A DNA stretch of 59,865 bases, filler included, from Bipalium vagum (GCA_037834085.1; 3 parts of 3 records of this genome joined end to end with filler, not necessarily neighbours in it), one strand, 5' to 3'; shown: positions 1 to 59,865, counted from the first letter of the whole stretch. Translations and numbers: made by a program. Notes: generated by a model not told the origin, from the sequence alone.

Positions 1-77
1 CATATTCATTTTTATAAAAGTAAACAGTTAATTAACATTTTTTAATCGTGGTATAAATAATTATGTCAACCAGTATA

Positions 78-345
78 TATACAAAAGGCTCAAAGACTAT
101 TTGGATATCAATAACATAACAATAGAAAACATAACATCTAGTGCTCCATTATAATGGGATAGAAATCTGGCTGCTTAAAATTGATGAAAGATGCGAATCC
201 TGACATTGTTCTTGTGTACATCGGTACTTATAGAGAGAACTTAGTGGCCAAAAGTATTTCTCCTGTAATAAATGATATTGTGGAATTAGTAATTTAATGT
301 ATCATTGTCATGAAAGCCAATGACAAGTGTGAGAAAAAATTGAAT
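78..345 (+). mobile_element. hAT (Buster/Charlie-type, SCAND3/ZBED-like) transposase fragment, degenerate
   Basis: Translates with stops to ...KSGCLKLMKDANPDIVLVYIGTYRENLVAKSISPVINDIVELVI*CIIVMKANDKCE, matching the hAT DGAP..MG...C..HRENL region. Confidence 0.7.
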
Positions 346-619
346 ATTATGACAAACAAAAAGCAGCTGGTTCTATTTATTCAACCTAAAATAATAATAT
401 TTATTTACTAAATATCAAATCTTTTATCTCAAAAATATATATAGTATAAAATAAAGATATATATTTCTTTTAAATTTCAAATTCCTGTAAAACACGATTT
501 TAAATTAAATTATGAAAAAGCTTTAGTTTATTTTTTTTACTTTTAATTCTATAATTATTATTAATAAAAGAATATTAGAATTTTTATAAAAGTTATAGAT
601 TTTTAAAAAAAGTCGTGCT

Positions 620-1300
620 AATGATAATATATGGTATAACTCTAGGAGTATAAGAAATTGAAGAAATATTTAAAATTATAGAAAATTAATTTAAATATAA
701 AGCATTAGAACCTTTAAAAGAAAATGAGTATCATATAAAAATTGAACCAAATCTAATTTCACCTAATTGTATAATGAAAAAATCAAATGGAATTGCAGTT
801 GTTTTAATGGAGAAGAATTTTGTTTTACAATTCACCTTGTCCTTTAGAGTTAAAAATACTAAAAATTTTCATTTTCAAAATTTATTTCTAAAAATGGAAT
901 TTTATTATGATGATTTCTTCAATACTAATTCTTTAAAAATAAAAAATAATTTTAATTTATCATCAATTTTTAAAATTTTAATTATTTGTCCTTCTGAATC
1001 TGGTAAAGCAATGTTATTGAACAATTATTATTAAAAAGGATTATATTGATTATAAAAATCAAATTTTTATTAAACCAGCCTTAAAGAAAAAAGATTTTTT
1101 TTTATTATTAATTATCAAAAGTTGAAGTTTCTCAAATATTTAAAAATGAAAATAAATATAAATTTGAAGAAGATAAAATTTATGATGATACACAAAGAAA
1201 AATGAAAATTACATTATCTGATAAAGCAATGAAATTCTACCTCCAGGTAAATTAGACAAAACTAAAGAAATATTTTAAGGAACAAAAGGAGATGAAAAAT
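620..1300 (+). mobile_element. Polinton/Maverick relic: minor capsid (penton)-like 3' end followed by packaging ATPase-like 5' part
   Basis: G.YEIEE-like motif at ~645, FNGEEFCFTIHLVL* at ~803-847, then a degenerate Walker A (ILIICPSESGKAMLL) at ~975-1020; frameshifted. Confidence 0.55.
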
Positions 1301-1647
1301 TAAATTAATTGATTTAAAATTATTTATTCAAAAATTACATTTAAATCTTTCTAGTGAAGTAAATCTTTTATCAAGAATTGATGATGGAAAAAAAAATATT
1401 TTTTATCAGGACACTGGAAGAAAATTAACTGAAAGAACAACTCAAATATATAATTATATAATACCAAATAAATCTATTTACAGTCTGTTATTATTCTCTT
1501 AAATATTTTTTTATTGTTTTTGGATTTACACCATATTTCTTAGAAAATTAATTTATATCATATTTTTTTTAATAATTAAATAAAAAATTATTTTTCCATT
1601 TTTTAAAATTTTGTTATCTAATGGTAAGGTAAAGTAATACAGTAAAG

Positions 1648-1712
1648 CAGTTATTTTCAACCGGGGTTCATCGGAACCCAGAGGTTCCGCGAGGGCAATC
1701 TAAGGGTTCTGC
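1648..1712 (+). mobile_element. hAT-like transposon terminus
   Basis: CAGTTATTTTCAACCGGGGTTCATCGGAACCCAGAGGTTCCGCG...GGGTTCTGC: CAG start with repeated GGTTCC/GGAACC subterminal motifs, as in Charlie/Buster ends. Confidence 0.55.
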
Positions 1713-2999
1713 CAAAAATATCAAAATTGGTTGAAACAATATCCTGAATAGTGATTTTATGGGGGTATAAGTTTGAAGCAAAACTAATTTTATTGTTATC
1801 ATTTGAAAGACAAACGAAATTATTATTTAACAAAATTAAGTTTTATTTGAAATTTTAGATTTTTTAACAAATTTATATTATTTTAGACAGAGAAGATTGT
1901 ACAACTATTGCTCCAAGTAAAGTTAATAATTTTTAATTACAAATAATCATGTATATATTTTATTAATTGAATTATTATTTTCAGAAAAAAAAAATATTAA
2001 TTGAAAAAATGATAAATGTTTAAACATAAAATATACCACTTTATTTCACTACTTACTAATTTATTTCACAATTCCTTTAGAAAATACACGTAAAAATAAT
2101 TTTTTACTAATTGTTATCGCAATGGATAACAGAGTTAAATAACAGTCTTCATTGAGTCTTAAAAATAATATCAATTAATTTAATAATGAAATTTTAAATA
2201 ATACTACTTATCAACCCAGAGCTTCTGAATTAAGAAAATTAATTGAAAATTCAAAAAATAATAGATTAAAAGGAAAGCAAGTAAAAATTGCTCAGCCAAC
2301 CTTTGAGAGTAACCCTTGACTAGTCTGCTCAATTTTTCATAGACAATTACAGAAATTGAAAATTGAATTTTTTGCCAAGAATGTACCAAGAAGATCAATT
2401 TAAAGAAATTCACAAATGGTCGGATATAATTTAGAAAGAAATCTAGTAGTCAATAACAATAAATACTAAACAAAACCAAAACAAGGTGAGATGTAAAATT
2501 TTAATAAATCGTCAAAATCTGTTCTCAATGTTGTTGAAAATTCGGATAAAGACAGAAAAAAAATTGGTCAAAGACAGAAGTGTATGAAAAATTTATGTGG
2601 ATTTCAGTACAGGCAGAATAAACTACAAAAGAAATGAGGGTTCTGGAAAATGATCAGAACAATTTAGTAATAAAGAAAATTCTGTAGCTCTGTTAAATTT
2701 GGTCACTAAAACAAATGTTAATTGAAAAGAAATTTAAAGAATTCTTTATGATTATTTGGATATTAAGTCACGTCCATGGAAATGGTACCACGTTTTAACA
2801 AAAATAAAAATAAAAAATCGAGTCAGACTTTCTAATATTAGTTTGAAGGACTGTTGAAAATCAAGAATGTTTATGTAACTTTTGAAAAAGAAATTTATTT
2901 GGATCTTCTTCCTTATGTCAGTAAAGAGAAAAATTGTATTCTTGAATAAATCGGGTGTCTCGTGAAAACTAATAGTTCCACGACCAAACAATATGTCGA

Positions 3000-3420
3000 A
3001 AAATTTCTATCTTTCAAAAAACTTTCATTGAAAAATTTATTTTAAATTGCTTAACTATGGTCAACGTATCAACGCTGAAAATACAAGGAATTTTTCAAAA
3101 ATCCTTCATGAAATTTGAATCTCGAAATAGGTGACTGACGAAAAATATGGTGAATGCACGATAATGCTCTTATCTACAGACTCAAAGAAACTTCTGCATT
3201 CTTCCACATGCTGGCATAAGGTTATTAAAGTAGCCTGCTTACTCACCAGATTTAAATCTATTAGATCGTTTCGTGTTCAAAAATTTAGAAAATTATTGCC
3301 TAGAAACAAAATTTGAAAACATCCAACAGTTTTAAGAAAATATCAACCAAATTATCAATACTCTGACCCTCATTATAACGCAAGACGAATGCAGGAACAT
3401 AGTAAAACATTTTGAACTTG
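3000..3420 (+). mobile_element. mariner/Tc1 transposase C-terminal fragment
   Basis: HDNA-like and PAYSPDLNLLD motifs across frameshifts. Confidence 0.65.
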
Positions 3421-4004
3421 TTATCCAGCGTAAAAGCAACTGTAATTGTATGTATATTTTTTTAATCTTGTGAACCTAATCAATTTTTTTTCCAAATAAA
3501 CGATTACCAATAATTTTCAAGAAAATTTGGTAAAAAAAATCGTTATTTTGAAGGAAGTTTCGAATTTTCTTTTCAGTTCTTCGTTAGTAATTAATATTAA
3601 TAATTTTGATTTATATTTTTTAAATAATATTTTTAATTATTTAGAGAACACGCTGACAATCCGTACTTTCTCCTATTTGAATATCAATATCTGGTTACCG
3701 TTCTTTTATTAATAATGACTAAATTATCTTTCGTTCATCGTTATTGTCGAAATTGGTCATCGTTATTTTAAATTCATCTGCACTAACTTTACCCTTTCGT
3801 ACAGCGTAATTCTTTGAGTGGTCTAAAATGTTAATTGTTCTGCTTAATTGTTTGCTAATACATGTCTTGAGGTGATGCAGTGTTCTCTATGTACAGATTA
3901 TTACACCCAAGTATATAATCATATATCAACCTCTTTTCTATATATATATATGGTCTTTTTTGTTTTCTATTTCATAATATTAAGATCTAGAAATGAGTTA
4001 TATT

Positions 4005-4380
4005 TTTATGTAAGATATTCATGACTGTAAGAAATCTGAATGACAAGCCGATGGCTACTCCACCTATTTGCTTATATAATTCATCATTAAACATAAAAGA
4101 AACATTTTTTTGAATAAAATTCAAGTAACTGCTGTAGAGCTATCTCATCCATGACTTCTTTATTTTCTTTTTCATTCCAAAAATCAAAACAGAGATTAAT
4201 TTTTTCTAAAAAAGGAATATTGGTGAAAAGGCTAGATATATTAAATGATACTTAATATTCATTATCGTATTTTTTCTCAAAAGAATTTATGAAGTTGTAA
4301 AATTCAAATGTATCTTACCTCATAATTGCTGTTCTTTAATGGTTTTAATAACTCATCCACTAGATATCAGCTTTCAACTA
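4005..4380 (-). mobile_element. Penelope-like element reverse transcriptase fragment
   Basis: ISSLFTNIPFLEKINLCFDFW and GGVAIG motifs; paralogous (inverted) to 9880-10260. Confidence 0.55.
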
Positions 4381-4459
4381 ACTAATTATTTTAATATTAT
4401 AAAATCTCATCTCAATAAATACTCTTCAAAAATACAAAATATTTAAACATAATAATTAG

Positions 4460-7400
4460 GTATTACTACAACAGAGCAAACCACAACATTACTTCCAACT
4501 ACAACAGAGCAAACCACAACATTACTTCCAACAACAACAGAGCAAACCACAACGTCTCTTCCAACTACAACAGAGCAAACCACAACGTTACTTCCAACTA
4601 CAACAGAGCAAACCACAACGTCACTTCCAACTACAACAGAACAAACCACAACGTCACTTCCAACTACAACAGAACAAACCACAACATTACTTCCAACTAC
4701 AACAGAACAAACCACAACATTACTTCCGACTACAACACAACAAACAACAAAATCTAAATTCTCAATAAAAACTAAAATGAAAACTAAATTAACAACAGTA
4801 AAGAAAATCATGCCAACTTCTACACACAAAAATAAAAAAACGACAAAATCGCCCGTGAAATTCTATACAATTCCATTTCGAACCGATGGATCAAGTAATA
4901 TTGCAATTTAATGATAAAAATAAAAAAAAATTCAGAAAAAACTTGTTAGAAAAAGAATTCTTTTTGTTTTGACATTATCTTTGATTTTAAAAAATGAAAT
5001 TATTAAGACGTGCTTAATATTATTTGATACTTTTAAATTTGTAGCATTTGAATTGTGCTTAAATAAAGTAATTATAACAAAAATATTTAAAAGAATTAGA
5101 AGTTCTCGAATATTTTAACTGTAACATTTTAATTTTGGGTCTTACTTCGACTAAACTCCAACACGATTTAAATATAGTTCAAATAAACATTTGTCATTGA
5201 AAATCCATCAATCAAATCTTATCTTCTGGTGATCTTTACACAATTTAATTATTTTTCTTTATGAATTGGGGTCAATTTTGTTACAAATTTTTGTATCATT
5301 AATCATATCCATATCTAATTTAAATATTGTCTTATTGTACGTGCGGCTGGTGTAGAACTTCTTCTCTTCTTAAATTTCGAGGTCAATTTTATTTGATGAC
5401 ATGACCATTTCTCAAGGCTAATTGTAAGAGTCGATGTCTTCCACTCCCAGCTTTTCTTTCAAGGGAATTCCCTTCACGAATCTTCTTCATATCTCTCAAG
5501 ATTGTTCTTCTAGATTGACCAGTTAGTTTCATAAACATTTTCATTTAGGCGATCCAGAAGGAAATAAAAAGTCCAAGACATTGATTTGAATATTTCATTT
5601 CCTAAAATGCTAGATTTAAAATAATCATAAAATTTTATTGGAATATATTTTCTTATCAATACCTTACAATATTAAAGAGTATATATACATATAGAGTTTC
5701 AAACAAAGTATCTAATTATACTCACAATTTTAAGTGTTTCTCTGTAGTTCCATCTTTTATTGCAATGGGTACTTGGCAATCTTATTACACATTTTTACTC
5801 TCAGGTTTGTATTGCCCCACATTCTTAGACAATGTCTTTCAGGAAGTCAAATTTGTTTGTACACCCCTAATCTTTATGGAGTGGACTTAGTTGTTCCCCA
5901 ACCTAAGTCGTGTTTTGTCAGTGATTCAACGGTGTGTCATCTTTGTCAATCCTCGTCAGTCCATTGTTGTGTATAACTCTAAGGAAGTGTTTCTTAAGTA
6001 GTCCGTAATGCTTTTCTGGTCCCCGTGTTTTATTAGTTCCTACCATTTAGCAATTTCTTTCGATAATTTATGATATATTTCGTCGCTTTTATTACTACCT
6101 TGTTTTTCGAGAGTGATCATATCGATAATCTCTGTTTACTGTCCCTCTTATGAACAGTATCATGAGTCTTCCTCTACATGCTAGTGTGTTTAATAAGATC
6201 GTAGACACATCCGGTGGGAATTTCAACCATTCTCTAACTCTTTGTTGTTATTTCTTATCTAGTTCTATCAATTCCGCAACGGTCACCTCACCTAAGACTC
6301 TTATATGTAGAAAAAGAATCCTTCAATAAATGCATCTTTGTTGTAGTTTCAGTTGGATCTTTGATATACCTGCCAGTTCGGTTATCAGATTCTTTTTCAA
6401 GTTTCCATTTTCAGGTCCTGATGCGGTCATTTAGATTCCCAAATATTTGTAGGTGTCCTTTTTACTGTTCATCAGTGGTAGTATTTCATTTTCTACTATT
6501 ATATTAATTGGGTTTATTTAAATGACTTTCTTTCTCCTATGATACCCAAGGTTGCGCATTTATATTGGTTTGTTGCCAAGCCACTCTTATTGAAGTTTCA
6601 AATAAGTACCCAAGTTTCTCTGTAGGGTTTTCTGGTTCTATTCTAGCACTCTAAGGTCATCAATATAAACTATGGTGGTTATCTATTCTTTGCCTAATCC
6701 ATTGCCCTTGTCTTTTACTTCCTTTTACCTCATCTCTATGATTTTATTAAAAAGAACTGGTGATAATGGGTCTCTATGCCTGACTTTTTGGTTTGACCTC
6801 TGGTTTTTCTACCTTATGTATTAAAAATGTCCTTGATTCCTTAAGTACTATTGGTATAAGCACTTGGGGATCTTGCCATCTCCTTACCTGTATACCATCA
6901 GTACTTTTGCTTTTCTAGAAGTTCAAATCACAGATGATGGGTCATGGAGAGATGATCATTTCATTGATTTAACTTGTACATTAACACTTAATAAATTTTA
7001 TCTTTAATGTAGTCATCATGTTATTTCAATTAAAAACCGGTCTTAGAATTTTTAAAATTGATATTTTCATTTTGTATATAACAAGTGTGGTTTCACGCTT
7101 GAAATACAATGCCGTCCATGTGCTTTGAGTCATCCCTATAATTTCTATAAAATGATGAATATAAAAATAATATGTACAGTCTTTATTTATCTATATGAAA
7201 GAATATGTTGAAGTACATGTTTTCAATCAAAAAAATCCAAACCATTATTTTGTAAATGTAGAAAACCGATTTTTAAACAACATAAACTTTTACGTTGTTT
7301 TGAATATAAGACTAAAACATCAGTAAAACATCTTTCATTTACATTTCACCTTACATTATGAGAACTCTTGTGCTATCTTCTTTGATTGCGCCTCAAACAA

Positions 7401-8798
7401 TCAAACCCTTTCCTCCAAATTTAACAGTTTTCGTGGTATATTTTGGATTATATATAGATACTAGCGATCTGCGGAGGTATTGTCTTTTCCTAGAGAACAT
7501 ATCTATCCGACTTTCATAAGTAAAAATCACCTCATTTCATAAAGTAGAAAGCAGTTTGCTATAATCTCTACACCACTGTCAGTGATTCTTAATATGTCGA
7601 TCGTTTAAATTTAGTTTCTTTGCTGCAATTCGTCCGAAGAAGCCATTCTTTTTCAAAATGTGCTTCACGTGGGATCCAAATTCCTAATTTCCGAATAATT
7701 CAAAAAGCTGCCAGACGTTTTGAAATGCATTGTTCAGACACATTTAATGCGACAGCCAGATCAGATTGTGTTTGGCATGGGTCTTCGTCCAACAGGTTTC
7801 TCAAATCTCTATCTTCACATTGTTTTTGTGGCTTCCCATGCTCCTTGTCCTTCGCATCATATTGGCCATTTCTAAAACGGCGATCTTTACCAATCTTTAC
7901 ACGTGATCATCGAAGGGGCATGTTCTCTATAGGTATCTCAAAGCAAGCGCTACGTTTCCGCTGCAGTTTTCTTGGCAATAAAGTATTGTAGAATTACTTC
8001 CAGCAAATTTCGTTTATTTGGGATGAATATTAACATTTTGAATAGCTATAATATTTAAACAATTGATATTAAAACAACTGTCTCGTGATATTATTAATTA
8101 TATGATATTTTTGTTTATAAATCAATTCAATATAATTTAGATATATATGCAAACAAATTTTTTATTATCATTTCAGAAAAAGCCGAAGTCATAGTTGTAC
8201 ACCTAAAAATTTTTAAAAACGTGTTTCTAATAATTTTTAATGAAATATAAAGCTAACATTTGCATGTTTCTAAATTAAAGTAATTCAAATAATGAAATTT
8301 TAATTTAAACCAAAATCTACTATTATATCCATTTTGACATAGTGACTCAAAAGATATGAAAAAGATTGTATTTACAATAAAATTCATACTTTTTTCAAAA
8401 ATGAAACATAAAGTTATTTATTTTCTATTTTATTTAGAGATGCGTTGTTATGGTTACGGTGCCGACCAATCTGTTGTAATTTATCATCATTGCTCTGGAT
8501 GTTTGGTTATTATATTATAATATTAAGTTACTTCATTAATTAAAAATCATATTAGATCACTCAAGTATATTATTGGAATGAAAAGCCGTGGTTAGATTGT
8601 ATTAGACCTGATTTAGATACCAGACAAATGTATTCGTTCTTTTGTGATAAGTACTTTTTGGACAACCATGTTCTCATTTATGTAAGCTGTTGTTACACGG
8701 ATTTGTGCAATAAGTTAAACTCTGCTTTTATTCTATTGACCAATGTGAAGTGGACGAGCCTGGTTTTTGTATTGTTTTCTTTTCTTTTTTTTATATAA
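4460..8798 (+). CDS. Mucin-Ly6/uPAR (LU, three-finger) GPI-anchored protein, copy A; exons 4460-4894, 8438-8505, 8556-8798; 5' signal exon unresolved (candidate micro-exon 1887-1916)
   Basis: Thr-rich phase 1-1 exon (ttag|GT...TCA A|gtaat) is frame-compatible with ttag|AG ATG CGT TGT TAT. LU domain MRCYGYG..HHCSGCL / ITQVYYW..DC..FC..SCCYTDLCN, then hydrophobic tail (NSAFILL...VFVLFSFLFFI*); AATAAA at ~8873. LU exons are well supported; linkage to the mucin exon is inferred. Confidence 0.7.
4465..4749 (+). repeat. 33-bp coding tandem repeat, 8 full copies plus a partial one, encoding TTTEQTTT(L/S)LP
   Basis: Unit actacaacagagcaaaccacaacattacttcca read directly; frame preserved throughout. 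Confidence 0.95.
5050..5600 (-). mobile_element. Tc1-like transposase N-terminal fragment
   Basis: GQSRRTILRDMKKIREGNSLERKAGSGR (paired-like HTH/GRPR region). Confidence 0.5.
5760..6900 (-). mobile_element. non-LTR retrotransposon RT relic
   Basis: DPLSPVLFN (~6770), YIDDL (~6665), GLATNQYKCATL and YKYLGI motifs; many disablements. Confidence 0.7.
7340..8206 (-). mobile_element. Mos1-like mariner relic
   Basis: 5' TIR TTAGGTGTACAACTATG at ~8206 on the minus strand; LLDEDPCQTQSDLAVALNVSEQCISKRL and GIWIP motifs. Confidence 0.75.
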
Positions 8799-8967
8799 AC
8801 AATAATATCAGTACTTCCCTGATGAAATTATTTCATGTATATTATACAAAAATGATAATTTTTATTGATTTCAATAAAAGAAGATTATTTTATATTTAGA
8901 AAATTAAAATTATTTCCATCTGATTTGAAAATATTTTACAATCATGAATATCTATTCCATGTCCATA

Positions 8968-9775
8968 TATACATGGTGCGAAATAAAATAACCAGACTGG
9001 TGCTGTAAGTTTAATTTAATCACAAAGTATGTACAACTATTTAAGGTCTCCTTCAAATTATGATCCATCACAATTCACACACATCTGCAAACGCTCTTTC
9101 CACCGTTCAAAACAATGCTGTAGGTCGGTAATCGTCAGGTTGCTTAATAGCTCCCTCGTCCTAATCTGCACTTCTTCCACACTTGCAAAATGCACACCTT
9201 TAAGAGCCGATTTTATTTTTGGGAATAGAAAAAAATCGTAATTCGGTCATAATGATACCTTGGACATCAAAGAAAACAATAAGCATTATCTTGAATGTGG
9301 AATGAGTCATGTGTGCTTTTTTCATTCTTGGCGATGATGGTGATTTCCAATGCATGAATTGACGTTTAGTTTCTGGATCATACTGAAATATCCACGTCTG
9401 ATCACCCCTAAAATGTTATTTAAAAAACTATTATCTTTATCAATTCATTCCAAGATATCAGAAAAAACATTAGCCTTGTTTTGCCTGTGTTCGTATGAAA
9501 AGACTTTAGGAACAAATTTTGCACAAACTTTCTTCATCCCTAAGGCCTGTGTTAAAATGCGTCGAACACCTTTTCTGTTCATATTGAGCAATTCTGCAAG
9601 ATGAGGAACACCAATTGTACGATTGCATTCTTCCTGATTGCATCTCCAACTTTTGCAATGTTGTCGTCATTGAATGATGTACGTGGTCGGCCCGGACGGT
9701 CGAAATCATCCACCGATGCTCTGTCTTCTGAAAATCTTTTGTGCCATTCAAAGACACGTGCACGAGATATTATTC
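8968..9775 (-). mobile_element. mariner relic (irritans/Himar-like), internally deleted
   Basis: KKVCAKFVP, YDPETKRQ..HWKSPSSPR, MLIVFFD and CFERWK motifs. Confidence 0.75.
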
Positions 9776-9879
9776 TGTAACAACTAAAGATAAAATTACG
9801 TCATATTACTTTTAGTAAGACAGAAATATGTAGTCAAATTATATATGGTTTGATAAAAAAAAACTATAATGTAAATCAG

Positions 9880-10260
9880 TAAATACTTATGAGAAATAAA
9901 TCCGATAATGAATATTTAGTATCATATTCACCGATGTTCCTCTTTTAGAAACAATTAATCTTTGCTTTGATGTGTGGAATGAAAAAAGAATTGAAATCAT
10001 GGTTGAGATAGCTCTACAGCAGTTACGAATTTTTTTCAAAAATGTTACTTTTTTGTTTTGGTGTACAAAACAGGTGGAGCAGCCATGGAGTCCCCACTGA
10101 TATCAACATTACCATCAATATTCATGTCTACTTAGAAAAGAAAATCGAAAATATCAAGTAGTAAACAGTTGGCCTATCAAAGTTACTTTGATAATGTTTT
10201 CTTAATATTTGAAAGTGAACAAATATTTAAAATTTGCAATTACATTTTAAAATTCACTTA
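9880..10260 (+). mobile_element. Penelope-like element RT fragment
   Basis: IFTDVPLLETINLCFDVW and GAAMESPLISTLPSIFM (consensus G.AMGSPL.P.LANIFM). Confidence 0.65.
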
Positions 10261-10392
10261 TATTATAAAAATATAGCTTTATAAAAACAATTTTATTATT
10301 TTGTGTAGGCATAGGTTTTAATCAATTCAAAAAAAATTAAATGTTATTAAAAATGGAATATATTTATTTTTATACGACATGGATTCAAAAAA

Positions 10393-11384
10393 TCAGTCAT
10401 CAATATAATATCCATTATTGAAAATCACTTTTTGCCATCTTTCAGGTAATTGCCGAATCCCGGAACAAAAGAAAGATATTGGTGTTGACGCAAGATAATT
10501 CTTGACAAAATTTCGTATCTGGTCAACATTTTTGAAACGACATCCGGGTAATTCATGTTTCATTAAGCGAAATAATTGAAAATCTGTAGAAGCAAGGTCT
10601 GGAGAATAAGCCACGTGAGGAAGAACTTCCAAACCTAACTGTAAACTTGTTTTCTGAGTATGTTTCACTACATGAAGTCTGGCATTGTCATGTACCAGGA
10701 CAATCTTACGCGATCCTTGCATGAAAAAAGATCCTTTTTTCTCGATTTTTTAGCCAAATACAGCAATTATTTGTTTTAACGTTCCGCATTAATGGTTTCA
10801 CCAGCTTTGAGGAGGTCATAATGAATGGGTCCTCTCATATCCCACCAGATGCAAAGGAGTACTTTTTTATTGTGAATATCTGTTTTGACAACTGAAGTAT
10901 CTGGTATTCCAGGGTCCACCTACGAATGTTTGGGTTTTTGGATTATTGTAATTAATCCATTTTTCATCTCCAGTGACGATTTTCCATAAAAATCTTTTTA
11001 TTTGTCTAGCAATAAGGAATGCGGATGTTGCTAATCGGCATAAAATATTGCTTTCAGAAAGCTCGTGCGGAATCCACTTTCCAGCCTTCTGAATTTTTCC
11101 CATGTCTCCCAACAATTCTTTGATCAATAGCAAGTGGCTTAGCGTATTTTCAGCAGGTCTTTCAATTTGGCTGTTTCCAATATCTGTGGAGCACCAATAT
11201 GTGGTCGATTGGTATCATCAAAATTTCCGTCTTTGAATCGACCATACCAGTATTTACATGAACTGCGGGAAACGGCATTATTACCAAGAACGGAACATAT
11301 TGATTTAAATGTCTTGGATGCATTTTTGCCTTGATCAAATTCATATCTTATGCAACACCGAACGTACAATTTTTCATCACTCAT
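10393..11384 (-). mobile_element. mariner DD34D transposase pseudogene, near full length
   Basis: WIPHEL, IVTGDEKW, HDNARLH and YSPDLASTD; 34 residues counted between D2 and D3; frameshifts. Confidence 0.9.
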
Positions 11385-11952
11385 TTTGAAGACTAATATT
11401 TTGGTTTTTATAAAATAACTTAAGCATAAAATTTAATATATTGATTACCAATGTAAATTTTCGCGGCAGTTATTTGAAATATATATAAAATTTTTCTGAT
11501 ATTTGCAATTTTTGTGACAAAAGATAAAATACTATATATTTTTAAAATTTGTTGATTTTATAGTTTTTGCATTCTAACAATATACTTAATAAATATTTAC
11601 ATTTCGAAGATTTCTTTAAATAATATCTTTAAATTTTAAATTTTTAAATGGAAAACTTTTTCTGACACTAACTGAAACAAATTTTTTTAGTGTCATAAAT
11701 ATTAATTAAGAAAATTTCCTTTACATATTAGCACTTTAGGTAGTCAGTACCTAAAATTGCTATATAAATGAATAATAATTGATTGTTTGTGATTATTTAA
11801 AGAGTTTAGACGAAAAGAATTGGTCGCATACAAACAAATGTGACATCTCAGATATAATTGTAAAAATATAGGTAAGCATACAGATTCATAGCTAAATCAT
11901 TAATTTATAATATAGAATCTATAATATTATAATTTATATAAAATTTAGAAAA

Positions 11953-12970
11953 ATGGTCTCAACAAAAGAAAGTATTCGCGAATTAATTCTGCGCAAAAAG
12001 CTGGAAAATGTTGATTTATCTCACAGAGATATTGCAAAATACCTAAATTTTGCCAAATCAACGGTAACACTTATGCTTAACACTTCGATAAACGATTAAT
12101 CACATAAAGAAAAGTCGGAAGTGTACGAAAGAAAGAATTTATCTCAGAGAAAAAGACCAAGGAAGTGGTACATACATTTCATAAAAATCCCGGAATCTCT
12201 ATTCGTGATATGGCTAAAAAATTTAAAATGTTGCCTGGTTATGTTCAAAAAGTCCGCAAAGAGGAAGGTCTGAAATCATATAAAGTTACAATGGTTCCAA
12301 ACAGAAACGATAAACAGCAGACAACAGACAAATATCGTTCACAAAAACTGTATGACAATATCATGCACAACTTTGGCCGCATAATAATGGACATCGAAAC
12401 TTATGTCAAGTCAGACTTCAATCAGATTCATGGTCAGCTTTTCTATACTTCAAAAAAGAAAGGCGATGTTGCACCAAAATTTAAAGAAAAAAAGTGGACA
12501 AGTTCGCAAAAAAATATTAGGTTTGGCAAGCAATGTGTAAATTTGGTTTGAAAAGCAGGGTTTCTGTAACCTGTGGTACTATGAACAAAATTATTTATGT
12601 TGAGGAGTGCTTGCAGAAACAACTTCTTGCTATGTTACTTGTTCATAACGTTCCAGTTGTCTTTTGACCAGATTTGGCAATATGTCACTATGGAAAATCG
12701 GCCATGGACGGGTACAATGAGAATGGGATCAATATTGTACCGAAGAGTGCTAATCCTCCCAATTGTCCGGAACTCCGACCAATTGAAAAATATTGGGCTA
12801 TAATGAAAAGGAAATTATTGTTAACAAAACAAAACGTGAAAAATGAAAAGGAATTTGAAAATGAATGGGTCAAAATATCATCTGACGTTACTCAAAATGA
12901 TGTGCAGTACCTAATGAGAAGTGTGAATTCCAAACTCTGACCTTTTGCATACAATACCGCCAAATAATAA
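11953..12970 (+). mobile_element. IS630-Tc1-mariner DD37E transposase pseudogene
   Basis: MDIETYV, PDLAICHY and NPPNCPELRPIEKYW; 37 residues counted between D and E. Confidence 0.85.
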
Positions 12971-13029
12971 ACTATGTAATTTTTTGTAAATATATTTTTA
13001 TTACGTCTATGGATATTCATAAATTTTGT

Positions 13030-13330
13030 GTTTAGCTAAATAAATGCGAATTTGATAGCTGTATCTTCAAAACAGCGTTATGTATTATGTTGACCAATTC
13101 ATGCTTAACTTTAGGTTGATAGTCATCATACACAATGTCTGAAATCATTTTCCAAACATTTTCCATAAGTGTTCAAATCAGGGGATCTGTCTGTCCAACT
13201 CAGGACTTGAAAAGATTATCCTACCGAATATAATTGAAATTTTTTGGAAACTTGGATTTGACAATATTCCTGAATCACACAAATCCATGTCAGAAGTGCC
13301 AACCTGTCTTCCAAAATTGGGAAGATCAAA
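13030..13330 (-). mobile_element. Tc1 transposase C-terminal fragment
   Basis: LSWTDRSPDLN motif. Confidence 0.45.
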
Positions 13331-13782
13331 GAATTTTATTTAAAATTTTGCTTATATATTTAAGGGAAATTTATATCATAAGTTATTGTAAATAACAGAA
13401 TGATATAAAAAGCGGAAGAATTTAAACATCAATCGAATAATTGTGACAAGGTAAAGTGGATTGCCAGATAGTCAAAGGTATATGCAATTTAGTGATCTAA
13501 AAGAATTTTCGTGGAGTTCACCGTCAAAGGGTGACAACTACTTGGTAAATGTATATCAAAGCAGATGGTAAATCATCAAACATATATGAAAAATTATAAT
13601 AATATTTAACTTTCTTTTCTAAAACATTTATAGCACTACTTAATAATGAATGGAAATTATTTTATTATCCAAAATAAATTATCAATTTGGGGTTATACTT
13701 CATTTATTGAAATCAATAAAAATTGTCATATTTGTATATTATACATGAAATAATTTCATCAGGGAAGTACTGATATTATTGT

Positions 13783-16700
13783 TTATATAAAAAAAAGAAA
13801 AGAAAACAATACAAAAACCAGGCTCGTCCACTTCACATTGGTCAATAGAATAAAAGCAGAGTTTAACTTATTGCACAAATCCGTGTAACAACAGCTTACA
13901 TAAATGAGAACATGGTTGTCCAAAAAGTACTTATCACAAAAAAACGAATACATTTGTCTGGTATCTAAATCAGGTCTAATACAATCTAGCCACGGCTTTT
14001 CATTCCAATAATATACTTGAGTGATCTAATATGATTTTTAATTAATGAACTAAATTAATGGATATATATTTATTAACCAAACATCCTGAGCAGTGATAAA
14101 ATATGACAACAGACAGGTCGGCAGCATACCCATAACATCGCATTCCTAAGCAAAAAAGAGCAATGCAGTATAGTTATCATAATTAAAATATTTGGCTAAA
14201 TTATAATTGGTTATCATAATTAAAATATTTGGCTAAATTATAATTGGTTAGCTTGTTTTTATTAGTTAATTGGAGATTACTCCAACTACCTGTTGAATTT
14301 TTCTTTCCTCATTCTGGATGTTAATCTCTGATTGATTTTTTACTAAATATGATTCATAGATCTTTCGTCTATATCAAAATTTCTCATAACTGCACTAATT
14401 TCTTATGAGTACTGTTTAGTTTGGTCAACAAAATTCATCGAATAATCTAAGACTTTACTGGTTCTGCTTAATTGCGAATATTCTTTAGTGATTGTCTTTC
14501 CTATATAGATTATTACATCAAGCGCATTTACATTAATACACGATACTAGGTTATATATTTAATTGTTGGTGTTTTAAATAATTCATTGTTTTCCCATTTA
14601 TTAAAATTACTTTTATATTTTCACGTTCCACGGGTTTTTCTTCTTGAAGGTTCTATATCTTTTTGAAAATGATATTTTATTATACTATTTTATATTCTTC
14701 TCTTTGATTTTCTTTTAAGTTTTAATAAGTTTATCCTTTCTTTCTGAGTTATTATTTTTTTTAATCCTATCATTAATAATATTTTCTACCTACCTGTTTT
14801 TTACCTGATATCAACGACTATAATCTATGAATTAATAATTTTATTAAGCCATTTTTATATGATATATATATATATATTCCTTTATGTTTAAAAGTTAATA
14901 AAATCAAAAATTTCTTAAAAAAAACAAACATATTTCTAAAAATTTCAGTTATTCATATTCTGTTCTGTTTTATTACCAATAAAATAAATTTGAAAAAATT
15001 TTATATATTTTGTTAATAATAAATCAAATTTTTAAAATTTTCTTTTATTCTTGTACTTTTTTACTTTCTTATTAATTATTATTATTATTTCTAATATACA
15101 CCTTTTTAAAAGCTCAATGTGAAAAAGGACTAATTAATAATAAGAAAGTTTCTCAACATGCAAATTTTAAAAAAACAGAATAATTTACTTCGTATGAGAT
15201 ATTCTAAACAAAACATAATAAAAAATAATTACTGTATATAAAAGTTGTTTCATCTACGGTTGGATATTTTATGGTATTGATATTAGGTTTGACAAGAATT
15301 CCGGTATTGGAAGTTATTGAGTTAGGGTTTACTTTACCTTTTATATTAGAGCCGATAGGAGTGGAAGTATGTTTCTTGAATTTTGCTGATCTCGTTGCCA
15401 AGGCTAAAGAAATAATATTGCCTTTATTTGATATGCCTGACGTTTTTTTGCTACTATTTTTTTTGATAGGTGTATTTGTAATTCCTTGACCTAAAATTTA
15501 TAAATACATAAATCTTTTTTATACTATGACAGTTTAACATGTTCCCGAAAAATAAAACAAATGATGATATAGTCACAACACAAATTTTACTAGTCAATAC
15601 AAGAATTTCAGTATTGAAAGTTATTGTATTAGGGTTTACTTTACCTTTTATATTAGAGCCGATGGGAGTGGAAGTATGTTTCTTGAATTTTGCTGATCTC
15701 GTTGCCAAGGCTAAAGAAATAATATTGCCTTTATTTGATATGCCTGACGTTTTTTTGCTACTAATTTTTTTGACAGGTGTATTTGTAATTCCTTGACCTA
15801 AAAGTTATAAATACATAAATCTTTTTTATACTATGGTAGTTTAACATGTAAAAACAAAGTAAATCAAATGTCAATCATACTGCCTGCGGTAATATTATTA
15901 AAAATCCCATCAATATCAATATAAGAGTTACAGGTTGTCCACTTTCTATGCTTCTGTTTAACATTGGTATAAATCCAATACTGAATGGCTTAGACAAAGT
16001 ACTATGTGGTGGAACTATGATAAGTGAATTTAGATTGAGTTGTTTGGCTTATGCAGATGATCTCGTCCTTCTAAGCACAACTCAACTTTTTATGTAAAGA
16101 CTAGTAGACCGAGCGGTGAAAATTTTCTCATGGCCTCACCTGAAATTTCGACCATCAAAATGTGCACATCTGAGAGTTCAAACAAGAGATGGAACACAAT
16201 CTCTTTTAGCAATAGAGTCTACTCCAATTGATACACTTTCCATAAATCAGTCATATAAATATATAGGTGAAAAACCTAATTTCCCTCCGTTCTCATTATT
16301 ATCCGATGTCATTCACCAGCTAACCGAAATCGCAAATAGTATTCTCTACCCCTGACAAAATTGCAGGCATATACAATCTTTATCACAGCAGACTCCTTTT
16401 TTTCCGCAACTGTTACTTTTCTCTTACAGATCTGACACACGGAAAAGATACCATTGAATCAAGTGTCCGCAGAATAATTAAACCAATTCTTGGCCTTGGT
16501 CGTCAATCATCTATTAAATACTTTTATTCTTCTTTAAAGGTCGGAGGAGTTGTCCTGGTCTCAATCTTAGATACAAGGCTTTCAATTACTGACCTCTGAT
16601 GATGACATCAATGCAAATATTTCTTTTTCTTCTCTTTGTAATTCGACCAAAATCTCAACAGGTTCCAGCAAAAGTATATGTCAATGTTGAGAGTCAACAC

Positions 16701-18330
16701 ATTCAATCAACATTGCACATTGACCTGTAAATTGAATTCACGAAATCAAAAAAACTATTTTTAATCAATGTCAAATTCCCATTTGTTACTGAAAAGGACA
16801 TGTATTATAAACATTATCAGAACCTAGCTCACTACGATGATCTAACGACAAGAACTCAAAAAGCACTTCCAGAATGGATCGTTGAACTAGATTCCTTTAT
16901 CGTTGGTTGTTTAGGGTCATGGCCAAAGAGGAATAACACAATACTATCAAAACTGGGGCTGAAGAAGAAAATCATCAATACAATTGCCTCATTCTGTGTC
17001 TCTTCAAATATTACATGGAGCACCGCACAATGGGCCTTTCATCGAGATAGGTCAATGTCAAGTTTGGTTGCTTCGAATGCCGATAAAATAGCTGATAACA
17101 TGATGATCGACCACAATCACACCGACGACAATGAAGACAGCTCTATTATGAACTATTATGAACATTATCTATTATAAACTATTGACTATAGCAATAACTA
17201 TCTGTGATACTTAACCATATTCGGTGTTATTGTATTGTATAAAGATCTTAATTGTATTTATCTAGCACGTAAATTTTTTTTTGAAATAAAATTTTGTATA
17301 TTTTTTGGAAAATCAATAATCTTACCGGAACTTCCACCAAGAATTTTTGAAGATCTATTTCTAGTTGAAACAAAAAGGTTGGTGGTACTTTTGTTAAATT
17401 TTACTGAGCTTCTAGTGAAGGTGGAAGAATTTTTGTTCTTTATGGATGTAATTGATTTGTTCTTATCTTTTGAAACTGTATCAACTATCATTGAATTTGA
17501 AATTATATATAATGTCATATTATTAATTTATTATTAAATTAATTAATTATTAATTTAATATAATTATAAAAAGTCTTATTTTTTATGTGGATTATTCTCC
17601 AGGTTAAAATCACCTCGTAAAATATTTTGAACAAATAATATACGGCCCTTTTGTTAATATTGTCATCTTCTTTGGCTTTCATAATATTTAGAATAACTTT
17701 AGCCACAGTATGACCTGGTTTTAACTAGTACAATAATTCTCGAACCAGATTTTTCATGAAGTATAATGGGTGTTAAATTTCGTTAAAATATTGTAAATGC
17801 TTTCCTGATATACGTAATCAACCAATTATTACTAAAAAAATTATCAGAAAATTTATATAAAATATATTATTTCAAAATATGAATATATGAATATACATTA
17901 TGAATACAAAATATTACAACACTAACTATAAAAATTCAGTATTCCTAATATCTTGTATTAACTAAACTGTGCTATATGACTACTGCACCTGCTCACGGTT
18001 TGGTTTAGTAGTTCAGAAGGAAATAGTTCGCGCAAGACAATAAACTGTATTATCAATCAAATACAATAACAAGATTACACAAAAAATGTCAATACGCTTC
18101 TCAGATGTGATCGATCATAACACGTCTAGCTCCATCTTAATAGAAATTCAATAATTTTTTGTCCTTCCGCTATGTTCACCAAGATTATTTTTATTTAAAT
18201 TTATTTCATAATTAAATGATTATTATCATATTGCAAATCTTTTTTAATTATTATAATAATTATTTTCATCATTTTAATTGTTGGATTTACCCAAGACACC
18301 TACCCAGCAAGTAATCTTGAGAAGGAGCAT
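13783..18330 (-). CDS. Mucin-like-Ly6/uPAR GPI-anchored protein, copy B (~324 aa); exons 18330-18291, 17484-17326, 15797-15591, 15490-15233, 14145-14078, 14025-13783
   Basis: All junctions are GT-AG and frame-compatible. Hydrophobic leader MLLLKITCWVGVL, three stop-free S/T/K/N-rich phase 1-1 exons (159, 207, 258 nt), LU domain with CCYTDLCN and a GPI-type tail. First exon/start codon is uncertain. Confidence 0.7.
14173..14250. repeat. Perfect 37-bp tandem duplication in the intron next to the LU exon acceptor
   Basis: gttatcataattaaaatatttggctaaattataattg occurs twice in tandem. Confidence 0.95.
14280..14560 (-). mobile_element. Penelope-like GIY-YIG endonuclease relic
   Basis: VY*CKCA*CNN..YIGKT pattern. 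Confidence 0.45.
15291..15848. repeat. 307-bp-period tandem duplication of an exon plus upstream intron of Ly6 copy B
   Basis: 15291-15541 is nearly identical to 15598-15848; acceptors at 15491 and 15798 are 307 nt apart. Confidence 0.95.
15850..17250 (+). mobile_element. RLE-type (R2/NeSL-like) non-LTR retrotransposon, 5'-truncated and deleted, antisense within an intron of copy B
   Basis: GCPLSMLLFN, LAYADDLVLL, LKFRPSKCA, YKYIG, INVKFPF and FIVGCLGSW motifs. Confidence 0.8.
17580..17760 (-). mobile_element. mariner N-terminal HTH fragment
   Basis: MKNLVRELLY..KPGHTVAK...LFKNILRGDFNLENNPH. Confidence 0.55.
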
Positions 18331-19925
18331 TAAAACGGTCCATTTAATACTACTAATAATCACGAAAATAATAATTACAAAGTTAATTAACCATAAAAAG
18401 CAATAAAAGAAATAAAGAAAAGTACAAGAGATTTTTATTTTGAAAATACTTAACATATAAGAACCGCACTTAGAAAGTAAATTTATTTTGTAAGGGGTGA
18501 TTTTAGAATAATTATAGTAATTAAAAAAGAAAAATAAAAGGAAAAGTGAAAATTGTATGGAATTTTAGCTCTTTTGAAGATGTTTTTAAGATTTTTAGAT
18601 ATTTTCAAGAATAATCTTCAAATCAAGATCAAGATAAGAAAAGTATATAAGCTGAGAAATTTCAGTAGACGTTCGCCCTGGAAAATTGTGCAAGAGTTCA
18701 CTAACAAAGCTTTTAAAAGGTTTATAAAGAAGATTTTGCAGGAAGTTTGATATTGACGACGATTTTGGAGCGAAGATTTTTTGCAGAGTGATTATTATCA
18801 ACAATTACAAAAGTTTGATTATGAAGATTCTTCAAGAATTTTTTTATTAACGAAATACTTTTTTTAATGAAAGTTTTCTTCGGGTTTTGTTTAAGTCCCT
18901 CATCACTGAGCAACTGTAAAGGATCAGCTGATAGTTCAGGAAGCTTGAATCGTAAGATCTTTTTGTTTTGTTTTCTTTAACGTTCTTAATTATTATTATT
19001 CGATAATTATTATTTAAGTTTGATTCCTGTTTTTAATTATTATTAATTATTTTCATTAAATTTATTAAGTATTTTTTATAATTAATTGATTATTTTAATA
19101 TAATTTTCAATTAACATTCTGTTTTGATTGATTTGATTCAATATTACCTAAGACATTTGAGACATGTTAGAAATTATTGTGATTTCTTTGTTGAGTTTTG
19201 AGTTTTTTTGTAATTATTATCACTGAGATTTTGTATGAGTTTGTAATATAAATAAAACTTATTGGTTTACTAATTGTTGTTATTTCGCACCACCTAAGAT
19301 TTGGAGTCAGGTTTAAAGTTTGATACACTAAATATTGAATATAATAAGTTATTATTATTATGATAATCATTAATATTATAAAGAGTGGTTCTAACATTAG
19401 TGTGCTTGAATTTTTTTAAAATAAGCACCTCACACCGAAATTAACAATTATTAAATGTTTTTAATTTAAAGTTTTTAAAAATTATAAAGTTACGGTTTTT
19501 TAAAATATTTAAATAAATGGTAAATGTTTATAAAGTAAATAACTTAATTTTAGAAAAAGGAGAGGTCCATTTTTGAAAAGTTTAAGAAATTGGATTTAAT
19601 GAAATATATTATTATTGCTTTAGTCTTATATTATTATTAAAAAGGACAACACAAGAATATAACTAGTATGAAAATCATACTCTCTAAAATTTAAATCTTG
19701 TTCTGTACTCTAAATCAGAAATAGTTAAGAAAATAGCCAAATTAATCATAAAGATAAATAATATTTATTTTATTATAAAATATTTAATTAAGTTTACTTG
19801 TAGACATCATATTAGTAGTAGTAGGACACCCTTCTCGGTCTACAAAAATAATGTAACATATATTTTTATTTGATAATGAAGAAAGGTAAAAAACCAAAAG
19901 ATTTTCAAAAATAGTTACAATTAAA

Positions 19926-21135
19926 CAGGGTGCGTCAGCTATTTGAGGACAAAAATTGTTAAAATATATCATGATAATTTTTTTTAGTGGTGCTGAAATT
20001 AATTTCCAATAATTATTTATTAATTTAGAAATGAAAGAGATAACTTTTGAATTAACACAAGAAATGAAAAGGCATGCAGTTATTGTTGCATTAGCCACCG
20101 GACACAGAAATTTCCAAATTTCTAAATGTGGCCAAATTGTTTGTCAATAAAATTAGAAAGGAATGTTTGACAACTGATCAGAATTTTTCCTTTATATCTA
20201 AAAGAAAACACATTCCTCACGTTCAGGCATTGTCAGAAATGCTAATTTTGTTCATAATGTTCAGGATGTTGTTCATGAAAGTCCCAGAACATCAGTGAAA
20301 GAAATTGCCCATCGACTATCGTTTTTGAGTCAACAGTAAGACGAACGGTACACAATGATTTAAAATGCAAGTCCTACATCATGAGAACAATATTTTGTAT
20401 CTGCAAAAAGCAAAGAAAATCGTTTAAGACGCTCGAAGTGTCTTTTAAACAAAATCAAGCATCCTGATCATCCAAACATGCTATGGTTCTTTTCTGATGA
20501 AAAACTTTTTACTCAAGATCAAAAGGTTAATAGAAGGAACGATCGATGGCTATGCTCCAGAGCTTCTGAAGTCCCTGATGTTATGCACACCAAGTTTCCA
20601 TCATCTTTAATGAAATTGGGTGTTGTGATCAACGAAGGTCATATTAGGCCTCCGTATTTCTTACCACAGGGACTTACAATTAATGCATCTTTTTATATCG
20701 AGTGTCTGGATACATATGTGAAGCCCAGGATTGAAAAAGTTGCCCCCGGAAGGCCTTATGTATTCCAACAAGACTGAGCTCCCTGCCATACAGCATTAAA
20801 AACAAAAACTTGGCTATTCCTAAATTTTAACGACCATGTCACTACAAACTTATGGCTATGGAAGAACAAACATCCTCATAATACCAAAGATTCATTACGG
20901 GCTTCTATATTCTGCTATGATAAATATGAACAAAAACCATTTGATCGCGGCTTGTAAGCTTTTAAACAGCCGTCTTGTAGCTGTAATTGACACTGAAGGC
21001 GATTTTATTGAATAGATAAAACTTGAGTACCTAAAAAAAAGTTTCTAGTATTGCTTAAAATTATATATTCTTTTCATTAAAAATATTACTTATCTTTAAT
21101 ATCAATTTTTGTTCTCAAATAGCTGAGGAACCCAG
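19926..21135 (+). mobile_element. maT (DD37D-type) Tc1/mariner element with both TIRs
   Basis: ~33-bp TIR CAGGGTGCGTCAGCTATTTGAGGACAAAAATTG with its imperfect reverse complement ending at 21135; FSDEKLF..NRRNDRWL and GRPYVFQQD; third-D region deleted. Confidence 0.85.
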
Positions 21136-21262
21136 TATATTCTTGATTTATTTGATATGTTGCTTACAAAAAGTCTAAATTTTAAGTAAACGTATATGTT
21201 TTATTTATTTTTCGTTAAATAGTATAGAAATATCAGAGTCTTCTTTTAAATAAAATGTACTG

Positions 21263-21362
21263 NNNNNNNNNNNNNNNNNNNNNNNNNNNNNNNNNNNNNN
21301 NNNNNNTTAATTAATTAANNNNNNNNNNNNNNNNNNNNNNNNNNNNNNNNNNNNNNNNNNNN
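21263..21362. other. Assembly gap with artificial six-frame-stop linker
   Basis: N run with central TTAATTAATTAA. Confidence 0.97.
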
Positions 21363-22099
21363 CAAGATAAGTTAAACTTAACAAATATATAATAATTTTA
21401 TATAATAAATATATATATATATAATAAATAATTGATCCGTTATTATTTCTATGTATTGGTGCAAAGAATTGCCGTTGAACTGAGGCTTGTGTTGACAGTG
21501 ATAATACCACTTCCTGTTCTGTCATAACTAATGAGAAAACGATCACTATTTCTAACATCATATCCATGATAAAATAGATTCTAATTTTACGTCTCTGGCA
21601 CTATTTATAGGCTCTAACCAATATGAAATAAATCTTGATTTGACATAAATATGACTTAAATCTTAATTGATCTGGATCATGGTTGACACAAAGCACTTAT
21701 AAATATTAATAAATTGATAGGAAAATACCAGTGTTTTTTCCTTTATGCAGATCTCTTTGATATAAAGAATGTCTATGTCAAAAACAGGAGATTCTTTGAA
21801 AACTAAATAGATTAGCAAATTAAAATGAGAAAATAATGAAATTAAAAATTACACTGTTTAAGTCGACTGTCAGGTATTGATAAAATCATAAAATGAGAGA
21901 TTGACAAACTGAAACCAGCCAACAAGACCGGAGAGAAGACAAGTTATCATAATAATTCTATTGTCTAATTAGTAATTATGTTATTGTGTTACGTAACGTA
22001 ATTTATTCATTAAATATTTTATTGAACTTTGTATAACTTGATACACTTCAATCATTAACCATTCGTAAAGCGAGGCCATTGATAATACAGGTGATTGTT

Positions 22100-23250
22100 T
22101 ATTATGCCGCTACAGTATGAAACCCTTCGAAATTTTGAACGGTTGACAAAGTTAACAGAGAATTTTATTTGATAAAATTTACAGAGTGGAAGATTATTTC
22201 TTAAAAATCCAATTCATTTGTTCGGCTTATTTGATTATTCTTTGAGAGAAAATAGACTTAATTAACGCTTCTCTTAATTCTATTTAGAATTCTTAATACG
22301 TAATTAATTTATTTCTTATTATCTATGATTACCATTTCTGAAATTCTAAAATAAAAACAATAGAATGTGATGTCATTGTATCACATGATATTGTAAATGA
22401 TGTGAGTTCAATGTTCCCTAGGGTGACATGTTAGATTATCGTATTTATTTCATTAACCTTGGATATTTTTGAAAGAAATCAAAGAAAACCTGCATTTTAT
22501 ATGGTTTTGCGATGAGGAATTCCGAGACCCTAAGCAACAGAGACAGAGATAATAATATTAAAAATTAGATTCCCACTTTTGTGTTTTACCGATTGGTGGG
22601 GCTTCAGTATTTTTTATTATTTTAATCTCTTCGTTAATTTCATTTAAGATCAAAATAATTTTCGTCTTAATATAATTATATTCTCCGCTTACTGTCTTCT
22701 GTATGGGGATTTTTCATTCAATAAAAAATTGTTTGTTGAGCAACTATTTCTGCCCGCTTGTTTTGTTTTTTTCTCTTTTAGTAGCGAAAGGTTTCATTGT
22801 CGGCTCTTTTTCTTTTCATTCTCAACGTCCCTTGGGTTTCCATATTGCACGCATAACCTGCATATTACATATTTTTACATTCATCTTTCAAAACTAATGG
22901 AGTCAAATAAAACATTTTGTGATTAAACAATACATTAATTCATTTAATCCAACCCTTCATCAGATATGATTACAATACCTGTCAAGATAATGCCTATTGG
23001 CTTGTTTAATTTATATGATATAAAGTTCAAAAACCGCTTAAGTTCTACCAAAGAGCTTTCCGTTATAAAACTAAAGCTAACTTCGGCTAATCTTTATCCT
23101 AACTTAAAATTTTACTACAAAAAAAAGAATATCACTTTTAAAAATACCCATTTATTCTATATTCAATTTTCATTTTCTAATGCTTTATATCTAAATTTGA
23201 TTTTCAGTTTTCCAAAAGAAAAATCTTAAATAAGAAACGTAGAACTCACA
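22100..23250 (-). mobile_element. Highly decayed LINE-like (APE/RT) relic
   Basis: Weak VFFDF, VPQG-like and ANK.IGFLR-like motifs. Confidence 0.3.
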
Positions 23251-24113
23251 TTTGAAGACTTAAACCAAATGAAATAAGAATGAAATTATTTTAACTTTTT
23301 GCTGTTGATAGTGACACTACATGAATAAATTAACTAATTCTACAAGCAATATATAATATCTTATTCATATCTTTGAAATAATTGATCTTAATTTTCTAAT
23401 TACCCTAACTTCTTTCACTTGTCAATTGTTTCAAGTGTATAAAGTCAATAAAATTTGATCAGTTCAACTTAATTCCGATTCTTAATTAATAATTCTTAAA
23501 TATTAAGCAGTTATTAAAATAGAACCATTTAAAATAAAAATTTTGATATATGAACCATTGTAATTACCTATCAACCAAGTTTTGATTAAAACGTTAAAAA
23601 TGTACCAAAGATTTCCAATTCTCGTGAATTAAGACCACACAATTAAATTTCTCGTAAAATATAACCATTGTACCTGTGGTTGACACTGAAATAAAGATTT
23701 TTGAACAAATATATTTAATAAAGGTAACTCTTAAAAAGTAATTTCCAGGTCTCCAATAAATACAATTAAATTTGAGTAAGTGGCACTTAAGACTTCCAAT
23801 CACCTTAAGATATCGATTAGATTATTTTACAACTTGCAAACATGAAAGCTCAGAATTATAAAAGCAGTTGTACATTGCAAATAATTTGATATGCATCAAC
23901 TACAATTTTTATTAAATCACAATTTTGTACATGTATATTAAATAATGAAATAAATTTCAGAAAATGAGCAAATCATTAGAATCATTATTCTTGAGATACA
24001 AATTTACGAAACCAGATCACCAAATTTCTTTAATAAAAAATTGCAAAATAGTAAAAACATCGTTGCAAACGTATTAAATGTTCAAGATAACGGGGCAGAT
24101 CTATTTGGAGAAC

Positions 24114-24395
24114 TTAATCACATTTGTCCTTTCTTTTTGAGAACCAACCCGCTCTTTCGTCTGAATTTCTATTGTTGAGATTGGCACTTTGATTAACATC
24201 ATCAATATTTTCATTAGTTTTACCACGCCACGGAATATTATTATAAATAACTGATGATCCTGATTTGACAATTGTAAAGCCTGTAGAAGCTACTCCACAC
24301 ACACCCCCAACAATTCCAGTTCCAATTTTATAAATAAATCCAGGATTTGAATCCGCAGGTTTGATTTCACTATTGTCTTCAACTTTCTTATTCAT
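24114..24395 (-). CDS. TMEM263: TMEM263 (C12orf23/UPF0444)-like protein, 93 aa, single coding exon
   Basis: Intact ATG-TAA ORF; PGFIYKIGTGI, GSSVIYNNIPWRGK and C-terminal KRKDKCD mirror TMEM263 PGMLSRVTGGI / VGSAVVNKVP / KKKDKSD. Confidence 0.8.
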   Translation of the reverse strand: MNKKVEDNSEIKPADSNPGFIYKIGTGIVGGVCGVASTGFTIVKSGSSVIYNNIPWRGKTNENIDDVNQSANLNNRNSDERAGWFSKRKDKCD

Positions 24396-25968
24396 TATTA
24401 AAAAGTGAGGTACAAATAAAATATCAAATGTCTACGTCAATAACATTTATTTAAACAAGGACAAAATAATATTTACTTTTAATTCTATTAAAATATGAAT
24501 TTAAAAAATGTCATAAATTAAGATCACTAGATTAATGTTGAAGATCGTTTTCAAAAATTAAAATTTTTAACCTAAAATATATAAATTTAATATAAATAAA
24601 ATAAAATTACTTTTTCCAAAAATATTTTTACAGCTTCCATATTGAATTGGTTTCGATTCATAGAATCATTAGTCTAGATATTGAAATAATTTTTAAATTA
24701 ATAAATTCTAAATATATGAAAATATATATAAATTCTTAAATGAAAAGAAAAATTAGTAAAATAACTGGGTTTTTCTTATGATTTTTTTATTTTCCTTTAC
24801 AGGTGAACTACATTGATTTGGAACATATTAGATACTAAATTCGTTTTACTGAACTGTCTATTTGCTTTACACAATTTGTCTAGCAGAATCTCATAATAAA
24901 AATACAAAAAAACATGCATAATTATTGTTTTTCAAAAATAATTTTCGGGACAGTTTTAGTCAAATTAAGAATTGTCGACTTTAATATATTTAGACATCAA
25001 TAAGTCTTAAATAATATCGCTTAGAAAATAACATTTATCATGCGCAGCATCGCTTCATGTGATTTCTTTACTTCAAAAGTTCTCCCCACCCTCCTTAAAA
25101 TTCCTTTCCGTCAATAGTCTTACTACAGCATGTTGGTAAAGCAAACAATTGACACGAATCTAATGTACAGAAATGTTCTATGATTTAGAGTTAGATAAAT
25201 TATGAATTAACTTTAACACCAAATAAGGACTTGAATCAAACATGCAAAAAGTTTTGCAAAGCAATGGGGCTTAATACAAATGTAGACAGGAATCAAATAA
25301 TTTAAATTGAAACATACGACAAATAATTGATTATCTGTAAAGATTTCTATTAATATTAATAAACTTCACTTATATATATGCGTACTTTTACTTAAAGTAA
25401 GATATTAAAGTTTAACTAAATCATCAGAAATACCAAAATATTAATACGAAATTATGAGGTACTGTTTTCCTTCATCATATTAGAAGAACAAAATTCCATT
25501 TTTTCACTTTAATCGACATATTTTCTATTTCCATTCAAGGATAAGTGGCAGTCAGAAAAAAGAAGATAAATTAAAAATTTATAATACTAAAATGCAACTG
25601 AATGAAAACTGACTAAAATCATTAGTTATAATATCCATGACATAATTTTAGTAGGAAAACTAGGGCGAAAAGAAATAGAAAGTTCTACAAATACAAAATC
25701 CTAAAAAGTTACCATCAGTGGAAATATTCCAATCCACACAAATTCCTTTCAATTAAAATCAATAAAATTAATAAATATTAACTGGTTCTGCTATTTTAAA
25801 TTGTATGTGAACCATAAATTGAAGATGTCGACATTTTAATTTTTAGAACGGTGTCTTCAAGTTTCATATTTTTATCATATTTTGTACTGTTTTTAAAGTT
25901 TGTTGTTTTCAAAAAATGAGATTTTTTTAAATAAAAAAATTTTAAAAAATAAAAAAACAAAAATGAAA

Positions 25969-28900
25969 TTATTGTTGCAACGTCCTTATTAAATCCTGCA
26001 CTTGAGCAACAGAAGAATTGAAGATAAATAACAGATATATCATTAGTTACCTGCTTCATAAGGAAAACATCTCGATTTTTTATTCTGGATTCTTGACTAA
26101 AGAAGCAATCATCAGATATCGTTTTACAAAAAAGGATAAAATAAATTACGTAGAGTCCAATTGTGGATAGTTATCCAACCACTGGGCGAGCCTGGATAGG
26201 ATGACACAAAAATTAACATATTCAGATCTTGATTTTTTTGTTTCAGAAATCATATCGTAAATTTGATTCGACATTCCCAAATAATCTGTTGAAAAAGAAA
26301 ATATTTTTTTAAAAATTAAAATTTTTGTCTGGGAGTCCTTAACAGCTCAACATTGTACCGCAATTATCTCAAAAGAATAATGTTAGACAGATTTTTATTG
26401 ATTTAGAAAAATCAAAATAAAAATGGTCAATAAAATCGCACATCATCAATTTTTGGACAAAGTTATCATTTCTTTAAATTTTTACCATTTGCATTGAAAC
26501 TTATAATTCTCATCGTATTTTTAGATTTTTATGGATTATTATTTTAAGGAAATTTTCGAGTTTTAAGAAAAACTAAATATTGATACAGTTATCTGCAAAA
26601 AAATATTGATTAAAAAAAATTAATTTCCAGGAATTTTTTTTGACTTTCGATGCCTTGCAGTTCTTGAATTTTCTGTTTCACTATTCGTGATGTATGAGCT
26701 GGAGGATTATCATGCTGTAGGAGTGCTCTACTGCGATTCAATAATGCTGGGTAAGGAGTGATCAAAGTATCATAAACTCGCTGTACTTGTTCAGTATAAA
26801 TGTTACGATCTGGTGAAACTACTTGCTGAGTTGGCTGTCCGGAAAGAAGCTACAGCTTACCTATACTAATAAAATTACGGAAGAAAACCAAATTTTCATC
26901 TCCTGTAATAATACGCCTCCAAAAACGGTTGTCTTTGAGATTCTGAAGTAATTCGTGGCAAAGATCAACTCGACGCTTGGCTTGATTATCTGTCAATTCG
27001 TGGAGTACTCGAAGTGGATTTTTATTTACGAAACCCGTGTTATGTAAACGACGACAAACAATGGTGCTTTGAGAATACTTGATCTCCTCTGACAGCCTTC
27101 GGTTTCTTGTACTGGGCCTCTGCTCTACTAGGGCACAAAACTCTTCCTTGTTCAAAACCGATGGTCGACCTGAAAGTTCCTGATCTCATGACCGGTATCT
27201 CTGATTAAAACGACACTGAACCGTATTTTCTTTAAGCACATCCTTGCCTTCAACGTTGCAAATTTCTCGAGTCCCAGCTGCAACTGATAGATCTTTTTCC
27301 AACAATGATGTAATAGGATCCGAATTACTGCTTTTTCTTCAATCATTCTAACTGTAAAAATAAGTGAATGGAATTTTATAAAATTAACTTTTAAAAAGTA
27401 ATTATATTTTCCTTTTCAAGGGATTTTAAATGATACCAATTTTTTTAAAATAAATATTATTATTAAATGATATGGTAAAACAAGAACTTTAAATAACTAA
27501 AAACATGAATAACTTTTGACTTAACCTGATATGAAAATTAAGTGAATCAATGCTATTTCTTCAACCTAAAATTTCTAGAATAATAAACCTACTTTATCAG
27601 TTATTTTTTATAATTGTGTGATTTAAAATAATTTATATTTTTATAAAGCCAAATAATAATCAATATAATTATTGATTATTATTTTAATATTAGATGTGTG
27701 AATAAATAACCGGACATTTTTGAAGAAATAGAACGGTTGACTCCCAATGATTTTGATATTTGGTCTTGGGTTTAACATGAATCTTGACTGAGCAAAGTCA
27801 TCAATTCTTCAAAATTAAACTTTTCAGGTACCCAAATCGATCATCGTCCTTCATGTTGAAATCATCATTTTTAAACCGATGAAACCATTCAAAACATTGT
27901 CTTTTGACAAAGCATCTTTCCCATATGTTCCCTCTTTAAAAAGGCGACTCTCAGCAGCAGTTTTCTTGGAGAAAAAGAACCCTAACAACATTTACCGCAA
28001 ATGCTGCTTTTTTCTCCAATTTTCAAAATTTTGCACCATAGATTAACTAAAGAAGAATATTTTAAAAAATTATTCTTACATTTAAATTTGATAGATAAAT
28101 ATTGATATTTTAAAATAACATATATATTATTTATGTACTACCGAGCATTTTAAAACTATGAAAGTTTTTCTCTGATTCCGGTTACTTATTCACACACCTA
28201 ATAATAAAATTAAAAAAAAGCTTAATAAATAAAATCATCAAAATTGTAGTTCTTACCTTTAAAGCACAAAGACACTATGACAAGATATCTGAAAGTACTG
28301 AAGGTAACGTGAGTGTATGGTTTCAGAGAAATCTTCTTTATTAACACGGTAGATTCATTGATATCTCTATTTTAATATAATCGATGTAACTTTAAGCACT
28401 CAGTAGTTTTTTTTTAAATATCCCCTCTTGTTGTAAATTTTTCTAATCTACGAATTATATTGTAATAACTTGTATTAATAATAACTTTTAACTGAAATAT
28501 TGAAATAAAGAAATCATTTCTTCTGTCATAAAATGTGAAAATATCAATAAATAAATACAGTGCCGACATAGTGATAACGAAGGATTCTGAATAATTAGAA
28601 TTTATAAAATTGTTATGCGTCTGTAAAAATCCCGAAAGCAATTAAGTTTATCTATGATAATAAAGTTCTTAGAAAGAAAATAAGACTGTTTAAAGTAAAT
28701 AGGTTTCAATCAATAAAAGTGCATCACAAATTTTTCAATTGCTTCTAAAATTACTTTAAATTTTCCATGGAGAATATGAAAATTGTAAGTGTATTAGTAA
28801 TAATTTTTAAATCATCTTAAAAGGGTTAATATAAAAAATCGAAAATAGAAAAAATGATTTACTTATAACTGCTTAAGTATTGCATAATGTACAAATCATT

Positions 28901-30321
28901 TCAAATCTTTAAATTAATATTTATCAGTGGAAAATCGATCAATTAATCAAACTTCCAATTGAGATCGTAGAGAAATCGATTTCTGTTTTTACGATTTTAA
29001 AATTCCTTAAATAAAAGATTTTGATTGTTAAAATTTTTCATTTTATAAATTGAATTAAATAATTAATCCTTTTGAAAATGATTATAAAATTACTTTTTAT
29101 AAAAAAATAAATAACATTTTAAAAATTGTTATTAGACAAAATGATAAATAGTATAAAATTAAACTATTATTATTTTTCTAAGTTATTCGAAAAAATTAAA
29201 ACATATGAAGGAAAGATTTATATTATTGAATTTTCTTTTATATTTTCTAAATCAATCATTTTGAAATAAAGTGAAACAAATAAAATCCACTTAAAATATA
29301 GATGTATTTGGAAGACTGATCAGATCGAATTTAAAACCAAATAAAGTATTTAATTTAATGACTTAATATGTAGAAAATTGATAATTATAAAGTGCAAACA
29401 TGTAAAATATGGGACCATAAAATAAATCTATAAATCACAAAGAAAACTTTCAATTAGAGCCCATAAGTTATAGAAGAAATATTTTCGTGTTAAAGTTATT
29501 ACTCATAATAGCGAAACTTTAAATGTAATTTCAAAGTTTAGATAATTTAGAAATGAAATGAAAAATTCCTCGTATTCATTATAATTAGCACATTATTTGT
29601 TTAAACAAATTGATGTATAAATTTAAACATAAATTTTCAATATTATAGATTTAAAATAATAAAAATAAATAATGAACAGAAATTTACATGTTAATAGACA
29701 GAAATTTGTCTTTTTCAAGCAATACTTCTAAAATTAACTAAAAAAGTTTTTAAGTCACTATTTTATTTTAATATCAATTTTTAAGTGAAAATTACTTCAA
29801 TATCTGGTGAACAAAATCCATCATCAATTCTCCTGAAACTAGACCTGTTTTTTTTGATAAGCCTAAAAATATTTTTTATTTTAGATTTACTAGGATCATC
29901 TTTCATTAATTTTAAGTTTAACTAAATCAAAAGTAATTACCTTTATAATTATTGCATAATAAAAACTTATTATATATATTCTGTAGTGTCATGAAAAAAG
30001 AGGGACTTTTATAGTCCGTTAATAACATTTCCTTTTCAATGTCATTGAAGTTAATAATTTTTGTTTCTTGGTTTGAATAACTAGAGATAAATAGAGAAAT
30101 GATTATATAAAAAAACACTCTTACAAATCAATAAGATATTGAAAAGGTTCTTCTGGTCTAGACTGACATAGGCTTATTAAACCTTCTTGAATAATTTCAA
30201 TAACTTTATTTTTTTCTGAAATTGATTTAAATATTTTACTATATTACTCAAGATGTATACTTAAAAACTCTAAATCATTTTTATCCAAATTTATTGAGTT
30301 ATCAGCAGAGTACAAAGACAT
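25969..30321 (-). CDS. TPGS1: TPGS1-like (tubulin polyglutamylase complex subunit 1), ~225 aa; exons 30321-30261, 30215-30125, 30080-29941, 29862-29796, 28366-28257, 26285-26150, 26096-26051, 25995-25969 (last exon uncertain; alternative 25745-25701)
   Basis: Seven consecutive frame-compatible GT-AG exons. N-terminal RIIa/DPY30-like EFLKKNKVIEIIQEGLISLCQSRPEEPFQYLIDF aligns without gaps to TPGS1 EFL...V.E.....L......RPEEP; LIKKISLKPYTHVTFSTFRY resembles LLRKVQCRDHEAVPLSVFRA. Confidence 0.78.
26590..27346 (-). mobile_element. mariner transposase pseudogene in TPGS1 intron 5
   Basis: VLHELT, RIITGDEN and LLQHDNPPAHTS motifs. Confidence 0.8.
27690..28201 (-). mobile_element. Internally deleted Mos1-like mariner (MITE-like) with TIRs and TA TSD
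   Basis: TIR TTAGATGTGTGAATAAATAACCGGA / TCCGGTTACTTATTCACACACCTAA, flanked by TA; KKTAAESR..CFEWFHRFK. Confidence 0.88.
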
Positions 30322-30932
30322 ACTAATTTTGTACTTAATGTTGGTTACAATAGATACGAAATATTTAAACAAAGGTTTAAAAAACATATTTAAACTATTT
30401 TTTTAAAAAATTTCCAAGTTTATAAATATTATTAAATGTATAAATAAATAAATTGATACAACTTAAAATATATTTCTTAATTTTTAAATTACAGGGTGTA
30501 ATGTAATTTCAAATCTTTACATTGAAAACATTTTATTTCAATTACAATTTTTCCATTGATAATAAACGACGAAACTAAGAGGAAAATAATTCATAGGTAT
30601 GTAAATGATTATTCCAAAAACCATGTCATAAGTTCATTAAACGTAAACATATCTTTTTTACAAGAAATACATTTCCTAGAAATATTTTTTATTTACACAA
30701 GCATTTAGGTACATATATGTATCAGAAAATCAAATTGAAAAAAATATAGTTTGGGCCTTGAAAAGGAGCACTGCAAGATATGCATATTTAAGTTTTACAA
30801 AATTACATGTACTCTGACTCCTCAAGAACTTTGAAAATTAATGTAAAAATTCTATATTCAGATTTCTATTAGAATTACTCATAAATACAATAAATCATTT
30901 AATTATATCTTGAAAAGTACAAAGAAAATTCT

Positions 30933-31310
30933 TCAGGAAATAAATGATAAAAAATCTATAGATGCACGTGAAACATATGGGAATATGTTTTTCAATTTAT
31001 TGACGGATTTTGTTGAGAGCCGGTTGTATTTTGTGGATAAAGCTGAGTTCAATATCTCAATAAGATCCAAATTTGGAACATCTTTGCACTGAAAAAATGA
31101 TGTTCTTCTTGTTCCAAGGTTGATATCTAGAAGTATCTCATTATGTGGTGCCATTACTGTGTAGCATCTTAATTATCATCTGCGGACATCTGTGTATAAT
31201 ACCAATAGCTTCATGTCATTTTTTCATCTCTACTGGAATAAATTAGAGAGGAGAGGCTAAGGAAATCAGCAATAATTATGGATAATGTTTCTTTTCAATG
31301 AAAATACTGA
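30933..31310 (-). pseudogene. Probable degenerate CDK-family kinase fragment
   Basis: KRNIIH, IIADF-(frameshift)-LA, KMT..WY and NKLKNIFPYVSRASIDFL appear in kinase order, with deletions. Confidence 0.4.
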
Positions 31311-32072
31311 AATGAAAAAAAATCATTCTATTCTTACAGGTCGGAAAAGGTTGATGACGAAGCTCGACTTTTTAAACTATTATATTCAATGTTAATTTTT
31401 ATCTATATATGCTGCTTTTAATGTTTTAAATGGGAAGCTTTCACAGAAAACTAGATAGATGAAATTTTTGTGTGCTGTAATTACAAAGAAATTTTTTTTT
31501 ATTTTTATAATTTTAAATGACATGTTAAATCTAGAATTCAATATAATCAAAAATAGAACACTATAAATTTGGTTATATTGAATATTTATGTATGATTAAA
31601 TTTATTAGAATATTCTAGCTTATCCATAAATCAGTTCATTAAAAATTGAAGATTTATAGAATAAATGCTGAATTCAGGAAAATCCTTTACAAAGTACGTA
31701 GTACTATAATCTTATAAAGAGTAAACGTTTAGTTTAACTTTGCAATTTTTTTTGAGTTTAATGTTTTCTAATCAATTTAGTAATGTTAAGACCATACATT
31801 TTAGAAAATTAACAATTGACTAAATATGAAAAACAAAATATATTAAATTTTTTTATTCACATACATCTATACATTACAATAAAAAGTAATGCTATATACA
31901 GTCGAAGAATCTGTTTTAACAAAGAAAAAGGAGCTCACATCAACTCAGTATCAAAAATGAATAATCAATTCATCTGTACTGGGATATATAAAACAAATTA
32001 TGCAATATTGAAAGCAACCATACAAAGGTAAATTCAAAATGTTTCAAGATATATTTGAGAAGCGAGATCTAC

Positions 32073-32949
32073 TTATTTTCTCGTTGTAACTTCTTCACTT
32101 TGATTAACAAACAAATGGTTGTAAATTGCATCTAATTTAGATTCTACACGATTCAATTGATTAGTAATTGAGTTTAACTTTTCTGAAATATCTTGATTAC
32201 CCAATGTTTGAATTGGTAAATTAGTCTACAACTCAAAGATAACCAAGCCATAAATCATTATTGAAATACCATTTGAGCATGATTCTTTACTGATTCAAAT
32301 AAAGTCTTTACAGCTGGGCTAAAATGAGGAGACTCAGGCTTCGAACAGTTCAACATTCTGTCGACATTGGTCCAATTAATACCGGAACAGTGATTATTAA
32401 ACGCTAAAGGTACATTTTCATCAATAATTGAACATACATTATAAATGATTGGTGATTGTGATTCTAACAAACCAACAAGCTAAATAGAAAAACATTATTA
32501 TTTTAAATGAAGCAAAATTAACTAATTTAAAAATGATAACTAATATCGAGTACCTTTATTTCTATTTTATCATTTCTTGAAACCGATTTTAAAACATAGA
32601 AATATTTTTTTTCATCAGTTTTATCACAATCTTTGCATAAATGTAAACCTTTTACCGAGCTGTCATATTGAGAGTTCAAATATAATTCAATAATTCTGGC
32701 ATTACATAACACAATTAAAAGGTCACTATTTCCTAAAGTTAATAAGTTGCCTTTTTCTAATGGGATGATGTCTTGGTCCAAGGTTTGATTATTTTTACTA
32801 AGAAATAAAATTAATTAAATCTTTTTAAAAAATTACTTTTGAAAGCTATTAATATCGCAACAAGTTTTCAGATTATCTATTATTTCATCTAAAGATTTTA
32901 AAGACAAACTTGATAATGAGTTATGGGATAACCGAAAAGTATTAATCAT
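32073..32949 (-). CDS. PAAT: PAAT (C10orf88)-like protein, 239 aa; exons 32949-32837, 32797-32554, 32479-32270, 32225-32073
   Basis: GT-AG introns of 39, 74 and 44 nt give a complete ORF; NARIIELYLNSQYDSSVKG, IEIKLVGL and INWTNVDRML..FSPAVKTLFESVK plus a C-terminal coiled coil match C10orf88 motifs. Confidence 0.75.
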
Positions 32950-34739
32950 AGCAATTAAGATTTCACAATTAATTATAAGTTATCATTATTTAAACAACCA
33001 TAATCATTTTATTTTATTTGAATTATTACAGATGTTTGTACGAAATGTTTTATTTAGCGTTTTTAATGTTCTAATTTATTATAATTTACTTAGCTATTCT
33101 TTAAGATATAAAAATTTGATATAATCTTTACTGAGTATAATAAAATAAGAAAAACTGTGAATAATTTCTTTCTGACCTTAACTTCTTGGAGAGGATGTGT
33201 GTAAACATGCACCAATGACTCTTGTTAAGGGTATAGGTTGCGGCTAGAACTTTAAGATTAAAAAGTACTCTGTAATTGATATATTCATAGTATTCATACT
33301 GTTAACATCCACAGAGTGGTCTAAAATTATCTAAATATAATTGGTAGTGATCATCAAAATTCAAATAATACAGTTCCAAAGCTAGCAGAGAATCCAAGAA
33401 AGTTATATACCAGTCCTATGGGTCGATGGAGACCGATGAATAGCTTCAACAGGTCGTAATCGACTGCATATGTATTGTTAAATTCTAAAAAGTGAGTGAT
33501 TGAATAATGATTTTAAATGGGTTAAAAGATCGAAATTGGGCTTTTATATTTATTAAGTTTACTGGATTAAGAATATCGATAATGGAATTTCTAGGAACTT
33601 AACTTAAACTATATGCAAATTCAGAAGGATTTAGTGCGCGTATGTACGGAGTTAAAATTCAAATATCAATAAAAATGTTCATTACAAAACTTTGAACCTT
33701 TTAAACTTTAATCAACAAATATCGATTACAAAATGGTAAACCTTTTAAAACTTTTTAAATGATCAACTAAATTAACAAATTGTTGTATAAAATATATTTT
33801 TACATAAATCTGACAACTTATTTTTTTAATACAATTTACTCTGAAGTTAAAACCCGAGATAAAGATTTGAGAGAAAAGTCAGATCACCCTTCGGTATCCT
33901 ATTCTCAAGGGCCCTCAGTTAAAAACTCGGTTCTCCGTCCTACTAGACATAGAGATAACGAAAAAGAAAATATTGGGAAGTACGAAGAAAGATAAAAATT
34001 ATTTGATCATAAGGTATTGGAGTAGCTGTCCAATCCTTATTATTTATTTAATTTAATTAGTAAACCTTTAACTTCTTATTTGAATTAAATTACAGTTAAT
34101 TGGTTTCTTTTATTTGAGTATCGTTTCACCTATTTCTATTGTTTATTATGTTATTAGTTTAAATGAAAGTTTAGTTAGATTTGTAATCAAATTTACTGAA
34201 CTTGACACAAATAATAATAAAAATACTTAGTATATTTGATGAAACTGTGTGAAGGAATACTTGTACGCTGTTCGAGTAATACTTCAAAATCCTTGTGTCC
34301 TAGTTTTCACGGAAATTCTTCTGCTTATCTTTTCTTCGTTAAAAACTTATTAGTGACTCCTTTGTTCTTTTTATTTGTGTCCTTGTTTGATTGATGAACT
34401 GCAATTTATACTTTTTGAATAGTAATGACACGGACTGAATGCTGGTAGCTAATTGAAAATTGTGCTGGCAGTTGAACCCTTGTTTTCAAAAGTTATGTTG
34501 GCGATTTTAATTAATTTTATTTTCTAGGACTGAAATCTGCGGGTTTTCTCCTTTTGTAGACTTTTCACCTGTCTTGCTACTTTATAATTTTTTCTGTCTT
34601 TAACCTAATTAATTCGATTATTTATATTATTTTATTTTATTATATTTTTAATTATAGTAACTTTATGTTACTATTTCCTAAATTATTTAATAAAATATTA
34701 TCATATAATTTTATTTATAGTAATATTCTTTAAAATTTT

Positions 34740-35452
34740 CATAGAAAAAACCATTTATTAAGCGCTTTGATGCATATCTTTCTCTGCTCTTAAGTAACAA
34801 GAATGATCCATTTTTATCGTATTTTTACATGTGATCAAAAGTGGATCCTATACGACAATCGTAAGCGATTTACACAATGACTAGCTGCAAATGAAGCTCC
34901 CAAATGTTGCCCAAAGTCGTATATTCATCAAAAGAAGCCAATGGTTTCTGTTTGGTGAGCAAGTCGTGAGTTGATGCACCATAGGTTCATGGAAAGGTCA
35001 ATTAATCACAACTGAGGTTTATTATACTCAATTGGAAAAAATGATGAAGAATCTTTCAGAAAAGCAATTAAGATTGTTAAACAAAGATAAACTAATATCC
35101 TTTATGACAACGCCCGCTGACAAATTGCAAAGTCAGTGAAAATAAAAATGCTGGAGATGAATTTGGAAACCGTTGATCACCCTACCCTCCTTATTCCCCA
35201 GACCTTGCATCTACTAACTATCTGGATAACTTTTTATAAGGGAAAAAATTCCATTCACCCGAGACTGTCCAAAGTGCCTTTATCGGATCTCTGAAACCTG
35301 AGTTTTTTTGATAAAGGAATCTCAGAGCTGCCAACAAGGTAGCAGAAGCGTATACTTGCTCAAGATGCTTACTTTGATTAAACAAATTGTTCTTTGTCAA
35401 AGATTTTTTAATAAATGTGTTATTATATCTATGCATTTCATACTTTATGGCC
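34740..35452 (+). mobile_element. mariner (cecropia-like) transposase relic
   Basis: TCDQKWILYDNRKR, HQKKPMVSVW, YDNAR and PPYSPDLAST motifs. Confidence 0.85.
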
Positions 35453-37224
35453 TAATAAATAAGGATTTAAACATAAAATAAACAAGATAATTTTAACAAT
35501 TGGGCCCATGATTCTATTATCATTTTCATAAATTCTTATTTATGTTTTAAATAAAACTATTTATTCGCATTTGATTTTTCCTTCATCACAGTAAACTTTA
35601 TTTTTAATAAATTAACAAAATAATGTAAAAAAATGATAAAATATCAAAATAAAATAAAATTTTAATATAATTATTTGTTTTATTATCAATATAAAACGGT
35701 TAATAAACTAATCCTAAAATTGAACAAAAATCGAAATTCAAAGCTCTCCCAATGGAGACGGAAACATAAACCTTTTCTAAATAATTTTTACAAAAAAACG
35801 AGATAAAATAGCCCGAAACAGAATCGAAAGTTAAGTAACAAACCGTTTTGAAATTGTTCATTCGACGATTCTCACCCAAACCGGTCCTCTTACCAAAGAA
35901 AAACGAACTCAAAACAATTATATTTCAAATAAATTTACCGACAACAACAACCAATAATCAGTTTAACAGAATTTCAAGCTGCAAAATACAGTGGTAATTT
36001 ATTTTATTTTATCTCATTAATACAGAACCAAAATCAACATAAATTATCTTTATTTAGGAAAGAAAGATATTTTCTACGAAATACAGATATAGGTATTTAT
36101 CTGAATTAAATAATAATGGCAAAACTGTCAACGGTATAATGGCAATGACATAAACAATGTAATAATAATAGTAATAATAATAATGACGATCAACATCATC
36201 ATCAACATTCTAGTAATAATAAAAAATTAATAACAATAATAATAATAAAAACCACGTTTTCTAGAATACTTAGAAATAAATTGAGCTAATTGTTCACAGA
36301 TTTCAAACAAACGAAATGCCAAGGCATTTTTAGAGTGCAAAAACTAAAACAGAGTTTTAGGAAATTGCATTCGAGTTAATAATCAATCACAAAATGTGTG
36401 AGTTCGTCACCATTCAAAACATTAGTAAATTAATATCTTAGAAAAAAATAAAAATAAAAATATGCAAACTAAATAAAACACTCCGTCGTTTTGAAGAAAG
36501 AAAACCGAAAAATTTCAGAAAAGTAATATGAAAATCTCAGAGCGATAAGTCACTATTGTTGCCAGTAGCACTTTAATGCCCAATTATCAACTGACGACTC
36601 ACGAATTTATAATCAATTTTCAGCTGTCTTCAATTTAATAATTATCTTTCTCTATCTCCTTCTCCACCCATCAATAAAGATCGACTTTTCTCTTGATATC
36701 ATTTCGTTTCCATTCCGGCAATCGACTAAAGGCTACCCTCGACATTTGAAATACCATCTCAAAGTCATCATTTGTCAAATGATCCTAAAATTGACATTGT
36801 CATCACATTTTCAAATTAATATTTATTATAATTTCTTTAATCATTTCAGAACATCAGACAAAGCAAATAAAACAGAAACAAAGATTTTAACATTTGAAAG
36901 AGAAATTTTGTAGGATGAGTTTTGACAAACAAGTCATAACGTTAATATTACATATTAGATATTAAAAAAATCCTTTTTATTTATTATTATTATATATCGA
37001 CAGATTTCGTTCATGAAAATACTATAAAAGATCTTTGTTATAAAGCATACAAATGTGATTCTGCAGTTGGCAATTATGTACTAAAAGTTTGAAAAAAAGA
37101 ATTTTTTGCAATTTATATAGCTTACCTGAAGTAATGCTTAATTATTATCGATTTGGTTGGTGAATTTTAAAAATATAAAAGAAATTAAACTATACGACAC
37201 ATTATATTTTAATTAAATTATGAA

Positions 37225-37700
37225 TTATCCATATTTATCAAGAACCTGTTGCCATATCTCAGAAATCATAAAAGTTTTCTCGTTCATAAACATCGCAAAA
37301 GTATGTGATTTTGCATTGTCATAATGAAAAACAATGCGTTTAGGTTTTACAAAATTTTTGGCATATTGGAAAACGATTTTGTTTGATTTTGTCAACTGAT
37401 CAATGCAACTATTACAATTAATCCTTTGCCTCATTGACACAATTTTGAAGTATATGATTCCTTGATAATCTCATAAAATTCTTAATATAACTTTCTTTTG
37501 ATTATCAGTCTTGGAGGATGTCTGTAATAGTTCTTCTGACTTGCACTGTGATCTTTTTAGACTTAAAAAATTAAATGAAATTGAAAATAGTTCTTTCACC
37601 GCCATTATCATTTGGTTCAAAAAATTGGGTATTTTGTTGCGTTTGATAAGCAAATCACAGATTCATACGTGAACCGAGTTTTTCAAGTGATTTGGCTTCA
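37225..37700 (-). mobile_element. mariner relic
   Basis: VFHYDNAKSHT. Confidence 0.6.
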
Positions 37701-37989
37701 GATGGTTGCATGTGATATGCTGAACTTTCATGAAATTTCGTGAGTTGTTTTAAAGAAAAAAGGAAAAAGCAATTTATTAAATTAACTTACTCATTGAAAT
37801 TTGAATCTATCGATTATCTTTAAATACTATTTCAACAATGATTATTTTATTTAAAAGACAATGTAAAATTATCAATAATTTTTTTGCCAATTCAATATTT
37901 ATGTTACAATTAAAAATATATTTATAACGCCATTTATACTTTGAATTATGGTTGACAAAATCTGTGCCCCAAAATCCCTGTTTGCAGAG

Positions 37990-38620
37990 ATTTTATTTTT
38001 CAAACTCAATTTGAAGTAAATGTATATGGCAATCATTGTTTAAGTGAAAGAACTTATCAAGAATAGTTCCAATGATTCAAAGATGTATATTTTGATGTTA
38101 GCACAGAATAAGAAAAACCACCAATTATGATGAAGTGCAATTTTTTAAACGAAGATAATGAGCAAGAATAATTGGTTGCCTCACTGAATGTAACTCAATA
38201 AACAATTTCAAAAAGCTTGGATGATATGGGAAAGATCTAGAGGTAAGGAAGAGATTGTATTGTGAAATCAATTGTGGTACCTTATTTCAAAGAAATAAAA
38301 GGTCTTTCGTGCATTGTATAGTCAATAAAGATAAAAATCAATTCATTTTGGAAATTCTAAAAGTAAAAGATCATGAATTAATCTAGACCAACCGAAAAAT
38401 TCTATAGGAAAACACTATCTAAAGTGTGAGTGCGGTTTTGTGAAAAATTAATTTTGTATTATGAACTACTGAAAACAGAAGAAACAGTCACGGCAATGAC
38501 ATGCACATCAGCAAGCTCAGTTCAAGCATTATGAAGATTTCAAAAATGACTTGATCATTAAGCAATCAAGTTTTCTATGACAGAATTCATAAATTGCTTA
38601 AAATGTGGAAAAAATATTTT
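37990..38620 (+). mobile_element. mariner relic (Mos1-like)
   Basis: LVASLNVTQ.TISKSL..MGKI and YYELLKTEETV motifs. Confidence 0.6.
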
Positions 38621-38869
38621 TAATAAAAATTTACTCTGATTTTTCTGTCATTAATTTTTATAAGTTTAAGAAACGGAGGACTCATACTTGTTCGTAGTTT
38701 CATAATTTAAAGAAACAATTAAGTTTCATCAATTTCACAGCTATATTTAATAAATTAATTGGTACATAAAAGAATTTCGTTTTATATTAATATAATTATT
38801 AATAAATTCATACATTAAACTAGAAACAATTATTAAAAAAATCCAGAAGCATATCCAACACCATAAAAA

Positions 38870-39150
38870 TTGGAACTAATTTCTATCCTTTTTTGAAACT
38901 ACACCAGAGATTATAGATTTCTTTCCACAAAAAATACCTTGATCAATGTCTAAGTCCAGACAACTTACAAAAATGTAGACCTAAGTCATTAGAAATGAAT
39001 TTTTTAATGGTTTAAAGCCTGAGTTCACATCGATTAGATAAAACGTGCATTTTCGATGTATGAAGCATAACGTCAATATTTCCAAATCACATCGCATTAA
39101 GAAAATCAAAAAATTCCAGAAATGTCTACAAAATTCAGTCAATGACATGT
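38870..39150 (+). mobile_element. Possible Penelope-like RT relic
   Basis: FYPFLKLH and IFDV.S motifs only. Confidence 0.3.
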
Positions 39151-39689
39151 AGTATAATTAGTTAAAAAAATTATTAAAAAAAGCAAAAGTTCGCTACTGA
39201 AAAGTCGAATATGAAAAACATATAATTAAATATGAAAGTATTGGGAAATTACTGACGGGATATATTCCAAATTTTCCACTTATTTAAGACAAATTTCACA
39301 TATTCTAATCAGGGGATAACTTTAAAAAGAGAAATAAACAAGAGAAAATTATGGGACGCTTGATTAAATTATTTAAATGATATCTCTACTCTGTAGTTTC
39401 GACAATTGATTTTCGACTTCAACTCACAAAATATTGATTTCAGCATCCAAATTAAGCTTTAATTTATTAAATAAAAATTATAAAGTACGTACACATATTT
39501 TCAAAACTATTTAATTTGGTCCAAATATGCGACCGATCATGACATTATATTGAACTAGTTGCATCACAAAATGGATCAAAAATAAGTTCAGTTAATTAAA
39601 AATTAGAAACATTAGTCTCAAAGACTTTGTCTGTGAATAATTGATCACTTCCATTATTTTATGAATCAATTTGTATGAAACAATATATA

Positions 39690-40078
39690 TACTGGGTTTT
39701 CTAAAAAAGTTCAGATTTTGTGAATAGGCGGTGATAAACTTCTACACATATTTATATTGATATATTATTTGTTTGAATACTTCAATTATATCAATTTCAT
39801 TATCACAGAAATCAAATTGTTAAAAAGAAGTTTGGGTTACACTTCCTGGGACGGTGTAAATTTAAATTCAAAACAGGACACCGAAAACCAGTTATCTCAG
39901 TTTTTCAGTGAAAAGTCAGAGAAGTTCTGCAGTGCTAAAATTCTAGCTTTACCAAAGAAATGGCAAGACATTGTCGACCAAGATGGTGCATATGTAGTTT
40001 AATAAAGTTTTGAAATTGTCTTAGTATTCTAATGTTTTCATATTGCTAAAATCGGCGGAAACATTCTAGAAAACCCTA
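39690..40078 (+). mobile_element. Short internally deleted mariner with TIRs
   Basis: GGGTTTTCTA...TAGAAAACCC inverted ends; C-terminal LPKKWQDIVDQDGAYV. Confidence 0.75.
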
Positions 40079-40084
40079 TATATA

Positions 40085-41288
40085 TAGTCAAACCCCGTTA
40101 TAAAGGACAGGTTCGTAAAGCGTGAAATTGTCCCTTATAACGAAGTGTCATTAACAACTGAGGTTGTCTGTTACGTAATAGCGTAATAACTAAAATATTG
40201 TTATGACATTTTAAAGTTATTATTAGTTGAGGAAAAAGAAACGAAAGTCACATTCCAAATGGAATATTTTATTTAAAGTATTCAATCAATGTTCTTTGTT
40301 TCAGTGTTGGCAGCAAAGTATTTTTCTTCAAACTTCATAAAATTGTTTAAGAGATTTTCATCAGCTGATGAATTATTTGAAAAAAGAAATCTCCTAATAG
40401 TATCAAGGCAATCAACAACTTTTTACTTAGAATATGCACTAGTTCATATTCTGATTCCTCTTCTTTTGAAGATAAATTATTCGTTGATTTAACAATTCTT
40501 CCGCTCCTCCAAAAAGTCAATATTATCATCAAGGCAGAAATATTCATCGGCTGATAACTGAGATTTTAAATTGATTTTATCGAAGAAATCTGAATAACTT
40601 GCAATACTGAATCAACGTCAGATTTAGACAAAGAGGTTTCGAGAGTGATTAACTCAGCATGATTCCAACAACTTTAAATTATTGAAGCACTAATCTCCTT
40701 TTATATGATACATTTGTATAATATACAATTTAAAAGAGTCACAGCTTGTTAAATATCATTAATGTTACCATGAAGTTTTTGTATATCCAGTAGTTTTCAC
40801 AAATAAAACTTTTTAAAATGACATTTGAATACTTGAATTATTACAGCATCAAGAGGTTTTAAAGTTGCAGTTTAATTCTTTGGCAGGAATTACAATTGTA
40901 CATTGGATAATATGAAAATCTTATGGCAAGGTGCATTATCCAAAATTAAGAAAACTTTTCTCTTTTGAATTATCATATCACTATTAACATTTTTAACCCA
41001 ATTATTAAATTTCAGAGTTTTCATCCAAGCCTAGACGAATTTTAGATTTTTATTAATTATTCAATGCAATTTATTTATTCATTTTATTATTATTATTATT
41101 AATTATTGTTGTTATGGTTTACTATTATTTAAAATATTTTGAACAAAAATGAAGATTTCATAAATTTAAATTAAGATTTCACAAATTTATTGCCCTTTTA
41201 ACGGGGAAGTGTGATGTTTTTCTGTATAAAAATTTGGCATTAAATTTTTCTTTATAACGGGGTTTTCCTTTTAAAAAGGGTTTGACTA
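40085..41288 (-). mobile_element. pogo/Tigger-like element with TIRs
   Basis: TAGTCAAACCC...GGGTTTGACTA ends; FLILDNAPCH, FLPKN and KPLDAVII..FK DDE_1 motifs. Confidence 0.85.
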
Positions 41289-41559
41289 TATATATATATA
41301 TATTATTCTCTCTAAGTCTCTAAAAATAAAGCAGGAAACGATCGATCATAAGGTACTACACAATGCCATAAAAAATTTCATTATATTATATATTTATTTA
41401 ATTTTCAGGAAATTGATAACAAAAATAAAACGAGATTCAATATTGGACTGGTCTTTGTCTAGTTACAATTTCTGTATAACTGTGGAGTGTTTATGAATAA
41501 TTTATGGTGGAACTAAATTGCCTTAAAAGCAGGGGATATAAAAATAAATATAAATGTCT

Positions 41560-42480
41560 CAAGTTGCCAAATGATTTGAATACTAACCAAAGGTTAATAT
41601 AAAAACGATTCTTCCAGAATTTTATTATTTTTCTGAAATGAAAACTATGAGTCTGTGGAAACTGGAAAAATCATCCGGAAAACATGTTAATAAATGTTAT
41701 TTTTTCCAATATACATGGTATTTCATAATTATGTTTAGGCGTTTTAACAAATAAAAATTAATCAATTTGTCAATGAACAGAAATAATTTTTATATATTAT
41801 TGAAGATAATCATTGGAAATTCATTAAAACAATCAAATTAATTTGACTTTTGAGTATCTACAGCGATTGTACTCAGACTGAAAGTAATTGAAATTCGATA
41901 ATAATATAAAATCATTAAAATAGAAATAAATGAAGGTCAAAGTGTGGTTTCACTTGAAATTATTTATATAATAGACGTCAGAAGAATAAGAAATATTTTT
42001 AAATGAATATTTACGCAAAAAACTTAATTGGAAGTATGGTACCACATTCGTTATGATACAACAAAATCAATTGAAAATAAGCCCATAATCACTATTTGTT
42101 GAATTGTTCAACAAGAAAAATAAGACAATGATCAGGAGCTAAAAGTTTTAACTGAAACATAAATCTTTTTACAATGAACGGAAACATGAAATTCATTTTC
42201 TAAACAGTTAAGATTTTTGATAACACTGAAATTCAAGTAGAGTTGACGTAGATCTTATCCTATCTAAAATCTGAAACCAGTCATTCGTGGAAAGTGCTTT
42301 TAATCAAATGACAAGGCTATGTAAATGAAACCGTTATTCTTCAGAATTCGTGAAAATGGAATAGTCTTCAGAATCATTGAAATATGCGTATTGAATTTAA
42401 AGAGATTAAGAGGATTAATAAAATTAATTACAATAAAAATTCATTTCCACCTTCTAATTTTTTTTTACACTTTAATTTAC
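41560..42480 (+). mobile_element. Highly decayed mariner-like relic
   Basis: Weak ILNEYLRKKL..VPH motif. Confidence 0.3.
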
Positions 42481-43047
42481 AACTTCAATAAATTATTTAA
42501 ATACAGGAAAGGTTTTTGACGTAACATACATAATATGTGTACTGCGTGCCTTTTTATACCAATATTTAATATTATTAAACATTCTGTTGTTCTACTTTCT
42601 CAATTTTATTACTTTTTAAGTAATATGAATTTTTCTAATTTGAACAGAATATACCGTGCGTTTAACAAGTCACTAGACAGTTTAAATTAAAATTTAAAAA
42701 CGAATATTTTTTTAAAAATATGTAGAACAAAGTCAAAATTTTTATTATACATAAAGAAATTCCAACAATTGATTAATAATAGCAATAATACCACTCATTT
42801 TGCAATTTTTAAAAACAATCGTCCAAAAATATCATGCTTAATTGAATTGATTTTCATTTCTATAGCCGAACATAATTGGCTAACATTTTTAATCTGTGTA
42901 GAGTAAACCTTTTGATTTAAAAAAACCCATAAAAAAGAAATCAAAAGATAAAAGACCCCGAGATCTAGCTACTCATTTATCTAACCTTCCTCCATAACTA
43001 TCTACCAAAGACCTTTTTATACAACCATTTCCGTACTGTAAACAAAT

Positions 43048-43425
43048 ATCGGGTTGTTCGGAAACTCACTTTGCTTTTTTATACCTATTTTTAAATCTTA
43101 ATTTAAAGAACTTAAGTCATTTTAAAGGTATAACATTTAAGTTTATTGAAATAATAATTGACGTGTAAGCACAAACAGACTCTGGTTGAAATATTTATTA
43201 AACACAAATTTAAAAATTGCCGTTTCACCAAGATCAGTCAATTCAAACAAATCCTTTTTAATTTTATTCGTAATTAATATATAATAATGTGTACAGATTA
43301 ATAATGTTCTTCCCACAATTTCTCTATTGGATTAAGATCAGGCGATTTTGCTGGCCATTTCATGACTTTTAAAACATTTTGATATGATTTTTGGTCCAAA
43401 TAATTTAAACACAGTTTTGATGTGT
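43048..43425 (-). mobile_element. Tc1 transposase 3' end running into the gap
   Basis: MKWPAKSPDLNPIEKLW. Confidence 0.8.
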
Positions 43426-43525
43426 NNNNNNNNNNNNNNNNNNNNNNNNNNNNNNNNNNNNNNNNNNNNTTAATTAATTAANNNNNNNNNNNNNNNNNNN
43501 NNNNNNNNNNNNNNNNNNNNNNNNN
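43426..43525. other. Assembly gap with artificial linker
   Basis: N run with central TTAATTAATTAA. Confidence 0.97.
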
Positions 43526-43830
43526 TAAAATTTCATGCACAATTAGATTTGATCACACCAAAAAGGATCACAAAAGTAAAACAAAAGAATCATTGTTGAT
43601 TTAGTTCGTTTTGTACATCTGCTGTGCCTGGGAGTCTCCACACATCTTCACTTAACAAAAATGGATTATAAATACTAGAAAGCATCAACCAAATAGTTCT
43701 GTCAAAGAACCTAAGATTAGATGTAATTTCCCGTTGGATTTCAAGTTATCATCCATGGGAAAATACTATATTTACGGACGAAAAACGGTTTCGTTTGACA
43801 AGCCAGATAACTGAGTGACATATATGTTTA
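43526..43830 (+). mobile_element. Tc1 transposase fragment
   Basis: WENTIFTDEKRFRL. Confidence 0.65.
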
Positions 43831-44191
43831 AAAAATCGAAATTTCAAATTATTTTCATTGAAAATATGACCTGCAGTTTCAATATCTTTTGGAGTTATTC
43901 CACCATTTCCTGCATTATTATTATTCCAGCATTTTCTACTAACGTCCTCAAATTACCTCATACATCATTGTTAGCTGCGATATCAACAAAATCAGTCATA
44001 ATTGTAAATATGTATTTTTGAATGTCGTTTCAAAACAAATTTTCCATTTTTAATATATAATACCATTAAATATCAAAATTCATTTCAATAAAAATTATTT
44101 TAAAATAAATATTAAAATTAAAAATAAATTAATTAAAAATTTTAATTAGGTAAAATATAAAAATTCAAAAATTATACATCAGTTTAAATAC

Positions 44192-44965
44192 TCACATCCC
44201 CCCTTCTCAAGAATTTTTTATTTTCTCCTATTTTTTTCCTCCTCTATACTCCAATGCAGATCTCCTTTCATGAATTTTTCTGTTTACTGTGTGTATGGAC
44301 CTTCATATCTTTCTTTGTCTTTAGTTCTGCCTTCGGCCTTTACAAGTACTTCTTGTTGTTGCTTTACTTGGACTCTTAAACGTTTTCTTTATCTACTTCT
44401 TCTGATATTTTATTACTGACCCAAGCCTCTCTGTAAATTTTTCTTCAAAATATGAGTTCAGCTGGGCTGTATCCCAAAGTTTTCTGAGATATTGCGTTTA
44501 GGATAAACTCAATTTCTCGAAACAAAATTTCTCAATCATTGTTTCTTCTCTCAGCCATAGTACCATTCATTTAGTCACATATAGTTCGGAATTGCCGTTC
44601 TATTATCCCGTTGGTGTTATGATGATATGGACTGGACAAACAGAGTTTTGCGTTACTCTGTGTGCTTAGTGTCTTAAAAACTCTAGATTCAAAAACCTTT
44701 CCACAGTCTGCATGGATTTTCTTTGGTGCACCATATTTATAGGTCCATTTTTCCATCATTATCTTTCTAATTGTTTCCTCATCTTGTTTCATTATCGCCA
44801 TTAATGAAATGTACCTGATATACTGATCAATAATCGCTAGTATGTATCGTTTCCTTCGAAAATTCTTTTTTAACGGACCGCATATGTCTATATATATCTT
44901 TTCAAATGGCTCATCTGATGATAATTTGATTGTATCTTTCGTTTATGTTGTGACTACTTTATATC
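44192..44965 (-). mobile_element. Ty3/Gypsy integrase fragment with polypurine tract
   Basis: PFEKIYIDICGP, YILAIID, YGAPKKIHADCGKVF, SPYHHNTNGIIER and YEGPY; PPT GAGAAGGGGGA followed by TG at ~44197. Confidence 0.88.
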
Positions 44966-45829
44966 AGAAAATAAACTTATAATCCGGATTTTCTGATTTT
45001 TATTTATATATATTATTGTACATATCATAATTAATATTTTTATAACTTGTTTGTAATTTATAAACTATTTTTATAGAAAATAAAATGAATTCCTTAATAT
45101 ATATTCCTTTATAATTCCGCTCATTTCCAACTTTAGAACTTATTCGTAAATTTTACCAATTTGAGATTATATATAATCAGGTAATTGATGCAATATTTGA
45201 AATTTTATTGGTAAAAAAGAATTCATTAAATTTGATTGAAATTTAAATCAGATTTGAGAATTCTTCAATAATTTCTTTTACTTTTTCTCTAAAAAGAATC
45301 ATACTTTTTTTAATTCATTTTTAACAACAATTTTGACTTTTCCAAATTTGTCATTTTATCAAAAAAGTGGGATTTTCCTTTTTCCCCTGTGGGAAGGAAA
45401 AACCCCACAAGATCAATTTTTAATTTTGTGAATTTTTCGATTTAATGATGTTTTCAAATTTTGAGATTTTTTCAAATTTAAAATTTTTTTAAAATTGTGA
45501 TTTTTTAAATTTTGCTTTTTTGTAAAAATTTTAACTTTGCCAATTAGTTTATTCCTCTAAAATTTTTGAGTGAATTTAAGTGAACGAAAAAATTCTTTAA
45601 GCTTCAGATTTGATGGACTATAAACTGCTGTTATTGTAGAAAAAATTCTGACTTGAAAGTGTCCGAAAGTATTTATTTGGTGAGCATTTCTTTAAACATG
45701 CTAAAAATGACTCAAGATTTTTCTTTTTCCTCCAGGAGATAGACCATCTCAGAACTGGCTGACGGTTCGAAAGCAGAAAAGCATTAAATTTTTTTATTTT
45801 CTTATTCGTTTTTCTTTATTTTTTATTAC

Positions 45830-46560
45830 TGTTTCAACATTTAATTCTCATTTTAAATTGCTTGAGTATTGTATCTACAATAATTGATCGTATCAGTTCT
45901 TATATATTTCATTATTCTCAGTAGTGCCATAAAAGGCTTAATTCCCGTATACATATTTCTTCATATTAACCAAATTAGATTTTTATTTGTAAACCTAATT
46001 CTGAACAGTGGACTAGTAAATCAAAACTGTGATATAACTCGATTGTTGTTTGAATTTATTTATTGTAACTAATACCGATAAATATTTCTTTTAAGCTTGA
46101 ACTCATTATTGCACCAACTATATAAGAAACAGTCAGATAAGCTTAATTAGTGAGTATAACTGACATTAATAAGAAATAACTAATAGGTTAAAAATTATTA
46201 TTCCTTAATTGTTTTTTATTTTATTGATTATCTACTAAATTAGTCTGCGAAAAGGTAATTTTATCATAAAGACTTATGTTAGTGTTTTAATTTTTAGAAT
46301 TGTTTATCCATAAATTTTCAGAATTTATATTATATATTTTATTAATGGACAATCAGAGTTAATTATAATAATTATAATTATTAATGGAACAGTTGTTAAA
46401 ACACAAAATAATGTCTTTTCTGTTAGAATGTCTGAACGTTGATATCAATAAGGGTTCAAATTTATTCTACTTGGAAGTTTTAAAACACTAATGGCAGAGC
46501 TGTTTATTTATAATTACCAATGAAAATGAAGTATTTACAAAAACAATATTTAACTGAATA
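45830..46560 (-). mobile_element. Possible Polinton minor capsid-like relic
   Basis: LKLPSRINL and DLLVHCSELGLQ patterns; many stops. Confidence 0.3.
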
Positions 46561-46811
46561 AAGTTATCAGGCACAAATTTTCAATAATGACAAAAATCAT
46601 CCTTCAGTTATCCATTCTTATATAAATAAACCAGTTTTTAAAAAGGTGATCAAAATAAAAGAAAATTTTAAAAAAGTTGATTAAATTAAAAATGTTCAAA
46701 AATCAGAAAAAACCACACTAAACTTGCATATGCAAAACTTTTATCACTTTAAATCATAAATTCCACTATAGAACACAAATAAAGTATATGCAAGATAACT
46801 GCTCCACAGAA

Positions 46812-47084
46812 TTAACGCTTCAAAAATTTTTGATAATCTTTCAAACAGGATATATCATCATATTTCAACTCATCAGGTGTTTCGTTCTTTTCTGACTCTT
46901 TTATTTTAACAACCATTTCTTCTTCCTGAGAAATATGCCCTTTATTTGATTTTTTTCTGTTTGACGTCTTCTTTAAATTTTGTCTTCTCAAAATTTCTTC
47001 CTTTTCTTCAATTTCATCGACAATGTACCGAAATGTAAGATTTATGCGGGCATCAACATCAAAGAACTCTTTCGGAACCCTATG
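46812..47084 (-). CDS. ALKBH3: Terminal exon of an ALKBH3-like Fe(II)/2-oxoglutarate dioxygenase (partial gene)
   Basis: ttttag|HRVPKEFFDVDARINLTFR matches ALKBH3 HRVPKEY....RVNLTFR; open for 90 codons to TAA; upstream exons not found in the window. Confidence 0.75.
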   Translation of the reverse strand, partial: HRVPKEFFDVDARINLTFRYIVDEIEEKEEILRRQNLKKTSNRKKSNKGHISQEEEMVVKIKESEKNETPDELKYDDISCLKDYQKFLKR

Positions 47085-47294
47085 CTAAAATAGCCAAACG
47101 ATTTTCAGGATGAATATTTCATACAATACAAATTCAAATTCCTTTATATGACCATGATTTATTATTATTTTATTCATTCTTATTATTTATTATTTATTAT
47201 TATCATTTATATTTATTATTTTATTATCTTATTATTATTATTATATCTTAATATTTTTATAATTATTACATATATTTGATTGTATAATTAGTAT

Positions 47295-48398
47295 TAACGG
47301 GTGGTCAATAAAGAATGATAATTCTTTGAATGACGTTTGACATAGACAGCATAATGTTAAATTAACTCAATTACAAGTATTTAATAAAGAATAAAACCAA
47401 AATTTATTTAATTAAAACAGTTTATTATTAAATCTCCTTTGTGCCTGTCTATGGCCAAAACTCTTTATCGAAAGGAATCGATGGCTTGGCAAATCATATT
47501 TAATGGAATTTCTGCAATTGTTTCTTTAATTTTTTCAATCAGTTTTGTACGATTTTCAAATTTTTTGTTTTCAGTCTCTTTGATAGTTCATCCCAAAAAA
47601 AATAATCAAGATGACTAATGTCTGGTGAATTTGTTGGCCAATGATTTGGAGCTATTATTGAAATACCAGTCTTTTTGAATGCCGCAATCGTTTCTTTGCT
47701 TCTGTGACAGCTAGCAACATTCTGGTGATATATGAAATCGCTTCCAATGAGCTCTCTTCCATATTTTGCAACGATTGGAAGTACATTTGATATATAAATC
47801 TTGTATCAAAAGATGTTTTTGTTGGTAAAAATACAGGTGTCATCGGACCCTGATATGTCGTCAGTCAAACCCATACCATCACTTTCAAAGGATATTTTCT
47901 CTTTGGAAAAAGTCAACCTTTTAAATTTGCATCTTTTCTAGACACAGCATAAACGATGTCGTTGTGTGGATTAAACTGACCATCTGCAACAAAAGATTTT
48001 TCATCACTAAACATAATTTTGTTCACTGCCTGTTTACTAAATCTTTTCTTAACCAAAATGAGCACGTCTTTCGTCTATTGATTTGGGACTCAGATAGATA
48101 GGGAACTTTTATTTATTTATTATTAAATCCCAAGTCATTATGTAAAATATTTCCAATAGTTGCTCTTGAACATTTGAAATCTAAAGCTAACTTTCTAGCT
48201 GATTTCTTTGTTTATTTGTTGTAAGGTTTCTGTTAATTTTTTTTATAAATATTTTCGTTCTTGCGGTTCTTGGAGTTTGGTATCGTTTTTGCTACAGCTT
48301 CATAAATTTCTTCCGGTGTTTTCCCATTTTCATAATGGGTTTTTTTCAAATTTCTTACATAAGTCATTATCTAAAAGAAAATATTGCTAAAAATAACG
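47295..48398 (-). mobile_element. Tc1/mariner (maT-like) transposase pseudogene
   Basis: IMFSDEKSF, FNPHND.VYA, KVMVW and WPTNSPDISHLDYF. Confidence 0.8.
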
Positions 48399-48400
48399 TA

Positions 48401-49028
48401 CCGTAGATACGCGAGTATACCGCGAGATTTTTTAGCTGCAATTGGAGTAAAATTTGGGGAGTCGCAGTATTCTCGAGACACAACAATAATTTTATTTACT
48501 GGACACTGATTTCACGTGTCGGAAACTTTAGAAACGTGTTACGATAGCTAGGGATCGAAATCGATCGTTTGTTGGCTCAAAAGACGAAATATTCACATGC
48601 TAATAAGAATGGATTCTGAAGTTCTCATGTTTCGAAACCACCATAAACAAATGGCCGATATAAACCGATTTTAGGAAAGTTTTAATTTATTAAACTAAAT
48701 TTCACAACTTTATCTAAATATTTTTAAAAGGATTAAATTGAAAAAAAATAAAAAAACTTTTAGTCAGAACGTACCTACTTTAGATTATACTTTGAATTTT
48801 TTGTTTCTATGTTTATTATATATAATATCACGATTCCGTGGTTAAAGATTTCAATGTAAAGTTAATGGTGTTTTGAAAAAAAATATTTTTTACCGGTTCA
48901 CAATACATAGCATTTGGCCAATTTTTACTCTCGCGTTATACTCGCGTTTTGCATTTTTTAATACTTTTTCACCCAATTTTGTATATCTCGCGTTATAGTC
49001 GGATGGCGTTATACTCGCGTATCTACGG
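48401..49028. mobile_element. Non-autonomous TIR element (MITE, pogo/Tc2-type CCGTA ends) with TA TSD
   Basis: TA|CCGTAGATACGCGAGTATA ... TATACTCGCGTATCTACGG|TA perfect inverted ends. Confidence 0.9.
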
Positions 49029-49030
49029 TA

Positions 49031-49530
49031 AATTAATGTTTTTATGATTGTATTCATAAAAGAATAGTGGATTGGAAAATTCATTATGTAGATACAAATT
49101 CAATATTTTTAGAAATGCAAACTCCATTCAATTCTAGTTTAGAAAATGAAGTAGGGAATTTTGAAGAATATCCCCAACAGATTTGTTTAAATTTAAAGAT
49201 GAATTAGAGAAAGATAAAAAATTTATACATGGAGCAATATTTCTAAAATTAAAATGTTATTGTTACAACGCAGTAGCTTTTGCCAAAGACGAGCCTCCGG
49301 CTCTAGCACATTTGGTACCGAATCAAACAACAGAAGACGCAACTATTCGAATGAAAGGAATAACAAGAGCAAAAGAAAAAAATATAATTATGAAAACTGA
49401 TAATTATTTAAATAATAGTAAAATTTGTATTTCAGATAATTATAGATTACTATCAGAGGCATAATATGTATTTAATTAAAGAACAAAAAATTATCATTAG
49501 ACCTCTTTGAATATAAAAAAATTATTTTAA
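49031..49530 (+). mobile_element. Protein-primed B-family DNA polymerase C-terminal fragment (Polinton-like)
   Basis: YVDTNSIFLE (YxDTDS motif C), KFKDEL, LKLKCY and MKGIT. Confidence 0.7.
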
Positions 49531-50879
49531 ATTATGGAAACTTTTTTAACTTTTCCATTTGGATATTTTAAGATAAAAGTACTGTGAATTCTGAAGCGTC
49601 TTAAAAATTAATATATATTGATATCTTTGCTCGAGTCGTTCAATTTCATTTTCATATATTTGTTTTTCATCTTTGATTAAATTTTCATATATTTGAAAAT
49701 TAAAAATTGTTTGAGATTATTTTTCTGTAAATTTAATAGATGATGATTTTTTTTAATCTTTTAAAATGATTTAACTCTTTAATTTTATATTGTTGATCTT
49801 TAATTTTTTTTCTCTTTTATTTAATTTTTCATCTAATTTCCCTGTATTTTTTAAATCTCTAATTATATATTCTTTTTTTTAATTCTATTTTTCCTATTTT
49901 ATGAGTTTTATGATTTTCTGCAATGATTGATTTAAATCTTTTTTCATTTTCGTCTTTCTCTTTTAATTATTTTCATTTTTGATTTTTTTGATTTTAATTA
50001 TTTTCTTCACTTTTATTTAGTTATTTTTAAGACTTCTATTTCTGATTGATACTTTTTTACTTCATCAAAATTATTTTCTTCCATAATTTTCTTAAATTAT
50101 ATTTATTCTAATATTAATTACTCGGAGTATTAAATGTGTACAATAGACTTCAGGACTATTATGATCACCATAAAAAGATTGTGGACAACAATTACAACTT
50201 ATTATTACAGGGGATGCTAAACTTGTAAATTAATTTTATTACAATTAATTATAATATAATTATAAAATTAAAAAACGATGTTTTGAATTTGTTAGAGGTA
50301 ATTGATGGTAATAACGGTGGTGATACCACTGAACTTCGTAGAAGTATTCGCAATCTGACAATGCAACGTAATTACAAACCAAGTTTTATGATTATACAAC
50401 TAATCAAATTTTTATTATTGTTCATATGGAAACTTTGTTTTGATTATTATTATTCTTACTACATATTAATGTTAGGTAGTACGGGGAAGTTTCACAGCAT
50501 TGGAATAGTTTTTTGTGTGTTAACCTGTGAATTTTGTAGCATTTCTGAGTGTTCGTTAATACTCTAGCTTATTTTTAGTTATTCAAATTTTATTGATTGT
50601 TTCATAATCATAAAAGTTGTTGTGTAATTATGTAATTTAGAAACGGGATTCAAGTTAGACTACTACCTAGATATTTTATAAATAATAAAGTTGATTTATA
50701 AATATTGATTTTCTTATTTTATTTCAATTTTCCTAGTAAAGAATTCAAAGACGATATTTCATCAATGCATATATTTCAGTTTGATATATTCATTTATTTT
50801 CATTATTTACCACTAATTTTGTCTAGACTTTAAATTCAATCATATAGTGACTTTTTGTTGTTATACTTAACTGTGATAG

Positions 50880-51717
50880 TGTACACTAGCGGTCAGGACA
50901 TTCCATGCGCATGTGAAAGGTCGCGCATGGAACGACAGCTGGAATTCTCAATCCAGTGCAGGTCGCTTCGCTTCGTCAATCGGTCAGTCGATGCTTTCAA
51001 CAACACCAATTCTTAACGGTGAAATATCAATTGCCGCTTGGTATTTCATCGACCGCTCACGATCTTATTCTATTCAGATTAATGCTCGTCAAGGTTCAGT
51101 ATGCAGAGGATTCAGAAGATACAATGAACTGGAGGAGAACACTGTCTCATGTTCTCGTTGACTGTCTTCCTTCCAGAATATTTGCTAGTTATCGCCACAA
51201 TTAAATTCAAGATCACTTGGCAGAGCAAATCAGGCAGAACACAAAGGCAAAAATCTTTGTCAATGCAGAAAGCCAGTATGTTATTTCGGCAAAACGTATC
51301 GATCTTCAAATAAAATTTACTGAGTAAAAAGTGTTATTCATCAGCGACGTCAAATGCCCTTATGATACGGAAAATAATATTTTCTGGAATCATGAGAAAA
51401 ATCTGAGCCATTACGAGGAAATTTTGGATCAAAGGAAAAAAGCTCTGCCAGAATGGACCATCAATTTGGACACTTTTGTGGTCAGATGTCTTGGATCATG
51501 GATGAAGCGCAACGAAAGAATTCTTAAAAGCCTCCAACTCTCAAAGCGGAAGATAACAGAAATCGGCAAATTCTCTGTTTCTTCAAACATCAAGTGGAGT
51601 GTGGCTCAATGGATATGTCATCGTGATGTTGGGAAGACATCGATGAATTTCTGTGAAATGCAAGACTATGCTGATGAATCCAATCCTAGCTACTCAATAT
51701 CCGACAACTTAGACTAA
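50880..51717 (+). mobile_element. RLE-type non-LTR retrotransposon 3' part (CCHC knuckle plus restriction-like endonuclease)
   Basis: CRG....SHVLVDC..RHN, DLQI..ISDVKCPYD and FVVRCLGSW; homologous to 16800-17177. Confidence 0.8.
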
Positions 51718-52445
51718 GAAATTGATCTGCATAAATGTACCGATGAACTTATATAAACAAAACTTTTAAAAAAATTGTGATATAATTTATTGAACTATTT
51801 ATTTGTATGTTTTATTTTTTTGCCATACTAGGCTCACAGCAATGTGCTGATGATTTATGTTCATGCATGTAAAAATTTGTTGTAAAATATACAATTTTGT
51901 TTGTTCGAATCCCGGTATCTTCGATTAATTTTCAACCAACAATGAACATTTCTGAATTATTTATTATACAATTTAATAAGATATTACTCACCTAATAAAA
52001 TTTTGTTTATGAAAATCGTTTCATAAATCAAATTATTAACCATTACGTAAATAAAATATATTAAACACGAAATAAATTCGATTAAATATTTGAAATTAAA
52101 CCTTATGTTTAACATTTGAATTTTTATGCTTTTTTATCAGCTTTATTATAATAATCTTCTTACAATATAATGACTAACATAGGAACAAAAAGTGATCTTC
52201 AGCAAAGATATTTCGAATTACAGATATATAGAAGACCTGGAATCGAAAAATCAGTCAATATTTCACAAATCAATCTCTTTTAATTAAAAATAGACAACGA
52301 CGTTGAAAAACTTATTAATATATACAAACTGAAAAAATCAAGAATATTGTGTTTAATCAAAAATTATTGGTATCCGTCAAAAGAATTTTTAAAATTTAAT
52401 TTAATAGGTAAACCTTTGCTTACATGGCTTTCCAATATGCGTTTT

Positions 52446-52945
52446 ACTAAAGAAGAAATTTTTTAGGCGAAAAATTATGTTCGAAAAATGAGATTTCTGC
52501 AAATATACGGTTTTCATAGTCTATTTCATCACAATTTTTCAAAAAATTCATTTTTGTGAAATAAAATTTTTTATTTAATTATATAATCAGATTTAAATAT
52601 TTATAATTTGAGTTATAATTTAAATTTTTCCTAAATTTTAAGGTATGCGAACACTATTCGTACAAATAGCAATTAATTAATAGGTTTGTTCCTATGAAGA
52701 TCAAAATATAAAAATAAGAAAATGCGTGTGTCCGACCCAAATTAATTTTATTACATTTGTAGAAATTTTATTTTAGGTGAAGGAAAAAATATTACACAAA
52801 TAGAGGTATTACAATACGGTTATTTTAAAATAAAGATCGAGGATCAAGAAAAGCCCTTAGCACAACACATCCTATGTGTCAAGTGCATGTCTAATTTATC
52901 TATGTTGGATAAAGATAAATTGAAAAGAATTGCTTTTTCATCACA
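52446..52945 (+). mobile_element. DNA transposon 5' end and Zn-binding N-terminus, probably Chapaev3-like
   Basis: DPN*FYYIC...YFKIKIEDQEKPLAQHILCVKC resembles the FCYICG...GDQDK.WAPH..C..C motif; family name is from recall. Confidence 0.45.
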
Positions 52946-52999
52946 ATTTTTCAAAAAATTCATTTTTCTGAAATAATAAAAAATTGTTATTTAACTATA

Positions 53000-54220
53000 T
53001 TAGGTTGTTGCAAAAAAAATGTCTTTTTGGCAGGTCATCAATTTCATTCATTTTAATAAATGTTTTTTTTTGAATATTCAATATATTTTGATAAATTTTT
53101 TAAAGTAAAATTTTTAAAAGTAAATTTTATTATAAATTACTTAAAATATTTCATAATTATCCTTTTTTAGGCGATTTGACCGAATATGGAAAAATATCAA
53201 TATTGTACCATTTTTAGGCGAATACAAATTAGACACAAATGCTACCGAAACGACTCGCAAAATGAATAATTAATTTGATCCTGCAACTGTCAATCAGCGT
53301 ATGGTGCAACGTTGGCTTAGACAGTTTCGTCAGGGAGATGATACCCTTGAAGATGAGGATGGTCGCGGTCGATCACGTAAAGTTGACAATGATAAATTAA
53401 AGAAGATAATCGAAGCTGATTCATCAAAATCCACAAGTCTGATCTGAACTTTTGGTTGATCATGCAACAGTACTTTGTCAGTTAGACGAGATTGGAAAGA
53501 TGAAAAGATGAATAAGTGAGTGCCACATGACCTGAGCGAAAAACAAAAAATCGTCGTTTCGAAGTGGCATCTTCTCTCCTTTTGTTCAACAACCGCGACC
53601 CATTTCTCAATCGAATCGTGACGTGTGATAAGAAATGGATTTTCTAGGACAATCGGCAACGTTCGGCACAATGTTTGGATAGAAATGAAGCTCCGAAACA
53701 TTTCCCAAAGTTAAATTTGCACCCTAAAAAAATTATGGTGTCTGTTTGGTAGTCCATAGCTGGTCTGATCTATCACAGCTTCCAAAATTCGGGCGAAACT
53801 ATTACAGCAGTAACGTACTGCCAGCAAATAGATGATATGCATAGGGAACTTCGAGTCATCTGTCCGCGACGCATGTCCACACGTCGCACAAATAACATTG
53901 CAGAAAATAAACAATTTGGGCTACGAAATTTTGACTCATCCCCCATATTCGCCAGACATCTCGCTAACAGATTTCCATTTCTTAAAGGCTCTAGATAAAT
54001 TCTTGGTCAATAGGTGCTTCAAAACCAGAGCCTTTGATGAGTTTGTTGTCATCAGGAACAAAGACTTTTATTCCACAGGCATAAATAAACTTATCACTCG
54101 TTGACAGAAATGTATTGACTGGCATGGAAATTATTTTGATTAATAAAGTTTATTTTCCATTGAGTTATGACATTTTTACTTTTATAGCTGTAAAACGACA
54201 TTATTTTTGCACCAATCTAA
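53000..54220 (+). mobile_element. mariner (cecropia/Hsmar1-like) with both TIRs and TA TSD; disabled transposase
   Basis: TTAGGTTGTTGCAAAA...TTTTGCACCAATCTAA; VPHDL, RIVTCDKKW and HPPYSPDISLTDF. Confidence 0.9.
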
Positions 54221-54224
54221 TATA

Positions 54225-55260
54225 TCGGTTGTTACAAAACCAAGGGAAAAATAAAAAATTGAATAAAATGATCAAAAAATTTATGTTATTAATGAAAAAA
54301 AATGTATTTAATAAGTCAAATACAATAGTTTTTCCTATAACATGTTCTCAAAATGCTATCCTTCACCAGATAGGATCAAATCAATTCTTAGTGTGAAGGA
54401 CAATATTGCAATTTTTAACTCTGTGGGAGTAAAACGGTTTTCCAGTACTATAATATCTTTGGTGTTTTGTAATAGAAAACCCTTGCGTTCAGTAAACCCA
54501 AAAACCAATAATCAACTCGTGTCAGGTTTGGTGACCGAGAAGGTAGATTTTTGGGTACATCTCTTGATCTTGTGCGGACCAAATGTTTCATTTAAAATTT
54601 TTCGGACATTATTGGTATAATGCGGGAATTCTGAATCCTGCATGAAGTATGTTGATTTTTTTAATTTTCATTTTATAAGTTCTGGCTGAACTACATTTTT
54701 CAGTATGTCAAGGTAATTATTCTTATTTATTGTTTCATGGAAGAAAAATGGTTGGAATTGAGTCCTATCTAGACAGATTTTTTCCGGATGAAGCGGTTTT
54801 GTCATGAAAGATGTTGGCTTACTAGGAGCCCAAATTCGACAGTGATATCGGCTAATTTCACCATCCATGTGGAAGTATGCTTCATCAGTCCAGTCTGTTG
54901 GCTTTAACTCATGAAGTAATTGTATTTTATAAGACTTCAATTTCTCATCCTTAAACTCTTTGAATCGAGATTGGTGGAATATTACTTTCTATGAATAATC
55001 TTCGAATGGACGTTTTACCATCAGTGTTACGCAATGCATCTTTAATAACAGTTTTATGTCCACTGACCAAAGAAAGCCTCCTGAGAGGTACATTCAGTAC
55101 ACTACTAATTGTCTCAAATTTCCGGATAAGTTTGGCTACTGCCGAACAGGTGCACGGATTTTGATTAAATTTCTTTCCCTCTTGATATACCTAATTGCAG
55201 TTGGAGAAGAATTTGAATTAGAATAACATCAAATGATGTCAATTTTCAAGATTCATATGC
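54225..55260 (-). mobile_element. rosa (DD41D-type) Tc1/mariner relic
   Basis: SYKIQLLHELKPTD, WTDEAYFH, CRIWA..KPLHPEK and YFMQD; catalytic spacing not countable because of frameshifts. Confidence 0.75.
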
Positions 55261-55449
55261 ATATCTATCAAATTTTTAATATATATTATTTAGACAAAAT
55301 CTATCTTAATCAATTTTTATTAAATTTTTAATTCAAATAAAATATAGTTTGTTAAAAAAATTGATAGGTAATATAAATTGTTCCTTGGATTTGGAACAAG
55401 CTTTATAATTAAATTAAGTTTTTAATGTTATAAATTGTAACTTATTATT

Positions 55450-58230
55450 TATCAATTAAATTTATTTATTATTTATTTGATGATTTTAAACAAACATTTG
55501 ACGGCTCTTTAATAAATTAAATCATTTTTTACCATTTCCAAATCATTGATTTTAATTTAACCATTAGTATACATTTTTATAATGTTTTGTGTAATAATAA
55601 AAAATAGTAAATTACTGAAAATCCTGATATATATTAATAAATAATACTAAAAATAATTAAGTGAGTAGATAGGTAAACCAAACTTTGAGGATATTACTCC
55701 AACTGTTTTTCTCTCCTCAAAGTCTGGTTTATCCATCTACTAAGAATATTACATTTTTACATTACATTCTTCAAATTACATTCTTACAAATAATTCTTTT
55801 CTTTTTCAGACTGTTCTATTTCATAAATTATTAAAATCTTATATCCTTTTTCAATTAATTTTCAAGTATTTCAATAGTTGACCATGTTCCAGTTAATTCT
55901 CTTTCTTCATCACTATGATTACATTTTTCATTTCTAAAATTATATGTTTTACAATTTCTTTTTGCATGAATTAAGTTATATTTATTATTTATACAGATTT
56001 TGCATCTATTTATTTGATGTACAACTTCGTTGTTAGAACCCCTTGTTTGATCACTATTTTGAGAATTACAACAATTATTATCTTTAACATAGTGATTTCA
56101 GTCAATATTTTTTTCCATACAAGTTTTACATAATCCAAACAATAATTCGTGTACATTTCCAATTTCCTGTTTATAAGGTAAGACTGGAATTAATAATTTT
56201 CTTGGTGATAAATTTGACATTTTAAAACTCCAAAGTAACCAACTATGCTGTCAGCAGAATATTCTTCTGGTGAATTATCAAATATTTTTATAGGATGTCC
56301 AACTGAATATTCAACATATTTACTTACAGTTGGATATAAAGAAACAAAATCTACATATTTTATTTTTTGGAGAGTACCTACAAGCAGCTTTGCTGTTTAA
56401 ATTTTGTGCATAATTGAATAGGTTCAGTTCTTCCATAAAATGCATCTTTAGGTTTCAATTTAGATAAAGCTGAATCAATTTTAAAATTTTTAAATTCAGA
56501 ATTTTTCCTATTCCTGTTATTTAAAAATTCCATTGTTTTATTTCCTTTTTTACAAACTTCATTTTTATTATAACATATAGGACAACCAAGAAAATAGCAG
56601 CCATTAAATTCATAGATATAATAAATTTTAGTTTTTGTATCATAATAATAACCATCAGATTTATAGTGTTTATTATTTACATTAATTATTTTTTCGGTAG
56701 GAAGCCATGATTTAGGGTCAATTTGTTTAAATGTTTCATTTTTACTATAAAGGTTATTAGGTTTTTTCATTTTTATTTAAGTTATTTTAGTGTATTTATC
56801 TATGCATTATATACTATACACTGTCAAATAAAATTTACTTATATAAAAATATTTTGAATGAAATTTAAAATTTGAAAATTTACAAAACAGAAATTTATTT
56901 CATTGATAAAAATTTATCAATGAAATAAATAATTAATTGATATATTTAAACAAATTGGCCCTAAATTGTGACTTCCTACCATTTTCCCCTCCTTTTTTAG
57001 CATGTTGAATATTTTGATTAAATTATTTACTCATATATTCCAACCAATGAACTCATTTATGTAAATATACATCTTCAAAATCATTTGATCTAGGAATACC
57101 AATTTCTTTATTATTTATCATAGATATAAATATTTGAGTACAAATTTGAGCAATTGTTATATTTTGAATAGGATCTATATTTAGAAGCTTTGCCTCACAA
57201 GAACTTTATTCTAATTTTTTATCAACAACTACAGCTCTGCTGTCTTCAACTGCTTTTGGAATATTTAAATTTAAAAATAAATCTATATAAATTGAACAAC
57301 CTTTAGTTAAAATCATGACATCTGTTGAACAATAATAAAACATTTGAATTGGAAAATTAAACGTTTCGTTATTTTTTTTTTCAACATGCCATTGTTTTAA
57401 TAATTTTTTATCTTTATTATTATCACTCATATAATTATAATCATAAAATTCTAAATCTGGATATTTACCAATATAATTCTGATTTTGGTTTTTATTGAAA
57501 TAATACTGAAAATATACTTTAGAACCTTTAAAACCAAATGTTTCAGGAAAAATTTTTAAAGGAAATAATGTAAAATTTATAGAATCAATAAATCTTATAA
57601 TAAAATGTTTAACTTCCATAAAAATAATTTTACTACCGGAGCTAAGTTTTTCAACAGGTAATTTATTTTTAATTAACCAACCTAATATTTGATGATTATC
57701 ATAACATTTAGCATAGTGAGCTATAAAAGTATCTTGTTTGAAATCTTCAGTAATGAAAAATTTACAAAAAGTATCAATAAAAAAAGAACTTTAGTTTTCA
57801 ATTGTAACATCCTTTAAAAATAATATATTATATAATATATGTTCAACAGTTAAATTTTTTGATTAGCATTTAACTTTAAAATATGAGATTGTGCTTGCTT
57901 GTATTTTAAAATATATTTTTCTTTCGGTATCATATGCTATTGCATAATTCATTTCATGATAACCGGCATTTTCTTGATTAGCTTCGAAATCAAAAAATAT
58001 ATATTTATTACTTTGTTTAAATTTTCCTTCATTATTTTTCATTTAACATTTATGTTGATTAAAAGGAGGTTCATATACTTCATTACAAATAGGACAATTT
58101 TTTTTTATTTATTTTTTTTTATTTTCGCATTTATGATCAGATCAGATAATATTCTGGTTTACAATCTGCACATATTTTTGAATTTATATATAAATTGTAA
58201 CATTATCTACTTTGTTTCTATATAATTGTT
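55450..58230 (-). mobile_element. Polinton/Maverick protein-primed DNA polymerase B pseudogene
   Basis: FIAHYAKCYD (exo II), FIDSINF, YC.TDV.IL..G, DGY...IYEFNGCYF.GCP.CY (Vsr-like insert), DAFYGRTE, YVDFVSLYPTV (motif A) and HSDEERELTGTW. Confidence 0.9.
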
Positions 58231-58999
58231 TCTAATTGTTTCTTTATAACCACAATCTGGTTCCAGGCACTCTGTCAATCGATTTACTAATGAAGAAATC
58301 ATTATCGAAGAAAGATACATCCTTTTCATTGAAAATATATTTTAATTTTATGAGATCCTCATTGGAATCTATTTTTTTCCTCTTAAATGTTTTTTCATGA
58401 TTAAACAAGAAACCACTGTATGCAAGATGCAGACTCAATGAGGTCTCATCCTCTGTCCAAGGACATTGAATTGGGCCAGATTTTCTTGGCTCGTTTGCAA
58501 TCGCTTTCTTCACATATCTTCTGACACAATACCTGGGAGGAATCAACTGCATGATTTTTTCATTGCAATCCTCTCACACAAAGTTTACTAATTTTGTAAA
58601 CACATTTTTGACAAACGAACGAGTATGTGTGCCGGGAGGCACAATATCCACTTTCAAAAATCATGATTCCATAAATTTTAATATTTATGGAAGTAAATTT
58701 AAATTCATAATTACCACTTTATTTTGGAAAAATTTTTGAATATTTTTCTTTTGAATTATAGTAAAAATGTGAATGTGTTTTAAAATTTTGTGATTTTTCA
58801 TGACTTAAAAATAATTCCAAATTTAGGATTTTCAATTGAAGAACGATTGCCTTTGGTAAAGGCTACCGCGTCTGTTATTTCTGTTCGTCCTAATGATTTT
58901 CCATTAACAAAAGATAGTTCCTATTATTACTATACCAACCGAAAGCATGATAATTATCCATTGTTCCAAAATTAATAATATTATTAATTTCAAAATTGA

Positions 59000-59720
59000 T
59001 TTTTTCTGCAACTAAAACAATTGTAAATTCATCTTTTATTTTTGTTCTTAACTCTCCTTGAAAATATCCAATATTATCCTTATAACTTTTTAACAGACCA
59101 GAGGTTATCTTTTCAGTAGTAATTACAGATGTAATAGATTTCCAATATGATCTCCAACAAAAAGGATTTAATTTTTCATATAATTTTTTATAATGTTCAA
59201 AAGCATAAAATTGTTCATGTTAATTAATAAAAGATTTCAATTCTTTTAGCTCTTTTTAGATTCTTCCTTTTCTTTTTTATTATTTGCTGATGAAACATTA
59301 TTATTATTTTTAGGATTTTCATTCATTTTATTTATAAAGGATTTTAAATTCTTTTATCTCTTTTAAAATTCTCATTTTCTTTTTTTGCTTCTTTTAAATC
59401 AGATGAAATCTGTGGGAAGTGTTCTTTCACGAATTTTAAAATTACAACATCATTATCATTTAAAGGATCAGGAGTATTTATTATTTTGTTATTATTCATA
59501 TTTAAAATTCTTGCAAAAAAACCTACAAATATTGCTCCAAGAATTGGAATGACTATAAGAAAAAAACCTTCCTTAATTTCTTCAGCTTGATCATTAATTT
59601 GTTCTCGAACTTGATTAATTTTTTTAGATAGAAAATATTTTTCGCCGTTAAAAGTATTATATTTTGGTTTACCTATTTCAATGATATTGTTTAATTTTTG
59701 TTCGGTAATATATATCAGTC
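59000..59720 (-). mobile_element. Polinton/adintovirus-like accessory ORF relics
   Basis: FLSKKINQ..EEIKEGFFLIVIPILGA (GGFLP-like motif); lies upstream of pPolB on the same strand. Confidence 0.45.
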
Positions 59721-59865
59721 ATTTTAGATAAAAATTTGAAAATTTTAATTTTTAAAGAAATTTAATTATTTATTAATTTTTTATAAAATAAATTCACATT
59801 AAAATTAAATTTCATAACATGATTAATTATAAAATATAAATTTTTAATTATAAATTAAAAATGTT

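Follow-up and report, generated by a model that had tools for sequence, protein, structure and literature searches.

Two tail-to-tail cassettes

The window (the whole stretch of DNA analysed, 59,865 nucleotides with filler) contains two copies of a cassette that probably encodes a Ly6/uPAR (LU) domain. The copies lie tail to tail, copy A at 8438-8798 on the plus strand and copy B at 14145-13783 on the minus strand; a third, copy C, is located on a separate contig. Each cassette consists of two exons encoding a 74-residue domain with eight cysteines and a CCYTDLCN end, followed by a hydrophobic tail. The first-pass annotation had placed two such copies here, each entered in phase 1, and both are indeed present with the claimed CCYTDLCN motif and hydrophobic C terminus. 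The features of this part of the locus are listed below (a slash marks an exon-intron border).

8438-8505, plus strand: LU exon a of copy A, MRCYGYGADQSVVIYHHCSGCL; Cys 3, 18 and 21; phase-1 entry; acceptor AG at 8436-8437
8506-8555, plus strand: LU-internal intron of copy A, 50 nt, GT..AG, phase 0
8556-8798, plus strand: LU exon b of copy A; Cys 37, 52, 67, 68 and 73, Asn74; TAA at 8796-8798
8522-8883, no strand: inverted-repeat arm 1, spanning exon b, the 3' UTR and a portion of the intron; apparently a recently homogenised tract
8873-8878, plus strand: AATAAA of gene A, 75 nt past the stop and shortly before the end of the homology arm
8900-13690, no strand: intergenic spacer with high-copy transposon remnants
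11139-11384, minus strand: Mos1/mariner HTH remnant within the spacer between the genes
12674-12940, plus strand: DDE_3-like fragment within the spacer between the genes
13698-14059, no strand: inverted-repeat arm 2, partner of arm 1
14025-13783, minus strand: LU exon b of copy B, protein identical to copy A exon b
14145-14078, minus strand: LU exon a of copy B, MRCYGYAADLSVVIFYHCSGCL; acceptor ttgcttag/; phase-1 entry

A phase-1 acceptor is common to exon a in all three cassettes. The internal intron measures 52 nt in copy B and 49 nt in copy C, where its position matches that in copy A, and it is confirmed by a homologous protein, P0001 (UniParc UPI000600938A, 250 aa), which is contiguous across the exon a/exon b junction. 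After Asn74, exon b of copy A continues with KLNSA, a 10-residue spacer and 13 hydrophobic residues up to the TAA; copy C and P0001 have the same layout. By eye this fits a GPI-attachment signal, which has small omega residues, a short spacer and a hydrophobic end with no cytoplasmic tail, and the tail is probably a signal of this type. Copies B and C also carry an equivalent of the AATAAA behind copy A, which hints weakly at a poly(A) signal, the motif being common in AT-rich DNA.

Judging by its substitution pattern, the cassette is a real coding unit under purifying selection: comparisons among copies A, B and C gave pN/pS of ~0.1-0.2 at pS 0.54-0.68. In exon a, copies A and B are 82% identical at the nucleotide level and differ by eight synonymous and four non-synonymous changes (pN 0.077, pS 0.56, pN/pS 0.14); the A-C comparison, entered for exon b, gave pN 0.11 and pS 0.54. 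Similarity between A and B runs from the exon a acceptor to the putative poly(A) signal and is distributed unevenly. The two arms are 98-100% complementary, and exon b differs at two synonymous sites only. Copies A and B would be old duplicates (exon a synonymous divergence about 0.56), the 3' halves of which (intron, exon b and 3' UTR) have probably been evened out lately by gene conversion.

Probable and candidate low-complexity exons upstream of the cassettes

The following features lie upstream of the two cassettes and are candidates for the N-terminal parts of genes A and B.

4460-4894, plus strand: Thr-rich mucin-like exon of gene A, 435 nt, phase 1-1; acceptor AG at 4458-4459; donor A/GTAATATT at 4894/4895
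4895-8437, plus strand: proposed intron of gene A (putative splice), 3.5 kb, with transposon debris and HTH-type transposase fragments on the minus strand
18330-18291, minus strand: candidate leader of gene B, ATG, MLLLKITCWVGVL, donor G/GTAAAT, phase 1; weakly hydrophobic
17484-17326, minus strand: candidate exon 2 of gene B, 159 nt (150 nt if from 17475), phase 1-1; donor CCG/GTAAGA
15797-15645, minus strand: candidate exon 3 of gene B, 153 nt, phase 1-1, S/T/K-rich
15490-15338, minus strand: candidate exon 4 of gene B, 153 nt, phase 1-1, S/T/K-rich; donor AAG/GTAAAG

The 435-nt phase 1-1 Thr-repeat exon that had been proposed upstream of copy A lies at 4460-4894. It is made of 8.7 copies of a 33-nt unit encoding the 11-residue PTTTEQTTTLL, followed by a K/T-rich tail; its S+T content is 49%, and variation within it is synonymous-biased in the Thr frame. 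Its phase 1-1 borders recur in two paralogues, on contigs C129801 and C222366, whose 3' ends and donors are identical to those of gene A or 86% conserved. The three exons measure 435, 282 and 216 nt, each a multiple of 3, with a 66-nt in-frame indel, and the paralogy extends to a mixed ACA/ACG poly-Thr run. On this comparative evidence the Thr-repeat exon is a genuine coding exon. It is of the mucin-like (PTS) kind, with tandem Thr-rich repeats on one exon and a length that varies among paralogues.

The last 77 nt of contig C129801 are also the first 77 nt of C246435, the contig of copy C, and the orientation is the right one, although this link passes through a repeat and C257815 carries the same 77-mer. 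The start of C129801 lies within a repeat of >1,300 copies, and neither end of C222366 overlaps an end of the window. The placement of the Thr mucin exon ahead of the LU cassette in gene A is well supported, in terms of sequence, by the paralogous Thr exons, one of which abuts copy C, and by the T/K-rich linker of P0001. The Thr frame itself stays open as far as 4909, where it meets a stop, and an AATAAA follows at 4919; a mucin-only product from it is possible. No signal-peptide exon for gene A was found within 4.4 kb upstream. A signal-peptide-like ORF before copy C (L003:39-113) was discarded, as it falls within a dispersed repeat. Weak matches elsewhere in the same genome (L004, L005, L014, L015 and L020) were not accepted as paralogues; one is perhaps a decayed remnant and one a retrotransposon.

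On the minus strand, exon a of copy B has no in-frame ATG upstream, and neither has that of copy C; copy B therefore requires an upstream exon. The leader listed above is the top-scoring phase-1 leader candidate on this strand. The earlier proposal of three phase 1-1 exons before copy B, with four N-X-S sequons in the first, was borne out as to candidate exons and sequons (all four in exon 2, which is single-copy in the genome), while its last donor, 15233, is less likely than the strong donor AAG/GTAAAG at 15338. Exons 3 and 4, unnoticed as such in the first pass, are tandem duplicates with a 307-nt unit that differ at 3/153 exon positions versus 8/98 flanking-intron positions (Fisher p=0.026). 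Homologues of the gene-B exons were found nowhere among the sequences searched, and in that region both strands are open. These S/T/K/N-rich segments are candidate exons of gene B because their phases are compatible, their splice sites are good and the tandem duplicates are mildly conserved. Comparison of the N-terminal regions of A and B found no similarity, in agreement with the initial impression that they are unlike.

Probable affinity of the domain with Ly6/uPAR proteins

A search of 1.84 billion representative proteins found P0001 as the sole homologue, at E 1.8e-13 and with 45-55% identity over the domain. The eight-cysteine pattern recurs in it, as do a CCYxDLCN end and a hydrophobic tail, and its domain directly follows a T/K-rich linker; at the position of the exon a Met it has Phe, so that this Met need not be a start codon. 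Its N-terminal ~125 residues form a Cys-rich orphan region with no counterpart in the genome of the window, and the protein begins within a hydrophobic stretch, its N terminus being truncated. When exon b, the domain of P0001 and its N terminus were used in word-based protein searches, P0001 itself was the only match. Looking up the exon-b ORF and P0001 by exact sequence gave no match, and neither did metagenome scans with A2 and P0001. Another hit, P0002, was discarded as a spurious repeat-protein match.

LU domains have 60-90 residues and a plesiotypic ten-cysteine pattern with disulfides 1-5, 2-3, 4-6, 7-8 and 9-10 (PMC6600238). They end in CCxxxxCN, the last Cys being invariably followed by Asn. 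The domain in the window has cysteines at 3, 18, 21, 37, 52, 67, 68 and 73, with Asn next after the last. By position, these eight map to LU Cys 1 and 4-10, the 2-3 pair being missing and 3-21, 18-37, 52-67 and 68-73 being the presumptive disulfides; an eight-cysteine three-finger toxin scaffold lacking the same pair is a known LU variant (PMC6600238). The pattern is kept in copies A, B and C and in P0001, as is the CCxxxxCN signature with its terminal Asn (CCYTDLCN in the three copies, CCYFDLCN in P0001). The usual LU gene carries the mature domain on two exons with phase-1 entry and the GPI signal in the last exon (PMC6600238). All three cassettes likewise have a phase-1 acceptor and a two-exon domain; the intron, however, falls at the base of loop 2, whereas usual LU genes have it at the tip of that loop.

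The resemblance to single-domain GPI-anchored LU proteins such as CD59, Ly6 and Lynx comprises the 74-residue domain, the CCxxxxCN end, two exons, phase-1 entry, a probable anchor signal in the last exon, cysteine spacing that fits disulfides 1-5, 4-6, 7-8 and 9-10, and clustered paralogues. Unlike those proteins, the cassette lacks the 2-3 pair and a significant LU Pfam match, and where they have a signal peptide directly before the domain, it would be preceded by long low-complexity exons.

Profile searches with the LU clan models (UPAR_LY6, Toxin_TOLIP, QVR and Activin_recp) gave nothing at threshold, either with the two exons searched separately or with P0001. The best Pfam match was to Activin_recp (E 0.07, 14.5 bits versus a cut-off of 20.9), in exon b only, over the CC..CN part; Activin_recp belongs to the same fold class as LU. 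A PDB profile search returned no match. Language-model neighbours of the P0001 domain were DUF753, Activin_recp, UPAR_LY6, QVR and Toxin_TOLIP at 0.86-0.88, which is <0.9 and makes them leads only. An AF2 model of P0001 from a 6-row alignment had a mean pLDDT of 40, with the domain <50 throughout. We consider LU membership probable on the basis of the cysteine pattern, the gene structure and these weak matches.

Proposed gene architecture and competing accounts

The reading we favour, with somewhat better than even confidence, is that the two convergent genes of the window belong to a small family of surface glycoproteins, restricted to one lineage, in which an LU domain with a GPI signal stands behind phase-1 heads. 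The constant C-terminal part would be the 74-residue, eight-cysteine, three-finger-like domain with a GPI-type signal directly after it, entered in phase 1. In genes A and C, a phase 1-1 Thr mucin exon would precede this cassette, so that the mature protein would carry an extended, presumably O-glycosylated stalk distally and the LU domain next to the membrane. Gene B would have the same cassette behind S/T/K/N-rich phase 1-1 exons with four N-glycosylation sequons, one exon being duplicated in tandem. Such proteins would be spliced over long distances, secreted, glycosylated, folded as three-finger domains and GPI-anchored, and might function as glycocalyx or cell-surface interaction proteins. 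The distal-mucin, proximal-LU order put forward in the first-pass annotation holds up for gene A, where the Thr paralogues and the P0001 linker favour it; its talk of a surface-coat family was too strong for 3 cassettes and 3 Thr exons in 440 Mb of genome.

More speculatively, the LU cassette may be a mobile phase-1 module that recombines through introns with unrelated heads, gene conversion keeping it constant while the heads diversify. On this view A, C and D would have a Thr mucin as head, B an N-glycosylated S/T/K/N stalk, and P0001 a Cys-rich domain with a T-linker, which would make the family one of variable heads on a constant anchor. We hold this extension as a tentative proposal, more doubtful than the architecture itself. 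If true, one LU cassette behind varied phase-1 low-complexity heads would be a clear case of invertebrate LU exon shuffling, and a mucin would be displayed on a three-finger pedestal.

The LU domain has been called a 'proto-module' that is almost never joined to foreign sequence, the exceptions being GPIHBP1, SP-10 and TGF-beta receptors (PMC6600238). In GPIHBP1 and SP-10/ACRV1, as here, a disordered or repetitive N-terminal region is followed by a C-terminal LU domain, and GPIHBP1 has the membrane-proximal LU domain and GPI anchor that we propose for the window genes. The heads in the window differ in being Thr-rich and mucin-like or S/T/K/N-rich and basic, not acidic, and have no sequence relationship to those of GPIHBP1 or SP-10; moreover, the cassette sits behind different heads, in an AT-rich genome of invertebrate type. 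C4.4A (LYPD3) and other GPI proteins with S/T/P stalks also have LU domain(s) together with an O-glycosylated region rich in Ser/Thr and a GPI anchor. In C4.4A, however, the order is LU domains, stalk, anchor, whereas the window genes would have an N-terminal stalk and the LU domain directly at the anchor. A mucin exon ahead of a GPI-type LU cassette is unusual, with precedent. The family is nearly orphan and was overlooked by ORF-based annotation, and it illustrates how surface genes of short, low-complexity exons occur in AT-rich genomes. If the host is a parasite or symbiont, mucin-LU proteins would be candidate surface-coat components. Nematode SL1, arthropod Chitin_bind_4 and nematode Col_cuticle_N were each looked for in the genome, with negative results.

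A different account keeps the mucin-LU structure for gene A and takes copy B as a partial duplicate of the cassette only, the S/T/K/N exons being unused. Copy B would then either splice to a distant Thr exon past the end of the contig, for example that on C222366, or decay while conversion from A keeps it alike. In its favour, A/B homology is bounded by the exon a acceptor and the putative poly(A) signal; the genome has as many Thr exons as cassettes, three of each, with the C222366 exon unpaired; and the gene-B exons lack relatives, have open antisense frames and start from a weakly hydrophobic leader. Yet the exon a pN/pS implies that copy B has been under selection, every proposed exon continues the phase-1 chain and the donors are strong (GTAAAT, GTAAGA and GTAAAG), conservation of the duplicated exon exceeds that of its flanks, and the ends of C222366 and of the window share no overlap. 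On balance we regard this account as possible and rather unlikely.

Favouring the two-gene family still, we rate as improbable that the genes are ordinary three-exon Ly6-type genes, with a short signal exon and two LU exons, and that the low-complexity exons are separate genes, non-coding minisatellite or the open-frame noise of AT-rich DNA. LU genes are typically laid out in this way (PMC6600238), and a search for sequencing runs returned a single DNA-like one of unknown kind and none of RNA. In copy A, exon a is immediately preceded by in-frame ATGs, at 8356 and 8401, which could yield a short hydrophobic leader ahead of MRCY with no upstream exon; the Thr frame has its own stop and AATAAA; and long open frames on both strands are frequent in the window. 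Against this, copies B and C have no such ATG, the hydrophobic read-through of copy A is a translated polypyrimidine tract, and the signal-peptide-like ORF near copy C sits in a repeat. Neither does such an account sit well with a Thr exon whose three paralogous copies keep their phase-1 borders while changing length in frame, one of them adjoining an LU cassette, or with the T/K-rich linker ahead of the domain in P0001.

That a single gene was assembled twice as a palindrome is extremely improbable: the arms are near-identical and the assembly is very fragmented (272,664 contigs), but exon a is only 82% identical, the regions outside the arms differ between the copies, and contigs of run X1, which may itself be the source of the assembly, tie each arm to its own unique flank with a summed arm depth of ~2x unique. 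The inverted pair is not obviously a misassembly. In the same run, word depth over the spacer between the genes reached hundreds to thousands, compared with ~20-30 for unique sequence. The genome of the window is AT-rich, and long open frames are common on both strands of the window.

The LU-type cassette, its copies and its homologue

The first-pass annotation had described two cassettes, each of two exons, ending the convergent genes A (+) and B (-); both are present as described, and the exon borders were re-read in A and B.

Exons and introns of the paired LU cassettes
8438-8505, + strand: copy A exon a, acceptor ttatttag/
50 nt, + strand: copy A intron, GT..AG, between exons a and b
8556-8798, + strand: copy A exon b, second LU exon
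14145-14078, - strand: copy B exon a, acceptor ttgcttag/
52 nt, - strand: copy B intron, between exons a and b
14025-13783, - strand: copy B exon b, second LU exon
13942 and 13989, sites in B: the only two exon-b differences between A and B, both synonymous

Counting LU-exon paralogues genome-wide, a check suggested in the same annotation, gave three cassettes by profile and protein searches: A, B and copy C, the last on contig C246435 (1,028 nt); C shares the exon borders of the other two and has an intron of 49 nt. For exon a, A and B differ with pS 0.56 and pN 0.077; for exon b, A and C differ with pS 0.54 and pN 0.11. Since synonymous differences between paralogues are near saturation and non-synonymous ones few, the cassette is, judged by its substitution pattern, a real coding unit, and the same near-saturated divergence marks A and B as old duplicates. 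The exon-b protein product is identical in A and B. Complementarity between arms 8522-8883 and 13698-14059 is 98%, and A and B differ at just two synonymous sites between the middle of the intron and the 3' UTR end, which we read as recent gene conversion. In X1, a DNA-like sequencing run of this organism, the contig that bears B's unique flank reads as A does at both sites; this suggests polymorphic or ongoing conversion between the arms. X1 contigs also join each inverted arm to its own flank, with summed arm depth ~2x unique depth, so the inverted pair is no obvious artefact, with the caveat that X1 may be the very data behind the assembly.

Directly upstream of the copy B exon-a acceptor lies a perfect 2.1-copy tandem repeat with a 37-nt unit (14173-14250). 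Of the copies, only A has an open frame through the polypyrimidine tract ahead of exon a (8356-8437, +); ATGs at 8356 and 8401 give it a fortuitous signal-peptide-like leader, a trap for gene prediction. A possible decayed fourth copy lies on another contig (C195000:2373-2519, -; L004), where a stop-interrupted stretch, ...SCYYTDPSTKLQN... and then a hydrophobic run, resembles the cassette end.

When an exon-b profile was scored against 1.84 billion representative proteins, one true relative was found, P0001 (UniParc UPI000600938A, 250 aa, E 1.8e-13). It reads ...CTGCV-ITTV... ungapped where the window copies have ...CSGCL/ITQV..., and the cassette-internal splice, predicted from sequence, is confirmed by this homology. 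Phe stands in P0001 at the position of Met in A, B and C, and the protein extends further N-terminally, so the cassette Met is not necessarily an initiator.

The domain comprises 74 residues with Cys at 3, 18, 21, 37, 52, 67, 68 and 73, then Asn. LU domains are defined by 60-90 residues and ten Cys bonded 1-5, 2-3, 4-6, 7-8 and 9-10, with an invariant Asn after Cys10; their genes have a signal-peptide exon and two mature-domain exons, "generally flanked by phase-1 introns," and the GPI signal is on the last exon (PMC6600238). The cassette's eight Cys can be mapped onto Cys 1 and 4-10, and it shares with LU genes the CCxxxxCN end, the layout of two exons entered in phase 1 and the place of the tail. 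It differs from ten-Cys LU domains in lacking the 2-3 pair, as does an 8-Cys toxin scaffold also described (PMC6600238). Cys pattern and gene structure together make an LU-type fold probable. Pfam Activin_recp matches the CC..CN part below threshold (E 0.07), and P0001 gave no matches in Pfam or PDB. Language-model neighbours of the P0001 domain fall in one clan (DUF753, Activin_recp, UPAR_LY6, QVR and Toxin_TOLIP), with scores of 0.86-0.88, a range the tool itself treats as no more than a lead. With a pLDDT of 40, the AF2 model of P0001 was unusable.

Past CN, the chain runs through K-L-N-S-A, some 10 residues of mixed character and then 13 hydrophobic ones to the stop, a layout common to copy C and P0001. 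Small residues, as in KLNSA, suit an omega site, and by eye the tail shape would fit a GPI signal.

Thr-rich exons and gene A

The Thr exon proposed for gene A is likewise present, and its coding character is backed by two paralogous exons.

4460-4894, + strand: gene A Thr exon, 435 nt

A stop in frame at 4453, shortly before the exon, and the lack of an early ATG leave it translatable only as an internal exon. Repeat variants in the Thr frame are synonymous in 9 cases and non-synonymous in 6, compared with ratios of 0:15 and 4:11 for the remaining sense frames; the synonymous bias of one antisense frame equals that of the Thr frame. A genome-wide pattern search for the Thr-exon end hit exactly three places: gene A, C129801 and C222366. 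The C129801 exon opens at acceptor ttttag/ca with I-T-T and a Thr/Arg/Pro-rich stretch, and continues through a poly-Thr run in mixed ACA/ACG codons and a K-rich tail to ...TIPVPTDDS and donor A/GTAATATT. Over its last 36 nt and the donor it matches gene A 4867-4902 at 86% identity; the rest of C129801 has no other match to the window. Exon D, on C222366, shares 88% identity with that of C129801, through the downstream intron; an in-frame indel of 66 nt sets the two apart in the Thr run, and the last ~95 nt of the exon are identical while intron divergence stands at 8%. The three exons measure 435, 282 and 216 nt, each divisible by three. On these sequence comparisons, the Thr exons behave as a coding mucin-type exon. 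Directly upstream of D, C222366 ~746-1209 (+) holds pogo/Tigger-type DDE transposase-like open frames.

The first 77 nt of the copy C contig are the last 77 nt of C129801 (an assembly-graph overlap), which places a Thr-type exon 5 kb upstream of copy C on the correct strand; the 77-mer lies within a repeat, and a second short contig also has it. Adjacency of Thr exon and LU cassette, seen twice, is otherwise hard to explain and argues that they form one gene, and a T/K-rich linker directly N-terminal to the P0001 domain gives independent support. A search for a signal-peptide exon of gene A, covering 4.4 kb upstream, found none. The Thr frame has its own stop at 4909 and AATAAA at 4919, making a short mucin-only isoform conceivable.

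Candidate gene B exons and the proposed architecture

On the minus strand upstream of copy B, candidate exons form a self-consistent phase-1 chain.

Candidate exons of gene B
18330 (ATG) to 18291, - strand: leader, donor G/GTAAAT
17484 (or 17475) to 17326, - strand: exon with four N-X-S sequons, donor CCG/GTAAGA
15797-15645, - strand: 153-nt exon, tandem duplicate
15490-15338, - strand: 153-nt exon, tandem duplicate, donor AAG/GTAAAG

The three upstream exons and four sequons of the first-pass annotation can be found in the sequence; its last exon end, 15233, is disfavoured. Both 153-nt exons are tandem duplicates inside a 307-nt unit, with 3/153 differences in the exons versus 8/98 in the duplicated intron flanks (p=0.026), which mildly supports the 153-nt borders against extension to 15233; ends 15338 and 15233 are both phase 1. 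The candidate exons are single-copy, a search for their relatives found none, and their antisense frames are likewise open. Copy B has no in-frame ATG ahead of exon a and has evolved under selection, so gene B must use some upstream exon. Whether this is the S/T/K/N chain is, on the sequence, about an even chance. Copy B might instead be spliced to a distant Thr exon; D has no assigned cassette. The proposed gene B intron contains, antisense, a non-LTR RT fragment (15852-17174, +; RVT_1 below threshold, YADD motif).

If cassette and upstream exons are joined as proposed, the product would enter the ER and be cleaved or transamidated at KLNSA. This would leave the predicted three-finger domain on the lipid anchor, with an extended, glycosylated low-complexity part projecting outward. 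Diversity would come from repeats growing or shrinking in number and from exons being duplicated or replaced within phase-1 introns, with gene conversion holding the cassette uniform. The architecture might suit a glycocalyx, protection or adhesion control. In C4.4A and DAF the stalk lies below the domain, whereas the proposed order is reversed, with the stalk outside and LU at the anchor; GPIHBP1, with a disordered head on an LU pedestal, is similar. Each component is known, and GPIHBP1, SP-10 and C4.4A are partial precedents for their combination. The family is nearly orphan and small, with three cassettes and three Thr exons.

Genomic setting

Positions 1-21262 are one contig (C239865) of a 440-Mb assembly in 272,664 contigs. 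The sequence is eukaryotic, with GC ~28% and plentiful transposon remnants (Mos1-type HTH, DDE_3, RVT_1 fragment). tRNA and Rfam scans gave no matches, and searches of the genome found no nematode SL1, arthropod cuticle-protein domain or nematode cuticle-collagen N-domain. Two remnants lie between genes A and B.

10393-11384, - strand: Mos1/mariner-type element remnant (HTH_48, E 1.6e-19)
12165-12940, + strand: second, DDE_3-like transposase remnant

Both belong to very high-copy families, as X1 word depth is in the thousands. Contig ends L003:1-423 (copy C contig), L030:1-92 and L030:5640-5831 (C129801) lie in dispersed repeats, the C129801 start having > 1,300 candidate copies; the overlap between neighbours is exactly 77 nt, pointing to a de Bruijn assembly with k=77. 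Open frames at 20100-21010 (+) carry Tc1/mariner-like transposase motifs (WFFSDEKLF...), lack a Pfam match and probably represent another decayed transposon.
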